Origin: Acidimicrobiia bacterium
Lineage (GTDB): Bacteria > Actinomycetota > Acidimicrobiia > IMCC26256 > JBBRZM01
DNA: 64,000 bases
Reading direction: 5' to 3'
NCBI GenBank assembly: GCA_038236695.1
Contig: JBBRZM010000003.1
Coordinates: forward strand, 42,476-106,475
Positions 1-64,000 of this stretch are shown one piece after another. The first letter of the stretch is position 1. Each line of letters starts with the position of its first letter. Both the position numbers and the translations under genes were made by a program. The notes under the pieces were generated by a model. That model saw only the letters and a list, made by a program, of their open reading frames with translations, was not told the origin of the DNA and ran no database searches.

Positions 1-367
1 CGGCTACGACACCGTTGTCGGCGAGCGCGGCTACCGGATGTCCGGCGGCGAGAAGCAACGACTCGCGATCGCGCGCATGTTGCTGAAGGATCCCGCAGTC
101 GTGATTCTCGACGAGGCGACGTCGCACCTGGACTCGGAGTCGGAGCACGCCATCCAGCGCGCCCTCGCAGACGCGCTCGCCGGACGCACCGCGCTCGTGA
201 TCGCGCACCGGCTGTCGACGATCGTGGCCGCGGACCGCATCCTGGTGATCGAAGACGGGCGGATCGTCGAGCAGGGAAATCACGACACACTGCTGCGCGC
301 GGGAGGCCTGTACTCCGAGCTCTACCGCACCCAGCTCGATTCCGCCGCCTCCACCGAACCGGCCTGA
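1..367 (+). CDS. ABC transporter ATP-binding domain, C-terminal fragment (gene begins upstream of window)
   Basis: Frame open from window edge. ABC signature [12 protein letters not shown], Walker [14 protein letters not shown]-loop IAHRLST. Stop at 365-367. Confidence 0.85.
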
Positions 368-413
368 TCGACCGCCCTCGGTAGAATGCGCCCGTCGCTC
401 CCGGCGACGACCT

Positions 414-1556
414 ATGCCGAAATCTTTCGATTCCTCCGCGCACATCGGGGCGCGCCACCGTCAACTCCTGCGGCGACGGCGTCGTCACAAGATCATCGCC
501 GGTTCGGTCGCGGGCGTGCTCGGGGCGGTCGGGCTCGCGTTGCTGATGACCGACATGCTCCGGCTCGGGGCCCCCGGCGGACCCGTGTTCGCCGGCGCGC
601 AGGACCGCGCGACCAACACGCCGAAAGCCTCCGGCACCGCCAACACGCCGACCTCTGCGTGCAACAGGCGGGTGCTCACCGCCGCGACGCCACTCCGGCT
701 GTGGATCGGCGGCGACTCGCTCGCCGGCTCACTCGGCCCGTCACTCGGTGCGATGACCGCGGCGACCGGCGTCGTACAACCGCAGTTCAACTCGCGCGTC
801 TCGAGTGGACTCAACTCCCCGAGCTTCTACGACTGGCCGAAGCACGCGGCCGAGGACCTCCAGCAGTTCCAGCCCGAGGCGACCGTGTTCATCATCGGCG
901 CGAACGACACGAGCATCGAGCAGAAACAATCAGGTGGCGGTGCGCCCGAGTGGCGCCGGCAGTATGCGCAGCTCGTCGATCAGATGATGACGATCCTCAT
1001 CGGCAATGGGCGCACGGTGTACTGGGTGGGCGTGCCGGTCATGAGGGACGCGACCGGCGACGCCGCGGTGAAGCCACTGAACGACGTGTTCAAGGGAGAG
1101 GCGGCAAAACATCACGACGTGACCTACATCGACACGTACAACCTCTTCGCAGGCCCCGACGGCAAGTTCGCGCTGTCGCTGCGCATGCCCGACGGCAAGA
1201 CGGTCACGATGCGCTCGGGTGACGGCGTGCACCTCACCCCCGAGGGCGGCGACCGCATGGCCGAAGCCGTCTTCAAGCCGCTCGACGCCGCGTGGTGCAT
1301 CTCGAAGCAAGCAGTTCCGGGCGCGCAGCAGCCGGTGACCGAGAGCCCGGGGAGCTCGCAAGTTCCCGGTACGCACCGCAACGTCGCGACGCAGCCCGCC
1401 CGGAAAGCAACCACGACCGCGACCGCGGCCGGGCCGCGGAGCACCACGGCCGCCACCAGCGCGCCCCCGGTCGTCGCGCCGCCGGCCACGATGCCGGCGA
1501 CGAAACCTCCGCCGGCTTCGACGACCCCGCCGGCCACGCAACCGCCCGGTCCCTAG
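414..1556 (+). CDS. Membrane-anchored SGNH/GDSL-family hydrolase with Pro/Thr/Ala-rich tail
   Basis: Track ORF 414-1556. Arg-rich N-terminus followed by one TM helix (IIAGSVAGVLGAVGLALLM). SGNH blocks GGDSLAG, GANDT, GDGVHLT. Low-complexity PT-rich C-terminus. Confidence 0.75.
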   Translation: MPKSFDSSAHIGARHRQLLRRRRRHKIIAGSVAGVLGAVGLALLMTDMLRLGAPGGPVFAGAQDRATNTPKASGTANTPTSACNRRVLTAATPLRLWIGGDSLAGSLGPSLGAMTAATGVVQPQFNSRVSSGLNSPSFYDWPKHAAEDLQQFQPEATVFIIGANDTSIEQKQSGGGAPEWRRQYAQLVDQMMTILIGNGRTVYWVGVPVMRDATGDAAVKPLNDVFKGEAAKHHDVTYIDTYNLFAGPDGKFALSLRMPDGKTVTMRSGDGVHLTPEGGDRMAEAVFKPLDAAWCISKQAVPGAQQPVTESPGSSQVPGTHRNVATQPARKATTTATAAGPRSTTAATSAPPVVAPPATMPATKPPPASTTPPATQPPGP

Positions 1557-1594
1557 TTGCGAGCCGATGAGACAGCGCTCGTAGGCTCCGGCGC

Positions 1595-3226
1595 ATGACC
1601 GACCAGCTCACCGCCGCGGGAGCTGCCGTCGAGCAGGCCGCGGCGCTCGTCGCGGCGGCGACCGACCACCTCGCGCGAGCCGCCACGCTCGACGGGCGGA
1701 TCTCGGTCGCCGCGCTCGATCGCAACCAGGTACTCGCCTACGACCTCGCGCACGCTGCGAGCGCGATCGCGGGCTGCCGCGGCATGCTCGACTACGCGGA
1801 GCACGGGGAGCTCGAATCCCAACTGGCGCGCGCGTTCATCGCCGACGCCATTTGGGACCTTGCCACCAAGGTGTTCGGTCGCGACGCGACCTGGGGGGTC
1901 GACGCGAGCGAGCTCGCACCGGCGGAGCCGTTCGTGGCGATGCACCGCTCGCCCGAGTTCCTCGAAGCGCTGGCCGACCAGCTCGAGGGTCACGGCACCG
2001 GACCAGCACATCTCTCCGACGACTTCGACCTCGTACGCGAGACGTTTCACCGTTTCGCCGAAGAGAAGATCCGCCCGGTCGCGGAACACGTCCACCGCAC
2101 CAACGCCGACATCCCCGACGAGATCGTCGACGGGCTGGCCGAGATCGGCGGCTTCGGCCTCTCCGTGCCGGCGGAATACGGCGGCTTCGCCGAGGGCGGC
2201 GAGTCCGATTACCTCGGCATGGTCGTCGCGACCGAGGAGCTGTCGTGGGGTTCGCTCGGCGTCGGCGGCTCGCTCATCACGCGACCCGAGATCCTCACGC
2301 GCGCGATCGTGAAGGGCGGCACCGAGGAGCAGAAGCAACGGTGGCTGCCCCGGATCGCTACCGGTGAGTTGATGGTCGGCGTCATGGTGACCGAGCCTGA
2401 CTTCGGTTCCGATGTCGCGGGGATCAAGGTCACGGCTACGCCCACCGACGGCGGCTACCTGATCAACGGCGTGAAGACGTGGGCGACGTTTGCCGGACGG
2501 GCCAACGTGCTGATGCTCCTCGCACGCACGGATCCCGATCGCGCCGCCGGTCATCGCGGGCTCTCGCTGTTCGTGGTCGAAAAGGAGCCGGCACCGGGAC
2601 ACTCGTTCGCGTTCACGCACGAGCGCGGCGGCACGATCGAAGGCCGCGCGATCGACACGATCGGCTACCGCGGCATGCACTCCTACGAAGTCGCGTTCGA
2701 CGACTGGTTCGTGCCCGCGTCAAATCTCGTGGGCGAGGACGGCGGCGTCGGCAAGGGCTTCTACCTTCAGATGGAGGGCTTCGAGAACGGGCGGCTCCAG
2801 ACGGCGGCACGCGCCGTTGGTCTCATGCAGGCCGCGTTCGAAGCCGGTCTCGCGTACACGCACGACCGCACGGTGTTCGGCAAGGCCGTCTTCGACTACC
2901 AGCTCAGCAAAGTCAAGCTCGCACGCATGGCCACGCTGATCCAGGCCGGTCGCCAGTTCTCCTACGACGTCGCGCGCCGCATGGCCAAGGGTGAAGGCAC
3001 GCTCCAGGCATCGATGGTCAAGGCGTACGTGTGCCGGGCCGCGGAGTGGGTCACGCGCGAGTCGATGCAGTTGCACGGTGGTATGGGCTACGCCGAGGAG
3101 TTTCCCGTGTCGCGCTACTTCGTGGATGCGCGGGTGTTGTCGATCTTCGAGGGCGCCGACGAGACGCTCTGTCTCCGCGTGATCGCGCGCCGCCTCGCCG
3201 AGCAGGCGCTCGACGTCGCGAGGTAA
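1595..3226 (+). CDS. Acyl-CoA dehydrogenase family protein (long form, about 150-aa N-terminal extension)
   Basis: Track ORF. ACAD-like C-terminal two thirds (GVKTWATFAGRANV, MQLHGGMGYAEEFPVSRYFVDARVLSIFEGADE). Confidence 0.85.
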   Translation: MTDQLTAAGAAVEQAAALVAAATDHLARAATLDGRISVAALDRNQVLAYDLAHAASAIAGCRGMLDYAEHGELESQLARAFIADAIWDLATKVFGRDATWGVDASELAPAEPFVAMHRSPEFLEALADQLEGHGTGPAHLSDDFDLVRETFHRFAEEKIRPVAEHVHRTNADIPDEIVDGLAEIGGFGLSVPAEYGGFAEGGESDYLGMVVATEELSWGSLGVGGSLITRPEILTRAIVKGGTEEQKQRWLPRIATGELMVGVMVTEPDFGSDVAGIKVTATPTDGGYLINGVKTWATFAGRANVLMLLARTDPDRAAGHRGLSLFVVEKEPAPGHSFAFTHERGGTIEGRAIDTIGYRGMHSYEVAFDDWFVPASNLVGEDGGVGKGFYLQMEGFENGRLQTAARAVGLMQAAFEAGLAYTHDRTVFGKAVFDYQLSKVKLARMATLIQAGRQFSYDVARRMAKGEGTLQASMVKAYVCRAAEWVTRESMQLHGGMGYAEEFPVSRYFVDARVLSIFEGADETLCLRVIARRLAEQALDVAR

Positions 3227-3245
3227 CCGATACGCTCGCTCGGTT

Positions 3246-5576
3246 GTGAGCGAGCGCGTGCAGCGGCACCCGGGCGACGCCATCCGGGTCGTACTCGGTC
3301 TCCTCGTATTTCTGATCGCGTGGTCGTCGGTTCGCGACCGCCGCGTGGGTCTGACCGAAGCCGACCTCTTCCAGCTCGTCAATCAACTGCCGTCGTTCTT
3401 CGTGTGGCCACTCGAAGCCGTCATGCAGCTCGGCGCCGTGTGGGCGATCGCGGGAGCGACGGCGGTCGCGCTCGCGGCGCGTCGGCTGCGCCTCGCACGC
3501 GACCTTGCCGTGAGCGGGCTCGCAGCCTGGGGCCTCTCCCGCGCGTCGAAGAGCGCCGTGCTGCGCGCACGACCCTCCGCGCTGCTGCACCACGTGATCG
3601 TCCGCGGCGCACACGCGAGCGGAGCCGGTTTCCCTTCGGGTCACACCGCGGTCGCGACTGCGTTGGCTACGGCAGCCTCGCCGTACCTGTCCCGGCCACT
3701 ACGGCGTGCGGTCTGGCTCGCGGTCGTGATCGTCGGCGTCGCGCGCATCTACGTGGGCGCGCACCTCCCGGTCGACGTGTTCGGCGGCGCGGCAGTGGGT
3801 TGGGTCGTCGGCTCGTTGGTGCACCTGGCCTTGGGCGCGCCCGGAGGTCGGCCCGAGCGCCCGGCAGTCCAGCGGGCCCTCGCAGCCGTTCACCAGCCCG
3901 TGACCGACCTCACGCCGCTCGACATACCGGTCGTCGGTGGCGACGCCTACGGCGGTCACCTTGCCGATGGCACCGCGGTCACATGCGTCGTCATCGGACG
4001 AGACCAACGCGACGCCGACATCCTCTACAAGCTGTGGCGGCTGCTCGCGACGCGCGAGCAATCCGACGCCGAGCCGTTCGCGACTCCCGGCCAGCTCATG
4101 GAGCACGCCGGTTACGTCTCGTTGCTCGCGGCGCGAGCCGGCATTCGCACGCCCGACGTGCTCCTCACGACCGGGTTCGCGGGTGGTGCGCTCCTGCTCG
4201 AGCACCAAGCCGACGGCCGGCGGCTCGCGGGGATGACCGCGGACGAGATCGACGACCGTCTACTCGACGCGGTGTGGGCACAAGTGAAGCTGCTCCGCGA
4301 CGCCCGCATCTCGCATCACGCGCTCAATGCCCACAACATTGTCGTGGACAGCTCCGGCGAGCCATGGCTGATCGGGTTTCGCAACGGCGACGCAACCGCC
4401 TCGGAGCAAGAGCTCGCGATCGACGTGGTAGAGCTGGTCACTTCGCTGGCGGTGATCGTGGGCGCGGAACGGGCCGTCGCGAGCGCGGCACGGGTTCTCG
4501 GCGCCGACGCGCTGAAGCCGACGTTGCCGTTGATGCAACCGATCGTATTGACGTCGACCACGCGCAAGGAAGAACGGCGTCACAAGGGCCTGATCGATCA
4601 GGTACGGGCGCAGGCGGCCACCGCCGCGGGTACTACCGCGCCGAAAATCGAACCGCTCACCCGGGTCAAGCCCCAGACCCTGGTCATGGTTGTGGTGCTC
4701 GCGCTGGCGATCCACGTGATGCTGCCGCAGCTCGGCGAGCTCGGCGACGCATCGAACGAGATCATCCACGCGAGTCCCGGTTGGGTGCTCGTGGGGCTGC
4801 TCGCGTCGATCGGAACCTTCCTTGCCGGCGGGGTCGCGCAACTCGGTGCCGTGAGCCAGCGCCTGTTACTGCTGCGCACAACGCTGGTGCAGCTCGCGGC
4901 CGCGTTCACCAACCGGCTGACGCCGAGCAGCATCGGCGGCCTCGCGGTGCGCACCCGGTTCCTGCAACGCTCGGGTCTCGACCGGCAGGCCGCCGTCGGC
5001 GGCACCGCGCTCGACTCGCTCGGCGCCGGCATCGTGCACGGCATCGGGCTCATCGTCGCGATCGTGCTCGCCGGTGGCAGCGGCTTCGGCGACGTGTCGC
5101 TCCCCAGCGGCTGGCCCGTCCTCGCCGGCATCGTCGTGGTGCTCGCGCTGCTCGGGCTGGCGATCTTCACCCCTCGCGGCCGCCACCTGCTCGCGCCGGC
5201 GAAGCAGGCAATCATCGACCTCGGCCGGGTGATGCGCGTGCCGTCGAAAGCACTGTTGTTGCTCGGCGGGTCGGTCGCAGGACTGCTCTGCTACCTGCTC
5301 GCCTTCGACGCGTCGCTTCAGGCCGTGGGCGCGCACGTCGCCATCCGCGACGTGATCGTCGTGTACCTCGGCGGCACCACAATCGCGGCGCCGAGCCCGA
5401 CCCCCGGCGGTCTCGGCGCGGTCGAAGCCGCGCTCATCGCCGGTCTCACCGCGGTCGGCACCGCCTCGGCGGCGGCCGTGGCGGGCGTGCTCGTGTTCCG
5501 GCTCCTCACGTACTGGCTGCCGATCCTGCCCGGCTGGCTGTCGCTCGAGGCGCTACGCCGCGAGAGCCTGCTGTAA
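3246..5576 (+). CDS. Three-part membrane protein: PAP2 phosphatase + degenerate kinase-like domain + flippase-like (LPG-synthase TM/UPF0104-type) domain
   Basis: GTG-start track ORF, 776 aa. PAP2 motifs KSAVLRARP, FPSGHTA, ARIYVGAHLPVD. Central kinase-like region with ISHHALNAHNIVV and GFRNGD. C-terminal 300 aa are polytopic and Gly/Ala/Leu-rich. Confidence 0.75.
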   Translation: MSERVQRHPGDAIRVVLGLLVFLIAWSSVRDRRVGLTEADLFQLVNQLPSFFVWPLEAVMQLGAVWAIAGATAVALAARRLRLARDLAVSGLAAWGLSRASKSAVLRARPSALLHHVIVRGAHASGAGFPSGHTAVATALATAASPYLSRPLRRAVWLAVVIVGVARIYVGAHLPVDVFGGAAVGWVVGSLVHLALGAPGGRPERPAVQRALAAVHQPVTDLTPLDIPVVGGDAYGGHLADGTAVTCVVIGRDQRDADILYKLWRLLATREQSDAEPFATPGQLMEHAGYVSLLAARAGIRTPDVLLTTGFAGGALLLEHQADGRRLAGMTADEIDDRLLDAVWAQVKLLRDARISHHALNAHNIVVDSSGEPWLIGFRNGDATASEQELAIDVVELVTSLAVIVGAERAVASAARVLGADALKPTLPLMQPIVLTSTTRKEERRHKGLIDQVRAQAATAAGTTAPKIEPLTRVKPQTLVMVVVLALAIHVMLPQLGELGDASNEIIHASPGWVLVGLLASIGTFLAGGVAQLGAVSQRLLLLRTTLVQLAAAFTNRLTPSSIGGLAVRTRFLQRSGLDRQAAVGGTALDSLGAGIVHGIGLIVAIVLAGGSGFGDVSLPSGWPVLAGIVVVLALLGLAIFTPRGRHLLAPAKQAIIDLGRVMRVPSKALLLLGGSVAGLLCYLLAFDASLQAVGAHVAIRDVIVVYLGGTTIAAPSPTPGGLGAVEAALIAGLTAVGTASAAAVAGVLVFRLLTYWLPILPGWLSLEALRRESLL

Positions 5577-5590
5577 GGCCGTAAGGCGCG

Positions 5591-5638
5591 TTCTTGCGTC
5601 AATAACCGGGGGTGACATCCCGGCTGCTGACGCAAGAA
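5591..5638. terminator. Nested inverted repeat between convergent genes (possible bidirectional terminator)
   Basis: Perfect 11-bp arms TTCTTGCGTCA (5591-5601) and TGACGCAAGAA (5628-5638) enclose an inner CCGGG/CCCGG hairpin. No U-tract on either side. Confidence 0.4.
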
Positions 5639-5668
5639 TGGGGTGGAAGTGGTTGAGGGCGCGCGGCT

Positions 5669-6058
5669 TCAGTCGTCGATGATCGCTTCGGCTTCGATCT
5701 CGACCTTCCAGCGCGGATCGAGCAGCACCGAGACGACGACCTGCGTCGCGGCCGGGCGGATCACGCCGAACACCGCCGAGTGCGCCCGGCCCACTGCTTC
5801 ACCGTCGCCCGCGTCGACGAGGTACATGCGTGTGCGTACGACGTGCTGCACGGACGCGCCGGCCTCCGCGAGCGCGACGAGTATGAGCGCCAGGCAGCGG
5901 AGCGCTTGGGCTTCGGCGTCGGGATCGCACGAGCCGTCGGGCCAGATCGGCGCCGTGCCCGAGACGAAGACATGGTCACCGACACGCAGCGCGCGCGAGA
6001 ACCCGATGCTGTCCTCGTAGGGCGAGCCCGATGCGACGTGCCGCCGTTCGCCGGTCAT
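5669..6058 (-). CDS. RidA/YjgF-family reactive intermediate deaminase
   Basis: 129-aa track ORF. Typical RidA length and pattern (FVSGT..., ...VEIEAEAIIDD C-terminus). Confidence 0.8.
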   Translation of the reverse strand: MTGERRHVASGSPYEDSIGFSRALRVGDHVFVSGTAPIWPDGSCDPDAEAQALRCLALILVALAEAGASVQHVVRTRMYLVDAGDGEAVGRAHSAVFGVIRPAATQVVVSVLLDPRWKVEIEAEAIIDD

Positions 6059-6088
6059 CCGCCGGCCGGCTTGGCCGCGATCACGGGC

Positions 6089-7024
6089 TCAGTCCTTGTT
6101 GTGCTTCATGCCGGCGCGCTCGCCGCGCATGACGAACTTGGTCGCCATCTTGCGGCTGGCCTCGTCGATCATCTCGTCGCCGAACATGACCGCGCCCTTG
6201 CCCTGTTCGTCGGTGGCGACGCGGTACGCCTCGAGGATCTCGTGGGCCTTGTCGAACTGCTCCGGCGTCGGCGTGTACACCTCGTTGATCACGGTGATCT
6301 GATCCGGGTGCAGGGACCATTTGCCGTCGTAACCGAGGATGTGGGTACGCATCGCGTACTCGCGCAGCGCGTCGAGCTCACGGATCTTCAGGTACGGCCC
6401 GTCGATCACTTGGAGACCGTTGGCGCGTCCGGCCATGAGGATCTTCGAGAAGACGTAGTGGAAGTGGTCGCCGGGGTACTCGGGCACCTGCACGCCGGCC
6501 GTGAGCACCGGCATCTCCATCGACGCGGCGAAGTCGGCCGGGCCGAACACGATCGTCTCCATGCGCGGCGACGCCGCGCAGATCTCTTCGACGTGGATGA
6601 GACCCCGGGTGGTCTCGATCTGCGCCTCGATACCGACCTTCGTACGCCGGCCGGTGTTGAGCTCGATCTGGGTGAGCAGCAGGTCGAGCGCAACGACATC
6701 GGCAGCCGACTGCACCTTCGGGAGCATGATCTCGTCGAGCCGCTCCGAGGCGTTCTCGACGACGTGAATCACGTCGCGGTACGTCCACCTCGTGTCCCAT
6801 GCGTTGACGCGCACGCAGAGCACCGCGTCGCCCCAGTCGTTGTCGTTGATCGCGTCGACGACGGTCTGACGCGCGCCCTCCTTCTCATTCGGAGCGACGG
6901 AATCTTCCAAGTCGAGAAAGTACATGTCGGCGCCGAGACCGGGCGCTTTGGCGAGGAATTTCGGATTGGAGCCGGGCACGGCGTGGCACGACCGGCGGGG
7001 CAAGTCACGGGAGCGTTCGGACAT
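6089..7024 (-). CDS. HpcH/HpaI aldolase / citrate lyase beta (CitE)- or malyl-CoA lyase-like protein
   Basis: 311-aa track ORF. N-terminal RSCHAVPGSNPKFLAKA and DLEDSVAP motifs are typical of the CitE/Mcl family. Confidence 0.8.
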   Translation of the reverse strand: MSERSRDLPRRSCHAVPGSNPKFLAKAPGLGADMYFLDLEDSVAPNEKEGARQTVVDAINDNDWGDAVLCVRVNAWDTRWTYRDVIHVVENASERLDEIMLPKVQSAADVVALDLLLTQIELNTGRRTKVGIEAQIETTRGLIHVEEICAASPRMETIVFGPADFAASMEMPVLTAGVQVPEYPGDHFHYVFSKILMAGRANGLQVIDGPYLKIRELDALREYAMRTHILGYDGKWSLHPDQITVINEVYTPTPEQFDKAHEILEAYRVATDEQGKGAVMFGDEMIDEASRKMATKFVMRGERAGMKHNKD

Positions 7025-7102
7025 GCGTCAAGGCTACGGCCGTTCGTCGGGCCCGCTCATATCGGGCGGGTCTCCGGGCGTGAGCGTGAGTACGCTCCGC
7101 GC

Positions 7103-7939
7103 GTGCCCGAAACATCCCCAACGCTGCAGCCGGTGGCCGACGGCGTATTCGCATGGATCCAGCCGGGCGGCAGGTCGGGCGTCAGCAACGCGGGGGTGGT
7201 CGTCGACGACGACGGCGTGACCGTGATCGACGCGCTGATGGTGCGCTCCCAATGGGAGCCGTTCGCCGCGGCGGTGAAGGAGCTGGAACAGCCCGTCCGC
7301 CGCCTCGTGCTCACGCACGCGCACATCGACCACGTCGGCGGCACAAAGGCGTTCCCACACGCCGCCGTCTACGCGACGCCGGTCACGAGCGCGCTCCTCG
7401 ACGACACCATGCCGATCGACGCGTATAAGGCGTTCATGCCGGCGTTCGCCGAGGAGTTCGACGACCTCGCCGAGGTCGGCACGCGTCCGGCAACCCACGA
7501 GGTCGATGGCGCCGCCGCGTTGACACCGCGGTGCGAGCTGCTACCGGCCAGCGGCCATACCGACGGCGACTTGATGGTGCTGGTCGAAGACGCCGACACC
7601 TTGTTTGCCGGCGACCTGTGTTTCTTCGGCGTCACGCCGCTCGCGTTTCAGGGTGACCCGGCAACCTGGGCCGACATGCTCGACGCCGTGGTCGAACTGG
7701 CCGACACGATCGTGCCCGGCCACGGTCCGGTTGGTAGCGAGCCCGAGCTGCGCGCTCTACAGGACTACCTGCGCGCGTGTGTTGCTGCCAACGGTGACGT
7801 GGCCGCGATTCCCCCCGGTCCGTGGGACACGTGGCCCGAGCGCGAACGCGACGCGATCAACGTCGAACGCGCCGCGCTCCTCGCGCGTGGCGATGACTCG
7901 ATGCCGCCCGCGATGCTCAAGGCAATCGGCTTGGGCTGA
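7103..7939 (+). CDS. MBL-fold metallo-hydrolase
   Basis: Only the 3' third of the 719-aa track ORF 5780-7939 looks coding. GTG at 7103 is in frame. Motifs THAHIDHVGG, later SGHTDGD and PGHGP. Confidence 0.75.
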   Translation: MPETSPTLQPVADGVFAWIQPGGRSGVSNAGVVVDDDGVTVIDALMVRSQWEPFAAAVKELEQPVRRLVLTHAHIDHVGGTKAFPHAAVYATPVTSALLDDTMPIDAYKAFMPAFAEEFDDLAEVGTRPATHEVDGAAALTPRCELLPASGHTDGDLMVLVEDADTLFAGDLCFFGVTPLAFQGDPATWADMLDAVVELADTIVPGHGPVGSEPELRALQDYLRACVAANGDVAAIPPGPWDTWPERERDAINVERAALLARGDDSMPPAMLKAIGLG

Positions 7940-8024
7940 TCGGGCGCCCCTCACGCGACGACGAGCCTGGCGCTCCCGGCTCGCGGCGCCGCGGGCGCCC
8001 CTGATCCCGGTTACGGAAGCCGAG

Positions 8025-8711
8025 CTATTTCACGTTGGCGCGGAAGAAGTCGATCGTGCGGCGCCACGCGGTGTCGGTGTGCTCCTCGTGAAACACCTCG
8101 GGCCGGTGATGGTTGGTGAAGCCGTGCTCGGTGCCGGGATACAGAAAGAACTCGTGTTCCTTGCCCAGGCTCTGGAGCTGCTCCTCGAGCTTGCGCACCG
8201 CCTCGGGACCCGCGAAGTCGTCGTTTTCCGCGTAGTGACCCTGGATCGGCGCCTGGAGTCGCGAGTAATCGGGTTGTGCACCCGGCCACGCGATCACGCC
8301 GTAATACGGCACCGCTGCCGCGACGTCGTCGGGCCGCAACGTCGCGAGCCAGAGCGCGAGCCCACCGCCCATGCAGAACCCCACCACGCCGACGCCCGTC
8401 GACGTGACCGCGGGGTGCTGCTGCAAGAAATCGATCGTGCCGGCCATGTCCTTCGCGGCCTGCTCGATGTTGAGCGCCATCATCATCTTCATCGCCTCGT
8501 CGGGCTCTTTGGTCTCGGCGCCGCGGAAGAGATCGGGTGCCAGCGCCACGAACCCCTCGTCGGCGTAGCGGTCACACACCTCTTTGATCTGCTGGTTGAG
8601 CCCCCACCACTCCTGGATCACCACGATCCCGGGCCCCGACCCGCCGGTCGGCACCGCGAGATAGCCCTGGCCCTTCGTGCCGTTACTCGGGAACTCGACC
8701 ATCTCTCCCAT
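8025..8711 (-). CDS. Dienelactone hydrolase family protein
   Basis: 228-aa track ORF. GVVGFCMGGGLA nucleophile region and C-terminal YPGTEHGF are typical of DLH. Confidence 0.85.
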   Translation of the reverse strand: MGEMVEFPSNGTKGQGYLAVPTGGSGPGIVVIQEWWGLNQQIKEVCDRYADEGFVALAPDLFRGAETKEPDEAMKMMMALNIEQAAKDMAGTIDFLQQHPAVTSTGVGVVGFCMGGGLALWLATLRPDDVAAAVPYYGVIAWPGAQPDYSRLQAPIQGHYAENDDFAGPEAVRKLEEQLQSLGKEHEFFLYPGTEHGFTNHHRPEVFHEEHTDTAWRRTIDFFRANVK

Positions 8712-8741
8712 CGAAATGTCCTCCGCTCTCGTGCTCGTTAA

Positions 8742-9203
8742 CTAGTGCCCGGCGCCGAGCTTGGCGTGATCCCAGCTGACGACCTTGACCGGCTCCACCA
8801 CGATCACTACCCGTTTGCGGCCCATCTGGCGCACCCCGTCTCGGACGGCGTCGTCGCTGATGGGACCCCAGTAGCGCTCGTAGATCTGCTCCCCGAACGC
8901 GAGGACGTCGTCGAGGTCGTCGATGATCTCGGCGGTGCCGACGATCTGGACACCCTTCAGCCGCTCATAGGTGTCGCCGGTCTCGGCCATGACGGTGAGC
9001 CGCGGATCGCGACGCAGGTTGACGACCTTCTGGCTCTTCGCGTACGTCCAGAACGCAGGCTTGCCGCCGCGCAGCGTGTACCACATCGCGACGAGGTGGG
9101 GGGTGCCGTCGGCGTTGATCGACGCCACTTGCAGCGTGCGCTCCGAGGCGAGGAATGCCTCGATCTCGTCGTCGGTCATGTGGACCTGATCTCGACGGCT
9201 CAT
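8742..9203 (-). CDS. PPOX-class (pyridoxamine 5'-phosphate oxidase-like) probable F420-dependent enzyme
   Basis: Last 153 aa of track ORF 8742-9773, starting at the internal ATG (MSRRDQVHMTDDEIEAFLASERTLQVASINADGTPHLVAMWY...). Upstream part of the ORF is Arg/Gly-rich non-coding-like. Confidence 0.75.
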   Translation of the reverse strand: MSRRDQVHMTDDEIEAFLASERTLQVASINADGTPHLVAMWYTLRGGKPAFWTYAKSQKVVNLRRDPRLTVMAETGDTYERLKGVQIVGTAEIIDDLDDVLAFGEQIYERYWGPISDDAVRDGVRQMGRKRVVIVVEPVKVVSWDHAKLGAGH

Positions 9204-9266
9204 GGCGGCGCAGCCTACCGGTGGGCCGAGCGGCAATGGGCCTGACCTGCTTGGTAGTTTCCGCCG

Positions 9267-9746
9267 ATGGCGAAGAACCCGGACCCGGCGCTCGAGCTCA
9301 CGAGCAGCAAGGGCGTGACGCGCACGCTCGACGACTGGGCGACGATGTTTCACCTCTGCTTCGTCATCCTGCCCGACCGTCCCGAGGCGAACGCGTGGGT
9401 GCCGGTCGCGCAGCGAATCTTCGCAGTGTTCGGCGACGCCGACTGTCACACCGCGTTCGTCGTGACCGGCAACGAGCAGATCGCCCGCCGGATCCTCGGT
9501 CCCGCCGAGCGGGAGGTGCTCACGTTCATCGATCCCGACCGCGCGTTCGTGCGCAGCCTCGGGCTCGAGCACCTGCCCGCGTTCGTGCACTTGCGCCAGG
9601 ACACGACGCTCGGCGATGCAGCCGAGGGATGGGACGAGCGCGACTGGCACCGGGTGGCCACCGGCCTGGGCAAGGCGATGGCCTGGTCCCGCCCCGAGGT
9701 CGCGGCTCCGGGCAACCCCCCGCCGACACCAGGTTGGCCCGTCTGA
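9267..9746 (+). CDS. Hypothetical protein, thioredoxin-fold (TlpA/ResA-like) pattern lacking the CxxC motif
   Basis: 159-aa track ORF. By eye its strand/helix pattern aligns with the redoxin domain at 41.3-42.4 kb, but LPDRP occupies the W-C-x-x-C position. Confidence 0.5.
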   Translation: MAKNPDPALELTSSKGVTRTLDDWATMFHLCFVILPDRPEANAWVPVAQRIFAVFGDADCHTAFVVTGNEQIARRILGPAEREVLTFIDPDRAFVRSLGLEHLPAFVHLRQDTTLGDAAEGWDERDWHRVATGLGKAMAWSRPEVAAPGNPPPTPGWPV

Positions 9747-9940
9747 CCTGCACCGGAGACAAAAACCGGACATGAATGGCGCAATCCCGGCGCCACGGTC
9801 TAGCGTCTTTCACATCGCCCGCACGTGACCTCTGAGGTTGACGTACGGGCATGTTGTTAGAAGGCACTACTGAAGAGCACTGTTCGCAGGACCGCGTTCA
9901 GCAAGGACCGACAGCGGCATCCGCCAAAGGGAGTCCCCAC

Positions 9941-11038
9941 ATGAACCTCCGGGCCGCACGGCTCGTTCCCATACTCATCGTCGGCCTCGCCGCGCCCGCT
10001 GTCGTCGCCGCCAGCGCGCAGGCATCACCGGTCGACGACAAGCGCGCCCAGGCGCAGCGCCTGCAGGCGGAGATCTCCGCCAACGGCCAGAAGACCGACG
10101 CCCTCAGCGAGCAGTACAACGGCGCCCAGCTCAAGCTCGGCGACGCCAAGCACGCGGTTGCCGCCGCCCAGACCCAGATCGCGACCGCGGAGAAGCGAAC
10201 CCGTCAGTCGAAGAAGTTGCTCGCCGCCCGGGCCGCGTCGATTTACATCAGCTCCGGGGTGGCGAACGGCATCGCGGTGCTCGACGCCGACAACGCCAGC
10301 GACATCAATGCTCGGGAGAAGTACTCGTCGGCCGCGGCAAGCCGCGACGACATGCTCATTCAGCGGTTGCGCGACGCGAAGGACGAGCTCGCACAGAAGC
10401 AAGCCGATGCCGAGCAGGCGCAACAAGCCGCGCAGCACGACGCGGAGGCGATCTCGAGCTCGAAGCGCCAGCTCGACGCCGCGAACGCGAAGCAGCAGCA
10501 GCTGCTCAGTCAAGTCAACGGCGAGATCAAGACCCTCGTCGCGGAAGCGGCGCGCCAGCAGGCGCTGGCCGAGGCCGCGGCGGCGCAGAGACGTTTCGCA
10601 GCGGGCGCCACCGCGCGGGCGACGACGAGCCGTGGGGGTGGTCGCGGCGCTGCGCCCTCGATCGCCTATCCCGACAACCTCCCCTCACCGAACGGCGGCG
10701 CGGCGGCTGCGATCGCGTTCGCCCGGGCCCAGCTGGGCAAGCCGTACCAGTACGCGGCCACCGGGCCCGACTCGTTCGACTGTTCCGGTCTGACGATGCG
10801 AGCGTGGGAAGCGGGCGGTGTCTCGATGCCGCATTACTCCGGCGCGCAGTACGACATGTTCCCGAAGGTTCCCCTCGACCAGCTGCAACCGGGTGACCTG
10901 GTGTTTCGAGGAGCCGGTGGCAGCGCGCACGTCGCGCTGTACATCGGCGGGGGGTTGGTGATCACCGCGCCCCAGACCGGTGACGTGGTCAAAGTTGCCG
11001 GAATCGGCAGCGTAATGGGCGCAGTTCGACCTGGTTAG
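9941..11038 (+). CDS. Secreted coiled-coil + NlpC/P60 peptidoglycan endopeptidase (RipA-like)
   Basis: Internal ATG 9941 gives the signal peptide MNLRAARLVPILIVGLAAPAVVAASAQA. Long Gln/Ala-rich coiled coil follows. C-terminal NlpC/P60 domain (DCSGLTMRAW..., HVALYIGG). Confidence 0.85.
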   Translation: MNLRAARLVPILIVGLAAPAVVAASAQASPVDDKRAQAQRLQAEISANGQKTDALSEQYNGAQLKLGDAKHAVAAAQTQIATAEKRTRQSKKLLAARAASIYISSGVANGIAVLDADNASDINAREKYSSAAASRDDMLIQRLRDAKDELAQKQADAEQAQQAAQHDAEAISSSKRQLDAANAKQQQLLSQVNGEIKTLVAEAARQQALAEAAAAQRRFAAGATARATTSRGGGRGAAPSIAYPDNLPSPNGGAAAAIAFARAQLGKPYQYAATGPDSFDCSGLTMRAWEAGGVSMPHYSGAQYDMFPKVPLDQLQPGDLVFRGAGGSAHVALYIGGGLVITAPQTGDVVKVAGIGSVMGAVRPG

Positions 11039-11122
11039 GCGGGGTAGCACTTTCAGTGCCATAGGCGGAGCACAGACCTGGTTGCCGGTCGCGGGCGGTC
11101 GGCACCTTCTCTAGTTGTTGGG

Positions 11123-12232
11123 ATGATGATGATTCGTAGGACCCTACGTGTTGTTCCATGTGTCGCCGCGATGTTGGGCGCGCTGTTGGCGCCGGTCGTG
11201 ACGGGATCGAGTGCCGCGCACGCGTCGCCGATTGACGACAAGAAGGCCCAGGCCGCCCGGCTCCAGGCCGAGATCGATCAGAACGGCGTCAAACAAGACG
11301 CGCTGTCGGAGCGCCTCAACGGCGCGACCTACCGGCTCCAGCAGGCCCAGGCCGACGCCGTCCGTGCCCAGAAGGGTCTCGACGCGGCGGAAGCCCACAC
11401 GAAGCAGCTGCAGCATCAGCTCGCGGAGCGTGCCGCCGCGGTGTATCGCAGCGCGGGCAACGGTGGCCTCGACGCGCTCGACGCCTCGAGCGCGGGCGAG
11501 CTGTCGACCCGCGAGCAGTACAGCGCCGCGGCCGCAAATCACGACGACAACATCGTGCAGCAGCTCCACGACGCGAAGGAACAGCTGCAAGCGAAGCGGA
11601 GCGACGCCGAGACGGCGAGCAGCGCGGCACAGACCGAACGCGACCAGGCAGCCTCGGCCAAGAAGGAGCTGCAAGCGGCGAGCGGCAAACAGGAGCAGTT
11701 GCTGTCGCAGGTCAATGGCAAGATCAAGCAGCTCATCGACGAGCAGCGCGCCCGTGAAGCCGCGGCGACACTCGCAGCCGCGCAGGCGCGCGCGTCGGCT
11801 TCCAAGAACGCCCGCCCGATCAGCGGCCGCGTCAGCACCAGCGGCGACATCCAGATCGACCTCGGTTCGATTCCCGCGCCGAGCGCGGGAGCCGGCGCGG
11901 CAATCTCGTTCGCATACGCACAGCTCGGCAAGCCGTACGTGTACGGCGCGGCCGGGCCCGACGCATACGACTGCTCGGGGCTCACCATGCGGGCCTGGGA
12001 GGCGGCGGGTGTCTCGATGCCGCACTACTCCGGCGCGCAGTACAACGCGTTCCCGCATGTGCCGCTCGACGCGATGCAGCCGGGCGACCTCGTGTTCTGG
12101 GGTCCCGGGGGTAGCAGCCACGAAGGGCTCTACATCGGCGGCGGCATGATGATCGCGGCGCCGCACACCGGCGACCACGTGAAGGTGCAGGCCGTCTACG
12201 GCGGAGCGATCGGCGCATCGCGTCCCGGTTGA
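11123..12232 (+). CDS. Secreted coiled-coil + NlpC/P60 endopeptidase, tandem paralogue (RipB/RipA-like)
   Basis: 369-aa track ORF with signal peptide and coiled coil. C-terminal domain is near-identical in motif order to the upstream gene (YDCSGLTMRAWEAAGVSMPHYSGAQY, HEGLYIGG). Confidence 0.85.
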   Translation: MMMIRRTLRVVPCVAAMLGALLAPVVTGSSAAHASPIDDKKAQAARLQAEIDQNGVKQDALSERLNGATYRLQQAQADAVRAQKGLDAAEAHTKQLQHQLAERAAAVYRSAGNGGLDALDASSAGELSTREQYSAAAANHDDNIVQQLHDAKEQLQAKRSDAETASSAAQTERDQAASAKKELQAASGKQEQLLSQVNGKIKQLIDEQRAREAAATLAAAQARASASKNARPISGRVSTSGDIQIDLGSIPAPSAGAGAAISFAYAQLGKPYVYGAAGPDAYDCSGLTMRAWEAAGVSMPHYSGAQYNAFPHVPLDAMQPGDLVFWGPGGSSHEGLYIGGGMMIAAPHTGDHVKVQAVYGGAIGASRPG

Positions 12233-12290
12233 TCGGACAGGGCGGATGACGGCCGGTCCCGGTTTCCGGGAGCGGCCGTAGGATCCGTGC

Positions 12291-13361
12291 GTGACCACCA
12301 CAGAGTCCATTCGGCTCACGCGCTTCTCGCACGGCGCGGGCTGCGCGTGCAAGCTCTCACCCGACGACCTTCGTACCGTGCTGGGGCTCGTACGTGACCT
12401 CGAGCCCGCCCCCGACACCGACCTGCTCGTCGGCCTCGATACCGCCGATGACGCCGCCGTCTACCGGCTGCGTGACGATCTCGCCATCGTCTTCACCACC
12501 GACTTCTTCACGCCGATCGTGGACGACCCCTACGACTGGGGCCGCATCGCCGCTGCCAACGCGCTGTCCGACGTGTACGCGATGGGTGGCGCGCCGCTGC
12601 TTGCGCTCAACCTCGTCGCCTGGCCTAGGGAAGGCCTGCCGTTCGAGCTACTCGCGCGCGTGATCGACGGCGGTACCGACGTCGTGCGCGCCGCCGGGGC
12701 GATCGTCGGCGGCGGTCATTCCATCGACGATACGGAGCCGAAGTACGGACTCGCGGTGGTCGGTACTGTCAACCCGGCACGCGTGTGGCGTAATCGCGGT
12801 GCTCGGGTGGGTGACGCGCTGGTGCTGACGAAACCGATCGGGCTCGGAGTCATTTCGACTGCATTGAAACGTGACGCGGCCTCCCCCGAGCTCATCCGGC
12901 GGGCCGTCGACGTGATGACAACGCTCAACGCTTCGGCGCGTGACGCCGCGCTCGAGCTGGGCGACGCAGTGCACGCGGTCACCGACGTGACCGGCTTCGG
13001 GCTGCTCGGTCATCTCCGAGAGATGCTGGTCGCGTCGAATGTGGCGGGCGAGATCGATTTCGCGTCGGTGCCGGTGATCGACGGCGTCCGTCAGCTGATC
13101 GCCGCGGGCATGGTCGCGGGCGGCACACAGCGTAATCATTCCTTCGTCAGCGACACCGTCGATTGGGGCGAGCTTCCGTCCGACGAGCAGCTGCTGCTCG
13201 CCGATGCCCAGACCTCAGGCGGGCTGCTGATTGCGGTCGAGCGCGCGCATGCGGACGAGCTCGTGCACGCACTCGAGCAACGGGCGACGCTCGCTACAGC
13301 CGTGGTGGGGCGAGTTGCCGCCGGCGTGGCCGGTCACGTCACGATCGTGGCCGCTGCTTAG
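12291..13361 (+). CDS. selD: Selenide, water dikinase SelD (Cys form)
   Basis: GTG-start 356-aa ORF. N-terminal [18 protein letters not shown] matches the SelD glycine-rich loop with Cys, not Sec. AIR-synthase-like fold follows. Confidence 0.9.
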
Positions 13362-14356
13362 GGGATCACGAGCATGCCCAGCTCCGACTCGAGCTGCGGC
13401 CGCGGTTTCGCGCCCAGCGACTGACGCTCGAGCCGTCCGTCGCGAAAGAGACCGATCAGCGGGATGCTCTGGACGTCGTAGGTCTGTGCGAGGGCGGGCT
13501 CTTCGTCGATGTTGACCTTCACCACTTTGTACGAGCCGTCTCGCATCGCTGCGATCTGCTCGACGATCGGACCGACCTGACGGCACGGACCGCACCACGG
13601 AGCCCAGAAGTCGACGATTACCGGTATGTCGCTCTTCAGCACCTCGGCATCAAACGACGCGGTGGTCACCGACCGCACGAGGCCTTCGGGCGGATCTTCG
13701 GGAACGGGCGCCGCGGGACGTTCGCCCGAGCGGACCGCGTCGAGCCATTTGTTGGCCTCCTGCACGCCTTCGAGTGCCACTTGGTGCGCCATCGGGTACT
13801 CCGTGTACACGACGGGAATGTCGTGCGCCTCGAGGGCGCGGGCCAGCTCGCGGCCGCGCTTCACCGGTATCAACGGATCTTCCGAACCGTGCTGCACGAG
13901 AAACGGCATGTTGCGCGCGGCGTCCCAGTCAAAGTCGAGTCCCGGGTATTCGGCGAGAAAACCGCTCATCACGAGCGCGCCCGCCGGACGCGTGCGGTCG
14001 CTCGCGCGGAGTGCCAGCGCGGCGGCCAGGCTCGCACCCTGGGAGAAACCGGCCACGACGGCCTGCTCGCGCGCCATGTCGTGCTCGCGGCAGGTGTCGT
14101 CGAGCAGTTCATCGAGCGCATCCAGAGAGGCGATGAACTGTTCGACGCTCGTGTCGGAGTCGGCGCCGAAGTCGTACCAGGCGAACCCGGGCGGTGCCGC
14201 GACCGGTCCGCGTGGCAGGACGGTGAGGAAGCGGCCATCGGGATCGAGGTAGGGCAGCAGCTCGCCGAGGTCGCGTTCGTCGGCGCCGAAGCCGTGGACG
14301 AGCAGCAGCACGCGGTCGGCATCGCTGCCGTGCACGACATTGGTCACGAGCGTCAT
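13358..14356 (-). CDS. Fusion: phospholipase/carboxylesterase-type alpha/beta hydrolase + C-terminal thioredoxin
   Basis: 332-aa track ORF. N-terminal esterase part with GFSQGA nucleophile elbow and [10 protein letters not shown]-terminal 105 aa are a classical thioredoxin ([16 protein letters not shown]). The 3' end overlaps the selD 3' end by 4 nt. Confidence 0.8.
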
Positions 14357-14434
14357 CGTCTGGGCCTCCGGTCGCGGGTGCCGTTGCCAACGTCGAATCG
14401 CGCTGAGGTATGCCCGCCGCGGCGGAGGCCGAGG

Positions 14435-14992
14435 TCAGGGGGACTTGCGGTGGCGGCGGCGCCGAGGCTGGGCCCGCCGCGCCGGGATCTTCACATCGGT
14501 GCGCTGCACGTCGGCTGTCTTCTGCACGATGCTGATCGAGCCGTCGGGCTCGAGCACCGCCATCTTGATCTTCGAGAGGCCGGTGCTCGGGTCTTCACCG
14601 TGTTCGCGCAACGCCGTCTCCACCTCGTCTTGGGTGACGCCGGCCATACGCAGGTGCGACTGGATGAATTGACCGTCGTGCACGAGCAGGATCGGATCCC
14701 CTTCGACGAGGCCGCGCACGAAACGGCTCCGCAGCCGGGTGCGCGCGATGATCGCGTTGGCGACGAGCAACGTGGCCGCGGCCACGAGGCCGCCTTCGAG
14801 CGTCACGTCGGGGCCAACCATCGCGTTCTGTACCGCGTTGGCGACGAGCAGGATCACCACGAGGTCGAACGGGGTGAGCTGCCCGAGCTCGCGCCGGCCG
14901 CCGAGGCGCAGCCCGGCCAGGACCGCCACGTACACCGCGAGAGAGCGACCGACGATCTCGAGCAATCGCACGCCGAGACGGTACCCGCACAC
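14435..14992 (-). CDS. DUF421 (YetF-like) membrane protein
   Basis: C-terminal 185 aa of track ORF 14435-15553. [30 protein letters not shown] is typical of DUF421. GTG at 14992 chosen as start; GTG at 14971 is equally possible. Confidence 0.65.
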
Positions 14993-15067
14993 TCCGGGTG
15001 CACACGCGTCACTCGACCCGCTGATGACGACGCGCGAGCATGCCGCGCCGCCACCACGGAGGACGCG

Positions 15068-16108
15068 ATGCGACTCGGGATCAACCTCGGCTACCAGGAC
15101 TGGGGCGCGGGCCTCGACCGGGCCGTCTCCCTCGCGCAGGAGGCCGAGCGGCTCGGCTTCCACTCGGCGTGGACGGCCGAGGCGTACGGCAGCGATGCGA
15201 TCACACCGATCGCGTGGCTCATGGCGCGCACCGAGCGCATCACGTTCGGCTCCGCGATCATGCAGATGCCGGCGCGCACCCCGGCGATGACGGCGATGAC
15301 CGCGGCCACGCTCGATCTGATGAGCGGCGGCCGCTTCCTGCTCGGGCTCGGGCTGTCGGGCCCGCAGGTCGTCGAAGGATGGCACGGCCAGCGCTACGGC
15401 AAGCCGCTGGTGAAGACGCGCGAGTACGTCGAGATCGTGCGTTCCATCCTGCGCCGCGAGGCGCCACTCGAGCACCACGGCGAGCACTACGACATCCCGT
15501 ACTCGGGCGACGGCGCGACCGGCTTGGGCAAGCCGCTGAAGCTGATCGTGCATCCGCGCCGCGCTGACCTCCCGATCTATCTCGCCGCGATTGGCCCGAA
15601 GAACGTGCAGCTGAGCGCCGAGATCGCAGACGGCTGGCTGCCGATCTTCTTCTCACCGACACGTTTCGCCGACACCTACGGCGCCGCGGTCGAGGCCGGA
15701 TTCGCTCGAGCTGGTGCAGCAAAGAGCCTCGACAACTTCGACGTCGCGCCCACCGTCACGGTCATCGTCGGCGACGACGTCGAGACGCTCCGCGGCCTCG
15801 CGAAGCCGATGACCGCGCTGTACATCGGCGGTATGGGCGCGCGGGGAAAGAACTTCTACAACGACCTCGCGTGCCGGTACGGGTTCGAGGCCGAGGCGAA
15901 GCAGATCCAGGACCTCTATCTCGACGGCAAGAAGCAGGAGGCGATCGCCGCGGTGCCCGATGAGCTGATCGACGAGATCTCGCTCATCGGTCCGAAGGCG
16001 CGCATCGCGGACCGGCTCGAGGCGTGGAAGAGCTCCGGGATCACCACCATGATCCTCGGCGCGCAACAGCCAGAGGCACTGCAGGTGATGGCCGAACTGC
16101 TGCTCTGA
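15068..16108 (+). CDS. LLM-class (luciferase-like) probable F420-dependent oxidoreductase
   Basis: In-frame ATG 15068 within the 981-aa track [50 protein letters not shown] is a typical LLM N-terminus. Confidence 0.85.
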
Positions 16109-16215
16109 CCGTCGAGCCGGTCAGCGAGGATAGCTCCGAGAATGTCTCCCACGGTGGAGAGCATGCGCTTCATCTATACGGTCCGCACCGGCCGGGGCCT
16201 TGTCGCGCGCCTAGC

Positions 16216-17100
16216 ATGGTCGCGATGCGCCGGATCATCGTTCTGCTGACCGTGCTTGCGTTCGCCGCCGTCGGGCTCGTGGCCTGTAAACCGCCGCCGC
16301 CGCCGGTGTGCGGCAACGCCGGGGCCGCGCCCGTGCTCTACACGAGCGTCGTCGTGTTCTCGTTCGAGAACCGCACCTGGTCCGGCGTGGGCGGCACGCA
16401 GTTCCAGTCGATGCCGTACCTGAACGGCTTGGCGAAGCTGTGCTCGACGTTCTCCAACTACACCGAGCCCGACACGTCGCAGAACAGCGCGACGCAGTAC
16501 GTCGGCACGTTGCAAGGCTCGACGAACAACAGCGTTCTGAACGACTGCTCCCCGTCGGCGTCGTGCCAGTCGACCGCGGACAACCTGTACCGGCAGGCCC
16601 GCGCCGCGGGTATCGGCTCCCACGAGTACCACGAAGGCGCGTCGTCGGCGTGCTCCGTCGGGTCGGGGAACGCGGTGAAACACGAACCGTGGTTCTACTA
16701 CCGGGGTGGCACCGACCAGGCGACCTGCGGCTCGGACGTCCTGCCGTTCACGTCGTTCGACCCGTCGAACCCGCCCGCGGGGTTCTCGTTCATCACCCCC
16801 ACGCTCTGTAACGATGGGCACGACTGCTCGAACAGCACCGTCGACGCGTGGGCGCAGACGCACGTCCAGCCGGTCCTCAACTCCGCGGCGTACAAGGCGG
16901 GCCACGTGGCGGTGTTTGTCTGGTACGACGAGGACCGCCCAGTCCCGAACATGCAACTCACCCCGACCGCGACGGCTGGCCCGCATGCCCTGGCGGTCAC
17001 GTACGGGTCGTCACTCGCGGCGTGGGAGTCGATGCTCGGCCTCGCGTGCCTCGCGAATGCGTGCACGGCCCCGAACATGCGCACGGCCGCGAACCTCTGA
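16216..17100 (+). CDS. Lipoprotein, phosphoesterase-family (AcpA/PLC-like) protein
   Basis: Internal ATG 16216 gives a signal peptide with lipobox LVAC. Motifs FSFENR, ITPTLCNDGHDCS resemble the phosphoesterase family. Confidence 0.65.
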   Translation: MVAMRRIIVLLTVLAFAAVGLVACKPPPPPVCGNAGAAPVLYTSVVVFSFENRTWSGVGGTQFQSMPYLNGLAKLCSTFSNYTEPDTSQNSATQYVGTLQGSTNNSVLNDCSPSASCQSTADNLYRQARAAGIGSHEYHEGASSACSVGSGNAVKHEPWFYYRGGTDQATCGSDVLPFTSFDPSNPPAGFSFITPTLCNDGHDCSNSTVDAWAQTHVQPVLNSAAYKAGHVAVFVWYDEDRPVPNMQLTPTATAGPHALAVTYGSSLAAWESMLGLACLANACTAPNMRTAANL

Positions 17101-17109
17101 CCTCGCTAC

Positions 17110-17178
17110 GGCGCCGCCACCCTCTTCGACGAGTCCTACAACCCCAAACCGGCGTGGAGCGCCATACTGAACGCGCTC
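17110..17178 (+). pseudogene. Possible relic of a glycoside hydrolase (GH10-like) C-terminus
   Basis: Intergenic frame reads GAATLFDESYNPKPAWSAILNAL, resembling the conserved ...LLFDxxYxPKPAYxAVxxAL end of GH10 enzymes. No start codon and no upstream body. Confidence 0.25.
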
Positions 17179-17328
17179 CTAGTGGTCCGTCTACGAAATG
17201 GCAAGGTGGTTCCAGGTCCGCCGAACAGAACGAAGCCTCTTTGTGTCAAGGGCCTTGGTTTCGGGCACGTCGGAGCGGCGCCGGTCGGGCGGGCGTAGCG
17301 TTGGGTGTTGGGTCCGAAAACCCCCGAA

Positions 17329-18144
17329 TCAGAACATGAAGTTCATGCGCTCCACGACGGTACGTCCGAGCGTCTCGTCGCCCGAGAGTGTGACCGAGCC
17401 GTCGGCCAGCGCGGCGGTGCCGTCGACCCGGCCGCATCCGAGGCGGGTGAACAGCTCCAGCGTGGTCGCGATCCGTATCGTGGGCGCGCTCGGCGCGGTG
17501 TCGAGCATCTTCCCCCGTCCGCCCTCCACGTCGACCGCGACGGTGCGCGGTCCCCCGGCGCCGCCGAGATCGAAGACCACGCTGGTGCCGTCGGGCGCCT
17601 TGACCTGCTTGCCGATCACGTACGGCATCGCACCGACCACCCGCTCGATCGCTGCGTCGGCAGCAGGGCCGGTGAAGTGTCCCGGGGTACCGAGCGCGCG
17701 GCGGATGTCTTGCTCGTGCACCCAGCTGTCGAAGATGCGGAACGGCAGGAGGTCGCGAACAGTGCCGGGTCCGACGGGCGTCCACGACTCGCCCGCGAAC
17801 CCGGCGGCGTCGAGCGCTCGGAGCGCGGCGAGGCGCCGGCCGGTCACGTCGCGAAACCGATCGAGCACTGCTGCGCCTTCGAGGGCGCGCATCGACTCGA
17901 CCCAGATCTCGTTCATGCGGCCGACATCATTCTTGATGTGCGGCGCCTCGGGCGGGTCGAGCTCAGGCGTCGGCATGCCCAAGGTCATCGCTTCGATTCC
18001 GATGATGTGTGCGACGTTGTCCTGCACCGTCCATCCCGGGCACTCGGTGAGGGTGTTCCACTCCGCCTTCGAGAGTGGCGCACACACAACATCGATCGAG
18101 CTCCACACCTCGGCGAGCGCGTCCACAAGCTCCTGGTCGGTCAT
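17329..18144 (-). CDS. Maleylpyruvate isomerase-family mycothiol-dependent enzyme (DinB/MDMPI_N fold)
   Basis: 271-aa track ORF. N-terminal ...LSKAEWNTLTECPGWTVQDNVAHIIG pattern. Confidence 0.75.
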   Translation of the reverse strand: MTDQELVDALAEVWSSIDVVCAPLSKAEWNTLTECPGWTVQDNVAHIIGIEAMTLGMPTPELDPPEAPHIKNDVGRMNEIWVESMRALEGAAVLDRFRDVTGRRLAALRALDAAGFAGESWTPVGPGTVRDLLPFRIFDSWVHEQDIRRALGTPGHFTGPAADAAIERVVGAMPYVIGKQVKAPDGTSVVFDLGGAGGPRTVAVDVEGGRGKMLDTAPSAPTIRIATTLELFTRLGCGRVDGTAALADGSVTLSGDETLGRTVVERMNFMF

Positions 18145-18172
18145 GTGCTTCTCCCTTCGCGAGACCGCACGC

Positions 18173-18634
18173 TCACGCGCGTGTCGGTGGGATGGCCGTG
18201 CGCATGTGGCGGCTGAGGTCGCCGAGCAGGTCGGGCAGGATCATCCGCGCGGAGAAACTCCACGTGCCGCCGACCCGTTCGAATCGGTCGTCGTAGCGCC
18301 CGGCGATGATCGGCTGCAGCGGGAAGTCGGGGCGCGCTTGCAAGACCGTGAAGTACGAGCGCGCCGATGCGCGTTGGCTGTCTTCGAGCTCGATGGTCAC
18401 GTTGGTGATCACGTGCTTGGTGCACGGCGTACCGTCCTCGTAGAGGATCACTCCGTTATAGCCCGCGCGTACCGCGGCCGCGCCGCGCAGCGGCTCGCCT
18501 CGCCCCGGTGACCCCCAACTCGCGTGTTCGAAGAGTGCCGCGACGCTGTCGAGGTCGCCCTCGTCGAGGAGCGCGGCGTAGCGGTGGATCAGCGCGCGGA
18601 TTGCTTCTCGGTCGTCGTCGGGCACGAGCCCCAT
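18173..18634 (-). CDS. SnoaL-like / NTF2-family protein
   Basis: 153-aa track ORF. DREAIRALIHRYAALLDEGDLDSVAALF is a typical SnoaL_4 N-terminus. Confidence 0.7.
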   Translation of the reverse strand: MGLVPDDDREAIRALIHRYAALLDEGDLDSVAALFEHASWGSPGRGEPLRGAAAVRAGYNGVILYEDGTPCTKHVITNVTIELEDSQRASARSYFTVLQARPDFPLQPIIAGRYDDRFERVGGTWSFSARMILPDLLGDLSRHMRTAIPPTRA

Positions 18635-18723
18635 GCTGGCACGACGGCTCGGCGCACGCGTGCTCGAACGGGCCGGTCGTCGCAGACCCGGTGTCGACGA
18701 TGCGGAGCCCGTAGCCTGCCGGC

Positions 18724-20367
18724 GTGGAGGCCAAGCCGGCGCGACGGCGGAAGTTCTGGGGATGGGGCTTCGAGGACGCGGGCCCGTCGCGCGCGCAGCA
18801 GGAACAGATGGCCGCGACCCTCGCGGAGATGTTCGGGTTGGACGAGCTGCGCGTGAGCACCCCGCCGGAGATCAGCGACATCGATCTCCCCGCTCCGCGT
18901 CTTGCCGCCCCACCGGCGCTCGCATCCATCTGCACGAGCGACCGTTACGAGCGGGCCGGCCACACATACGGCAAGTCGTTTCGCGACGTCGTGCGCGGTT
19001 TCGCACGCGATTTCCGCCACCCGCCTGACGTCGTCGCGCTCCCCCGCGACGAGCGCGACGTGACCGCGCTCCTGGACTGGTGCGCGTCGGCGGACGCGGC
19101 AGCGATCCCGTACGGCGGCGGGTCGTCGGTGGTCGGAGGCGTGGAAGCCGACGTCGGTGATGAGTATCCGGCCGTCGTCACGATCGATCTCCGCCGGCTC
19201 GACCGCGTCGTCGAGATCGATACGACCTCGCGGGCGGCGCGCATTCAAAGCGGCGTGTACGGACCCGCGCTCGAGGACCAGCTTCGTCCGCACGGCCTGA
19301 CGTTGCGGCACTTTCCGCAATCGTTCGAGTTCTCCACACTCGGTGGGTGGATCGCAACCCGCTCCGGCGGCCACTACGCCACCAACCACACCCACATCGA
19401 CGACTTCGTGGAGTCGATCCGTGCCGTCACGCCGCGCGGCGCGCTCGAGACCCGCCGCCTCCCCGGCTCCGGCGCCGGCCCATCACCCGACCGGCTGCTC
19501 CTCGGGTCCGAGGGCACGTTGGGCATCATCACCGAGGCATGGATGCGGCTACAGGATCGCCCGACGTTCCGCGCCGGCGCTGTGGGCCGCTTCCCGACCT
19601 GGGCCGGTGGCGTGGCCGCGGCACGTGCGGTCGCGCGCAGCGGACTCTTCCCCGCGAACTGCCGGTTGCTCGACGCCACCGAGGCAATGATCACCGGCGC
19701 CGGTGACGGCTCGGCCCACTTGTTGCTCGTCGGCTTCGAGTCGGCCGACCACCCGGTCGACGCCTGGATCGCGCGTGCGGTCGAGCTCGTGCGTGATCAC
19801 GGCGGTGCGGTCGACGCTGTCCGCGTGCGCACGCCGGCCGATCAGGACGATGACGCTTCTGGGGACGACGAGACCGGCGCGTGGCGACGCGCGTTCCTGC
19901 GGGCGCCGTACACGCGCGACGCGCTCGTGGCCATGGGGATGGTCAACGAGACGTTCGAGACGGCCGTGACGTGGAGCGGCTTCGACCGGTTATACGACGC
20001 GGTGATGGGCGCAGCCCGCGAGGCGTTACGCGAGATCGGTGCGCCCACCGGCGTGGTGACCTGCCGGCTGACACACGTGTACCCCGACGGCGCCGCGCCG
20101 TACTTCACCGTGATCGCGCCCGGCCGTGAAGGCGCGCAGCTGCAGCAGTGGGCGACGATCAAGGCCGCGGCGGCGGAAGCGCTGCTCGAAAACGGTGGCA
20201 CGATCACTCATCACCATTCGGTCGGCCGCGACCATCGACCGTGGTACGACCGTCAGCGCCCCGAACTGTTTGCCGACGCGCTGCGCGCGGCGAAGCACGC
20301 GCTCGACCCCGCCGCGATCCTCAACCCCGGTGTGCTCTTCGATTCGAGCCGCCAACCCGGACAGTAA
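18724..20367 (+). CDS. FAD-binding oxidoreductase (FAD-linked oxidase, alkyl-DHAP synthase-like)
   Basis: 547-aa track ORF. PYGGGSSVVGG FAD-binding motif. C-terminal GGTITHHHSVGRDH and AILNPG are typical of the family. Confidence 0.85.
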   Translation: MEAKPARRRKFWGWGFEDAGPSRAQQEQMAATLAEMFGLDELRVSTPPEISDIDLPAPRLAAPPALASICTSDRYERAGHTYGKSFRDVVRGFARDFRHPPDVVALPRDERDVTALLDWCASADAAAIPYGGGSSVVGGVEADVGDEYPAVVTIDLRRLDRVVEIDTTSRAARIQSGVYGPALEDQLRPHGLTLRHFPQSFEFSTLGGWIATRSGGHYATNHTHIDDFVESIRAVTPRGALETRRLPGSGAGPSPDRLLLGSEGTLGIITEAWMRLQDRPTFRAGAVGRFPTWAGGVAAARAVARSGLFPANCRLLDATEAMITGAGDGSAHLLLVGFESADHPVDAWIARAVELVRDHGGAVDAVRVRTPADQDDDASGDDETGAWRRAFLRAPYTRDALVAMGMVNETFETAVTWSGFDRLYDAVMGAAREALREIGAPTGVVTCRLTHVYPDGAAPYFTVIAPGREGAQLQQWATIKAAAAEALLENGGTITHHHSVGRDHRPWYDRQRPELFADALRAAKHALDPAAILNPGVLFDSSRQPGQ

Positions 20368-20377
20368 ACTTTGCGTT

Positions 20378-21013
20378 GTGACGTACCGCGCGGTGATCTT
20401 CGACCTTGGTGGCGTGATCTTTCCGTCGCCGTTCGAGGTATTCAGCGCGTACGAACGTGAACACGAGCTTCCCGACCGCTTCCTGCGCGGCGTCGTTGCC
20501 GAGAGCGCCGACAGCGGCGCCTGGGCACGCCTCGAGCGGGGTGAAACCGCGTTCTCGGAATTCTGCGCCGGCTTCGAGGCCGAGTGCGCAGCGGCGGGCG
20601 GCACCGTCGATGCCGCGACGTTGATGAGCGCCGTCGGCACGCGATTCGAACCGCGCGCTGAGATGCTCGCGGCCGTCACGCGGATCCGCGACAAGGGCCT
20701 GAAGACGGCGGCGCTCACGAACAACTGGACCGAGATGGCCGACGACGGCGCCGGACACGAGCTGCCCGCGCTCAATGACCTGTTCGACGTGGTCATCGAG
20801 TCGGCAGTCGAGGGCGTGCGTAAACCCGATCCGGCGATTTACCAGCTCACGTGCATGCGCCTCGGTGTGATGCCCGAGGACGCGGTGTTCCTCGACGACC
20901 TCGGCGTCAACCTGAAGCCGGCACGGGAGCTCGGGATGACCACGATCAAAGTGGCCGACCCGCCGAGCGCGCTCTTGGAGCTCGAAACGATCCTCGGCTT
21001 CTCACTCGTCTGA
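20378..21013 (+). CDS. HAD-superfamily hydrolase (epoxide-hydrolase N-terminal phosphatase-like)
   Basis: In-frame GTG 20378. AVIFDLGGVIF motif I, LTNN motif II, FLDDLGVNL motif IV. Confidence 0.8.
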   Translation: MTYRAVIFDLGGVIFPSPFEVFSAYEREHELPDRFLRGVVAESADSGAWARLERGETAFSEFCAGFEAECAAAGGTVDAATLMSAVGTRFEPRAEMLAAVTRIRDKGLKTAALTNNWTEMADDGAGHELPALNDLFDVVIESAVEGVRKPDPAIYQLTCMRLGVMPEDAVFLDDLGVNLKPARELGMTTIKVADPPSALLELETILGFSLV

Positions 21014-21133
21014 CACCGACACGCGTGCCGCTGCTCGCGCCGCGCCGGCCCGCGTGCGGCTCGGTCTCGGGCGGAAGCCGCCTCTAGACTGCCGGCGTTC
21101 CCACTCGCACCAGCACATTTTCCGGGAGTACCG

Positions 21134-22684
21134 ATGCCGGCTGCCGACGGCCCAAAGGGACGCACGGTCGCTGACATCATGAGCTCACCGGTCGTCACCG
21201 CCTCGCCCGGCGAGACCATCGCCGAGGCTGCCAGTCGCATGCGCGAACAGCATGTGGGGTCGGTGGTGGTCGTCGACGCCGAGCGTCCAGTCGGAATCCT
21301 GACCGAGCGCGATCTGGTGTTCATCGGCGCGGCCGGCGTTGACACGTCGGCGGCGATGGTCGCGGAATGGATGACGGAGAACCCCAACTCCGTCTCGCCC
21401 AACCTCGACGCGACCGACGCCTTCGTCAGCCTCGGCGAGCACGGCTACCGCCATATCCCGGTCGTCGACGGCGACAAGCTCGTCGGCCTGGTCTCGATGC
21501 GTGACCTGATGCGCATCGCGCAGATCCAGCCGGCTGAGGCACTCGCGCACGACGTGCCGAAGGGACTCGAAGGCGTGGTGGTCGCCGAGACCGAGATCGG
21601 CGACGTCCGTGGACTCGAGGGCTTCTATCACTACCGCCAGTACGACGCGGTGGAGCTCGCCGAGAAGCGCACGCTCGAAGAGGTGTGGTACCTCCTGTTC
21701 GACGGCAGGCTCCCGACACGCGAGCAGCGAGAGGCGTTCATCGACGAGCTACGCCCGCTCCGTGAAGTGCCGCGGGAGGTCGAGTCGGCGTTGCACGAGC
21801 TGGCGCGGGTTGCGCCGGATGCACAACCGCTGGATCTCTTGCGCACCGCGGTCTCGCTCATGGGCGCGGCGCTTGGTTTCCGACCGTCGCTCGACCTGCT
21901 CGACATCGAGCTCCGCACGCAAGCCCTACAAGTGTGCGCTGTCGTGCCGACGCTTCTCACCGCGCTGTACCGGCTGCAGCACGGGGTGAACCCCGTCGCG
22001 CCGCATCCTGATCTTCCCTACGCGGCCAACTATCTCTACATGATGAACGACGACGTGCCGAAGCCGGAGCACGCCCGGGCCGTCGAGCAGTACCTCATCT
22101 CCACCATCGATCACGGATTCAACGCTTCGACGTTTACCGCGCGCGTCATCACGTCGACCGGCGCTGATCTCGCGGCGGCAGTGGTTGGCGCGATCGGCTC
22201 GCTGTCGGGACCGCTGCACGGCGGTGCACCGAGCCGAGCGCTCGACATGCTCGACGCGATCGGTTCGGCCGACAAGGCCGAGCCCTGGCTGCGCGACGCG
22301 GTCGGGCGCGGCGATCGACTGATGGGCTTCGGGCACCGCGTCTACAAGACCGACGACCCGCGCTCGGTCATGCTGCGCGGCGTTGCCGAACGTCTCGGCG
22401 GCCCCGACGTCGACCTCGCGAAAGAGATCGAGCGCACCGCCGTCGACGTACTCGCCGAGCTGAAGCCGGGGCGGAAGCTCTACACCAACGTCGAGTTCTA
22501 CGCGGGCATCGTGATGGACGCCTGCGGTGTGCCGCGCCAGATGTTCACGCCGACGTTTGCGTCGAGCCGCGTGATCGGCTGGTGTGCGCACATCCTCGAG
22601 CAGGCGGCCGACAACCGCCTGATCCGTCCCAGCGCGCGCTATGTGGGCGCCCCGCCGCCCGAGCCGGTGCCCGAGATCGACTGA
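21134..22684 (+). CDS. Fusion: N-terminal CBS pair + citrate synthase-family domain
   Basis: 516-aa track ORF. Residues 1-125 carry two CBS repeats (IMSSPVVTASP..., HIPVVDGDKLVGLVSMRDL). The rest is citrate synthase-like (GPLHGGA, GFGHRVYKTDDPR, NVEFYAG). Confidence 0.85.
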   Translation: MPAADGPKGRTVADIMSSPVVTASPGETIAEAASRMREQHVGSVVVVDAERPVGILTERDLVFIGAAGVDTSAAMVAEWMTENPNSVSPNLDATDAFVSLGEHGYRHIPVVDGDKLVGLVSMRDLMRIAQIQPAEALAHDVPKGLEGVVVAETEIGDVRGLEGFYHYRQYDAVELAEKRTLEEVWYLLFDGRLPTREQREAFIDELRPLREVPREVESALHELARVAPDAQPLDLLRTAVSLMGAALGFRPSLDLLDIELRTQALQVCAVVPTLLTALYRLQHGVNPVAPHPDLPYAANYLYMMNDDVPKPEHARAVEQYLISTIDHGFNASTFTARVITSTGADLAAAVVGAIGSLSGPLHGGAPSRALDMLDAIGSADKAEPWLRDAVGRGDRLMGFGHRVYKTDDPRSVMLRGVAERLGGPDVDLAKEIERTAVDVLAELKPGRKLYTNVEFYAGIVMDACGVPRQMFTPTFASSRVIGWCAHILEQAADNRLIRPSARYVGAPPPEPVPEID

Positions 22685-22795
22685 CCCATGAGCGCAATCG
22701 CAGACATTGAGCTCGAGTACCTGCTCGATGAACGCCGCCTCGCACGAGTTGCGACTCAGGCCGCGTTCTCGTCTCGCTCGAATGGCTAGCTCTGG

Positions 22796-24331
22796 TCAGT
22801 GTGCGGGCCTCGCATCGGGGGACGTCGTCACGTACCGGGCGGGATCAGCGTCGAAGGCTTCGGCGCAGCCGGTGCCGCAGAAGTAGTGGTCGACGCCGCC
22901 GAACCGGCGTTGCGCCGCCGCCGTGTCGGGATCGACCGTCATGCCGCACACCGGGTCGACCGTACGCTGGTGGGCTTCGCTCGCTCCGACCACGTCTCCG
23001 TCACCCTCTTCATGGTGTCCGTCGGCCGAGGACCTCGCGTTGGTCGCGAAGCGGCTGGGCTCTGCTTCGAACCGTTCCCGGCAGCGGTCGGAGCAGAAGT
23101 ACCAGGTGTGGCCCCCGTGCGTCGCGTGCGCGGGCGCGTTCGCGGTCTCGACCTGCATCCCGCACACCGGGTCGAAGGCGTAGCCCTGACCGCCACCGAG
23201 GCGGGCCCGGTTGCGGTACAGCCAGTACAGGACGGCGAGGATGGCGAGGAACACCAGATTGAGGAAGGTCGTGTAGTTCCACTGGAAGTGCGTCGTCACG
23301 ATCGTGCGCGACCGTGACGACGGGATGAGGCCGGTCACAGAGAAGAGGCCTTCGACAATCAACCCCGCCGCGGCCATGACCGCGTAGAACCAGAAGAAGA
23401 GACGCAGCGTCAATCGCGTCCCGTAGTACTTGCGGTAGATGAGGACCAATGGGAGCGCGATGAGGTCGGCGAAGATAAAGCTGATCACGCCGCCGAAGCT
23501 GATGCCGCCGTGCCACAGTGCGGCGGCCATGGGGACGTTGCCGATCGAGCAGACGAAGCTGATGAACGCGATGAACGGTCCGACAATCACGTTCTCGAGG
23601 CTCGTCCAGAAGCCGTGGCCCTTGAGGAAGACGGCGTTCCACACGTCCACGGGGACCATCACCGCGAGGAACCCGGCCACCACGTAGCCGATCACCAGTT
23701 CCCTCCGCAGCATCTTGATGTCGGCCATCGTGTAGCTCGCGGCATCGGACCATGCGGCCTTGGAGCGAAGCTTCGTGCCCCATGGAGTCCGTTCGAGCTC
23801 CGCTTGGCGATCCTCGCTCACTCCCACCATGGCCTGGTGATCATGACCTCCGACGATCCCTTGCCTGAGGCGTTCTCGAGCGCGCTTCACCACGGTGCCG
23901 CGCACCACGAAACCGCCGGTGAGCGCCAGCAGCACGATCATGATCGGTCCACCGATGAACTCCGCCGCGGCGAACTGCCAACCCAATAGGACCAGGATGA
24001 CGACCCCGAGCTCGAGCACCAGGTTCGTCGACGCGAACATGAACACCATCGCGGAGACGAAATCGGCGCCCTTCTGGAACAGCGACTTCGCCATCGCGGT
24101 CGCCGCATAGGAACAACTCGACGACACCATGCCGAGTCCCGACGCGCGCGCCACCGCCTTCGCGCGGTGATCGCCGAGCACACGTTCCATCTCGGCTCGC
24201 GACACGAACGCCTGCACCACCCCAGAGAGCCCAAAACCCACGATGAGCGCCCACAGCGTCTCCCAGAACATGAAAAAGGCTTCGCGGAGGCTGTCGTTGA
24301 CATCGGCGAGGCCGATCGAGCCGAGGATCAC
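22796..24331 (-). CDS. Polytopic permease (DUF318/ArsP-like) with two C-terminal YHS/TRASH metal-binding domains
   Basis: 511-aa track ORF with about 10 TM helices. Tail carries DPVCGMQVE...HGGHTWYFCSDRCRERF and DPVCGMTVD...GVDHYFCGTGCAEAF. Start overlaps the csoR stop by 4 nt. Confidence 0.8.
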   Translation of the reverse strand: MILGSIGLADVNDSLREAFFMFWETLWALIVGFGLSGVVQAFVSRAEMERVLGDHRAKAVARASGLGMVSSSCSYAATAMAKSLFQKGADFVSAMVFMFASTNLVLELGVVILVLLGWQFAAAEFIGGPIMIVLLALTGGFVVRGTVVKRARERLRQGIVGGHDHQAMVGVSEDRQAELERTPWGTKLRSKAAWSDAASYTMADIKMLRRELVIGYVVAGFLAVMVPVDVWNAVFLKGHGFWTSLENVIVGPFIAFISFVCSIGNVPMAAALWHGGISFGGVISFIFADLIALPLVLIYRKYYGTRLTLRLFFWFYAVMAAAGLIVEGLFSVTGLIPSSRSRTIVTTHFQWNYTTFLNLVFLAILAVLYWLYRNRARLGGGQGYAFDPVCGMQVETANAPAHATHGGHTWYFCSDRCRERFEAEPSRFATNARSSADGHHEEGDGDVVGASEAHQRTVDPVCGMTVDPDTAAAQRRFGGVDHYFCGTGCAEAFDADPARYVTTSPDARPAH

Positions 24332-24615
24332 GACTTGACCATGCGAGCGATCGCGGCCGAGGCCTCTTCGACCTTCGCGGATGCGCGTGCTCCGCCCGTG
24401 TCGATCGCGGCAGCGACGCAGTGCGCGAGATGATCGTCGAGCAACACCAAGGCAACGCCCTGCAACGCCCGCGTCACGGACGCGACTTGGTCGAGGATGT
24501 CGATGCAGTAGCGATCTTCGTTCACCATCCGCTCGAGACCCCGCACCTGACCCTCGATGCGGTGCAGGCGCTTCTGGATGCGCTCCTTGTTCTCCTCGTA
24601 ACCAACCGGGCTCAT
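24328..24615 (-). CDS. csoR: CsoR-family copper-sensing transcriptional repressor
   Basis: 95-aa track ORF. RLHRIEGQVRGLERMV, and C-H-C ligand pattern (YCID ... HLAHC). Confidence 0.85.
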   Translation of the reverse strand: MSPVGYEENKERIQKRLHRIEGQVRGLERMVNEDRYCIDILDQVASVTRALQGVALVLLDDHLAHCVAAAIDTGGARASAKVEEASAAIARMVKS

Positions 24616-24642
24616 GATTTCAGTATAGCCCTACCCCCTATA
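24616..24642 (-). promoter_or_regulatory. Putative leaderless csoR promoter (-10 TATACT) overlapped by an operator-like TATAG-N9-CTATA repeat
   Basis: Minus strand reads TATAGGGGGTAGGGCTATACTGAAATC-ATG. TATACT (24622-24627) ends 6 nt before the ATG. G/C-tract repeat lies at 24624-24642. Confidence 0.35.
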
Positions 24643-24764
24643 TCGAGTTGCAAGGGCTGCGGGCACCTCGCAACGGTGATGCCAGCGCGCGAACCAGCTC
24701 GACGGCGTCGCCGCCAGCGGTCGTGCCGTAATTGTCGATGCTTTGCGTTCCGACGTGGACGGCC

Positions 24765-27137
24765 TCAAGCACGGGTCGCGACAGGCTCAGCCCTTGATTC
24801 GGGTCGAGCCGCGTCAACGGGCGCCGGGAGTCGGAGTCGCGTCAGCATCAGCGCGTTGACGGCGACGATGAAGCTCGATCCCGACATCGACAGCGCCGCG
24901 ATCTCGGGGCGGAGCACGAGGCCGAATGCGGGCTCGAACACACCGGCGGCGATCGGCAACGCGATCGCGTTGTAGCCGATGGCCCAGCCCAGGTTCTGGC
25001 GCATCTTGCGCAACGTTCCCCGGCCGATGCGCAGCACGGTCGGGACGTCCAGGGGATCGGAGCGCATCAGGACGACGTCGGCGGTCTCTATGGCCACGTC
25101 GGTGCCCGCGCCGATGGCGATGCCGAGGTCGGCCTGAGCGAGCGCGGGGGCATCGTTTACGCCGTCGCCCACCATCGCGACCCGGCGGCCCGCGCGTTGG
25201 AGCTCGGCAACCTTGGCCGATTTGTCGCCGGGGAGCACCTCGGCGATCACGGTGTCGATCCCGAGCCGGCCCGCGATGCGGCGCGCCGTGGCCTCGTTGT
25301 CGCCGGTGAGCATGACGACCTCTACGCCAAGGTCGTGCAGCGCTTCGACGGCGGCAGCCGACGACGGACGGACCGCGTCGGCGATCCCGATGACAGCGGC
25401 CGCGCGCCCGTCGAGGGCAGCGATCACCGCGGTGCGGCCGTCGTCGGCGAGCTCGCGCCGGTGATCCGCGAGGGTTCCGAGCTCGATTCCCTCGCGCTCC
25501 ATGAGCCGGCGGTTGCCGACCGCGACGCGGCGGCCGTCGACCTTGGCGACCGCGCCCTGGCCCGGCACGTTCTCGAACCTCTCCGCGGTACGACTCGGCG
25601 CCTCATGGCCGGCGGCGTAGCGCACCACAGCCTCCGCGAGCGGATGCTCCGACTCGCGCTCCACGGCAGCGACGAGCGCGACGAGCTCGCGCTCATCGGT
25701 GCCGTCGACGATCAGATCGGTCACCTCCGGTTCGCCCTTCGTGAGCGTGCCGGTCTTGTCCATGACCACGACCTCGATGCGCGCCGACGTCTCGATCGCG
25801 GTGGCGTTCTTGAACAGCACGCCGCGTTTGGCCCCGAGTCCGGTGCCGACCATGATCGCGGTGGGTGTCGCCAGGCCCAGGGCGTCGGGACAGGTGATCA
25901 CGACGACCGTGATCGCGAAGAGCACCGCATCGGAGGCGGGCCGCTCGCCGAGCAGCAACCACGCGGCGAGGGTCGCGCCGCCCCCGATCAGCGCGACGAG
26001 CACGAGCCAGAAGGCGGCGCGATCGGCGAGCCGCTGGCCGGGCGCCTTCGAGTTCTGGGCTTCCTGGACAAGCTTGACGATCTGGGCCAGCGCGGTGTCG
26101 CTGCCGACCTTGGCGGCCCGGGCGCGGAGCGTGCCGTTCTCGTTGATCGTCGCGCCGACGAGATCGGAGCCGGGCTCTTTGTGGACTGGGAGGCTCTCCC
26201 CCGTGACCATCGACTCGTCGACCTCGCTGTCGCCCTCCTCGACGGTTGCGTCGACGGGGACCTTCGCTCCCGGACGGACCAGCAGCAGATCGCCGACCAC
26301 GACCTCGGCCGTGGGGACCTCGACCGTCGCGTCGTCGCGGATGACGACCGCCATCGGCGGAGCGAGGTCGAGCAGCGTGCGGATCGCGTCGTTGGCGCCA
26401 CCCCGGGCGCGCATCTCGAACCAGTGGCCGAGCAACACGAACGCCGACAGCACGGTGGCCGCCTCGTAGAACACGTCGCCGCCACCGGTCAGCGTGACGA
26501 CGAGGGAGTACAGCCACCCGGCACCCACCGCGACCGCGACCAGGACCATCATGTCGAGCGTTCGGGCACGCAGGGCGCGGTACGCGCCGTCGAAGAAGAT
26601 CGAGTCCGCGTACACGATCACGGGCAGGCTCAGCAGCAGGCTCCACACGTCGTCACGCAACCCGAACGGCGCGGCCGCGGTAAACCCGAGCACGTCGCGC
26701 CCGATCGGCGACCACAGCAACACCGGGATCGAGAAGATGGCCGCCACGAAGAAGCGGCGGCGCATGTCGCGCACCATGGCGTCCATCGACATGGCGTGGC
26801 CGCCGTGACCCATCAGCTCCTCGGCTGAACGGGTCGCCCGCGCCGGCTCCGCCTGCTCGCCCGGTAGCGCCATCGGGTCGCACACGTGACCGGGGACCGA
26901 CTGCCCGGCGCAGTGGTAGCCGCATTCCACGATGCAGCGCCGCAGATCGGCCAGCGAGATCTCCGCCGGATCGAACCTGACCGTCGCCGTCTGGCCCACT
27001 GGGTTGACTTCGATGGTCTCCACGCCCGCACAGTGTCCGACGACGCGCTCGACGATCGCCTGCTCGGACGCCCACTGCAAATCGCTGACGTCGAGCACCG
27101 TCGTCGTCAGCGCGGCGTGCTCGTGCGCGTCGGTCAT
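24765..27137 (-). CDS. P1B-type heavy-metal (copper-type) translocating ATPase with variant motifs
   Basis: 790-aa track ORF. DKTGTLT, GDGVNDAP, TGES, TM motifs YN and MSGSS as in Cu(I) pumps. TM6 reads CPD instead of CPC, and the N-terminal HMA-like domain lacks both Cys (LQWASEQ). Confidence 0.9.
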   Translation of the reverse strand: MTDAHEHAALTTTVLDVSDLQWASEQAIVERVVGHCAGVETIEVNPVGQTATVRFDPAEISLADLRRCIVECGYHCAGQSVPGHVCDPMALPGEQAEPARATRSAEELMGHGGHAMSMDAMVRDMRRRFFVAAIFSIPVLLWSPIGRDVLGFTAAAPFGLRDDVWSLLLSLPVIVYADSIFFDGAYRALRARTLDMMVLVAVAVGAGWLYSLVVTLTGGGDVFYEAATVLSAFVLLGHWFEMRARGGANDAIRTLLDLAPPMAVVIRDDATVEVPTAEVVVGDLLLVRPGAKVPVDATVEEGDSEVDESMVTGESLPVHKEPGSDLVGATINENGTLRARAAKVGSDTALAQIVKLVQEAQNSKAPGQRLADRAAFWLVLVALIGGGATLAAWLLLGERPASDAVLFAITVVVITCPDALGLATPTAIMVGTGLGAKRGVLFKNATAIETSARIEVVVMDKTGTLTKGEPEVTDLIVDGTDERELVALVAAVERESEHPLAEAVVRYAAGHEAPSRTAERFENVPGQGAVAKVDGRRVAVGNRRLMEREGIELGTLADHRRELADDGRTAVIAALDGRAAAVIGIADAVRPSSAAAVEALHDLGVEVVMLTGDNEATARRIAGRLGIDTVIAEVLPGDKSAKVAELQRAGRRVAMVGDGVNDAPALAQADLGIAIGAGTDVAIETADVVLMRSDPLDVPTVLRIGRGTLRKMRQNLGWAIGYNAIALPIAAGVFEPAFGLVLRPEIAALSMSGSSFIVAVNALMLTRLRLPAPVDAARPESRAEPVATRA

Positions 27138-27378
27138 GCTCGAACGCTACGCGCTGCCGCGGCCGGTCACCGTGTCGACCTTCAATCGCGCCGCTGTCTC
27201 GCGCTGGCGCGCCAGATCATCGAGCTGCTCGTGAAGGTCGCGCTCGGCGCGGCGATCGCGCGGCGATCGAGGTGCCTTGACGGCCCGGGCGCTTGGCTCA
27301 ACGGTCGCGATGGGGCACGAGGTCGGTCTCCGAGCCGCAGTGCCGGCTAGCTACCCACAACCATTTCGCAGTTCAAGG

Positions 27379-27463
27379 TGCCCGGGGAGGGAATCGAACC
27401 CTCACGTCCCCGAGGGGACCGGCGGTTTTAAGCCGCCTGCGTCTACCGTTCCGCCACCCGGGC
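27379..27463 (-). tRNA. tRNA-Leu (anticodon UAA)
   Basis: 85-nt cloverleaf GCCCGGGTGGCGGAACGGTAGACGCAGGCGGCTTAAAACCGCC... Anticodon loop CUUAAAA, long variable arm, T-loop GGTTCGATTCC. Acceptor stem is 7/7 paired. Only CC of CCA is encoded. Confidence 0.9.
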
Positions 27464-27481
27464 GAGACACGAAAGCCTACG

Positions 27482-27514
27482 GGCGGCTAAGCAGCCTGCG
27501 TCTCCCGTTCGGCG
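27482..27514 (-). other. Degenerate copy of the 5' half (D-arm to anticodon stem) of the adjacent tRNA-Leu
   Basis: About 28/33 identity to 27421-27455 with a 2-nt gap (ggcggc--taagcagcctgcgtctcccgttcggcg vs ggcggttttaagccgcctgcgtctaccgttccgcc). No T-arm or acceptor follows. Confidence 0.4.
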
Positions 27515-27538
27515 GCGGCCGCGGCCGAGACGCGCAGG

Positions 27539-27862
27539 CTACGCGGCTGCGGTCGAGGGCCGGTCTCGATCGTGGACGCTCACTGCGGCCGCCAGCGCGG
27601 CCCGCAACAGATCGGCGGCGTCGCCCTCGAGCCGATTGGCGGCGATCACTCCCTCCACCATGTCGGTCTGCACACCCTCGAACCCACGCCCTCGCAGCTG
27701 CACCGCGACCACGGCACCGCCCGGATACCACCGGATCGAACGGCATGCGCCCGCGATGCGCGGCGGGCTCCGAAACGCCGGAGCCGCGAGCCCACGGGCA
27801 CGCGCGACCGATGCAAGCATGCGTGCGACCTCGGCGAAGCGGACGGGCGCAGCGGATTCCAC
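27539..27862 (-). CDS. Hypothetical protein (start uncertain)
   Basis: C-terminal about 107 aa of track ORF 27539-28165, from GTG 27862. High GC3 codon pattern. No motif recognised. Confidence 0.4.
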   Translation of the reverse strand: MESAAPVRFAEVARMLASVARARGLAAPAFRSPPRIAGACRSIRWYPGGAVVAVQLRGRGFEGVQTDMVEGVIAANRLEGDAADLLRAALAAAVSVHDRDRPSTAAA

Positions 27863-27884
27863 GCTCTGAGGATCCCACGGGGGT

Positions 27885-29306
27885 GTGACACTCACCGAGG
27901 GGACGCACCGCGGATCGCAAGCGAGACCGGCGCTACCGTCCGGTGTCGTGGCCCGATTGCCGGCTTGGCGCAGCATCCACGACCGCGAGATCCTGCGGCT
28001 CGCGCTGCCGGCCTTCGGCGCCCTCGTGGCCGAGCCGGTGTACATCCTCGTCGACACCGCGATCGTCGGGCACCTGGGCACCCATCTGCTCGGCGGTCTC
28101 GCAGTCGCGGGCATCGTCCTGACGGCCGTCTTCGCCATCTTCAACTTTCTCGCGTACTCCACCACCGGCGCCGTCGCCCGTCAGCTCGGCGCAGACAACC
28201 GGCGCGCCGCTGCGGAGCAGGGCATCGCGGGCGTGTGGCTCGCGGCAGCGTTGGGGCTGGCGCTCGCGGTGCTCGTCCTGGCGCTCGCGCCGACGATCAT
28301 CGACGTCATGGGCGCGTCACGCGCCGTCGCGCCGCCCGCGCTCACGTATCTCCGTATCAACATTCTCGGCGCGCCTGCGGTGCTCATCGCGCTCGCCGGT
28401 GCCGGTTACCTGCGGGGGCTCCAGGACACACGCACGACGCTGCTGATCGCAGTCGGCTCCAACGTGGTCAACCTTGTACTCGAGGTCGTGCTGATCTACG
28501 GCGTCGGCCTCGGAATCGCGGGCTCGGCGTGGGGAACGGTCATCGCGCAAGTCGGTGCCGCGCTCGTGTTCCTCGCCGTCGTGCGCCGCACCGCAGTCCC
28601 CGCGGGCGCGAGTCTCGCGCCACATGCCGCGCGGATCCGAGCCGCGGCGGTCATCGGCAGCCAACTCGTCGTGCGGACCGGATCGCTGCTCCTCGCGTTG
28701 CTGACCGCGACGGCGGTCGCGTCGCGTATCGGCGACGCCGATGTCGCGGCGCATCAAATCGCGTTCCAGATCTGGTGGTTCTTCGCGCTGTCCTTGGATG
28801 CGATCGCGATCGCGGGCCAGGCGATGATCGGAAGATTCCTCGGCGCCGAACACGCCAACGACGCGCGGGCTGCGGCCCGGCGAATGCTCGAGTGGGGCCT
28901 GGCCGGAGGTCTGCTCGTGGGCACACTGGTGGCGGCGCTGCGACCCGTGCTGGTGCCGGTCTTCACGTCCGATGCGCACGTGCGTCATCTCGCGCTGCAG
29001 GTGCTCTGGGTTGTCGCGGCAATGCAGCCGATCAACGCGATCGTGTTCGTGCTCGACGGCATCCTCATCGGCGCTGGTGACGCGGGTTATCTCGCCGCGG
29101 CGATGGCCGTCGCCACACTGGTCGTCTTCCTGCCGCTGGCCGCGGGCGTGCTCGCCGCGGACGGCACGCTGCTGATGCTCTGGGGTGCGCTCGCGCTCTG
29201 GATGGTGGCGCGCCTCGCGGGACTTGTCGCGCGCTTCGCATCGACGCGATGGCAGGTGACCGGTGCGGTGAGAGCGGCACCGCCTCGCGTCAGACCAACG
29301 GATTGA
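27885..29306 (+). CDS. MATE-family efflux transporter (DinF-like)
   Basis: 473-aa GTG-start track ORF with 12 predicted TM helices. N-terminal EILRLALPAFGALVAEPVYILVDTAIVGHLG is typical of MATE. Confidence 0.85.
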   Translation: MTLTEGTHRGSQARPALPSGVVARLPAWRSIHDREILRLALPAFGALVAEPVYILVDTAIVGHLGTHLLGGLAVAGIVLTAVFAIFNFLAYSTTGAVARQLGADNRRAAAEQGIAGVWLAAALGLALAVLVLALAPTIIDVMGASRAVAPPALTYLRINILGAPAVLIALAGAGYLRGLQDTRTTLLIAVGSNVVNLVLEVVLIYGVGLGIAGSAWGTVIAQVGAALVFLAVVRRTAVPAGASLAPHAARIRAAAVIGSQLVVRTGSLLLALLTATAVASRIGDADVAAHQIAFQIWWFFALSLDAIAIAGQAMIGRFLGAEHANDARAAARRMLEWGLAGGLLVGTLVAALRPVLVPVFTSDAHVRHLALQVLWVVAAMQPINAIVFVLDGILIGAGDAGYLAAAMAVATLVVFLPLAAGVLAADGTLLMLWGALALWMVARLAGLVARFASTRWQVTGAVRAAPPRVRPTD

Positions 29307-30132
29307 CCGGCGCGCCGCCTTCGATCTCGTCGCGCCGGATGGTGACGCTCTGCCGCGCCAGCTCGGGCTCCGTGGTGACCAAGAATCGTTGCGTGCGGAT
29401 CGCGTCGACGACGAGGTCGGCCACGGTGCTCGGGGGTACGCCGGCGGCTACGAGCTCGTTGACGAACGCTCGCATTGCCGTGATCTCCGGATCGGTGCTT
29501 TCCGGAAGCTCGCCGAGCCGCTCGGGCCAGTTGCGCTCGGACTCGTGGATCGCAGTTCTGACGAAGCCGGGACACACCACCGTCACGCCGACGTTGGAGC
29601 CGCGTGCCGCGAGCTCGTGATGCATCGTCTCGGAGATCGCGAGCACCGCGTGCTTGCTCGCGTTGTAGGGGCCGAGGTTGCCGATCGCGCCGAGCGCGGC
29701 AATTGACGCGGTATTCACGACGTGACCCACATCCTGGGCGACAAGTACCGGCACGAGGAATCGACAGCCGTGAATCACGCCCCAGACATTGACGCCGAGC
29801 ACCCACTCCCACGACGTGAGCGGCTCGTCCCATGTCGTGAACCCGTGGCCACCAACGCCCGCGTTGTTGCACACGACGTGATACGAGCCGAAGCGTTCGA
29901 GCGCAGCGGCACCCAGCGCTTCGACCGCCGGGGCATCGGAGACGTCGGTGGGCATCGAGAACACCTCGGCGCCTTGGTCGCGTAGCGACTTCGTTGCCGC
30001 CTCGAGCGCGGCCTCTTCCACATCGGCCAGCACGAGCCTCATGCCCTCGGCCGCGAACCGCTCTGCCATCGCGTATCCAATACCGCTCGCACCACCGGTG
30101 ATGACCGCAACCTTGTCGCGCAGGTCTTCCAT
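29290..30132 (-). CDS. SDR-family oxidoreductase
   Basis: Last 280 aa of the 1198-aa track ORF, from the internal ATG. TGGASGIG, NNAG, Y-x3-K (YNASK). Confidence 0.85.
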   Translation of the reverse strand: MEDLRDKVAVITGGASGIGYAMAERFAAEGMRLVLADVEEAALEAATKSLRDQGAEVFSMPTDVSDAPAVEALGAAALERFGSYHVVCNNAGVGGHGFTTWDEPLTSWEWVLGVNVWGVIHGCRFLVPVLVAQDVGHVVNTASIAALGAIGNLGPYNASKHAVLAISETMHHELAARGSNVGVTVVCPGFVRTAIHESERNWPERLGELPESTDPEITAMRAFVNELVAAGVPPSTVADLVVDAIRTQRFLVTTEPELARQSVTIRRDEIEGGAPVNPLV

Positions 30133-30170
30133 TTCACGCTCCCAACGATGCGTCCGGGCGGAATTCGACC

Positions 30171-31616
30171 CTAGCCCTCGACCGTCGGAGCGGCCGACGC
30201 TACGGCCCGGGCGGCACGCCCGCCATGGCTGTGTTCGCACGAAGATCGAGCGTGTGCCGCAACGCCGGTCGCACGAGGATCGAGCGTGTGCCGCAACGCC
30301 GGTCGCACGATGAGCACGAAGGCCACGCCCAACAGCACGCAACCGGCTCCGACAAGTGTGGTGCGCACACCGATCTGGTCGGCGAGCATCCCTTGGAGCA
30401 ACGCGCCGAGCGGAATACCCGCGGTGATCGCCATGGTGTAGAGCGAGAGCACCCGTCCCCGGTACTGCTCGGCCACGCTCAACTGGATCGACGTGTTGGC
30501 CGCGCTCACAGCCATGAGGTACGCCACACCGAGCACGAACATCCCGATTGCTGCCGCGAGGTAGGCGGGCGAGAGGCCGACGCCGATGAGACCCAACCCG
30601 TACAGCACTACCGCCGACGTCGCGAGCTGCGATCGGCGAACGCCGTCGGCGTAGCCACTCACGAACATGGCGCCCATGACGCCGCCGGCGCCGAACGCGG
30701 CGACGATCACTGCGTACGCGTCGCCGGACTCTCCCAGGGAGCGCCGCGCCAGCACAACCGAGAGCTGGAGCACCGGTGCGCCGAAGAACGCGACGCAGCC
30801 GGCGAGCAGCACGGCAACGAGGAGCCCGGTGTGACGCCGCGCGTAGGCGAGGCTGTCGCGGAACTGCCGCCAGACACGATCGCCGGACGCCGTCGTCAAC
30901 TGCTCGGGCGCGCGGATCAACAACAGCGCCACGATTACCGTGCCGAACGACACTGCGTTGAGCAGAAACGCCCTCGACGCGCCGAACTGCGTGAGCACCA
31001 CGCCACCCAGCGCCGGACCCACCGCGCGCGACGCGTTGAACTGGGCCGAGTTGAGGGTGATCGCGTTGAGCAGCTCGTGCTTCGGCGCGAGCTGGGGCAC
31101 GAAGGCCTGCCACGCCGGAAGGCTGAAGCCCACCGAGATACCGGTGAGCGAGACGAGCGCGCACGTCGTCCACGGGCTCGCGTGGCCGTCGGCCCACACC
31201 GCCCAGAGCGCGAGTGCGGCGACGGTACCGAGCAGGGTGGCGAGCAGCAATGTCCACTTGCGGGAGAATCGATCCGCGCACACACCGCCGAGGGGCGCGA
31301 CGACAACGGCGGGGATGAACTGGGCGAACACGCCGAAGCCGACCCATGTGGCCGAGTGAGTGGTCTGGTAGAGCACGTACGGCACCGTGACGTTCTGCAT
31401 CCACGAACCGGAGTTCGACACGAACGCCCCTGCCGTGAACAGGGCAAAGTCGCGGTGTCGTAGCGAACGGAACGCGTGACGCAGGCCCCGACCGCCGGGT
31501 GTGCCGGGCGTGTCGACGTCGGCCCCGGCCAGCGCCGTGACGAAACCGGCTTCGGCCGAGCGATGCGCTTCGCCGTCGAGCCCGCGCTCGCCTCGAGGCT
31601 CGTGCGGCACTGACAT
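30171..31616 (-). CDS. MFS transporter (EntS/MFS_3-like)
   Basis: 481-aa track ORF with 12 TM helices. The 3' end runs through a 34-bp tandem duplication. Confidence 0.8.
   Translation of the reverse strand: MSVPHEPRGERGLDGEAHRSAEAGFVTALAGADVDTPGTPGGRGLRHAFRSLRHRDFALFTAGAFVSNSGSWMQNVTVPYVLYQTTHSATWVGFGVFAQFIPAVVVAPLGGVCADRFSRKWTLLLATLLGTVAALALWAVWADGHASPWTTCALVSLTGISVGFSLPAWQAFVPQLAPKHELLNAITLNSAQFNASRAVGPALGGVVLTQFGASRAFLLNAVSFGTVIVALLLIRAPEQLTTASGDRVWRQFRDSLAYARRHTGLLVAVLLAGCVAFFGAPVLQLSVVLARRSLGESGDAYAVIVAAFGAGGVMGAMFVSGYADGVRRSQLATSAVVLYGLGLIGVGLSPAYLAAAIGMFVLGVAYLMAVSAANTSIQLSVAEQYRGRVLSLYTMAITAGIPLGALLQGMLADQIGVRTTLVGAGCVLLGVAFVLIVRPALRHTLDPRATGVAAHARSSCEHSHGGRAARAVASAAPTVEG
30244..30311. 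repeat. Direct tandem duplication, 2 x 34 bp
   Basis: GATCGAGCGTGTGCCGCAACGCCGGTCGCACGA(G/T) at 30244-30277 and 30278-30311, differing at 1 position. A partial third match (tcgcacgaa) lies immediately upstream. Confidence 0.9.
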
Positions 31617-31725
31617 GGTCCTGCGACCCTACCCGCGGCCACGTTTCGCGACGCTTGCTGCGGTTCGCACGACGGGCTCCACGCCAAGGTTTGCATCCCG
31701 GACGCGGATGCGGTTTGCTGCCGGG

Positions 31726-32676
31726 ATGCCCGAACGGGCGACCGACGGTTCGCCGCCCACGATCGACATCACGACGAGACCTGAAGTCGACGACGCCACT
31801 CTCGCGGCGCAGACCGCTCCGACCAGCAGCGCGCTCGTACCGATTCATCCGGCCGATGAGCGGGCCCCCGATCTCGACGACCGTGCGATTCGAAAAGGCG
31901 ACGTCGACGCATGGGGCCGCAGCGAGCGCGTGCGCGAGGTCGCCCGAAGGATCTACGACCCGATCTACCGGCACTATTTCCGCGCCGAGTGGGAAGGCCT
32001 CGAGCACATCCCCCAAACCGGAGGCGCCCTGCTGGTGGCCAACCACGCGGGCGCGATCCCGTCCGATGCGCCGGTGATCATGCACGGCATCGAGACGGAG
32101 CTGCATCGCCCGGTCTACGGCCTCGCCGAATACCTCTTCCGCGCGCTGCCGGTGATCGGCACGCTCTGGGCGCGCGCCGGAGGTGTACCCGCGCACCCCG
32201 ACAACGCGTACCGGCTCCTGCATGACGACGCGCAGCTCGCGCTTGTGTTCCCCGAGGGAGAAAAAGGTACGGGCAAGCTCTACCGCGACCGCTACAAGCT
32301 CAATCGCTTCGGACGGGCAGGGTTCGTCGAGATCGCGATGCGCTCGGGCGTGCCGATCGTCCCCATCGCCGTGGTCGGCGCGGAAGAGTCGATGCCGATC
32401 CTGTTCAAGAGCAAGCGGATCGCGAAGCTGCTCAACGTTCCCTACGTGCCGATCACCGCCAACCACCTGCTCTTCGGGCCGCTGCTCGGCACCGCGCTCT
32501 ATTTCCCGGCCAAGTTCAAGCTGCGGGTGCTTCCGCCGGTCCACTTCGGCGTACCGCCCGACCAGGAGCGTTACTCGCGCAGCCGCGTCATGGAAGAAGC
32601 CGACCGGATCCGCGAGCAACTCCAAACGGCGCTCTACGACATGCTGCGATCGCGTCGTAGCGTGTGGTTCGGCTGA
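31726..32676 (+). CDS. Lysophospholipid (1-acyl-sn-glycerol-3-phosphate-type) acyltransferase family protein
   Basis: Track ORF 31501-32676. HxxxxD box as LVANHAGAIPSD, and FPEGEKGTGK. Start uncertain (ATG at 31615, 31708 or 31726). Confidence 0.7.
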   Translation: MPERATDGSPPTIDITTRPEVDDATLAAQTAPTSSALVPIHPADERAPDLDDRAIRKGDVDAWGRSERVREVARRIYDPIYRHYFRAEWEGLEHIPQTGGALLVANHAGAIPSDAPVIMHGIETELHRPVYGLAEYLFRALPVIGTLWARAGGVPAHPDNAYRLLHDDAQLALVFPEGEKGTGKLYRDRYKLNRFGRAGFVEIAMRSGVPIVPIAVVGAEESMPILFKSKRIAKLLNVPYVPITANHLLFGPLLGTALYFPAKFKLRVLPPVHFGVPPDQERYSRSRVMEEADRIREQLQTALYDMLRSRRSVWFG

Positions 32677-32686
32677 GGCGGCACGC

Positions 32687-33724
32687 ATGCGGGTCTTGGT
32701 CACCGGTCTCGGCACATTCTGGGGAAGCCACCTCGCGCAGCAGCTCGAGGAGCGCGACGATGTCGAAGTCGTCGTCGGGCTCGACACGCGCGAGCCACGA
32801 CTGCCGCTCGAGCGCACGGAGTTCGTCCGCGCCGACTCGTCGTACTCGATCCTGCACCGCATCGTGCAGGCCACCAAGGTCGACACGATCCTTCACACCC
32901 ACCTGATCGTCGACTCCACGACCCTCAGCGGGCGCGCGATGCACGAGATCAACGTGATCGGCACCATGAACTTGCTCGCAGCCGCAGGCGCCGCCGGCAG
33001 TGCGGTGCGCAAGGTGGTCGTGAAGAGCTCGACCCTCGTCTACGGCGCCAACTACAAGGATCCGTACTTCTTCCGTGAAGACATGCAGCGCACGCGCGGT
33101 CCGCGTACGCGCGTGGAGCGATCGCTCATGGAAGTGGCGTCGTTCGTGCGCGACTTCGCAGAAGACAATCCGCATGTGATCGTCACGAAGCTGCGCTTCA
33201 CCAATGTGCTCGGCGACCTCCTGGAGACACCGTTCTCGAAGGCCCTGCGGATGGCGGTCGTACCGGAGATCACGGGTTTCGACCCGCGCCTACAGTTCGC
33301 TCACGAAGACGACGTCACCGGCGCACTGCTGTATGCCACCGCCCACGACGTGCCGGGCGTCTACAACGTCGCCGGCGACGGCACACTGCCGTGGAGCGAA
33401 GTGTGCGCGATCGTCGGCAAGCGCCGCGTGCCGATGCCGCCGGTGCTCACCGCGTTGGCCGCAGAGCCGTTGCGCATGCTCCGCGTGCTCGAGATGCCGC
33501 CGGAGATGCTGAGCCTCCTGCGGTATGGGCGCGCGGTCGACAACCAGAGGTTCAAGAAGGCCGGTTATCGCTACAAGCTCTCGACGGCTGGGGCCGTCGA
33601 CGCGTTCGCGCGCAGCCTGCGTCTGGAGCGCACGGTCGGCGAGCACGATCTCACGTACCGATACGAGCGCGACGTCGAGACGTTCTTCCGCCACTCATCT
33701 GCCGTGGTGAGAGAGGCGGAGTAG
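32687..33724 (+). CDS. NAD-dependent epimerase/dehydratase family protein
   Basis: In-frame ATG 32687. MRVLVTGLGTFWGSHLAQQL Rossmann N-terminus, 10 nt after the acyltransferase stop. Confidence 0.85.
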   Translation: MRVLVTGLGTFWGSHLAQQLEERDDVEVVVGLDTREPRLPLERTEFVRADSSYSILHRIVQATKVDTILHTHLIVDSTTLSGRAMHEINVIGTMNLLAAAGAAGSAVRKVVVKSSTLVYGANYKDPYFFREDMQRTRGPRTRVERSLMEVASFVRDFAEDNPHVIVTKLRFTNVLGDLLETPFSKALRMAVVPEITGFDPRLQFAHEDDVTGALLYATAHDVPGVYNVAGDGTLPWSEVCAIVGKRRVPMPPVLTALAAEPLRMLRVLEMPPEMLSLLRYGRAVDNQRFKKAGYRYKLSTAGAVDAFARSLRLERTVGEHDLTYRYERDVETFFRHSSAVVREAE

Positions 33725-33726
33725 GC

Positions 33727-34482
33727 GTGCCGCTGCGGACTGAGAGGAACGGTCGCGTCGCGGTGCTCGTACTCGACGATCCGGAGCACCGCAACGCACT
33801 GACGCCCGAGCTCGTCCAAGACATCGTGCGTCACGTCAACATCTTCGAGACCAGTGGCGACGTCGGCGCGCTCGTCATCACTGGTGCGCCGCCCGCGTTC
33901 TGCGCGGGCGCCGACGTCAGCGGCCTGGCCGCACTCGTCGGCGCGGGCGTGAAGGGCGCGCAGGCGCTCCGCGATATCTACGGAGCGTTCCTGCGGGTGC
34001 GGAGCTCGCCGTTGCCGACGGTGGCCGCCGTCAACGGTCCCGCGGTCGGCGCCGGTCTCAATCTCGCGCTGGCATGCGACGTTCGGATCGTAACCCCGAA
34101 CGCGCGCTTCGATTCGCGCTTCGTGTCGATTGGGCTGCACCCCGGCGGCGGGCACACCTGGCTCCTCGAGCGCGCCATCGGGCCGCAGGCCGCCGCGGCC
34201 ATGGTGCTGTTCGGGGAGTCGGTCGACGGCGACCGCGCGGTCGAGCTCGGCCTCGCGTGGCATTGCGTGCCCGACGGCGAGCTGCTCGACGCGACAGTCT
34301 CGCTCGCCGCGCACGCGGCCGCCGCGCCCCCGGACCTCAACGCTCGAGTCAAGGCATCATTGCGGGACGCGCCGTGGCGGGCGACGTTCGACGACGCAGT
34401 CACGGCAGAGCTCGGGCCCCAGCTCTGGTCGCTCGACCAACCCTTCTTCGCCCACGGCCGCGACACGAAGGCTTCTGGCTGA
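33727..34482 (+). CDS. Enoyl-CoA hydratase/isomerase family protein
   Basis: In-frame GTG 33727. FCAGADV and VAAVNGPAVGAGLNLALACD crotonase motifs. Confidence 0.85.
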   Translation: MPLRTERNGRVAVLVLDDPEHRNALTPELVQDIVRHVNIFETSGDVGALVITGAPPAFCAGADVSGLAALVGAGVKGAQALRDIYGAFLRVRSSPLPTVAAVNGPAVGAGLNLALACDVRIVTPNARFDSRFVSIGLHPGGGHTWLLERAIGPQAAAAMVLFGESVDGDRAVELGLAWHCVPDGELLDATVSLAAHAAAAPPDLNARVKASLRDAPWRATFDDAVTAELGPQLWSLDQPFFAHGRDTKASG

Positions 34483-34626
34483 ACCTCCTGAATTGCTCTA
34501 AAGGGGCATTCACGTACCACTCGGAACGTGATGCCCGCTCGTCGGATGCGTGACGCCTACGTATGAAGCCTGATCAAGAACAGCCGCAAACAGTTCGACG
34601 TGCTCATGCAGGAAGACCCGGCATGC

Positions 34627-34648
34627 CTGCAGCGCGTCGCGGCTGCAG
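34627..34648 (-). terminator. Hairpin just downstream of the GNAT gene
   Basis: CTGCAGC-N8-GCTGCAG, a 7-bp perfect stem 10 nt past the stop codon. No U-tract. Confidence 0.3.
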
Positions 34649-34657
34649 ACGCCTGAC

Positions 34658-35245
34658 TCAGTCGGCGAGCAACCGACGCTCGACGTCGTCGCGCTGGTCC
34701 TTCCACTCCTCGACGGTGATCGCGTAGCGCACATGGTCTTCCCACACGCCGCGGATCTGCAAGAACCGGCGGGCGACGCCTTCTTCGCGAAACCCGAGCT
34801 TTTCGGCGACGCGTCGGCTGGCGACGTTGCGCGGCACGATGGCAGCCTCGATGCGGTGGAGCTGCAGCTCCTCGAATCCGAAGCGCAAGCTCAGGGCCAC
34901 GCCTTCGGGCACGAGTGCCTGTCCGGCGTGCTTCACGTCGATCCAGTACCCGACGAACGCAAATTGGAACGGGCCGCGCTGAACGCTACCGAGGCTGACC
35001 TCGCCGATGAGAGGGCCGCGCCGCAGGAACAAACCGAAGCCGTACGCGGTATCGAAATGCCGCTGACGCTCCCACGCCCCGCAGCGCGCCCGGAACGCCT
35101 CGAGCTCGGTCACCGGATCAGGCACGCCCGGTTCGGGGAGCGGTTCCCACGACTCGAGCCAGTCGCGGCTGCGGAGTCGCACCTCCCGCCATTCCTCGAA
35201 GTCAGCGGCTTTCAACGGACGCAGCTCCACCCGTGGCCCCTGCAT
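34658..35245 (-). CDS. GNAT-family N-acetyltransferase (RimJ/RimL-like)
   Basis: Internal ATG 35245 (MQGPRVELRPLKAADFEEW...). GYWIDVKHAGQALVPEG and HRIEAAIVPRNVASRRVAEKLGF motifs. Confidence 0.8.
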   Translation of the reverse strand: MQGPRVELRPLKAADFEEWREVRLRSRDWLESWEPLPEPGVPDPVTELEAFRARCGAWERQRHFDTAYGFGLFLRRGPLIGEVSLGSVQRGPFQFAFVGYWIDVKHAGQALVPEGVALSLRFGFEELQLHRIEAAIVPRNVASRRVAEKLGFREEGVARRFLQIRGVWEDHVRYAITVEEWKDQRDDVERRLLAD

Positions 35246-35361
35246 CGAGCGAGCGTCGCGGAACTTCAACGCGGCACCTCGCGCGACACCGCGCAACGAG
35301 CGCGGGACACACGATTTCGGGGCACGCCGGGAAGGTTAGCGGTGCCCTAGGGTTGCCGGCC

Positions 35362-35943
35362 GTGACCACTCCCGCGCCATCCGCTGACGATCGCCTCGTG
35401 TGGCTCGACCTCGAGATGACCGGTCTCGACTTGGAACGTCACCGCATCGTCGAGATCGCGGTGCTCGTCACCGACTCGCAGCTGGAAGCGCTCGACGAAG
35501 GCATCGACATCGTCGTGCACCAACCGGCCGAAGTCCTCGCCGCGATGGATGACTTCGTCCGATCGATGCACACCAAATCGGCGCTGTTACGTGAGATCGA
35601 GGCGTCGACCGTCACGCTCGACGCGGCCGGTCGCGACGCGTTGGCCTATGTGCGTGGCCACGTCAGCGAGGCGGGCGTCGCGCCGCTGTGCGGCAACTCG
35701 ATCGGCGTCGACCGGCGCTTCCTCGACCGGTACCTTCCCGATTTCGATCGCTACGTCCACTACCGCAGCGTCGACGTCTCGTCGCTCAAGGAGCTGTGCC
35801 GGCGCTGGTATCCGGAGATCTACAAGCACCGCCCGGGGAAGGCGGAAGCGCACCGAGCGCTCGCCGACATCCGTGAGTCGATCGCCGAGCTGCGGTACTA
35901 CCGCGAACACATGCTGCGGCCCCCGGAACCACAACCGGGATGA
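35362..35943 (+). CDS. orn: Oligoribonuclease
   Basis: In-frame GTG 35362. DEDDh motifs LVWLDLEMTGLD, CGNSIGVDRRFL, EAHRALADIRESI. Confidence 0.85.
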   Translation: MTTPAPSADDRLVWLDLEMTGLDLERHRIVEIAVLVTDSQLEALDEGIDIVVHQPAEVLAAMDDFVRSMHTKSALLREIEASTVTLDAAGRDALAYVRGHVSEAGVAPLCGNSIGVDRRFLDRYLPDFDRYVHYRSVDVSSLKELCRRWYPEIYKHRPGKAEAHRALADIRESIAELRYYREHMLRPPEPQPG

Positions 35944-36038
35944 GCCGGCGGGCGCCGAGGCGCTCCGAGCGGCGGAGGAATGTGACGAGGAGCAAGAGCG
36001 GCAAAAACCCTACGTAACCGTCGCTGGGTCAAGCCGGG

Positions 36039-37136
36039 TCAGGCCAAGAGCTCGCGCAGCGCGCCGACGAGCGTGACGACGGAGCGCTCGCGCGCCGAGT
36101 GACCCATGAGCCCGATCCGCCAGGCCTTGCCCGCGAACTCGCCGAGCCCGGCGCCGACTTCGATGCCGTACCCCTCCAGCAGGCCCTTGCGCAGCGTGGC
36201 GTCGTCGGCGCCCTCGGGCAGCCACGTCGAGGTGAGCTGCGGGAGACGCCTCCCCTCCTCGGCAAGGAGCGAGAACCCGAGCTGCGGGAGCGCGCGCTGG
36301 AGGAGCTGTCCGACGCGCCGGTGGCGCTCACACGCCGCCTCGAGCCCCTCATCGAGGATCGCTCCGAGCGCGCCGTGCAACGAGAAGATCATCGCAACGG
36401 GCGCGGTGTGGTGGTATCGACGCGTCGCCCCACCGACGTACGCGCCGATGAGTCCGAGGTCGAGGTACCACGACTGCGGAGGCGTCACGCGTGTGTGGAG
36501 CCGCTCGACGGCGCGCGCGGAGAACGTGAGCGGCGCGAGTCCGGGGGGTACGCCGAGGCATTTCTGCGTGCCCGAGTAGCAGGCGTCGATCCCCCAGCCG
36601 TCGACGTCGAGCGGAATGCCGCCGAGCGACGTGACCGCGTCGACTACGAGGAGCGTGTCGGTGTGCTGCAACGCGGCCAGCGGTGCGATCTCGTTTTCGA
36701 CACCCGTCGATGTCTCGGCGTGCACGACCGCCAGGAGGCGCGCACCCGGGTGGCCATGTTGGGCATCGAGCAGCCGCTCGGGCGCGATCGCGTGTCCCCA
36801 TTGCTCGTCAACCCGCACGACCTCGGCGCCGCACCGTTGGGCCACGTCGCACATGCGCTCGCCGAAGACACCGTTGACACCGATGATCGCGGTGTCGCCC
36901 GGCTCGAGCAGGTTGACGAAGCACGCTTCCATGCCGGCCGAACCGGTGCCGCTGATCGGCAACGTCAGCTCATTGTCGGTGCGGAAGACCCGCCGGAGCC
37001 GCTCACAGGTCTCGTCGAGCAGCGCGAGGAACTCGGGATCCATGTGACCGAGCAACGGCCGGGTGAGCGCGCGTGTCGCTTCCGGATACGGGTTGGACGG
37101 GCCGGGGCCGAGCAGCAGGCGGTCGGTGATCGGCAC
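36039..37136 (-). CDS. Class-V aminotransferase (alanine-glyoxylate / serine-pyruvate aminotransferase-like)
   Basis: 365-aa track [21 protein letters not shown]-terminus and [11 protein letters not shown]-lysine region. Confidence 0.85.
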
Positions 37137-37145
37137 GCCTGGATG

Positions 37146-37415
37146 CTAGTGAGCGGCGCCCGCCGTGACCGCGTTGAGTTTCGGCTTCACTGAAACCATA
37201 TAGACGAGGCCGGCGATGAGCTCGCCAATTCCGGTGCACACAGTCAGCACGATCGGCAGCACGATCCAGAGCGTCCGGTTCTGCTGTATTGCTTCCCACG
37301 CGCTCGCAGGTCGCCCCGCCGCGTCGACCACGGCGAAGACGACGACGATCAGCGCGGCGATCGGTATCACCACGAAGAAGGCGATAATCACACGTTCCGC
37401 CAAACCCAAAGCCAT
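37146..37415 (-). CDS. Small membrane protein (DUF2516-like)
   Basis: 89-aa track ORF with two or three TM helices flanking VDAAGRPASAWEA. Confidence 0.55.
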   Translation of the reverse strand: MALGLAERVIIAFFVVIPIAALIVVVFAVVDAAGRPASAWEAIQQNRTLWIVLPIVLTVCTGIGELIAGLVYMVSVKPKLNAVTAGAAH

Positions 37416-37434
37416 GTGATTCCCCCGTCAGCGA

Positions 37435-37809
37435 CTAGCCCGCGATTCCGAGCAATCGTCCGAAGTGTTTGAGCAACATGCGGACGTCGTCTTCTGCGAG
37501 CTCTCCGGCGACAATGCCGCGCGCGATCTCGGCCGCCGCACGAGCCACGAGCGTCACGTCGTGATCGGGAAGTGCGATGCCGTCGGCCGCAGCTGCACCC
37601 TGCACGGCATGGGTGGCGGCGAGCGCAGCGTGGGCCGCGTCGCGTGAGCGGTGGAAGCGGCGCAGTGCACGGTCAATGCCGAGCGTCGCCCGCCAGGCGT
37701 CCACCTCACCGGCGGCCGAATCGGTGTGGGCGGCGAGGGAGGCCGCGACCCGACGCACGTCCAGCTGCGACAGCCGGCTCAGCGCGGTGGTGAAAGCGGC
37801 GAGATCCAT
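37435..37809 (-). CDS. Hypothetical protein
   Basis: Internal ATG 37809, downstream of the ppx stop. Ala-rich helical sequence with no recognised motif. Confidence 0.45.
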   Translation of the reverse strand: MDLAAFTTALSRLSQLDVRRVAASLAAHTDSAAGEVDAWRATLGIDRALRRFHRSRDAAHAALAATHAVQGAAAADGIALPDHDVTLVARAAAEIARGIVAGELAEDDVRMLLKHFGRLLGIAG

Positions 37810-37871
37810 ATCTCCATTCTCGGCACGGAAGAGGCGCGAGTTAGTGGATTTTCGCCGCCATTTGTCGCGGA

Positions 37872-38795
37872 TCAGGCCAGGCTGCGCACGAGTCCGTCGA
37901 GGATGTCGCATTCGGACACCAGCAGATCGTCGAATCCCAAGGTCCGCATGACGGCGACGAGGACGACCGCACCACCGACGATCACGTCGACCCGACCGGG
38001 CTCGAGACCGGGGTTGTGGCGGCGCACGTCGACCGGCTCTACCGCCAGCGTGCGAAACACGTCTTCGGCCGCGACCCGGGTGAGCCGGAAGTGGTGGATC
38101 CGATCGCGGTCGTACTCGACCAGCCCGAGCTCGATGGCGGCGATGGTCGTGACCGTGCCGGCGACCCCGATCAGTGTCGCCGCGTCATGGATGCCCGGGA
38201 TCTCGCGTTCGACGTCGCCGAGATGGTCACGCACGGCCGAGACGGCCACCGACAGCTCCTCGGGGGTGGGCGGATCAGAGTGGAGGTACTGCTCGGTGAC
38301 GCGTACGCAGCCCATGTCGATCGAAATCGATGCCTCGGGCGCGTGGGTGCCGAGCACGAACTCCGTGGACCCGCCGCCGATATCGACGACCAGAAACGGG
38401 GAGGGTTCGACAAGCCCGGCCGTCGCACCGAGAAACGACAAGGCGGCCTCCTCCCTGCCCGACAGCAGCTCGGGCTCGATGTCGAGCACCTCACACGCCG
38501 GACCGAAGAAATCATCGCGATTGGTGGCGTCACGGGCGGCGCTCGTGGCAGTGGCCCGGAAGTGCTCGATGCCCAGCTCGTCGAGGACGCCCCGGTACTC
38601 GCGCAGCACCTCGAGCGTGCGCTCGATGGCCTCGGGCGCGAGCCGCCGAGACTCGTCGACTCCCTGTCCGAGCCGGGTGATACGCATCCGCCGATCGAGC
38701 GACACCAGCGTCGCGGTCTCGGGATTCGCCTCCGAGACGTCAGCCACGAGTAAGCGCACGGAGTTGGTGCCGATGTCGATGCCCGCGGCCTTCAT
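37872..38795 (-). CDS. ppx: Ppx/GppA-family exopolyphosphatase
   Basis: Internal ATG 38795 (MKAAGIDIGTNSVRLLVADV). ATGA overlap with the DUF501 stop. DIGGGSTEF motif. Confidence 0.85.
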   Translation of the reverse strand: MKAAGIDIGTNSVRLLVADVSEANPETATLVSLDRRMRITRLGQGVDESRRLAPEAIERTLEVLREYRGVLDELGIEHFRATATSAARDATNRDDFFGPACEVLDIEPELLSGREEAALSFLGATAGLVEPSPFLVVDIGGGSTEFVLGTHAPEASISIDMGCVRVTEQYLHSDPPTPEELSVAVSAVRDHLGDVEREIPGIHDAATLIGVAGTVTTIAAIELGLVEYDRDRIHHFRLTRVAAEDVFRTLAVEPVDVRRHNPGLEPGRVDVIVGGAVVLVAVMRTLGFDDLLVSECDILDGLVRSLA

Positions 38796-39235
38796 GAGAG
38801 TCGGGTGTGGACCCAGCGCCCGACCGGGTCGTCCCCACCGGCCAGGAAATACGCGTAATGCGCGTGGAGACATTTCACGCCGACGCGGGTACCGCCCACA
38901 CCGCCGGTCGGCCGCGGGCCCTCATGGTCGCTCGGGAGCGTGGCCTCGCGTTCGTCGTTGTACGCCCGGTGCGCGGCAGCAAGGGCGCCGGGTTCGACGG
39001 CTACTTCGGCCGCACGCACGCCGCCGCTCGCCTCGAGTGCCGACACCGCGGGCACGAGATCGGGGTCGACGAGCCAGTAGCGAGTCGGCATCGGGGTGCC
39101 GTCGCGCAGCAACGGCGCGTTGCGGATCACACTCGGGATGCCGTCGGGCCGCCGCAGCACGACGTCGAAGTCGGCCTGCGGCGGGCGCCCGAGCAGCCGG
39201 GTGAGCGTGTCGACATCGTCGGACGGGCCGGTCAC
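38792..39235 (-). CDS. DUF501 domain protein
   Basis: 147-aa track ORF. PTRYWLVDP and GVKCLHAHYAYFLAGGDDPVGRW. Conserved position between ftsB-like and ppx. Confidence 0.8.
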   Translation of the reverse strand: MTGPSDDVDTLTRLLGRPPQADFDVVLRRPDGIPSVIRNAPLLRDGTPMPTRYWLVDPDLVPAVSALEASGGVRAAEVAVEPGALAAAHRAYNDEREATLPSDHEGPRPTGGVGGTRVGVKCLHAHYAYFLAGGDDPVGRWVHTRLS

Positions 39236-39268
39236 GGCGCCAGTCTACGAGCGCGGGTGCGCGCCGGC

Positions 39269-41240
<1,972 letters not shown>

Positions 41241-41285
41241 TCACGACATGCGATCAAAGCGCGCGCTCCGCGCGAGAGGCGATGG

Positions 41286-42353
41286 CTACTCGCCGCTCGA
41301 CGACGGCACGCCGTAGGCCGGCCGACCGGCTGCTTCCCACTCCTGGTAGAAGTCGAAGAACGCATTGCCGAACGGATCGACTCCCCGCAGCGGCATCGAT
41401 CCGCGCCGGATCGTCCAGTCCATCGGCGCGAGCGCGGCGGCACGGTCGAAGTGTCGTTCGGCCGCCTCCGACCGTGCGGCGCGCAGCAAGTGCGCGGCGA
41501 GCCGCCGCTCCACGCGTCCTTGCTGTTCGTCGGGTGACGGCGCCAGTTGCCGGGCGCGCGCGCCGTCGGCGTCGAACGCGAGCTCGTCGTGGTCGACCCA
41601 ACGTCGCAGCGCGTCGTGGTGTATCGAGGAGTCGATCTTCGTGAACTCCTTGAAGGTGTCATCACCGGGTGTGATATCGGGCGGGCGGACGATGCGATCG
41701 TGCTCGTCGATCCACACGGTGCTCGGCACGTTGATGATGCCGTACCGCTCGGCCACGACGAACTCTCGATCGAGCAGCACGGGATACGTGGGCCGCGGGT
41801 CGGCGGCGTCGACCCATTCACGCGCCGAGTCAGCCGACTCGTCGAGTGCGACCGCGATGATCGTGAGGCCGGCGGGAGCCAGCTCCTCGTGCAAGCCCTG
41901 CCAGACCGGCAGGTCGTAGCGGCATCCTCACCACGAGGCCCAGGCGAGCAACAACTTCTTTCGCCCCTTGAAGTCGGCGAGCGAGACGAAGTTGCCGTCG
42001 AGGTCGGGCAAGGTGAAAGGCGGCGCGTCGAGCGACGCCATCTCCGCAGAGCGCACCTCGGCCGGTGTGCCGAGCACCGCGACTGTGGGCTGCTTGTCAT
42101 CGCCGGGCTCAGAGGCAAACGGGAGGCGCAGCGCGTGCGCGAATGCTTCGAGGTCGATGCCCCCATCGGACGCGACGAGAGCGGCACGGTCGGCCACGGG
42201 CACGCACACGTCGTCGCGGCACAGCCCCTCAAGCTTGAGCACCCAACCGGTCGCGCGCGCGAGATCGTCGGCCGCGACAAGCACGCGCTCGCCATCGATG
42301 CTCGCGCTCAGCTCGTAGATCGTGTCGTCGGTGACGAGCTCGAGCGTGCTCAT
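41286..42353 (-). CDS. Thioredoxin-fold redoxin (ResA/TlpA-like), candidate selenoprotein with UGA-encoded Sec at 41928-41930
   Basis: Track ORFs 41928-42419 and 41286-41894 share a frame. They are separated only by TGA and 11 sense codons. The joined sequence reads [30 protein letters not shown] 42351-42353 forms an ATGA overlap with the upstream SDR stop. Confidence 0.7.
41897..41930 (-). promoter_or_regulatory. UGA plus candidate SECIS hairpin
   Basis: UGA, then 14 nt, then CCUGCC-GGUCU-GGCAGG (41913-41897). 6-bp stem, apical loop containing GGUC as in the E. coli fdhF SECIS. Confidence 0.5.
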
Positions 42354-43114
42354 GCGCGCCGCTCGATTCGGCGGAGGTTGGACCACACGAGCCGGGGTGC
42401 GAACCGGCGGAGCCGCCACACGAGGCGACTCCCCGGGCCCGGGAACACGAAGAGATCACCGCGCTCGATACCGGCCTCGATCGCGTCGAGCACGGCAGTC
42501 GCGCTGATCGACTTCACGTGCTGAAAGAGCTGCACCCCGGCGAGTTGGTCGAGCATCGGCGTGTCGACCGCCGGCGGGCAGACGCACACGAACCGCACGC
42601 CCGAGTCGGCGTGCTCGAACGCGAGCACCTCGCTGAACGCGACGACGGCGAACTTGCTCGCGTTGTACGCGCCGAGCTTTGGCACCGGTATCCATCCCGC
42701 CAGCGACGCGAAGTTGATCAGGTCGCCCGCGCCCCGCTCGACCATGCCGGGCAGTGCGGCTTTCGTGACGTTGACCGTGCCGCCGTAGTTGACCGCCATG
42801 ACCCGCAGGATCTCCTCGGCCGACTGCTCGAGCAGCGCGCCCGCCGGTGCAATGCCGGCGGCGTTGACCACCCGGTCGATGGGGCCGATGTCGTCTTCGA
42901 CGCGCTTGACGACGAGGGAAACGGCTTCGGCATCCGTGACGTCACATGGGTAGGCGGTAATGGTCGGCGCGCGCATGCTCGTGGCCGCGAGGCCGCGGTC
43001 ATCGATGTCGACCGCTGCGACCGTCGCGCCCTGCGCCGCGAGGTGACGGGCCATGAGCTGACCCAAGCCACTGGCCGCGCCCGTCACGAGGGCGATATTT
43101 CCGCTGTACGCCAT
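42350..43114 (-). CDS. SDR-family oxidoreductase
   Basis: 254-aa track ORF. TGAASGLG, Y-x3-K (YNASK). Directly abuts the upstream gene (43115). Confidence 0.85.
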   Translation of the reverse strand: MAYSGNIALVTGAASGLGQLMARHLAAQGATVAAVDIDDRGLAATSMRAPTITAYPCDVTDAEAVSLVVKRVEDDIGPIDRVVNAAGIAPAGALLEQSAEEILRVMAVNYGGTVNVTKAALPGMVERGAGDLINFASLAGWIPVPKLGAYNASKFAVVAFSEVLAFEHADSGVRFVCVCPPAVDTPMLDQLAGVQLFQHVKSISATAVLDAIEAGIERGDLFVFPGPGSRLVWRLRRFAPRLVWSNLRRIERRA

Positions 43115-43813
43115 TCAGACCACCTCGGCCGCGTCGAAGGTGGCGCGCATCGTATCGATCGATCCGCTCGTGAATGCGCGCTTGGGGAGGCCCAGCGCGC
43201 GCAGCTCTTTGGCCATCGGGTGATCACCGAGCACGAGGGTGGCGCCACCGGGCCGCATACGTGTGCCCGACCCGTCGATCGCCCAGGGTGTGCGGCGGGT
43301 CACACCGTCGAGACATGAGTACGCATCGACGCTCGAACCCTTGGACGGCACCGGCACACCGCGACTGAGGCTCAACGTGAGGACATGCTCGCCTTCATGG
43401 CGGAGCGTGCACGTGGCGACGCGTCCGCGGGTCTCGATCGCGATGTCGGCCATCCACTTCGGAAAACCCCACATCGTGCGGCCGACCTCGAGCGTGAACG
43501 ACTGGTTGACCGGCAGTTGATGGATGAACGCCGCGCCGATCTTCGAGCGGCGACCGCGCCGACTGGCCGGACGTACGAGCACCGCCACTGCGACCTCGTG
43601 GTACGGGCCGAGATCGGAGTCGAAGTACCGCACGAAGCCGAGGCTGACGAACGCTCGACCGGGAAGCGGCTGGGTCACCTCCAAGCCCGAGTAGTCGATG
43701 AGGTCCTGGGCCGCGGCGGCGTCGACGACGAACGTCGCGAACCACGCGTTGGCGTCACGCACCCGCACCGGCACGGTGACTTCATGGCCCTGGATCTCGA
43801 TCGCGGAGCTCAT
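43115..43813 (-). CDS. Acetoacetate decarboxylase-family (ADC-fold) protein
   Basis: Internal ATG 43813. The pattern ...VRYFDSDLGPYHEVAVAVLV... GRTMWGFPKW resembles the ADC family. This is pattern recognition only. Confidence 0.5.
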   Translation of the reverse strand: MSSAIEIQGHEVTVPVRVRDANAWFATFVVDAAAAQDLIDYSGLEVTQPLPGRAFVSLGFVRYFDSDLGPYHEVAVAVLVRPASRRGRRSKIGAAFIHQLPVNQSFTLEVGRTMWGFPKWMADIAIETRGRVATCTLRHEGEHVLTLSLSRGVPVPSKGSSVDAYSCLDGVTRRTPWAIDGSGTRMRPGGATLVLGDHPMAKELRALGLPKRAFTSGSIDTMRATFDAAEVV

Positions 43814-43941
43814 CAGAAGCAGTACAACACCGATCGAGGCACGGGGACCAATGGCGCCACCATCGGTTCGTCGGCCGCTCCCCACGCGTCGACGATCACG
43901 ACGTCGGCCTCCAGCAACACCGATCGCCCAAACGGTGGGAA

Positions 43942-45432
43942 TCAGCCCGCGAGCGGGGTGAGCTCCTCGGCTTCGAGGGCCTGAAGCTCGGCGAAGGACG
44001 CACGCAGCCGACGCCGGGCGCCGCGGTCGTTGGCCAGGTTGACGAGCTCGTGCGGATCCTCCTGCAAGTCGTAGAGCTCGTGGTCGAAGTCATCGAAGTC
44101 GGCGTCGACGTCGACGCGCTTGGGTGTGGGCCAGGGCCGGCCGACCTGGGTGAATCCGCCGCCCACGCCGTAGTAGCGCGCGTACTTGTGGCGCCCGTCG
44201 AACATCCCCCGCATCGCGTACCGCAAATGGATGCAGCTCTCGTACCACGCTGAGTCCTGCGCGAAGAGCACCGCGTCGCGCCCACGGGTCGACGGCTCGG
44301 CGAGCACGCCGGACAGATCGCGGCCCGCGAGCGGCGCGGCTGCCCCGGCCACAGCGGTGATGGTCGCGGCCAGGTCGACGTGCGACGCGAGCGCTTCGGT
44401 GCGCGTGCCCGCCTGCGTCACGCCCGGTACCCGCACGTACAGCGGGATGTGCATGATCTCCTCGTAGAGGAACGGGCCTTTGCTCCGCAGCCCGTGCGAC
44501 CCGCACATGTCGCCGTGATCGGACGTGAAGACGACCGCCGTGTCGTCACGCGCGCCCGAGCCGTCGAGCGCGTCGAGCACGACCCCGAGGTTGCGGTCGC
44601 CTTCCTGGTGCAGCCGCCAGTAGTAGTCGAGGTGACGGAGCCAGCTCTTCGTATCGTCGGGGTCGATGTAGCCGTACAGGCCGTGCTGTTGCTCGTAGAG
44701 CCACTGGCGCTGCACCGCGGGCTTCGTGAACAGGTCGTCGTCGAAGTTGGCCGGCAGCTCGTCGAACACCTCGTCGTACTGACCCGTGAACGCGGGCAGC
44801 GAATCGAATTCCTTCCACTTCACCGAGTCGAGAATCGAGCGCACGAACGCCACATCGTCGCCATGGGCGGCCTGGTAGTCGGGCTGATCGATCGGGAACC
44901 ACATGACGTCGTGCGGGTTGACCAGCGCGACCACGAGAAACCAGGGCCGGTCGTCGCCGGGGTCGGTCGCGTGCGCGGCAAGCCAATCCGCGGCCTGCTG
45001 CGCGATCGGCGGATCGAAAGCCATGCCGGTGCCGGCCCAGCCCATGAAGTGCCGGTCGTTGCCCTGCCAGTCGGAGAAGCCGTACGACTCAATGTCGGGA
45101 GTCGGCGAGTGCGAGAGGTGCCATTTGCCGACGTACGCGGTGCGGTACCCCGCGTCGCGCAGCAGATGGCCCAGCGTCGGGATCGACGGGTCGAGCTCGC
45201 GATGCGCAGGCATGATCACGTTGTCGGTCACGGCGTGCTGCGGCACGAATCGGCCGGTGAGCAGACTGGCGCGCGACGGCGAACAGGGCGACGAGTGTGT
45301 GTAGTGGCGGGTGAACTCGAGTCCTTCGTCGATCAGTCGTCGCCGGTTGGGCAACGTGAGGCCCTCGGGAATCCAGTCGCGCTGCCGCTCCTGGTCGGAG
45401 ACGATCAACAAGATGTTGGGCCGCTTGGTCAC
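43942..45432 (-). CDS. Sulfatase (Cys-type, formylglycine-dependent)
   Basis: In-frame GTG 45432 (VTKRPNILLIVSDQ). Signature SSPCSPSRASLLTGR. GKWHL motif. Confidence 0.85.
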   Translation of the reverse strand: MTKRPNILLIVSDQERQRDWIPEGLTLPNRRRLIDEGLEFTRHYTHSSPCSPSRASLLTGRFVPQHAVTDNVIMPAHRELDPSIPTLGHLLRDAGYRTAYVGKWHLSHSPTPDIESYGFSDWQGNDRHFMGWAGTGMAFDPPIAQQAADWLAAHATDPGDDRPWFLVVALVNPHDVMWFPIDQPDYQAAHGDDVAFVRSILDSVKWKEFDSLPAFTGQYDEVFDELPANFDDDLFTKPAVQRQWLYEQQHGLYGYIDPDDTKSWLRHLDYYWRLHQEGDRNLGVVLDALDGSGARDDTAVVFTSDHGDMCGSHGLRSKGPFLYEEIMHIPLYVRVPGVTQAGTRTEALASHVDLAATITAVAGAAAPLAGRDLSGVLAEPSTRGRDAVLFAQDSAWYESCIHLRYAMRGMFDGRHKYARYYGVGGGFTQVGRPWPTPKRVDVDADFDDFDHELYDLQEDPHELVNLANDRGARRRLRASFAELQALEAEELTPLAG

Positions 45433-45458
45433 GGGCGTATCCTGCCAGCTCGCGCGGG

Positions 45459-46964
45459 TCAGCTGCCGGCCGTCTCGCGTCGCAGTGCCGCTTCTGCCCA
45501 CAGCGCGTCCACGGTGTCCGTCGAGGCGGACGCGAGGTCGATGCCCCGGTCGATCGCGAGGCGCTCCGTCGCTTCGAAGCGGTCGCGGAACCGCGCCGCC
45601 CACCCGCGCAGCGACGACTCGGCGTCAATTCCGTTGGCGCGCGCGAAGACCACTGCCGCGGCGAGCAGCTCGCCCAACTGCGCTTCCACCGTGTCGGGAG
45701 TGGCACCGGGTAACGCCTCAGCTGCGTGCACCAATGCTTGGATCGCATCCGGGGCGCCGCCCGGTTCGAGCCCGACTGACGCCGCCTTCCGATAGAGCTT
45801 GTGCGCGTAGAGCAATGAAGGCAGTCCGGGCGGGATGTTGGCGACGATCGAGCTCGCGCCCTGCTCTACTTTTTTGAGTTGCTCCCAGTTGCGCATCACG
45901 TCGGCGGTCGTGTCGGCCTCGACGTCGCCGAACACGTGGGGGTGGCGGTGCACGAGCTTGTCGTGAATACCGCGCGCGACGTCGGCGACCGTGAACGCGC
46001 CGGCCTCCTCCGCGAGCACGGCGTGGAACACGACCTGGTAGAGCAAGTCGCCGAGCTCGTCTTCGAGGGCCAAGTACGCCTCCAGGGGAACGGGCTCGGC
46101 GCCTCCAGGCGCGCCGGCGGGGAGCGCTTCGACCGCCTCCACCACCTCGTACGCCTCTTCCAACAAATAGCGGGTCAGCGAGTGGTGCGTTTGCTCCGCG
46201 TCCCACGGGCATCCGCCCGGTCTCCGCAACTGCTCGGCCAGCTCGAGCAAACGCGTCACTTCGTATGCAGCGCCTACGCCGGGCGCGTGCACGAGCACCG
46301 CGGTGAGGTGGTCGGGCACGACCGTGCGATCGAGGTCGGCAAGCGCGACGGAAAAGACCCGCTCGTCAGCCAGCCCGAGCCGCTGGAGCACTGTGACCGG
46401 CGCGTCGCCCGTCATGGCGTCGAGCAACCTGAGTTTTACGTCGGAGAGCACCGACGGTGCGTCGCACTGCGCGATCAGCACCGGCCCCGCGGGCAGCGCG
46501 ACCGCACGGCCGCCGACCGCGCGCCCGTCGACAACGTGCGCCCCGCTCATCGGGTCGACGCCGGCCCGCGCCCACGCCAACTCCGCGAACGAGAGCCCCG
46601 GGATCACCGTCAGGTCGATCGTGGCGGCGCGCGCCGCGTCGTGCAGCAGGACGACGGTGTGCTCCGCGACCGCCGGGTTTCCCGGCACCGCGTACAGCAC
46701 CTCCCTTTCCGCGAGCGCCGCCTCGACGAGCGCGTCGACGATCGCGGCGTACACCGCCGCGAGATCGGGCGCGGTCTCATAGAGGTCGTCGAAGCTGTGA
46801 AACGGGTAGCCCTCGCCTTCGAGCGCCACAAGCGCCGGGTGCCGGCGTGTGCGCACAAAGCGGCGCGGGATGTGCTCGATGGCCGTGCGCGCCGCCGGGA
46901 GAAGGAGATCAACGCCTGCCGGGCCGAGGCCGACAACGACGACTCCGGCCTGCCCGGTGGCCAC
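45459..46964 (-). CDS. mazG: Fusion: tetrapyrrole-methylase-like domain + MazG nucleoside triphosphate pyrophosphohydrolase (YabN-like)
   Basis: 501-aa track ORF. C-terminal tandem MazG repeats (EEAYEVVEAVE, LGDLLYQVVFHA). Lies downstream of mfd, as in many Gram-positives. Confidence 0.85.
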   Translation of the reverse strand: MATGQAGVVVVGLGPAGVDLLLPAARTAIEHIPRRFVRTRRHPALVALEGEGYPFHSFDDLYETAPDLAAVYAAIVDALVEAALAEREVLYAVPGNPAVAEHTVVLLHDAARAATIDLTVIPGLSFAELAWARAGVDPMSGAHVVDGRAVGGRAVALPAGPVLIAQCDAPSVLSDVKLRLLDAMTGDAPVTVLQRLGLADERVFSVALADLDRTVVPDHLTAVLVHAPGVGAAYEVTRLLELAEQLRRPGGCPWDAEQTHHSLTRYLLEEAYEVVEAVEALPAGAPGGAEPVPLEAYLALEDELGDLLYQVVFHAVLAEEAGAFTVADVARGIHDKLVHRHPHVFGDVEADTTADVMRNWEQLKKVEQGASSIVANIPPGLPSLLYAHKLYRKAASVGLEPGGAPDAIQALVHAAEALPGATPDTVEAQLGELLAAAVVFARANGIDAESSLRGWAARFRDRFEATERLAIDRGIDLASASTDTVDALWAEAALRRETAGS

Positions 46965-46967
46965 GGA

Positions 46968-48092
46968 CTAGCCGGTCGACGGGGGCGGCTGCGTCTGGGG
47001 CGTCGTGGCGGGGGTGCTCGGCGCCGTTTCGGGCGTGCTCGGAGCGGTACCGGACACTGCCGGCGCGGTCGTGGTGGGCGTCGAACCCTTCGGCGGCTCC
47101 ACGTGCGGCGCCGTTTGGCCGCTCGTCACCCAGGTGCCGTAGCGGGGGTTCAGCTTGACCTTGGTCTTCTTCAAGAGCGCGGTGATGTCCCCGCCCGAGG
47201 CCTGCTCGAGGCTCGTGCGGAGTGGGGCTTTCGCAGCTTCGAACGGAAACGTGTTCGTGATTTTGATGACGTGGAAGCCGGCCGACGTCTGCACCGGATC
47301 GGAGGGCACGTCGTACGCGAGCTTGCCGGCCGCGGCGACGAACGTAGGATCGAGCTGCGAGCCCGCGCTGTCGAGGCAGCCGTACACGCCACCGGTCGAC
47401 TTCGTATTCGCGTCAATCGACTTCTGGGCCGCGAGCTTGTTGAAATCGGTGCCCGCCTTGAGCTGCTGTTCGATCGCGTCGGCGTCGGCCTGTGTCTTCA
47501 CGAGGATGTGCGCGACGAACTTCTTCGACGGGCACGCCTCGACAACCCGGGTGATCTGGGTGTCATATGCCTTGCGCACGTCGGCGTCGCTGACCTTCTT
47601 GGTCGACGCCCTGACGAACGCGCCTTGGCGGGCGAACCGCTCGATCTCCAAGTCCTGGAACCACTTGGGAAACGAGCTGAACGCGCCCTTCGAGGCCGGC
47701 TGGGGGGTGGAGGACTGGCCGTTCGACGTAAACAACCGCTCGGCTTGCGGCTTGGCGGCCTTGGTATCGGCGGCTGTGACCTTGACATGCTCTTTCGCCA
47801 GCTCCTGTTTGATGGCCGCGTCTTCGATGACGTAGCGGAGCCAGCTCGCGGTGATGAACGCGTTGAGCGTGCCGTTGGAGGCCTTGATCTTCGTCGGACC
47901 GCCCTCGTCGGCGATGAGCTTTGCGAACGGCTTGCTGTCGGCGAGCACCCGCAGCTCCTTGGTGACCGACGACTGCGAGGTCGTGTGCCCATTGACCCGA
48001 ACCGCGTATGCGCTCGTTGCCGCGCACGCACTCAACCCGTACGCGAGCGCGGCGACACAGAGGGGAACGGCAAGAAAGCGGGAGATTCTCAC
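46968..48092 (-). CDS. Lipoprotein peptidyl-prolyl isomerase (parvulin/PrsA-SurA-like)
   Basis: Signal peptide with lipobox LSAC. Parvulin core AHILVKTQADADAIEQQLKAGTDFNKLA ... GFHVIKI. PT-rich tail. 4-nt overlap with the mfd stop. Confidence 0.75.
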   Translation of the reverse strand: MRISRFLAVPLCVAALAYGLSACAATSAYAVRVNGHTTSQSSVTKELRVLADSKPFAKLIADEGGPTKIKASNGTLNAFITASWLRYVIEDAAIKQELAKEHVKVTAADTKAAKPQAERLFTSNGQSSTPQPASKGAFSSFPKWFQDLEIERFARQGAFVRASTKKVSDADVRKAYDTQITRVVEACPSKKFVAHILVKTQADADAIEQQLKAGTDFNKLAAQKSIDANTKSTGGVYGCLDSAGSQLDPTFVAAAGKLAYDVPSDPVQTSAGFHVIKITNTFPFEAAKAPLRTSLEQASGGDITALLKKTKVKLNPRYGTWVTSGQTAPHVEPPKGSTPTTTAPAVSGTAPSTPETAPSTPATTPQTQPPPSTG

Positions 48093-51000
48093 GAGGACGT
48101 AGATGTTACAGCCGGAGCCGGCTCAGCCGGAATCAGGGTCTCCAAGAGATCGACGAGCGCCCCGGCCGGATCGTCCGGCGCGTGCAGCGGCACCACGACC
48201 TCGCCGTCCTTGGCGACCGCCTTGGCGGCCAAGCGACGCAAGCGCACCTTCTGCGACTCCTTGAGCGTCAGACCGACGAGCCGCGCTGTACCGCGCTGCA
48301 CGGTGACACTCCGAAGTCCGAGCCGGACGCACGCGGCGCGCAAGCGCGCGACCGCGAGCAGCGCCTCCGCGGTGGGCGGTATCGGACCGTAGCGATCGAG
48401 CCATTCGTCGCGGATGTCGTTGACATCGGACGGCGCGGTCACCGCGGCGAGGCGCCGGTACGCCTCCATGCGCACGTCGTCGCGCGCGACGTACTCGCGC
48501 GGCAGGTTGGCGTCGACCGGCACGTCGATGGTCACTTCCACTGGCGCGGCCGGCACCTCGCCGGTGAGCTCACCGACGGCTTCAGTGACCATCTGGCAGT
48601 AGAGGTCGAAACCGACGGCCGCGATGTGACCCGACTGCTCGCCGCCGAGCAAGTTGCCCGCACCGCGGATCTCGAGGTCGCGCATCGCGATCTTGAATCC
48701 CGATCCGAGGTCGGTGAACTCGCCGATCGTCTTCAGTCGCTCGTACGCCTCCTCGGTGAGCACACGGTCCCGTGGGTGCAACAAATACGCGTACGCGCGC
48801 TGGCCGCGTCGGCCGACCCGGCCGCGCAATTGATAGAGCTGGGCGAGGCCGAGCAGGTCGGAACGGTCGACAACCATCGTGTTGACGCTCGGCATGTCGA
48901 GACCGCTTTCGATGATCGTCGTGCACACGAGCACGTCGGTCTCGCGCTCCACGAAGTCGAGCACCACCCGCTCCAACTTGCCCTCGTCCATCTGGCCGTG
49001 CGCGACCGCAACGCGCGCGTCGGGGACCAATTCCCGCACGTCGGCCGCGATGTGCTCGATGTCGCGCACGCGATTGTGCACGTAGAACACCTGGCCTTCG
49101 CGCAACAACTCGCGTCGGATCGCCTCCGACACCGCACGCTCGTCGTACTCGCCCACGTAGGTGAGAATCGGTTGACGATCTTCGGGCGGCGTGTTCACGA
49201 GCGACAAGTCCCGGATGCCGGTGAGCGACATCTCGAGCGTCCGGGGAATCGGTGTCGCGGTGAGTATGAGCACGTCGACCGACGCGCGTAGCGCCTTGAT
49301 CTTCTCCTTGTGCTGCACACCGAAGCGCTGCTCCTCGTCGATGACGAGCAAACCGAGGTCCTTCGGCCGCACGTCGGACGACAGCAGCCGGTGGGTGCCG
49401 ATCACCACGTCGACGGTGCCGTCGACCACGCCGGCGGCGACCTTCGACTGCTCCGCCGGGCTGAGAAATCGAGACAGCACCTCGACCCGGACCGGGTAAT
49501 TGGCGAAGCGCTCACGGAACGTCTCGCCGTGCTGGTTCGCGAGCAAGGTGGTGGGCACGAGGATCACGACCTGCTTGCCGTCCTGCACCGCTTTGAACGC
49601 GGCGCGCACCGCGATCTCGGTCTTGCCATAGCCGACATCGCCACACACGAGCCGGTCCATGGGGAGCGGCCGCTCCATGTCGGCCTTGACCTCATTGATC
49701 GCCCGGAGTTGATCCGGCGTCTCCTCGTAGGGAAATACCCCCTCGATCTCGCGCTGCCACGGCGTGTCGGGTGAGAACGCGAACCCGGACGTGGCAAGCC
49801 GTTTGCGGTACAGCACGACGAGTTCCTGTGCGATCTCGCGTACCGCCTTGCGCACGCGCGCCCGAGTGCGCTCCCAGTCGGTGCCGCCCATGCGACTGAG
49901 CGTCGGCGTGTCGCCCCCGGTGTAGCGGCGCACGGTGCCGACCTGATCGGTGGGCACGTAGAGCTTGTCGCCGGCCTTGTATTCGAGCAGCAGGTAGTCG
50001 CGCTCGACCCCGCCCAGCGAGCGGTTGACCATGCCGGTGTACCTGCCGACGCCGTGCTGATGGTGCACCACGTAGTCGCCGGCCTCGAGCGCGTCGTAGA
50101 AATCGGCGCCGCGCCGCGCACCACGCGGCCGGCGGTGGACGCGTCGCCGGCCCGTGAGATCAGCTTCGGCGATCAGCGCGAGCTTCGCCGACGGAATCAC
50201 GACACCGCGTTCGAGCGGCGCGACAACGAGCTCCATCGAGCCCGGCGCGATGCCCTCGCCGGCGAGCACTTCGTGCAGGCGGTCGCGCGAGCCGGTACCT
50301 TCCGCCGCCAGCAGCACCCGGTAACGATCGGCCCGCAAGCCATTGAGTCGCGCGGCCAAGCGTTCGACGTCGCCGACGACCGGATCGAACGCCGTGGCCG
50401 CCAGCCGCGGCGTGCCCGGACCCTCAGGCGCGTTGAGCACCGACGCGGCGCCCGCCTTTGTATGCGAGAGCAGCCGATCGAACGGCAACGACAGACGCGG
50501 GCGTGCGGTGTCGTCGCGCGCGCCCCACGTCGTCGCCAAGGTCGACGCGAGGGACGCCTCCTCGTCGAGCAGCTCCTGCGCCCGGTCGCGCATGCGCTTC
50601 GGCTCGAGGAGCAGCACGAGCGCCTCCGCCGGCAGCAGATCGGACAACAGGTGCTCCGACTCACAGAGCCACGGCAGCCACGACTCCATCCCGTCGAACG
50701 TCTGGCCCTCCGACAGTCGCTCCCACTGCTCCCGACCCCATGGCTCCGTGGCGACGAGCGCAGCCGCGCGCCGACGCACGTCGACGGTGGGCAGCAGCTC
50801 CCGCGCCGGAAACACGCGGAGCTCCTCGACGTCGTCAGTGGAACGCTGATCGGCGACCGAGAACGCGCTGACGCGCTCGACCTCGTCGCCCCAGAGATCG
50901 ACGCGCACCGGATGGTCGGCCGTCGACGGGTACACGTCGACGATCGACCCGCGCACCGCGAGCTCGCCGCGCGCTTCCACCTGATACTCGCGCCGGTACC

Positions 51001-51490
51001 CCCCGCCGACGAGCCGTTCAACGAGGTCGTCGCGGTCAACCGGTTGGGCCGCGCGCACGACAATCGGCTCGACGTCTTCGACGTGCGGGCCGAGGCGCTG
51101 CACCAGCGCGCGTACTGGAGCAACGAGCACGGTCGGAAGCGCCTCGCCGCCGACGCGCAGGCGCCACATCACCCGGAGGCGCTTCCCCATCGTCTCGAGC
51201 GACGGCGAGACCCGTTCGAACGGCAGCGTCTCCCACGCGGGGAAGTGATCGACGTGCTCGGGGCCGACGAACTGGCCGAGATCGTGCACGAGGCGTTCCG
51301 CATCCACGCCCGTCGGCACCGCGACGAGGATCGGACGCCGCGTCGTGACCCCCGCAAGTGCGGCGATGAAGAGCGCCCGCGCCGCGTCGGGCACCGCGAC
51401 CGCCGACTCGCGGTTGATGACGGCGCGCAACGACGGCTCCTGCGCAAGGAGCGCCGGGAGGTCGCTGAGCGGCGGTGCAGTCGGATTCAT
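48089..51490 (-). CDS. mfd: Transcription-repair coupling factor Mfd
   Basis: 1133-aa track ORF. RNAP-interacting domain and superfamily-2 helicase motifs (GDVGYGKTE, DEEQRFG, TATPIPRT), plus the TRG motif region. Confidence 0.95.
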   Translation of the reverse strand: MNPTAPPLSDLPALLAQEPSLRAVINRESAVAVPDAARALFIAALAGVTTRRPILVAVPTGVDAERLVHDLGQFVGPEHVDHFPAWETLPFERVSPSLETMGKRLRVMWRLRVGGEALPTVLVAPVRALVQRLGPHVEDVEPIVVRAAQPVDRDDLVERLVGGGYRREYQVEARGELAVRGSIVDVYPSTADHPVRVDLWGDEVERVSAFSVADQRSTDDVEELRVFPARELLPTVDVRRRAAALVATEPWGREQWERLSEGQTFDGMESWLPWLCESEHLLSDLLPAEALVLLLEPKRMRDRAQELLDEEASLASTLATTWGARDDTARPRLSLPFDRLLSHTKAGAASVLNAPEGPGTPRLAATAFDPVVGDVERLAARLNGLRADRYRVLLAAEGTGSRDRLHEVLAGEGIAPGSMELVVAPLERGVVIPSAKLALIAEADLTGRRRVHRRPRGARRGADFYDALEAGDYVVHHQHGVGRYTGMVNRSLGGVERDYLLLEYKAGDKLYVPTDQVGTVRRYTGGDTPTLSRMGGTDWERTRARVRKAVREIAQELVVLYRKRLATSGFAFSPDTPWQREIEGVFPYEETPDQLRAINEVKADMERPLPMDRLVCGDVGYGKTEIAVRAAFKAVQDGKQVVILVPTTLLANQHGETFRERFANYPVRVEVLSRFLSPAEQSKVAAGVVDGTVDVVIGTHRLLSSDVRPKDLGLLVIDEEQRFGVQHKEKIKALRASVDVLILTATPIPRTLEMSLTGIRDLSLVNTPPEDRQPILTYVGEYDERAVSEAIRRELLREGQVFYVHNRVRDIEHIAADVRELVPDARVAVAHGQMDEGKLERVVLDFVERETDVLVCTTIIESGLDMPSVNTMVVDRSDLLGLAQLYQLRGRVGRRGQRAYAYLLHPRDRVLTEEAYERLKTIGEFTDLGSGFKIAMRDLEIRGAGNLLGGEQSGHIAAVGFDLYCQMVTEAVGELTGEVPAAPVEVTIDVPVDANLPREYVARDDVRMEAYRRLAAVTAPSDVNDIRDEWLDRYGPIPPTAEALLAVARLRAACVRLGLRSVTVQRGTARLVGLTLKESQKVRLRRLAAKAVAKDGEVVVPLHAPDDPAGALVDLLETLIPAEPAPAVTSTSS

Positions 51491-51598
51491 GGTCCTCGAA
51501 GCGCGCGAACGAGCCCGGAATGCGGCCGCGCCCCGGGGTCAGACCCCCAAGAGTACCGACGCCGTTCCCGTTCGCAAGAGGTGAACGCGCGGCGAGGG

Positions 51599-52192
51599 TC
51601 AGTTGTACTGGTTCATCGCCGCGTCGATGCCCTGTGCGGCGATCAGCTCCACTGCGTCGGCGGCGTGCTGGACGGTGACGTCGATCTCGGCGCGCTCGGC
51701 CTTGGAGAACTTGCGCAGCACATGGTCGGCGCCCTTGTCCTTCGACACCGGCTTGCCGACACCGATCCGGACCCGCTGGAACGCATCGGAGTGCAGATGG
51801 GCGACGATCGAGCGCAGGCCGTTGTGTCCCGCGAGCCCGCCCCGCGACTTCACCTTCAGTGCCGCGACCGGCAGGTCGAGCTCGTCGTGCACGACCACCA
51901 ACTGGTCCGGCCGGACGCCATAGCGGCGCACGAGCAACGCCACCGGCAACCCGGAATCGTTCATGTACGTGAGCGGCACGGCCAGTGCCACCCGGGTGTC
52001 ACCGAGACGAATTTCCGTGGTGAGCGCCCGCTCCTTGCTCTTCTTCAGGCGCGCGCGATGCCGCGACGCGAGCAGCTCCACGACCTCCGCGCCGACGTTG
52101 TGGCGCATCCGCGCGTACTCGGCGCCCGGATTGCCGAGACCGACCACGAGCAGGTGGGCCGGCGTGCCGGTGCGCGGCCCGCGCCGCAGCAC
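51599..52192 (-). CDS. pth: Peptidyl-tRNA hydrolase
   Basis: 197-aa track ORF. LVVGLGNPGAEYARMRHNVG and GHNGLRS motifs. Confidence 0.9.
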   Translation of the reverse strand: MLRRGPRTGTPAHLLVVGLGNPGAEYARMRHNVGAEVVELLASRHRARLKKSKERALTTEIRLGDTRVALAVPLTYMNDSGLPVALLVRRYGVRPDQLVVVHDELDLPVAALKVKSRGGLAGHNGLRSIVAHLHSDAFQRVRIGVGKPVSKDKGADHVLRKFSKAERAEIDVTVQHAADAVELIAAQGIDAAMNQYN

Positions 52193-52195
52193 CGC

Positions 52196-52876
52196 TTACT
52201 CCTCGCGGGAGCCGGAACCGTCCTCGGACGCCTCCGCCGCCTCGCCGCCCTCGCCCTCGGCAACTTCGCCCGCTTCGCCCTCGAGCCCTTCCTCGCCTTC
52301 GGGTGGCACTTCCTCCTCGACGACACGAGGGGCAACGACTTGGACGACGAGCTCCTCTAACTCCTGGGTCGTCGTCACGCCCGACGGCAGCGACAGGTCG
52401 GAGACGTGCAGCTGGTCACCGATATCGAGCGCAGTCACATCGAGCTCGATCGCGACAGGAATGTCGGCCGGCTTCGCCTCGATGCTCAGCGTGAACACAA
52501 GCTGCTCGAGCACCCCGCCGTCCTTTACGCCGACCGACTCGCCGACAAGGTGCACCGCGACCTCGGCCTGCACCGCGACGTCGCGACGGATGCGGATGAA
52601 GTCGACGTGGATGAACTCACCCCGCGTGGGATGACGCTGGATCTGGCGAGCGAGCGTGAGGTGCTCCTTGCCGTCGAGCTTCAACGTGATGAGCGTGTTG
52701 ACGCCTGTCGCGCTGGTGAGGATGTGCGCGAGCTCACGCGCCAGCACGGTGACCGCGAGCGTGTCGGAGTCGAGGCCGTACACGACGGCGGGCACTTTGC
52801 CTTCGCGGCGGATCCGGCCCGCGGGACGGCTGCCTCGTTCGGTGCGCGGTTCGGCGAGAAGAATGTTGTCGGGCAT
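52196..52876 (-). CDS. rplY: 50S ribosomal protein L25 / general stress protein Ctc
   Basis: Internal ATG 52876. RIRREGKVPAVVYG N-terminus and acidic C-terminal tail. Confidence 0.85.
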   Translation of the reverse strand: MPDNILLAEPRTERGSRPAGRIRREGKVPAVVYGLDSDTLAVTVLARELAHILTSATGVNTLITLKLDGKEHLTLARQIQRHPTRGEFIHVDFIRIRRDVAVQAEVAVHLVGESVGVKDGGVLEQLVFTLSIEAKPADIPVAIELDVTALDIGDQLHVSDLSLPSGVTTTQELEELVVQVVAPRVVEEEVPPEGEEGLEGEAGEVAEGEGGEAAEASEDGSGSREE

Positions 52877-52978
52877 GGCGCGACGGCCTTTCACAACTGG
52901 TTGCTCGGAGGGTGCCATTGTGCCCGTCCGCCGGCCACCAGGCCAAATGCGGCCGAACCGGCGGCGCGCGCCGGCAGG

Positions 52979-53962
52979 TCAGACGTTGTCGCCGCGGAAG
53001 ATCTCGCTCACCGACGTGTCCTGGAAAACCGCGTCGAGCGCATCGGCGACGATCGGCGCGATCGACAGGATCGTGAGGTTGTCGAAGTGCTTCTCGGCCG
53101 GGATCGGCAACGAGTTGGTGAGGACGAGCTGGCGGATGGGCGCCGCGGTCAGGCGCTCGACCGCCGGGCCCGAAAGCACTCCGTGCGTCGCCGCCACCCA
53201 GACTTCTTTCGCGCCCCGGTCGATGAGCAGCTTCGCCGCGCTCGTGATCGTGCCCGCAGTGTCGATGATGTCATCGACGAGTACGCAGGTGCGATTCTCG
53301 ACGACACCGACCACGCCGATCGCCTCGGCGACATTATGGGTGCCCTTCGGCCGCCGCTTATGGATGAACGCGAGGTCGGATGCCACATCGGCCGCGGCCA
53401 GACAGTTGGAGAACCGGCCCGCGAGCTTGCCGCCGCCGGCGTCGGGAGAGACGACGGTCACGTCGCCCTCGATCTTCTCGGCGACGTACTCGGCGAGCAG
53501 CGGCACGGCCGTGAGGTGGTCGACAGGAAAATCGAAGAAGCCCTGGATCTGGCCGGTGTGCAGGTCGACCGTCACCATCCGGTCCGCGCCCGCAGCGGTG
53601 AAGACGTCGGCGAGCAGTCTGGCGGTGATCGGCTCGCGTCCTTCCGCTTTTCGATCCTGACGCGCGTAGCCGTAGAACGGACACACCGCGGTGATGCGCT
53701 TTGCCGACGCCCGCTTCGCGGCGTCGATCATGATCATCTGCTCCCAGATGCGGTCGTTGATCGGCTCGCAGTGGGTCTGGATCACGAACACGTCGGCACC
53801 ACGGATACTCTCGCCGTAGCGGCAGTAGATCTCGCCGTTCGCGAACGTCGACAGCACCACCTCGCCCAACGGCATCTTGAGACATTCGGCGATCTCGTTC
53901 GCGAGCGAGGCGTTGCCCCGCCCGCTGCAGAGCATGAGCCGCTTCTTGGTGACCAGCTCCAT
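52979..53962 (-). CDS. prs: Ribose-phosphate pyrophosphokinase
   Basis: Internal ATG 53962 (MELVTKKRLMLCSGRGNASLANEIA). YARQDRK and VLVDDIIDTAGT motifs. Confidence 0.9.
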   Translation of the reverse strand: MELVTKKRLMLCSGRGNASLANEIAECLKMPLGEVVLSTFANGEIYCRYGESIRGADVFVIQTHCEPINDRIWEQMIMIDAAKRASAKRITAVCPFYGYARQDRKAEGREPITARLLADVFTAAGADRMVTVDLHTGQIQGFFDFPVDHLTAVPLLAEYVAEKIEGDVTVVSPDAGGGKLAGRFSNCLAAADVASDLAFIHKRRPKGTHNVAEAIGVVGVVENRTCVLVDDIIDTAGTITSAAKLLIDRGAKEVWVAATHGVLSGPAVERLTAAPIRQLVLTNSLPIPAEKHFDNLTILSIAPIVADALDAVFQDTSVSEIFRGDNV

Positions 53963-54130
53963 TACATGCGCTCCCTCGCTGCGGGCCGGGATACCCGGCC
54001 CGCGGGCGCTCGCTCGCCGGCGAGCTTCCTCCGCTCGCTCCGGTCGCCGCGCGGGTCCAACGTTTCGTGTGTCCTCATGACATCCCTTTGCTCGCTCCGC
54101 TCGCTTCTCCAAGAACGAAGGGCCGACCTG

Positions 54131-55576
54131 CTATTCCCCGCCTTCGTCGCGGGCTTCGGGTTCATCCTCGCGCTCGGGGGTCCAGTCTTTGTCGATCTCC
54201 GCCGGCACGCCCTTGGCCAGCGCGCCCGGCGGCACGTCGCTGATGACCACCGCGCCCGCGCCCGTGTACGCGCCGTCGCCCACATCGACGGGAGCGACGA
54301 GCACCGTGTTGGAACCGGTCTTCGCGCCCTTGCCGATCCTGGTGCGATGCTTGCGAGTGCCGTCGTAGTTCGCCGTGATCGTGCCCGCGCCGAGGTTGGC
54401 GTCCTCGCCAACCTCCGCGTCGCCCACGTACGCCAAATGGGGGATCTTCGCACCCTCATGCACGTCGGCGTTCTTGGTCTCGACGAAGCTGCCGATGTGC
54501 ACGCCATTGGCAAGACACGTGCCCGGCCGCAGGTGCGAGTACGGGCCAACGCTCACGTCGTCACCCAGCTCGGCTTCGGTGGCGACGCTTTGACGGACCA
54601 CGCACCGCGCGCCGACGATCGTGTCGACGAGCCGTGAATCGGGCCCGATGACGGATCCGGCACCAATCACCGTGCGGCCCTCGAGCATCGTGCCCGGCAG
54701 CAGGCGCGCGTCGGGCTCCAGCTCGACCGAAGCGTCGATGTACGTGCAGGCGGGATCGGATATCGACACGCCCTCGAGCATCCAACGATCGTTGATGCGC
54801 GCTCGGAGCTCCGCCTCGGCGAGGGCAAGCTGCGCGCGGTCGTTGACGTGGAGCGCGGCTGCGGGATCACCGGCCGGCACCGCGAGCACGAGGTGACCCG
54901 CTTGGCGCAACACCTCGACCGCGTCGGTCAGGTAGTACTCGCCCTGCGCGTTCTCAGGGCTGAGCCGGCGGAGCGCGGGTGCGAGCAGGCTGCGGCGGAA
55001 GCAGTAGATCGACGTATTGACCTCGGGCAGATCGAGCTCGTCGTCGGTGGCGTCGGTGCGCTCGACGATCCGGGTGACCCGTCCACTGTCGTCGCGTACG
55101 ACGCGGCCGAATCCGTACGTGGACGCGCTCAGCGCAGCGGTGAGGATCGTCGCGGCGGCCTCGCCGGCGCGGTGCTCCCGGGCGAGGTGGGCGAGCGTCT
55201 CGGGCCGCACGAGTGGTGCGTCGCCCGGCATCACCAGTAGATCGTCTTCACCGTCGATGTCGAACGCGCTCACGGTGAGCCCGACGCTCACTGCATCGCC
55301 GGTACCGCGTTGCACGCGCTGCTCGACGAACTCGATGGGCGTCTCCGTCGCGATCTGCTCTTGCAGGGTTTTCGTGACAGGTTCCGCGCCGTGACCGACG
55401 ACCACGACGATGCGCTCGAGTGGGAGGGCGAGGAGCGAGTCGATGACATGCAGGACCATCGGCCGGCCGCACAGACGGTGCAGCACCTTCGGAGTGCTCG
55501 AGCGCATCCGAGTGCCCTCGCCGGCTGCGAGCACGACGGCCGACAATGGTCGGTACCCGGGGCTGCCGTTACCCAT
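54131..55576 (-). CDS. glmU: Bifunctional UDP-N-acetylglucosamine pyrophosphorylase / GlcN-1-P acetyltransferase GlmU
   Basis: Internal ATG 55576 chosen so the gene does not run into the tRNA-Gln. LAAGEGTRMRS motif, left-handed beta-helix hexapeptide repeats, acidic tail. Confidence 0.9.
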   Translation of the reverse strand: MGNGSPGYRPLSAVVLAAGEGTRMRSSTPKVLHRLCGRPMVLHVIDSLLALPLERIVVVVGHGAEPVTKTLQEQIATETPIEFVEQRVQRGTGDAVSVGLTVSAFDIDGEDDLLVMPGDAPLVRPETLAHLAREHRAGEAAATILTAALSASTYGFGRVVRDDSGRVTRIVERTDATDDELDLPEVNTSIYCFRRSLLAPALRRLSPENAQGEYYLTDAVEVLRQAGHLVLAVPAGDPAAALHVNDRAQLALAEAELRARINDRWMLEGVSISDPACTYIDASVELEPDARLLPGTMLEGRTVIGAGSVIGPDSRLVDTIVGARCVVRQSVATEAELGDDVSVGPYSHLRPGTCLANGVHIGSFVETKNADVHEGAKIPHLAYVGDAEVGEDANLGAGTITANYDGTRKHRTRIGKGAKTGSNTVLVAPVDVGDGAYTGAGAVVISDVPPGALAKGVPAEIDKDWTPEREDEPEARDEGGE

Positions 55577-55628
55577 GGTCGTGCTCGCTCGACTGCATTG
55601 TCCTTCCTCCGTCAGTTGAGGCACGCAG

Positions 55629-55699
55629 CTCGGGGGCGAGGTTTCGAACCTCGACTTGGGACTCCAAAGGACCCCGTGCTGCCGTTACACCACCCCCGA
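55629..55699 (-). tRNA. tRNA-Gln (anticodon UUG)
   Basis: 71-nt cloverleaf UCGGGGGUGGUGUAACGGCAGCACGGGGUCCUUUGGAGUCCC... with U1-A70 first pair. Anticodon loop CUUUGGA, T-arm CGAGG-UUCGAAA-CCUCG. One U-U mismatch in the anticodon stem. Confidence 0.8.
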
Positions 55700-55801
55700 C
55701 TGACTCAACCGAGGGTACCGCCGGACGCGCTCGCGACGCGACCTCGATACGCGTTCGCAATGTGACAAGACGGGACACCCCGGCTACCGTCATTCGCAGT
55801 C

Positions 55802-55903
55802 ATGGGCTCCCTGATCAAAAAGCGCCGCAAGCGCATGCGCAAGAAGAAGCACAAGAAGCTGTTGAAGAAGACCCGCTGGCAGCGTCGTCAGCAGGGTCGC
55901 TAG
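55802..55903 (+). CDS. Small basic protein, actinobacterial 30S ribosomal protein bS22-like
   Basis: 33-codon ORF below the track cut-off: [33 protein letters not shown]. Near-identical in pattern to the mycobacterial bS22 I recall ([21 protein letters not shown]...). Confidence 0.75.
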   Translation: [33 protein letters not shown]

Positions 55904-55941
55904 CTCGACTGGCCGCCCCTCCGAGGGCGGCCGGTTCGCGT

Positions 55942-56829
55942 TCACGCTTCCGGGCGTTCGACGCGGACACCACGCGACACGGTCGCCGCCGGCACGACCG
56001 GCCACCCGAGGCTGGTGGTCACCTGATCGGCGAGAGCCGGCAAGGCACGCGCGTCGTCGACCGGCACCACGAGACTCGAGCCGCTCCCGGCCAGGAGTGC
56101 AGGACGGCCCGCGGCCCGCTCGACCCGTTCCCGAAACTCGCGGAGGTCCGGCTCCAGGCGCTCCGCCGCGGGCTCCAGGTCGTTGGCCAACTCGGCCTGC
56201 ACCCTTGCAATCGGCGGCGGCGCCGGCACTGGGCGGTCGGAGCGTGGGCCGCCGAGCTCGTCCCAAGCCTCGTACACCGCGGGCGTCGACAGCCGAAACG
56301 GCGGTACCGCGAGGAGCATCGGGATGCCGCGGGCCAGCTCGACGGGTTCGACGAGCTCGCCTCGACCTCGCATCCATGCCGCGCCGCCGTACAAGCAGAA
56401 CGGCACGTCCGAACCCAACGTCGCCGCGAGCTCGACCATCGACGCGTCGTCGACGTCGAGGTCGAGCAGTTGGCGGGTGACGACCAACGCGGCGGCCGCG
56501 TCGGCGGAGCCACCACCGAGACCGGCGCCCGCGGGGATCCGCTTGCGGAGCATCAGGTCGACCCCCGCGTCGCCACGATCGGCCGCGGCGAGGATCGCCT
56601 CCACGGCCCGGACGGCCAAATTGGCGTGGGTATCGGGGACGTCGGAATCGTCGGCCTCGAGCTCGAGGTGCACGCCGGGTCGATCACTGGCGCGGACGAC
56701 CAGCGTGTCGTGCGGCTGCCCGATCGACACGGTGAGGGCTTCGATGTCGTGGAAGCCGTCAGCCCGCCGGCCGAACACTCGCAGCGACAGCGTCAGTTTC
56801 GCGAACGCGGTCGCGCGCACAACCGTCAT
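55942..56829 (-). CDS. ispE: 4-(cytidine 5'-diphospho)-2-C-methyl-D-erythritol kinase
   Basis: 295-aa track ORF. AKLTLSLRV N-terminus and GHMP-kinase motif IPAGAGLGGGSADAAA. 4-nt overlap with rsmA. Confidence 0.85.
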   Translation of the reverse strand: MTVVRATAFAKLTLSLRVFGRRADGFHDIEALTVSIGQPHDTLVVRASDRPGVHLELEADDSDVPDTHANLAVRAVEAILAAADRGDAGVDLMLRKRIPAGAGLGGGSADAAAALVVTRQLLDLDVDDASMVELAATLGSDVPFCLYGGAAWMRGRGELVEPVELARGIPMLLAVPPFRLSTPAVYEAWDELGGPRSDRPVPAPPPIARVQAELANDLEPAAERLEPDLREFRERVERAAGRPALLAGSGSSLVVPVDDARALPALADQVTTSLGWPVVPAATVSRGVRVERPEA

Positions 56830-57662
56830 GGTGCGCTCGCGGCACGTGCGAGCGTCGCCCAGTCGTCGAGCGCCAGCGTCTCGGCGCGCGCCTTGGGATC
56901 GATGCCGGCTCGCGCGAGCACGTCGACGGTTGCGTCGCCGAGCGCGGCGCGCATCGACTGCCGCAACATCTTGCGCCGGTGCGCGAAGCCGGCCTGGATG
57001 AGCGCGAACAACTCGTCGCGAGAGGGCACGTCCACTGAAGGCGCGTCGCGTCGCACGAGCTCGACCAGCACAGACTCAACTTTAGGTTTCGGCACGAACA
57101 CGGTTGGCGGCACCGCGCCGACGACGCGCGAGGTCGCGAAGTACGCGAGCTTGACCGATACCGCACCATACGCGCGCGATCCCGGGGAAGCCGCAAGGCG
57201 TTCGCCGACTTCGCGTTGCACCATCACCAGAATGGTCTCCACCATCGGGGCGTGTTCGAGCAGCGTCATCACCACCGGTGTCGCGACGTTGTAGGGCAGA
57301 TTTGAGACGCACCGCCAACGGCCAGCGCCCAGGAGCGCTCGATAGTCGGTATGGAGCGCGTCCTCGACAACCACGAGCGCGTCGCCGTCCGCGGCGGAGA
57401 GCACGTGCTCGAGGACCGGCGCGAGGTGGCGATCCAACTCGAGTGCGATGACGCGCGCGCCGCTCTCGAGCAGCGCAAGGGTGAGCGAGCCGAGCCCCGG
57501 ACCGATCTCGAGCACACGGTCACCGGGACCCACTCCGGCCAGGCGGACAACGCGGCGTGCGGTATTGGGATCGGCGAGAAAGTGCTGGCCCAGCGCCCGG
57601 CTCGGACGCAGCCCGTGCTCGCTGAGCAGCGATCGGACGGTGGCCGGCGTGAGCAGCGCCAT
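56826..57662 (-). CDS. rsmA: 16S rRNA (adenine1518/1519-N6)-dimethyltransferase RsmA/KsgA
   Basis: 278-aa track ORF. LGQHFL, EIGPGLGSLT, SNLPYN motifs. Confidence 0.9.
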   Translation of the reverse strand: MALLTPATVRSLLSEHGLRPSRALGQHFLADPNTARRVVRLAGVGPGDRVLEIGPGLGSLTLALLESGARVIALELDRHLAPVLEHVLSAADGDALVVVEDALHTDYRALLGAGRWRCVSNLPYNVATPVVMTLLEHAPMVETILVMVQREVGERLAASPGSRAYGAVSVKLAYFATSRVVGAVPPTVFVPKPKVESVLVELVRRDAPSVDVPSRDELFALIQAGFAHRRKMLRQSMRAALGDATVDVLARAGIDPKARAETLALDDWATLARAASAP

Positions 57663-57690
57663 CGGCGACGACGCTACTGCGCGCCGTCGA

Positions 57691-59058
57691 TCAATAGTCG
57701 AGACGGACGTTGATGCGGCCGGTACCGAGGGGTGCGAGCTGTCGGAACACGTCGGGGCTGAGATCGATGAGGTTGCCGGTCCACGCCTGGGGACCGCGGT
57801 CGGTCACGGTGCACGATGCAGTCGCGCCGTTCGCAGTGTTGGTGATCCTGACCGTGGTGCCCATCGGGAGGACCAAGTGCGCGCACGTGCCGGCGGCGTG
57901 GCTGTACCACGTGGCGGTGCCGGAATGCGCGTCGTCAGGGGGCGGCGCCGTAACGGCGGGCTTCGGCGCGGGAACAGGTTTCGGCGGCGGTGCCGGTGCG
58001 GGAACCGCAGGCGTCGCGTCGGCAGGGGCGATCGCGGGTGGCGGAGTCGATGGCACCGCGGATGCGGGAGCTCCTTCCTGTGGCGATGCGACGGCGGTTG
58101 TGAACAACTGCCGCAGGCTCCCCAGTCGCGCGGGCGTGATCGACGCCTTGCCGCGAGCATGCGTCGTTGCGTCGCTTCCCGTGAGGTTGGCAGTCGCGCC
58201 GAGCTGCGGCGCAGCGAGAGCACCGACGCCGGCCACGGTTGTCGCGACCGCCGCTACGAGCAGACGACGGCGAGCGCGCGCTCGACGGATCGCGATGTGT
58301 TCGCGTCGCGTGGGTCGCGGCGCAGCGCGCAACGGAGCGGGCGAAGGCAACGCGGCCGGCGCGACTTGCGGCACCGGCACGATCTCGGGTTCCGGGGCGA
58401 TGAGAGGTTCTGGCGCGCAGAGCGGCTCCGGCACGCTGAGGGGTTCCGGCGCGATGAGGGGTTCCGGTGCGATGAGGGGTTCCGGTGCGAGCTCGGGGTC
58501 GGCGACGGGCTGTAACTCCCAGAGCTGCTCCAGATCGACAACAGCGACCACATCGGGCGAATCGACGCCGTCGAGCAGCGCATCGGCGGCAATGAGCTCC
58601 ACGGCCGGAGCCTCGAGTGCCGCCTCGCTCTCGGCCGCCGCCACAGCACAGGTCTGGCCCGAGTCGACGAGACGGTCGGGGGCGAGCAGCTCTTCGAGCG
58701 CCAGGAGCGGAAACCATGAGTCGGGATCGTGTGGTCTCGCTCGGGCGGGCGAGGGGTGCACATCGGGCAGTGAACGTCCCGCTGGTGCGGTGCCGACGTC
58801 GTGAGCGGAACGCAAGGTCGTGTGCGTGCGCGCGTTCGGCGCGACGTTGCGCTCCAGCAGCTCGTCGAGCGCGGGCAGCGTCGCAAGACCGTCGAGCGGC
58901 AGCCATGCCGACGCGTGGGGTGACTCGGCGCGCGCGGGCGACGGTCTGACCGACGACAGCGCGTTGCGACGGACCGCGTCGCGACGAACGTAATGGCGCG
59001 CCCGCGCGTCATGTCGCTGATGCGACGCGTGTCGCGCCGCGGTCTTCTGCTCGGACAT
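57691..59058 (-). CDS. Bitopic protein with C-terminal RlpA-like double-psi beta-barrel (DPBB) domain
   Basis: Track ORF 57691-59205; ATG 59058 proposed as start. Long low-complexity cytoplasmic part, TM helix LLVAAVATTVAGVGALAA, Pro-rich linker. C-terminus GTATWYSH...LPMGTTVRITN...VTDRGP...IDLSPDVF is RlpA/DPBB-like. Confidence 0.7.
   Translation of the reverse strand: MSEQKTAARHASHQRHDARARHYVRRDAVRRNALSSVRPSPARAESPHASAWLPLDGLATLPALDELLERNVAPNARTHTTLRSAHDVGTAPAGRSLPDVHPSPARARPHDPDSWFPLLALEELLAPDRLVDSGQTCAVAAAESEAALEAPAVELIAADALLDGVDSPDVVAVVDLEQLWELQPVADPELAPEPLIAPEPLIAPEPLSVPEPLCAPEPLIAPEPEIVPVPQVAPAALPSPAPLRAAPRPTRREHIAIRRARARRRLLVAAVATTVAGVGALAAPQLGATANLTGSDATTHARGKASITPARLGSLRQLFTTAVASPQEGAPASAVPSTPPPAIAPADATPAVPAPAPPPKPVPAPKPAVTAPPPDDAHSGTATWYSHAAGTCAHLVLPMGTTVRITNTANGATASCTVTDRGPQAWTGNLIDLSPDVFRQLAPLGTGRINVRLDY
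58369..58497 (-). repeat. In-frame 18-nt (hexapeptide A-P-E-P-L-I) tandem repeats
   Basis: Protein reads PELAPEPLIAPEPLIAPEPLSVPEPLCAPEPLIAPEPEIVPVP. DNA shows about 6 imperfect copies of gatgaggggttccggtgc. Confidence 0.8.
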
Positions 59059-59231
59059 CGGCTCCGCCCTTTGTCGAGCTCGGACCCGCCCGGACGCGCG
59101 AGCAAACGACAAAGAAACGACGAATCCGAGGGGTGAGCAGAAGCTATCGACGGCGTTCGCGGCGTTGCAAGCCGACTCTCCCACCTGCCCGAACAGGCTC
59201 CCCAACCAGTGGTTAGTCGGTCACACTCCGC

Positions 59232-59999
59232 TCAGGCGGGGAATTCGAACAGTCGCCGCGCATTGGTCGTGGTCGCCTCGGCAACGTCGTCGACCGCACG
59301 ACTTGTCGCGCGCGCGAGCGCCTCGCCGACGAGCGCAACGTACGCGGGCTCGTTGTCCTTGCCGCGGTGCGGCATCGGCGCGAGATACGGCGCGTCGGTT
59401 TCCACGAGCATGCGATCAAGTGGTGTGAGCGCGGCCGCGGCGCGCACGTCGTCCGCGTTCTTGAACGACACGATGCCGCTGAACGAAAGCTGCGCGCCGA
59501 GATCAAGCGCCTGCCGCGCTTCGTCGGGCCCGCCGGTGAAGCAATGGAAGATGGTGCGTGCCGGTACCCCTTCGTCGCGCAAGACGCGAAACGTGTCGTT
59601 CCACGCTTCACGGGTGTGAATCACCAGCGCGCGCTCGAGTCGGTGCGCGAGCCGGATCTGCCGGCGAAAGGCGGTTTCCTGCTCGTCGGGCGGCGAGTGG
59701 TTGTAGTGGAAGTCGAACCCGGTCTCGCCGATGGCGACGACCACGTCGCTGCGGGCGAGCGGCTCGAGCTGATCCCATTCGGCCGCCAGCTTCGAGGCGT
59801 CGTGGGGGTGAAGACCGACGGTCGCGGCGACGTCGGGATGGCGATCGGCCAGCTCACAGGCCTGCCGCGACGTCTCCAAATCGGTACCGACGCAGATGAA
59901 CGCGTCGACCCCCTCCGCCCGCCCCCGTGAGAGCGCCCCCTCGGCCCCACCGGCCACCATCTGCAGATGGCAGTGACTGTCCACCCACCTCACAGCCAA
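59232..59999 (-). CDS. tatD: TatD-family metal-dependent hydrolase
   Basis: 255-aa track ORF. WVDSHCHL N-terminus, HTREA, ETDAPYL motifs. Confidence 0.85.
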   Translation of the reverse strand: MAVRWVDSHCHLQMVAGGAEGALSRGRAEGVDAFICVGTDLETSRQACELADRHPDVAATVGLHPHDASKLAAEWDQLEPLARSDVVVAIGETGFDFHYNHSPPDEQETAFRRQIRLAHRLERALVIHTREAWNDTFRVLRDEGVPARTIFHCFTGGPDEARQALDLGAQLSFSGIVSFKNADDVRAAAALTPLDRMLVETDAPYLAPMPHRGKDNEPAYVALVGEALARATSRAVDDVAEATTTNARRLFEFPA

Positions 60000-60101
60000 C
60001 TCCCGTTTGTGCAGAAGTGGTTCCTATAGGCACCCCTTTTGCACAAACGCTGTGGTGGTCTGCGCTCGGCGTCACGTGGAGTCATGCCGGTTTACTCGGT
60101 G

Positions 60102-61622
60102 TCACGCGGGGTCGATGCGGGGGAAGAGGGGGGCGCCCTTCTCGAGCGGCACGCCCGACGGCATCGCGTCCCACGCCGTCGCGGCCGGCAGCCGTTGGTC
60201 GTCGGGACGACCGTCGAGTCCGAGCCGGCGCCACAGCTCTGTGCTCGCGCGCGGGATGAGCGGTGACGCGAGGAGCGCGACAACACGCAACGCCGCGAGA
60301 CAGTCGCCGATCACCGCGGCTGTCGAGGTCGCGTCACCCGCCTTGTGCAACTTCCACGGTTCCCGATCCTCGATGTATGCGTTGGTCGCGCCAATCAATT
60401 CCCACACCGCGCCGAAGCCGCCGCTGAAGTCGAGTTTCGCGAACCCGTCGCATAGCCCGTCGAACGCGCGCGCGACAGCATCAACCAACGGGCCGTCTTC
60501 GCGCGCGTCGGGTGCGACGCCGCCGCAGTAGTTGACGGCCATGTTGAGCACGCGGCTCGCGAGATTGCCGAAGTTGTTGGCCAGATCGGCGTTGTAGCGC
60601 GCCACCATCGCCTCGTAGCTGAAATCGCCGTCGGGACCGAATCGTTGGTCGGCGAGAAAGTGGTACCGCACGCCGTCGACGCCGAAGTCGGCCACCAGGT
60701 CGGCCGGCGCGATCTGGTTGAGCCGGCTCTTTGACATCTTCTCGCCGCTCACGAGCAGATAGCCGTGCGCGAACACGCACTTCGGAGGGGCCTCCCCCGC
60801 CGCCATGAGCATCGCCGGCCAGTACACGGCGTGCTGGCGGAGGATGTCCTTGCCGACGAGGTGGTAATCGGCGGGCCAGTAGCGCTCGAACCGTTTGGCG
60901 TCATCGCCGTAGCCGACCGCGGTGCAGTAGTTGATCAGTGCGTCGAACCAGACGTAGGCGACGTGCTTGGGGTCCCACGGCAGCGGGATGCCCCATGAGA
61001 TCGAGGTGCGGCTCACCGAAAAATCGTGCAGCCCCTGCTTGATGAGACCGAGCACCTCGCTGCGCTTCCCCGCCGGCTGCACCGCCTCGGGGTGCTCGGT
61101 GTAGTGCGCGAGCAGGCGGTCCTCGTACCGAGACAGCTTGAAGAAGTAGTTCTCCTCGGTGACGCGCTCCACGGGGGTGCCGTGGATGGGGCACATCCCG
61201 TCGACCAGATCGTCCTCGGTGTAATAGAGCTCACACCCGACGCAGTACAGCCCTTCGTACGTGCCGAGCTCGATATCGCCGCCGTCGTAGACCGCCTGCA
61301 GGAATCGTTCGACGGCGCGGTAGTGCCGCGGTTCGGTTGTACGGATGTAGTCGTCATTCGAGATGTCGAGAGTCCGCCAGGCCTCCTGGAATCGCTCACT
61401 GGTGCGGTCGGCCCACTCCTTGGGGCTGACGCCCTGCGCCTCGGCGGCACGCTGGATCTTCAGGCCGTGTTCGTCGGTACCGGTGAGAAACACCACGTCG
61501 TCGCCCCACAAGCGCCGCCAGCGCGCCAGCACGTCGGCCGCCACTGTGGTGTATGCGTGACCGATATGGGGCACGTCGTTGACGTAATAGATCGGTGTCG
61601 TCACGTAGAACGGCTGCGACAT
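60102..61622 (-). CDS. metG: Methionine--tRNA ligase (short form)
   Basis: 506-aa track ORF. HIGHAY (HIGH) and KMSKS motifs. Zn-knuckle region CVGCELYY...CPIHG. Confidence 0.95.
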   Translation of the reverse strand: MSQPFYVTTPIYYVNDVPHIGHAYTTVAADVLARWRRLWGDDVVFLTGTDEHGLKIQRAAEAQGVSPKEWADRTSERFQEAWRTLDISNDDYIRTTEPRHYRAVERFLQAVYDGGDIELGTYEGLYCVGCELYYTEDDLVDGMCPIHGTPVERVTEENYFFKLSRYEDRLLAHYTEHPEAVQPAGKRSEVLGLIKQGLHDFSVSRTSISWGIPLPWDPKHVAYVWFDALINYCTAVGYGDDAKRFERYWPADYHLVGKDILRQHAVYWPAMLMAAGEAPPKCVFAHGYLLVSGEKMSKSRLNQIAPADLVADFGVDGVRYHFLADQRFGPDGDFSYEAMVARYNADLANNFGNLASRVLNMAVNYCGGVAPDAREDGPLVDAVARAFDGLCDGFAKLDFSGGFGAVWELIGATNAYIEDREPWKLHKAGDATSTAAVIGDCLAALRVVALLASPLIPRASTELWRRLGLDGRPDDQRLPAATAWDAMPSGVPLEKGAPLFPRIDPA

Positions 61623-61683
61623 GCGGCCTACGATACCGAGCGCTCACAAATCCCTCGGTCACGATTCCCGGCGGTTGCCCTTC

Positions 61684-61926
61684 ATGGCTCGCAAGATGGA
61701 CCAGCTCGGACGCATCGTGGTGCCGGCAGAGCTGCGTCGGGCGTTCGGTATCCGCGAGGGCGACTACCTCGACATCACCGTCGCCGACGGACGGATCGTG
61801 CTCACGAAAGTCGAAGAGCGCTGCGTGTTCTGCGGCAGCGCGGTCGACTTGCAGGAGTTCTCGGCCAAGCTCGTGTGCCGATCGTGTGTCGCGGCGCTCA
61901 AGGCGAACGATCTGAGCGCCGGCTGA
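61684..61926 (+). CDS. AbrB/MazE/SpoVT-family DNA-binding protein with C-terminal four-Cys segment
   Basis: Internal ATG 61684. MARKMDQLGRIVVPAELRRAFGIREGDYLDI matches the AbrB swapped-hairpin N-terminus. C-terminus CVFCG-x14-CRSC. Confidence 0.75.
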   Translation: MARKMDQLGRIVVPAELRRAFGIREGDYLDITVADGRIVLTKVEERCVFCGSAVDLQEFSAKLVCRSCVAALKANDLSAG

Positions 61927-62755
61927 CGGCCGCCGCGTAGGCGCGCCGCTTCGACACGCCCAGCGCGCTGGCCACGTCGGCGGCGGCGTCGCGTGCGGAG
62001 GATCCGCCGTCCAGTGCCAGTTGCACCGCGTCGCCGACCTCGTCGTCAGTGGGCTCGCTCGTGTCGTCAGGCGCGCCGCCGATGACGAGCACGTACTCCC
62101 CTCGGGCCGGCGCGGTGTCGACGTGCGCGGCGGCGTCGCGTAACGAGCCGCGCCACACTTCCTCGTGCAGCTTGGTCAGTTCGCGCGCGATGGCAACCGG
62201 CCGTTCAGCGCCACATGTGGCTGCGAGATCGGCGACGGTGGTCCCCACTCGGTTCGGCGCCTCGAACACCACGACCGTGCGCGGTTCGGCCGCGATCGTC
62301 GCGAGCCGGACGCGCCGTTCCTTGCCCTTGCGGGGCAGGAAGCCCTCGAAGACGAACCGGTCGGTCGGCAGTCCCGACAGCACAAGCGCGGTCAGCACCG
62401 CGCTCGGACCGGGGACGACCTCGACATCGAGTCCGGCGGCCAGACATGCCTGCACGAGCAGCGCGCCCGGGTCGCTCACGCCGGGCATGCCCGCGTCGGT
62501 GACATACGCGACGCGCGCGCCACCGGACACCTCTTCGACGACGCGACGCGCCGCCGTCTGTTCGTTGTGCGCATGGATCGCGCGCACGCGGTTGCCGCCG
62601 GGCACGCCGGCGTGTGACAGCAGGTTTCGAGTGCGGCGAGTGTCTTCCGCCGCGATCACATCGGCGTCGCGCAACGCCTCGACGGCCCTTGGTGATAAGT
62701 CGCCCAAGTTGCCGATGGGCGTGGCGACGAGCACGAGCGCGCCGCGGCGACTCAC
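61898..62755 (-). CDS. rsmI: 16S rRNA (cytidine1402-2'-O)-methyltransferase RsmI
   Basis: In-frame GTG 62755 (GTGA overlap with the DUF192 stop). LVLVATPIGNLGDLSPRAVEALRDADVIAAEDTR is the RsmI N-terminus. Confidence 0.85.
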   Translation of the reverse strand: MSRRGALVLVATPIGNLGDLSPRAVEALRDADVIAAEDTRRTRNLLSHAGVPGGNRVRAIHAHNEQTAARRVVEEVSGGARVAYVTDAGMPGVSDPGALLVQACLAAGLDVEVVPGPSAVLTALVLSGLPTDRFVFEGFLPRKGKERRVRLATIAAEPRTVVVFEAPNRVGTTVADLAATCGAERPVAIARELTKLHEEVWRGSLRDAAAHVDTAPARGEYVLVIGGAPDDTSEPTDDEVGDAVQLALDGGSSARDAAADVASALGVSKRRAYAAAVSRRSDRSP

Positions 62756-63081
62756 TCTCTCACCTCGATCGCGTCTCCGAGCCGCAGGCCCCACCGTTCG
62801 AAGGCGCCCGACTGGGCTTCGATGGCGAACGCCGCTCTCGGCACGAGCAGCGAGACCCGCCACGGCCGCAGGCAGCACGTCTTCAGCACCACGCCGTCGT
62901 GATCGCAGAACGCCACATCGATCGGGAACCGCATGCCGATCGTGTGCACGTTGCGACACGGACGCAGCACGAGCGCGCCTTCGGTCGCGTCGCGGCCGAG
63001 GAGCCCGCGTCGACGCTCACGTCGCGTGCGCGCGACCTCCGCTGCAGCCAGCACGTCGCCCTCGCGGATCAGCCAGGGCAT
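62752..63081 (-). CDS. DUF192 domain protein
   Basis: Internal ATG 63081. ...RGLLGRD...GALVLRPCRNVHTIGMRFPIDVAF pattern is typical of DUF192. Confidence 0.7.
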   Translation of the reverse strand: MPWLIREGDVLAAAEVARTRRERRRGLLGRDATEGALVLRPCRNVHTIGMRFPIDVAFCDHDGVVLKTCCLRPWRVSLLVPRAAFAIEAQSGAFERWGLRLGDAIEVRE

Positions 63082-63091
63082 CGCCTCGACC

Positions 63092-64000
63092 TCACACGTT
63101 GAACCGGATCTCGAGCACGTCGCCGTCGGCGACCTCGTAGTCCTTACCCTCCACCCTGATCTTTCCCAGCTCCTTGGCCTTTGCCCATGACCCGATGTCG
63201 AGGAGCTCGTCCCAGCGGATGATCTCGGCCCGGATGAAGCCCCGTTCCAAATCGGAGTGGATGACACCCGCACATTCCGGCGCTTTGGCACCGGCGCGGA
63301 ACGTCCAGGCCCGGCTCTCTTTATCGCCCGTGGTGAGGAACGTGCGCCGGCCCAAGCGGTGATACGCGGCGCGGGCGAGCCGCGGCACCACGCTCTCGGT
63401 CACGCCGAGGTCGGCAAGAAGCTCGGCCCGTTCCGCACCAAGGGCGGCGACGACGTCAGGGTCACCTTCGAGCTCGAGGCACACCGCGAGTGCATCGTCG
63501 CCGAACGGCGCGGCGAGCGCGTCACCGTCGTCGAGCTGATCCAAGCCGACGTTGACGACGATCAGGATCGGCTTGTTGGTGAACAAGAAGATCGGGCCGA
63601 GCAATCTGCGGTCGTCGGCGTCGAGATCGCCGCGAAACACCGGCGTGCCGTCGCCGAGGACGGCCTCCGCCCGCTCGAGCGCTGCGATCTCCGGCGCGAG
63701 GCTCTTGTCGCCTTTGGCGGCGCGGCGCTGCTTGTACAGCCGCTGCTCCACCGACGCCAGATCGGCGAGGATCAGCTCCTCCTCGAGGGCGGTCAGGTCG
63801 AGGGCCGGATCATTGCCGTCGGTCGCGCGAAGCACGAAGCAGATCGCGTCGCAGTCACGCAGCGAACCGAGGTGGCGGCTGCCAAGGCCCTTGCCCGGCT
63901 CGGTCGACAGGCCCGGGAGATACGCGACCTCGAACGTGGCCGGCACCACCTTCTTCGACTCCGACATCTGCGCCAATCGATCGAGCCGTTCGTCGGGCAG
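63092..64000 (-). CDS. ychF: Redox-regulated ATPase YchF, C-terminal part (5' end beyond window)
   Basis: Frame open to the window edge. C-terminal TGS-like domain ...AWTFRAGAKAPECAGVIHSDLERGFIRAEII...VEGKDYEVADGDVLEIRFNV. Confidence 0.9.
   Translation of the reverse strand: MPDERLDRLAQMSESKKVVPATFEVAYLPGLSTEPGKGLGSRHLGSLRDCDAICFVLRATDGNDPALDLTALEEELILADLASVEQRLYKQRRAAKGDKSLAPEIAALERAEAVLGDGTPVFRGDLDADDRRLLGPIFLFTNKPILIVVNVGLDQLDDGDALAAPFGDDALAVCLELEGDPDVVAALGAERAELLADLGVTESVVPRLARAAYHRLGRRTFLTTGDKESRAWTFRAGAKAPECAGVIHSDLERGFIRAEIIRWDELLDIGSWAKAKELGKIRVEGKDYEVADGDVLEIRFNV

Follow-up and report, generated by a model that had tools for sequence, protein, structure and literature searches.

A very probable selenoprotein gene of the UGC-containing Prx-like/TlpA-like ("WAxxUGC") family in an Acidimicrobiia bacterium

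The minus strand of an Acidimicrobiia bacterium carries, at positions 41286-42353 of the window (the whole stretch of DNA that was analyzed, 64 kb in length), what is in all likelihood one selenoprotein gene of the UGC-containing Prx-like/TlpA-like ("WAxxUGC") family. With the same high confidence, which applies to the two statements jointly, the product is a soluble thioredoxin-fold oxidoreductase of 355 residues and three domains. Judged from sequence comparisons, the in-frame UGA of this gene almost certainly encodes selenocysteine (Sec). The coordinates of all features are given in Table 1.

A previous sequence-only reading of the window had proposed that two open reading frames (ORFs) of the minus strand, 41928-42419 and 41286-41894, are the halves of a single redoxin gene. 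Indeed, the two share one frame with the TGA at 41930-41928 as the sole interruption, 11 sense codons lie between this TGA and the TTG at 41894, and the joined translation from the ATG at 42353 has the 355 amino acids that had been quoted. GC3 is of the coding type in both halves (0.81 and 0.85). A coding signal on both sides was sought at each in-frame TGA of the window and found at four sites, of which the one at 41930 was the sole Sec candidate: the TGA at 43117 is an ordinary stop with the ATG of the next gene immediately after it, and a protein-like continuation was absent at both 14437 and 6091. TGA is the usual stop, ending 21 of the 31 other genes of the window, and the genome is therefore not a recoded one. 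The upstream gene encodes an SDR oxidoreductase; its TGA stop overlaps the start of the selenoprotein gene (ATGA), and thus the two are probably cotranscribed.

Table 1. Features of the selenoprotein locus and of selD in the 64-kb window
Feature	Position	Strand	Details
Predicted selenoprotein CDS	41286..42353	minus	355 codons + TAG; ATG 42353 to TAG 41288-41286; three domains
N-terminal domain, ~100 aa	42054..42353	minus	invariant G-x-C-x4-C-x-P; C45 42221-42219, C50 42206-42204
Thioredoxin-fold (AhpC-TSA/Redoxin) domain, residues 109-221	41691..42029	minus	cis-Pro loop N-V-P (P210)
C-terminal all-helical domain, residues ~236-355	41289..41648	minus	helices only past residue 231 (DSSP, model)
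In-frame UGA, predicted Sec residue 142	41928..41930	minus	motif W-A-S-W-U-G-C-R
Cys144, presumed resolving Cys of the U-G-C redox center	41922..41924	minus	invariant in 99 Sec-forms + 180 Cys-forms
Predicted SECIS hairpin, 17 nt	41897..41913	minus	6-bp stem, 5-nt loop, 14 nt after UGA
Hairpin parts	5' arm CCUGCC 41913-41908; loop GGUCU 41907-41903; 3' arm GGCAGG 41902-41897	minus	
SDR oxidoreductase gene, upstream	42350..43114	minus	NCBIfam SDR hits; same order in close strains
selD (selenide, water dikinase)	12291..13361	plus	TIGR00476 405.5 bits (cutoff 125); NF002098 405.2 bits (cutoff 299)

The TGA had been placed at the position of the redox-active cysteine, and the homologues agree with this. 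Of the best-scoring 120, 119 are single uninterrupted proteins, nearly all of 316 to 375 amino acids and spanning both halves, and all 119 full-length proteins have Cys at the TGA column, in the motif W[AS]xW-C-G-C-R. Among the observations that had been named as speaking against a joined gene were homologues that terminate at the tryptophan or have a gap or a non-redox residue at the UGA column, and halves that occur as separate conserved genes. Every full-length homologue ran on through Cys at this column, and the halves were never found as separate genes.

The TGA form proved to be widespread: a TGA-specific DNA pattern scan of GTDB species genomes matched at least 120 species from many phyla. 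All 120 matches listed are true family members, with roughly 120 to 180 open codons upstream and 205 to 260 downstream of the TGA, and those listed come from Acidimicrobiia, Chloroflexota, Acidobacteriota, and Delta-, Alpha-, Beta-, and Gammaproteobacteria. The residues G-C-R that follow the UGA are invariant in the 120 listed genomes, and their codons vary synonymously (in the listed matches, Gly is GGC in 59, GGG in 29, GGA in 28, and GGT in 5, and Cys is TGC in 97 and TGT in 24).

A hairpin resembling a selenocysteine insertion sequence (SECIS) had been claimed downstream of the UGA. CCUGCC-GGUCU-GGCAGG is in fact present at 41913-41897, with a 6-bp stem and a start 14 nt past the UGA, and its nucleotides belong to the codons for D-L-P-V-W-Q-G. 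The bSECIS model calls for a stem of 4 to 16 bp, a loop of 3 to 9 nt of the form N1-G-[G|U]-N-N2, a UGA-to-loop spacing of 16 to 37 nt, and a minimum free energy (MFE) of -7.5 kcal/mol or below (PMC13188914). The hairpin is SECIS-like in each of these respects (6 bp; GGUCU; loop 20 nt from the UGA; -11.6 kcal/mol). In isolation, its MFE corresponds to a z score of -2.45, with 5 of 200 shuffled sequences folding equally well; the L-P-x-W-Q motif and a GC-rich genome alone tend to yield much of the stem. The fold of the whole region was unexceptional (z = -1.1), and no SECIS-type Rfam family was found, either in the whole window at the gathering threshold or in 41780-42000 at E <= 10, where sub-threshold chance hits were the only matches.

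In RNAalifold on 119 listed sequences, the hairpin was the sole consensus structure. Of its cells, 97.3% were paired. Double changes were seen in 39 cells, compared with 8.3 after shuffling, and none of 500 shuffles reached 39. In the listed Sec-forms, the closing pair is C-G (71), U-A (25), G-C (5), or U-G (3) and the second pair is C-G (100), U-G (10), or U-A (7). Of the listed Sec-forms, 100 of 119 have all six pairs intact, compared with 12 of 88 Cys-forms, and the Leu codon is NUG in 114 of 118 listed Sec-forms versus 44 of 74 Cys-forms. Conservation of such a hairpin and its loss upon change to a Cys codon are the signature expected of SelB-dependent decoding. The SECIS loop of Escherichia coli fdhF is GGUC, and like the fdhF element and the bSECIS model, the present hairpin lies in the coding region directly 3' of the UGA and has a small apical loop with an early G-[U/G]. 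Unlike in fdhF-type elements, the conserved part comprises 17 nt only, and neither a conserved lower stem nor a bulged U was detected. A longer lower stem was suggested by the single-sequence fold but was not conserved in the RNAalifold consensus, and we discarded it.

The product of selD is the selenium donor required for Sec-tRNA synthesis. The gene had been noted in the same window, and its identity is clear from a score of 405.5 bits with TIGR00476 at 12291-13361 on the plus strand (cutoff, 125 bits). tRNA-Sec was not found in the 64-kb window with ARAGORN, which gave tRNA-Leu and tRNA-Gln only, or with Rfam. When 30 additional large ORFs of the window were compared with NCBIfam models, selD was identified but no selA, selB, selU, or yqeB/yqeC. 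The DNA flanking 120 related Sec-form loci among the matches listed contained no tRNA-Sec gene either. If the UGA were read through by a near-cognate or suppressor tRNA as Trp, Cys, or Gly, selD would serve selenouridine or a selenium cofactor or would be an orphan. Orphan-selD genomes are indeed documented in Actinobacteria (PMC5029168), and the lack of selA, selB, and tRNA-Sec in the window fits such a case. However, the conserved hairpin agrees with the bSECIS model throughout and is lost together with the UGA when the codon is Cys, the column holds the redox Cys in all homologues, TGA serves as an ordinary stop in most genes of the window, and selU and yqeB/yqeC are absent among the window genes scanned. 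We therefore consider read-through with another amino acid improbable.

Alternatively, the gene could be a CGC redoxin of the Cys type that has become a pseudogene through a recent TGC-to-TGA nonsense mutation, or the TGA could stem from faulty sequencing or assembly; the downstream half would then go untranslated. TGC and TGA are one base apart, the nearest relatives by identity (~62%) are all Cys-forms, and the clade of the window protein comprises 10 Sec-forms and 134 Cys-forms. However, the TGA is found in at least five independently assembled strains of 97 to 99% identity, and five such assemblies (97.3 to 98.7% identity) retain the hairpin as well. Matches to the N-terminal fragment, at 97 to 99% DNA identity, came from an ENA metagenome contig of 548 kb, which carries a relative of 98% identity, and from several contigs of Logan; none of these is the window itself, and an exact look-up of the SelD protein of the window gave no match. 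Changes in close strains downstream of the UGA were synonymous and nonsynonymous at ratios of 10:1 and 11:2, and the region is thus under purifying selection. Moreover, the hairpin that most Cys-forms have lost is fully intact here, and the same TGA occurs in at least 120 other species. A pseudogene or an error is therefore very improbable. In a rough neighbor-joining tree of 279 sequences, at least 18 switches between Sec and Cys were counted.

Also very improbable are two separate genes, a 141-amino-acid protein ending at W141 and a 202-amino-acid protein starting from the TTG at 41894. This TTG is available 11 codons past the TGA, and automated gene callers have produced exactly these 141- and 202-residue pieces in assemblies from ENA and Logan, as the sequence-only reading had expected of standard ORF calling. 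However, none of the homologues consists of two conserved genes, and the uninterrupted ones span both halves. The 11 codons from the TGA to the TTG specify the invariant G-C-R...W-Q and vary synonymously in the 120 listed genomes, and, as that reading had also argued, the split would cut the thioredoxin fold one residue ahead of the active-site helix of the homologue model.

The evidence thus favors a single selenoprotein. The thioredoxin fold of the TlpA/ResA/AhpC-TSA type that had been assigned to it was recovered with PF00578 (63.5 bits; cutoff, 26 bits) and PF08534 (55.7 bits), and the model of a Cys homologue resembles DsbE, ResA, TlpA, and StoA. For the thioredoxin domain of this model, the top PDB entries were 3gl3 (DsbE) and 1su9/1st9 (ResA), at a TM score on the target of ~0.8 and 21 to 32% identity. 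No PDB entry matched the whole chain; the thioredoxin domain alone matched, with a TM score on the query of ~0.35. The N-terminal domain had no Pfam match but is covered by the NCBIfam profile NF041054; in the predicted model of a homologue it is mostly beta, with pLDDT values of 89 to 97, and its C45 and C50 are invariant across 279 family members. The C-terminal domain is the part most unlike the seed clades of NF041054. No hydrophobic segment was found in the protein, the maximal Kyte-Doolittle mean over 19 residues being 0.99, inside the thioredoxin domain, and the N terminus is acidic and polar. The family carries four invariant Cys/Sec residues.

With ResA, TlpA, DsbE (CcmG), and StoA, the protein shares the structure of the thioredoxin domain and the conserved cis-Pro loop. 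It differs from these proteins, which are membrane anchored or secreted, in that it lacks a hydrophobic segment, has extra domains at both the N and the C terminus, and has U-G-C (C-G-C in homologues) where those proteins use CxxC. The scores were below the cutoffs of the respective families (ResA NF002854, 65 of 170 bits; TlpA NF047696, 39 of 230 bits; DsbE TIGR00385, 27 of 123 bits). A peroxiredoxin of the AhpC/BCP type was also considered and rejected: U142 is preceded by L-L-A-W-A-S-W, which lacks the Pro at -7 and the Thr at -3 of the peroxidatic motif P-x-x-x-T/S-x-x-C, and the BCP model NF006960 gave 22.7 of 140 bits.

The sequence-only reading had pointed to a RefSeq family name built around a WAxxUGC motif, and this family exists: NF041054, "WAxxUGC_long," an equivalog for ResA-like WAxxUGC motif-containing proteins. 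The gene is in all probability a selenoprotein gene from an already catalogued family. The window protein has the W-A-S-W-U-G-C motif, a length of 355 amino acids against the 354 positions of the profile, the N-terminal domain followed by the thioredoxin domain, and the same domain order, but its C-terminal helical domain diverges. It scored 233.3 bits (E = 4.9e-69), under the curated cutoff of 300 bits, and aligned in two stretches, the better of which joined residues 25-227 to profile positions 7-200 of 354; the match was weak in the C-terminal third. The Acidimicrobiia-type Sec-forms that were scored (217 and 226 bits) and two Cys-forms (227.5 and 239.9 bits) likewise stayed below 300 bits, whereas a Sec-form from Chloroflexi reached 549 bits and one from Deltaproteobacteria 360 bits. 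These Chloroflexi and Deltaproteobacteria Sec-forms carry the same SECIS hairpin.

The family was earlier named "Prx-like (UGC-containing)" in a 2008 study of GOS data and "UGC-containing TlpA disulfide reductase" in a 2026 review; 46 Sec and 855 Cys sequences were counted in the GOS data, and the family was more abundant in nonmarine samples (PMC2398784; PMC13188914). The window protein shares with it the thioredoxin fold of the pfam00578/cd02966 type, the UGC motif, and the existence of many Cys homologues; the family was defined there by domain and motif only, with MDE0950781.1 as its representative (PMC2398784; PMC13188914), and the protein was matched to it on these features. A literature search under the name "WAxxUGC" found no paper. 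What the present analysis adds to these definitions of the family is its architecture of three domains, the CX4C that is invariant in the N-terminal domain, and an account of the SECIS.

In the selenoprotein that we propose, the hairpin 14 nt downstream of the UGA at 41930-41928 would recruit SelB.GTP.Sec-tRNASec, and selenocysteine would then go in instead of termination, with selD of the same window supplying the selenophosphate. Sec142 would occupy the position of the nucleophilic Cys at the N terminus of helix alpha1 and would cycle with Cys144 via a selenenylsulfide (U-G-C), which would make the protein a thiol/selenol-disulfide oxidoreductase. More speculatively, the protein may be a cytoplasmic enzyme of undescribed activity in which the N-terminal C-x4-C and the U-G-C together form an internal redox relay or bind a metal or a substrate, and the 17-nt SECIS within D-L-P-[V/G]-W-Q may offer a clean natural case of an RNA structure that freezes the protein sequence, with repeated Sec/Cys switches; this extended proposal is a possibility that we regard as rather unlikely. 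When the flanking ORFs (~3.5 kb) of 120 loci among the matches listed were clustered, no conserved gene neighborhood was found. The commonest neighbor was an SDR gene, yet it was present at only 9 of these loci, and a functional partner is therefore not given by the context.

The practical gain is a correction of annotation, since public gene calls in this lineage give fragments of 141 and 202 amino acids. Because the Acidimicrobiia clade misses the NF041054 cutoff, its genes will stay misannotated unless the cutoff is lowered or the seed alignment is widened. The finding adds an Acidimicrobiia-type lineage, in which Sec decoding is very probable, and provides an example of a SECIS that is very compact, lies within the coding region, and limits the peptide encoded there. 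A family that is widespread, has four invariant Cys/Sec residues, and is free of a conserved neighborhood would be a reasonable target for biochemical work.

According to the sequence-only reading, two minus-strand ORFs are one gene broken by a TGA. This layout was reproduced: a single frame runs through the TGA and encodes a joined protein of 355 residues with the TGA at position 142 (U142). Its ATG shares an ATGA overlap with the TGA stop of the upstream oxidoreductase (SDR) gene, and third-position GC is 0.81 and 0.85 in the two halves, the level of real genes in this window (68.6% GC). ORF calling splits the gene, as had been stated, and the same 141- and 202-aa calls recur in ENA and Logan assemblies (exact-protein look-ups). 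When every in-frame TGA in the window was scanned for a coding signal on both sides, four sites emerged. One is a normal stop followed directly by the ATG of the next gene, two were rejected since a protein-like continuation was absent, and only the site at 41930 looks like a recoding candidate. TGA is the normal stop in 21 of the 31 confidently identified genes of the window; therefore, the genetic code of this genome is not altered.

Table. Positions of the predicted selenoprotein gene, its elements, and other genes of the window
Feature	Position	Strand	Remark
Tandem paralogous NlpC/P60 (RipC-like) peptidoglycan hydrolase genes	9851-11038, 11123-12232	plus	directly upstream of selD
selD	12291-13361	plus	405 bits
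Esterase-like N-terminal half fused to thioredoxin domain	13358-14356	minus	TIGR01068, 102 bits, residues 231-326
Predicted selenoprotein gene	42353-41286	minus	one reading frame, ATG 42353 to TAG 41288-41286
C45 and C50, G-x-C-x4-C-x-P	42204-42221	minus	N-domain; invariant in 279 family members
In-frame TGA	41930-41928	minus	preceded by 141 sense codons
Hairpin CCUGCC-GGUCU-GGCAGG	41913-41897	minus	starts 14 nt after UGA
TTG taken as start by ORF callers	41894	minus	11 residues encoded between TGA and TTG; 202 further codons to TAG
SDR gene	42350-43114	minus	
Acetoacetate-decarboxylase-like gene	43115-43885	minus	PF06314 (ADC) in related contigs

The joined protein was searched against a collection of 5.8 billion proteins, and the best 120 of 714 matches were examined. 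One was a 202-aa C-terminal fragment from a near-identical strain; the other 119 were single uninterrupted proteins, nearly all of 316 to 375 aa with 51 to 63% identity, and the few with source labels were assigned to Acidimicrobiia or Acidimicrobiales. The motif W-[AS]-x-W-C-G-C-R was present in 119 of 119, and thus, a Cys aligns with the UGA. None of these homologues ended at the W or was split into separate genes, in line with the sequence-only reading.

Close strains argue against a pseudogene. The whole gene was found in five ENA/Logan assemblies with 97.3 to 98.7% DNA identity, and the TGA and an identical hairpin were present in all five. Synonymous and nonsynonymous differences from the window 3' of the UGA stand at 10:1 in one strain group and 11:2 in the other; the region past the "stop" is therefore under purifying selection. 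Window positions 31755-52357 are collinear with a 548-kb metagenome contig (L244; ENA ERZ1700618 contig_EHDLDABF_66938) at 98.1 to 98.9% identity and not identical to it, so that the window derives either from a close strain or from a different assembly of one and the same population.

GTDB species genomes were scanned at the DNA level for W-[AS]-x-x-TGA-G-C-R-x-[DE]-x3-W. At least 120 loci were obtained, and all 120 listed are true family members with TGA at the active-site column (Sec-forms), with, contig permitting, ~120 to 180 open codons upstream and 205 to 260 downstream. They come from Acidimicrobiia, other Actinomycetota, Chloroflexota, Acidobacteriota, Rokubacteria, Delta-, Alpha-, Beta-, and Gammaproteobacteria, and others. 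The G-C-R right after the UGA is invariant while its codons vary synonymously (GGC 59, GGG 29, GGA 28, GGT 5; TGC 97, TGT 24; six codons for Arg), which indicates that translation crosses the UGA. W-A-P-Y-U-G-C (TAT TGA) replaces W-A-S-W-U-G-C in Sec-forms L035, L044, L055, L097, L110, and L111, and locus L108 has W-A-S-F-U; thus, the "xx" in WAxxUGC is truly variable.

The SECIS-like hairpin proposed downstream of the UGA was recovered by RNAalifold as the sole structure, a 6-bp stem with a 5-nt loop, in a gap-free alignment (A1) of 119 distinct Sec-form sequences. Counted inward from the closing pair, the stem comprises C-G 71, U-A 25, G-C 5, and U-G 3 (pair 1); C-G 100, U-G 10, and U-A 7 (pair 2); U-A 117 and U-G 2 (pair 3); G-C 115 with two double changes, one C-G and one U-A (pair 4); C-G 106 and U-G 13 (pair 5); and C-G 119 (pair 6). 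Overall, 97.3% of the stem cells are paired. Two-sided changes occur in 39 cells; shuffling gave 8.3 ± 2.3, and none of the 500 shuffles reached 39. Pairing fell to 26 to 65% when the 3' partner was slid by 1 to 3 columns. All Sec-form sequences have the loop N-G-[U/G]-N-U. The Sec-form at L011:728-803(-) has CUC...GAG where others have CUG...CAG, a double compensatory change that also alters Gln to Glu, so that RNA pairing was retained at the expense of the peptide. The consensus bSECIS has a stem of 4 to 16 bp, a loop of 3 to 9 nt of the form N1-G-[G|U]-N-N2, a UGA-to-loop distance of 16 to 37 nt, and an MFE of ≤ -7.5 kcal/mol (PMC13188914, Fig. 2 legend). The window hairpin, with a 6-bp stem, loop GGUCU, 20-nt spacing, and -11.6 kcal/mol (folded alone; z = -2.45), agrees with all of these; in a 64-nt context, its fold is unexceptional (z = -1.1). 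We therefore regard this hairpin as a very probable SECIS.

The codons that make up the stem are D(3rd base)-L-P / W-Q-X(1st base). Since this peptide motif alone could generate the stem, we repeated the scan as a control on metagenome contigs, with TGY for TGA in the DNA pattern, and obtained 88 distinct true Cys-forms, i.e., members with a Cys codon at the column. All six pairs were present in 100 of 119 Sec-forms (the other 19 have five) versus 12 of 88 Cys-forms; the collections behind the two sets differ, the sequences are related by phylogeny, and both scans equally fixed the Trp codon from which two Gs of the stem derive. The Leu codon was NUG in 114 of 118 Sec-forms versus 44 of 74 Cys-forms (CUC in 27). 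The peptide after U/C-G-C-R-x is nearly fixed as D-L-[PS]-[VG]-W-Q in Sec-forms, whereas it drifts in Cys-forms (ELAGWQ, DLSGWR, DVKNWE, DLPAWE, and others). This contrast argues that the stem is selected only where the codon is UGA, freezing the encoded peptide. We consider it very likely that the UGA at 41930-41928 encodes Sec; the sequence-only reading of the split gene as a selenoprotein gene was right in observation and interpretation.

The suspicion that the family was already catalogued was borne out as well. It has been described as "Prx-like (UGC-containing)," a pfam00578 group with the motif UGC that counts 46 Sec and 855 Cys sequences in GOS and is more frequent in non-marine samples (PMC2398784), and as "UGC-containing TlpA disulfide reductase" in a 2026 review (PMC13188914). 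The top NCBIfam match of the joined protein was NF041054 ("WAxxUGC_long, ResA-like WAxxUGC motif-containing protein"; E = 4.9e-69). Its score of 233 bits is under the curated cutoff of 300, which places it outside the equivalog as curated; it clearly belongs to the homologous family. Sec-forms of Chloroflexi (L022), Deltaproteobacteria (L009), Acidobacteria, and Alphaproteobacteria scored 549, 360, 295, and 287 bits, those of the Acidimicrobiia type 217 and 226 bits, and the Cys-form homologues P0002 and P0024 227.5 and 239.9 bits. The window gene adds a new and unannotated member to a selenoprotein family that is already known, and its clade scores below the NCBIfam cutoff. In a rough NJ tree built from 279 sequences, the window protein groups in one clade with 10 Sec-forms and 134 Cys-forms, and at least 18 Sec/Cys switches are required overall, with biased sampling and a midpoint root, so that the tree does not fix their direction. 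The hairpin in common points to an old Sec that gave way to Cys repeatedly.

As had been noted, selD lies in the window. Genes for tRNA-Sec, selA, and selB were not found within the 64 kb or beside the gene at the 120 related Sec-form loci listed. Since genomes with an orphan selD exist (PMC5029168), the Sec machinery is the one open link in the argument. selD is convergent with the esterase-like/thioredoxin ORF, with a 4-bp overlap; no in-frame TGA was seen in the latter. The acetoacetate-decarboxylase-like gene, the SDR gene, and the selenoprotein gene follow one another in this order, an arrangement kept in close strains, and probably form one operon, as judged from the TGA-ATG junction and the ATGA overlap. 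The SDR gene is the commonest neighbor, yet it occurs in only 9 of the 120 listed related loci, and therefore, the neighborhood is uninformative on function. At the thresholds used, no NCBIfam match was obtained for the acetoacetate-decarboxylase-like gene or for ORFs 14435-15553(-), 16024-17100(+), and 31501-32676(+); some of these three may not be genuine genes.

Read with Cys in place of U, residues 109 to 222 of the joined protein matched Pfam AhpC-TSA at 63.5 bits and Redoxin at 55.7 bits. P0002, the nearest Cys homologue (62% identical), was modeled with AlphaFold on a 60-sequence alignment. The model had very high confidence (pLDDT 95.4, pTM 0.92) and falls into three parts: the first ~100 residues form a mostly-beta domain, a Trx fold comes next, and the C-terminal domain is all-helical. 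The Cys equivalent to U142 lies immediately ahead of the long helix after strand beta1, and the classical nucleophile position of Trx folds is directly before this helix. Foldseek against the PDB matched the Trx domain only, with DsbE (3gl3), ResA (1su9, 1st9), StoA, and TlpA as best matches (TM ~0.8 by target, ~0.35 by query). A hydrophobic segment is absent (the 19-residue Kyte-Doolittle mean peaks at 0.99), and the protein should therefore be cytoplasmic, unlike ResA and TlpA. Its only Cys/Sec positions are C45, C50, U142, and C144, and none of these four columns varies across 99 Sec-forms and 180 Cys-forms. The U-G-C center would run a selenenylsulfide/selenol-thiol cycle. The C45/C50 pair might serve as a second site for redox chemistry or metal binding; its participation in the U-G-C cycle is speculation.

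These data correct the annotation of a gene split by ORF callers and document a minimal, probable SECIS, specific to Sec-forms, that puts a constraint on the encoded peptide. The invariant N-terminal CX4C is a further feature of this protein.
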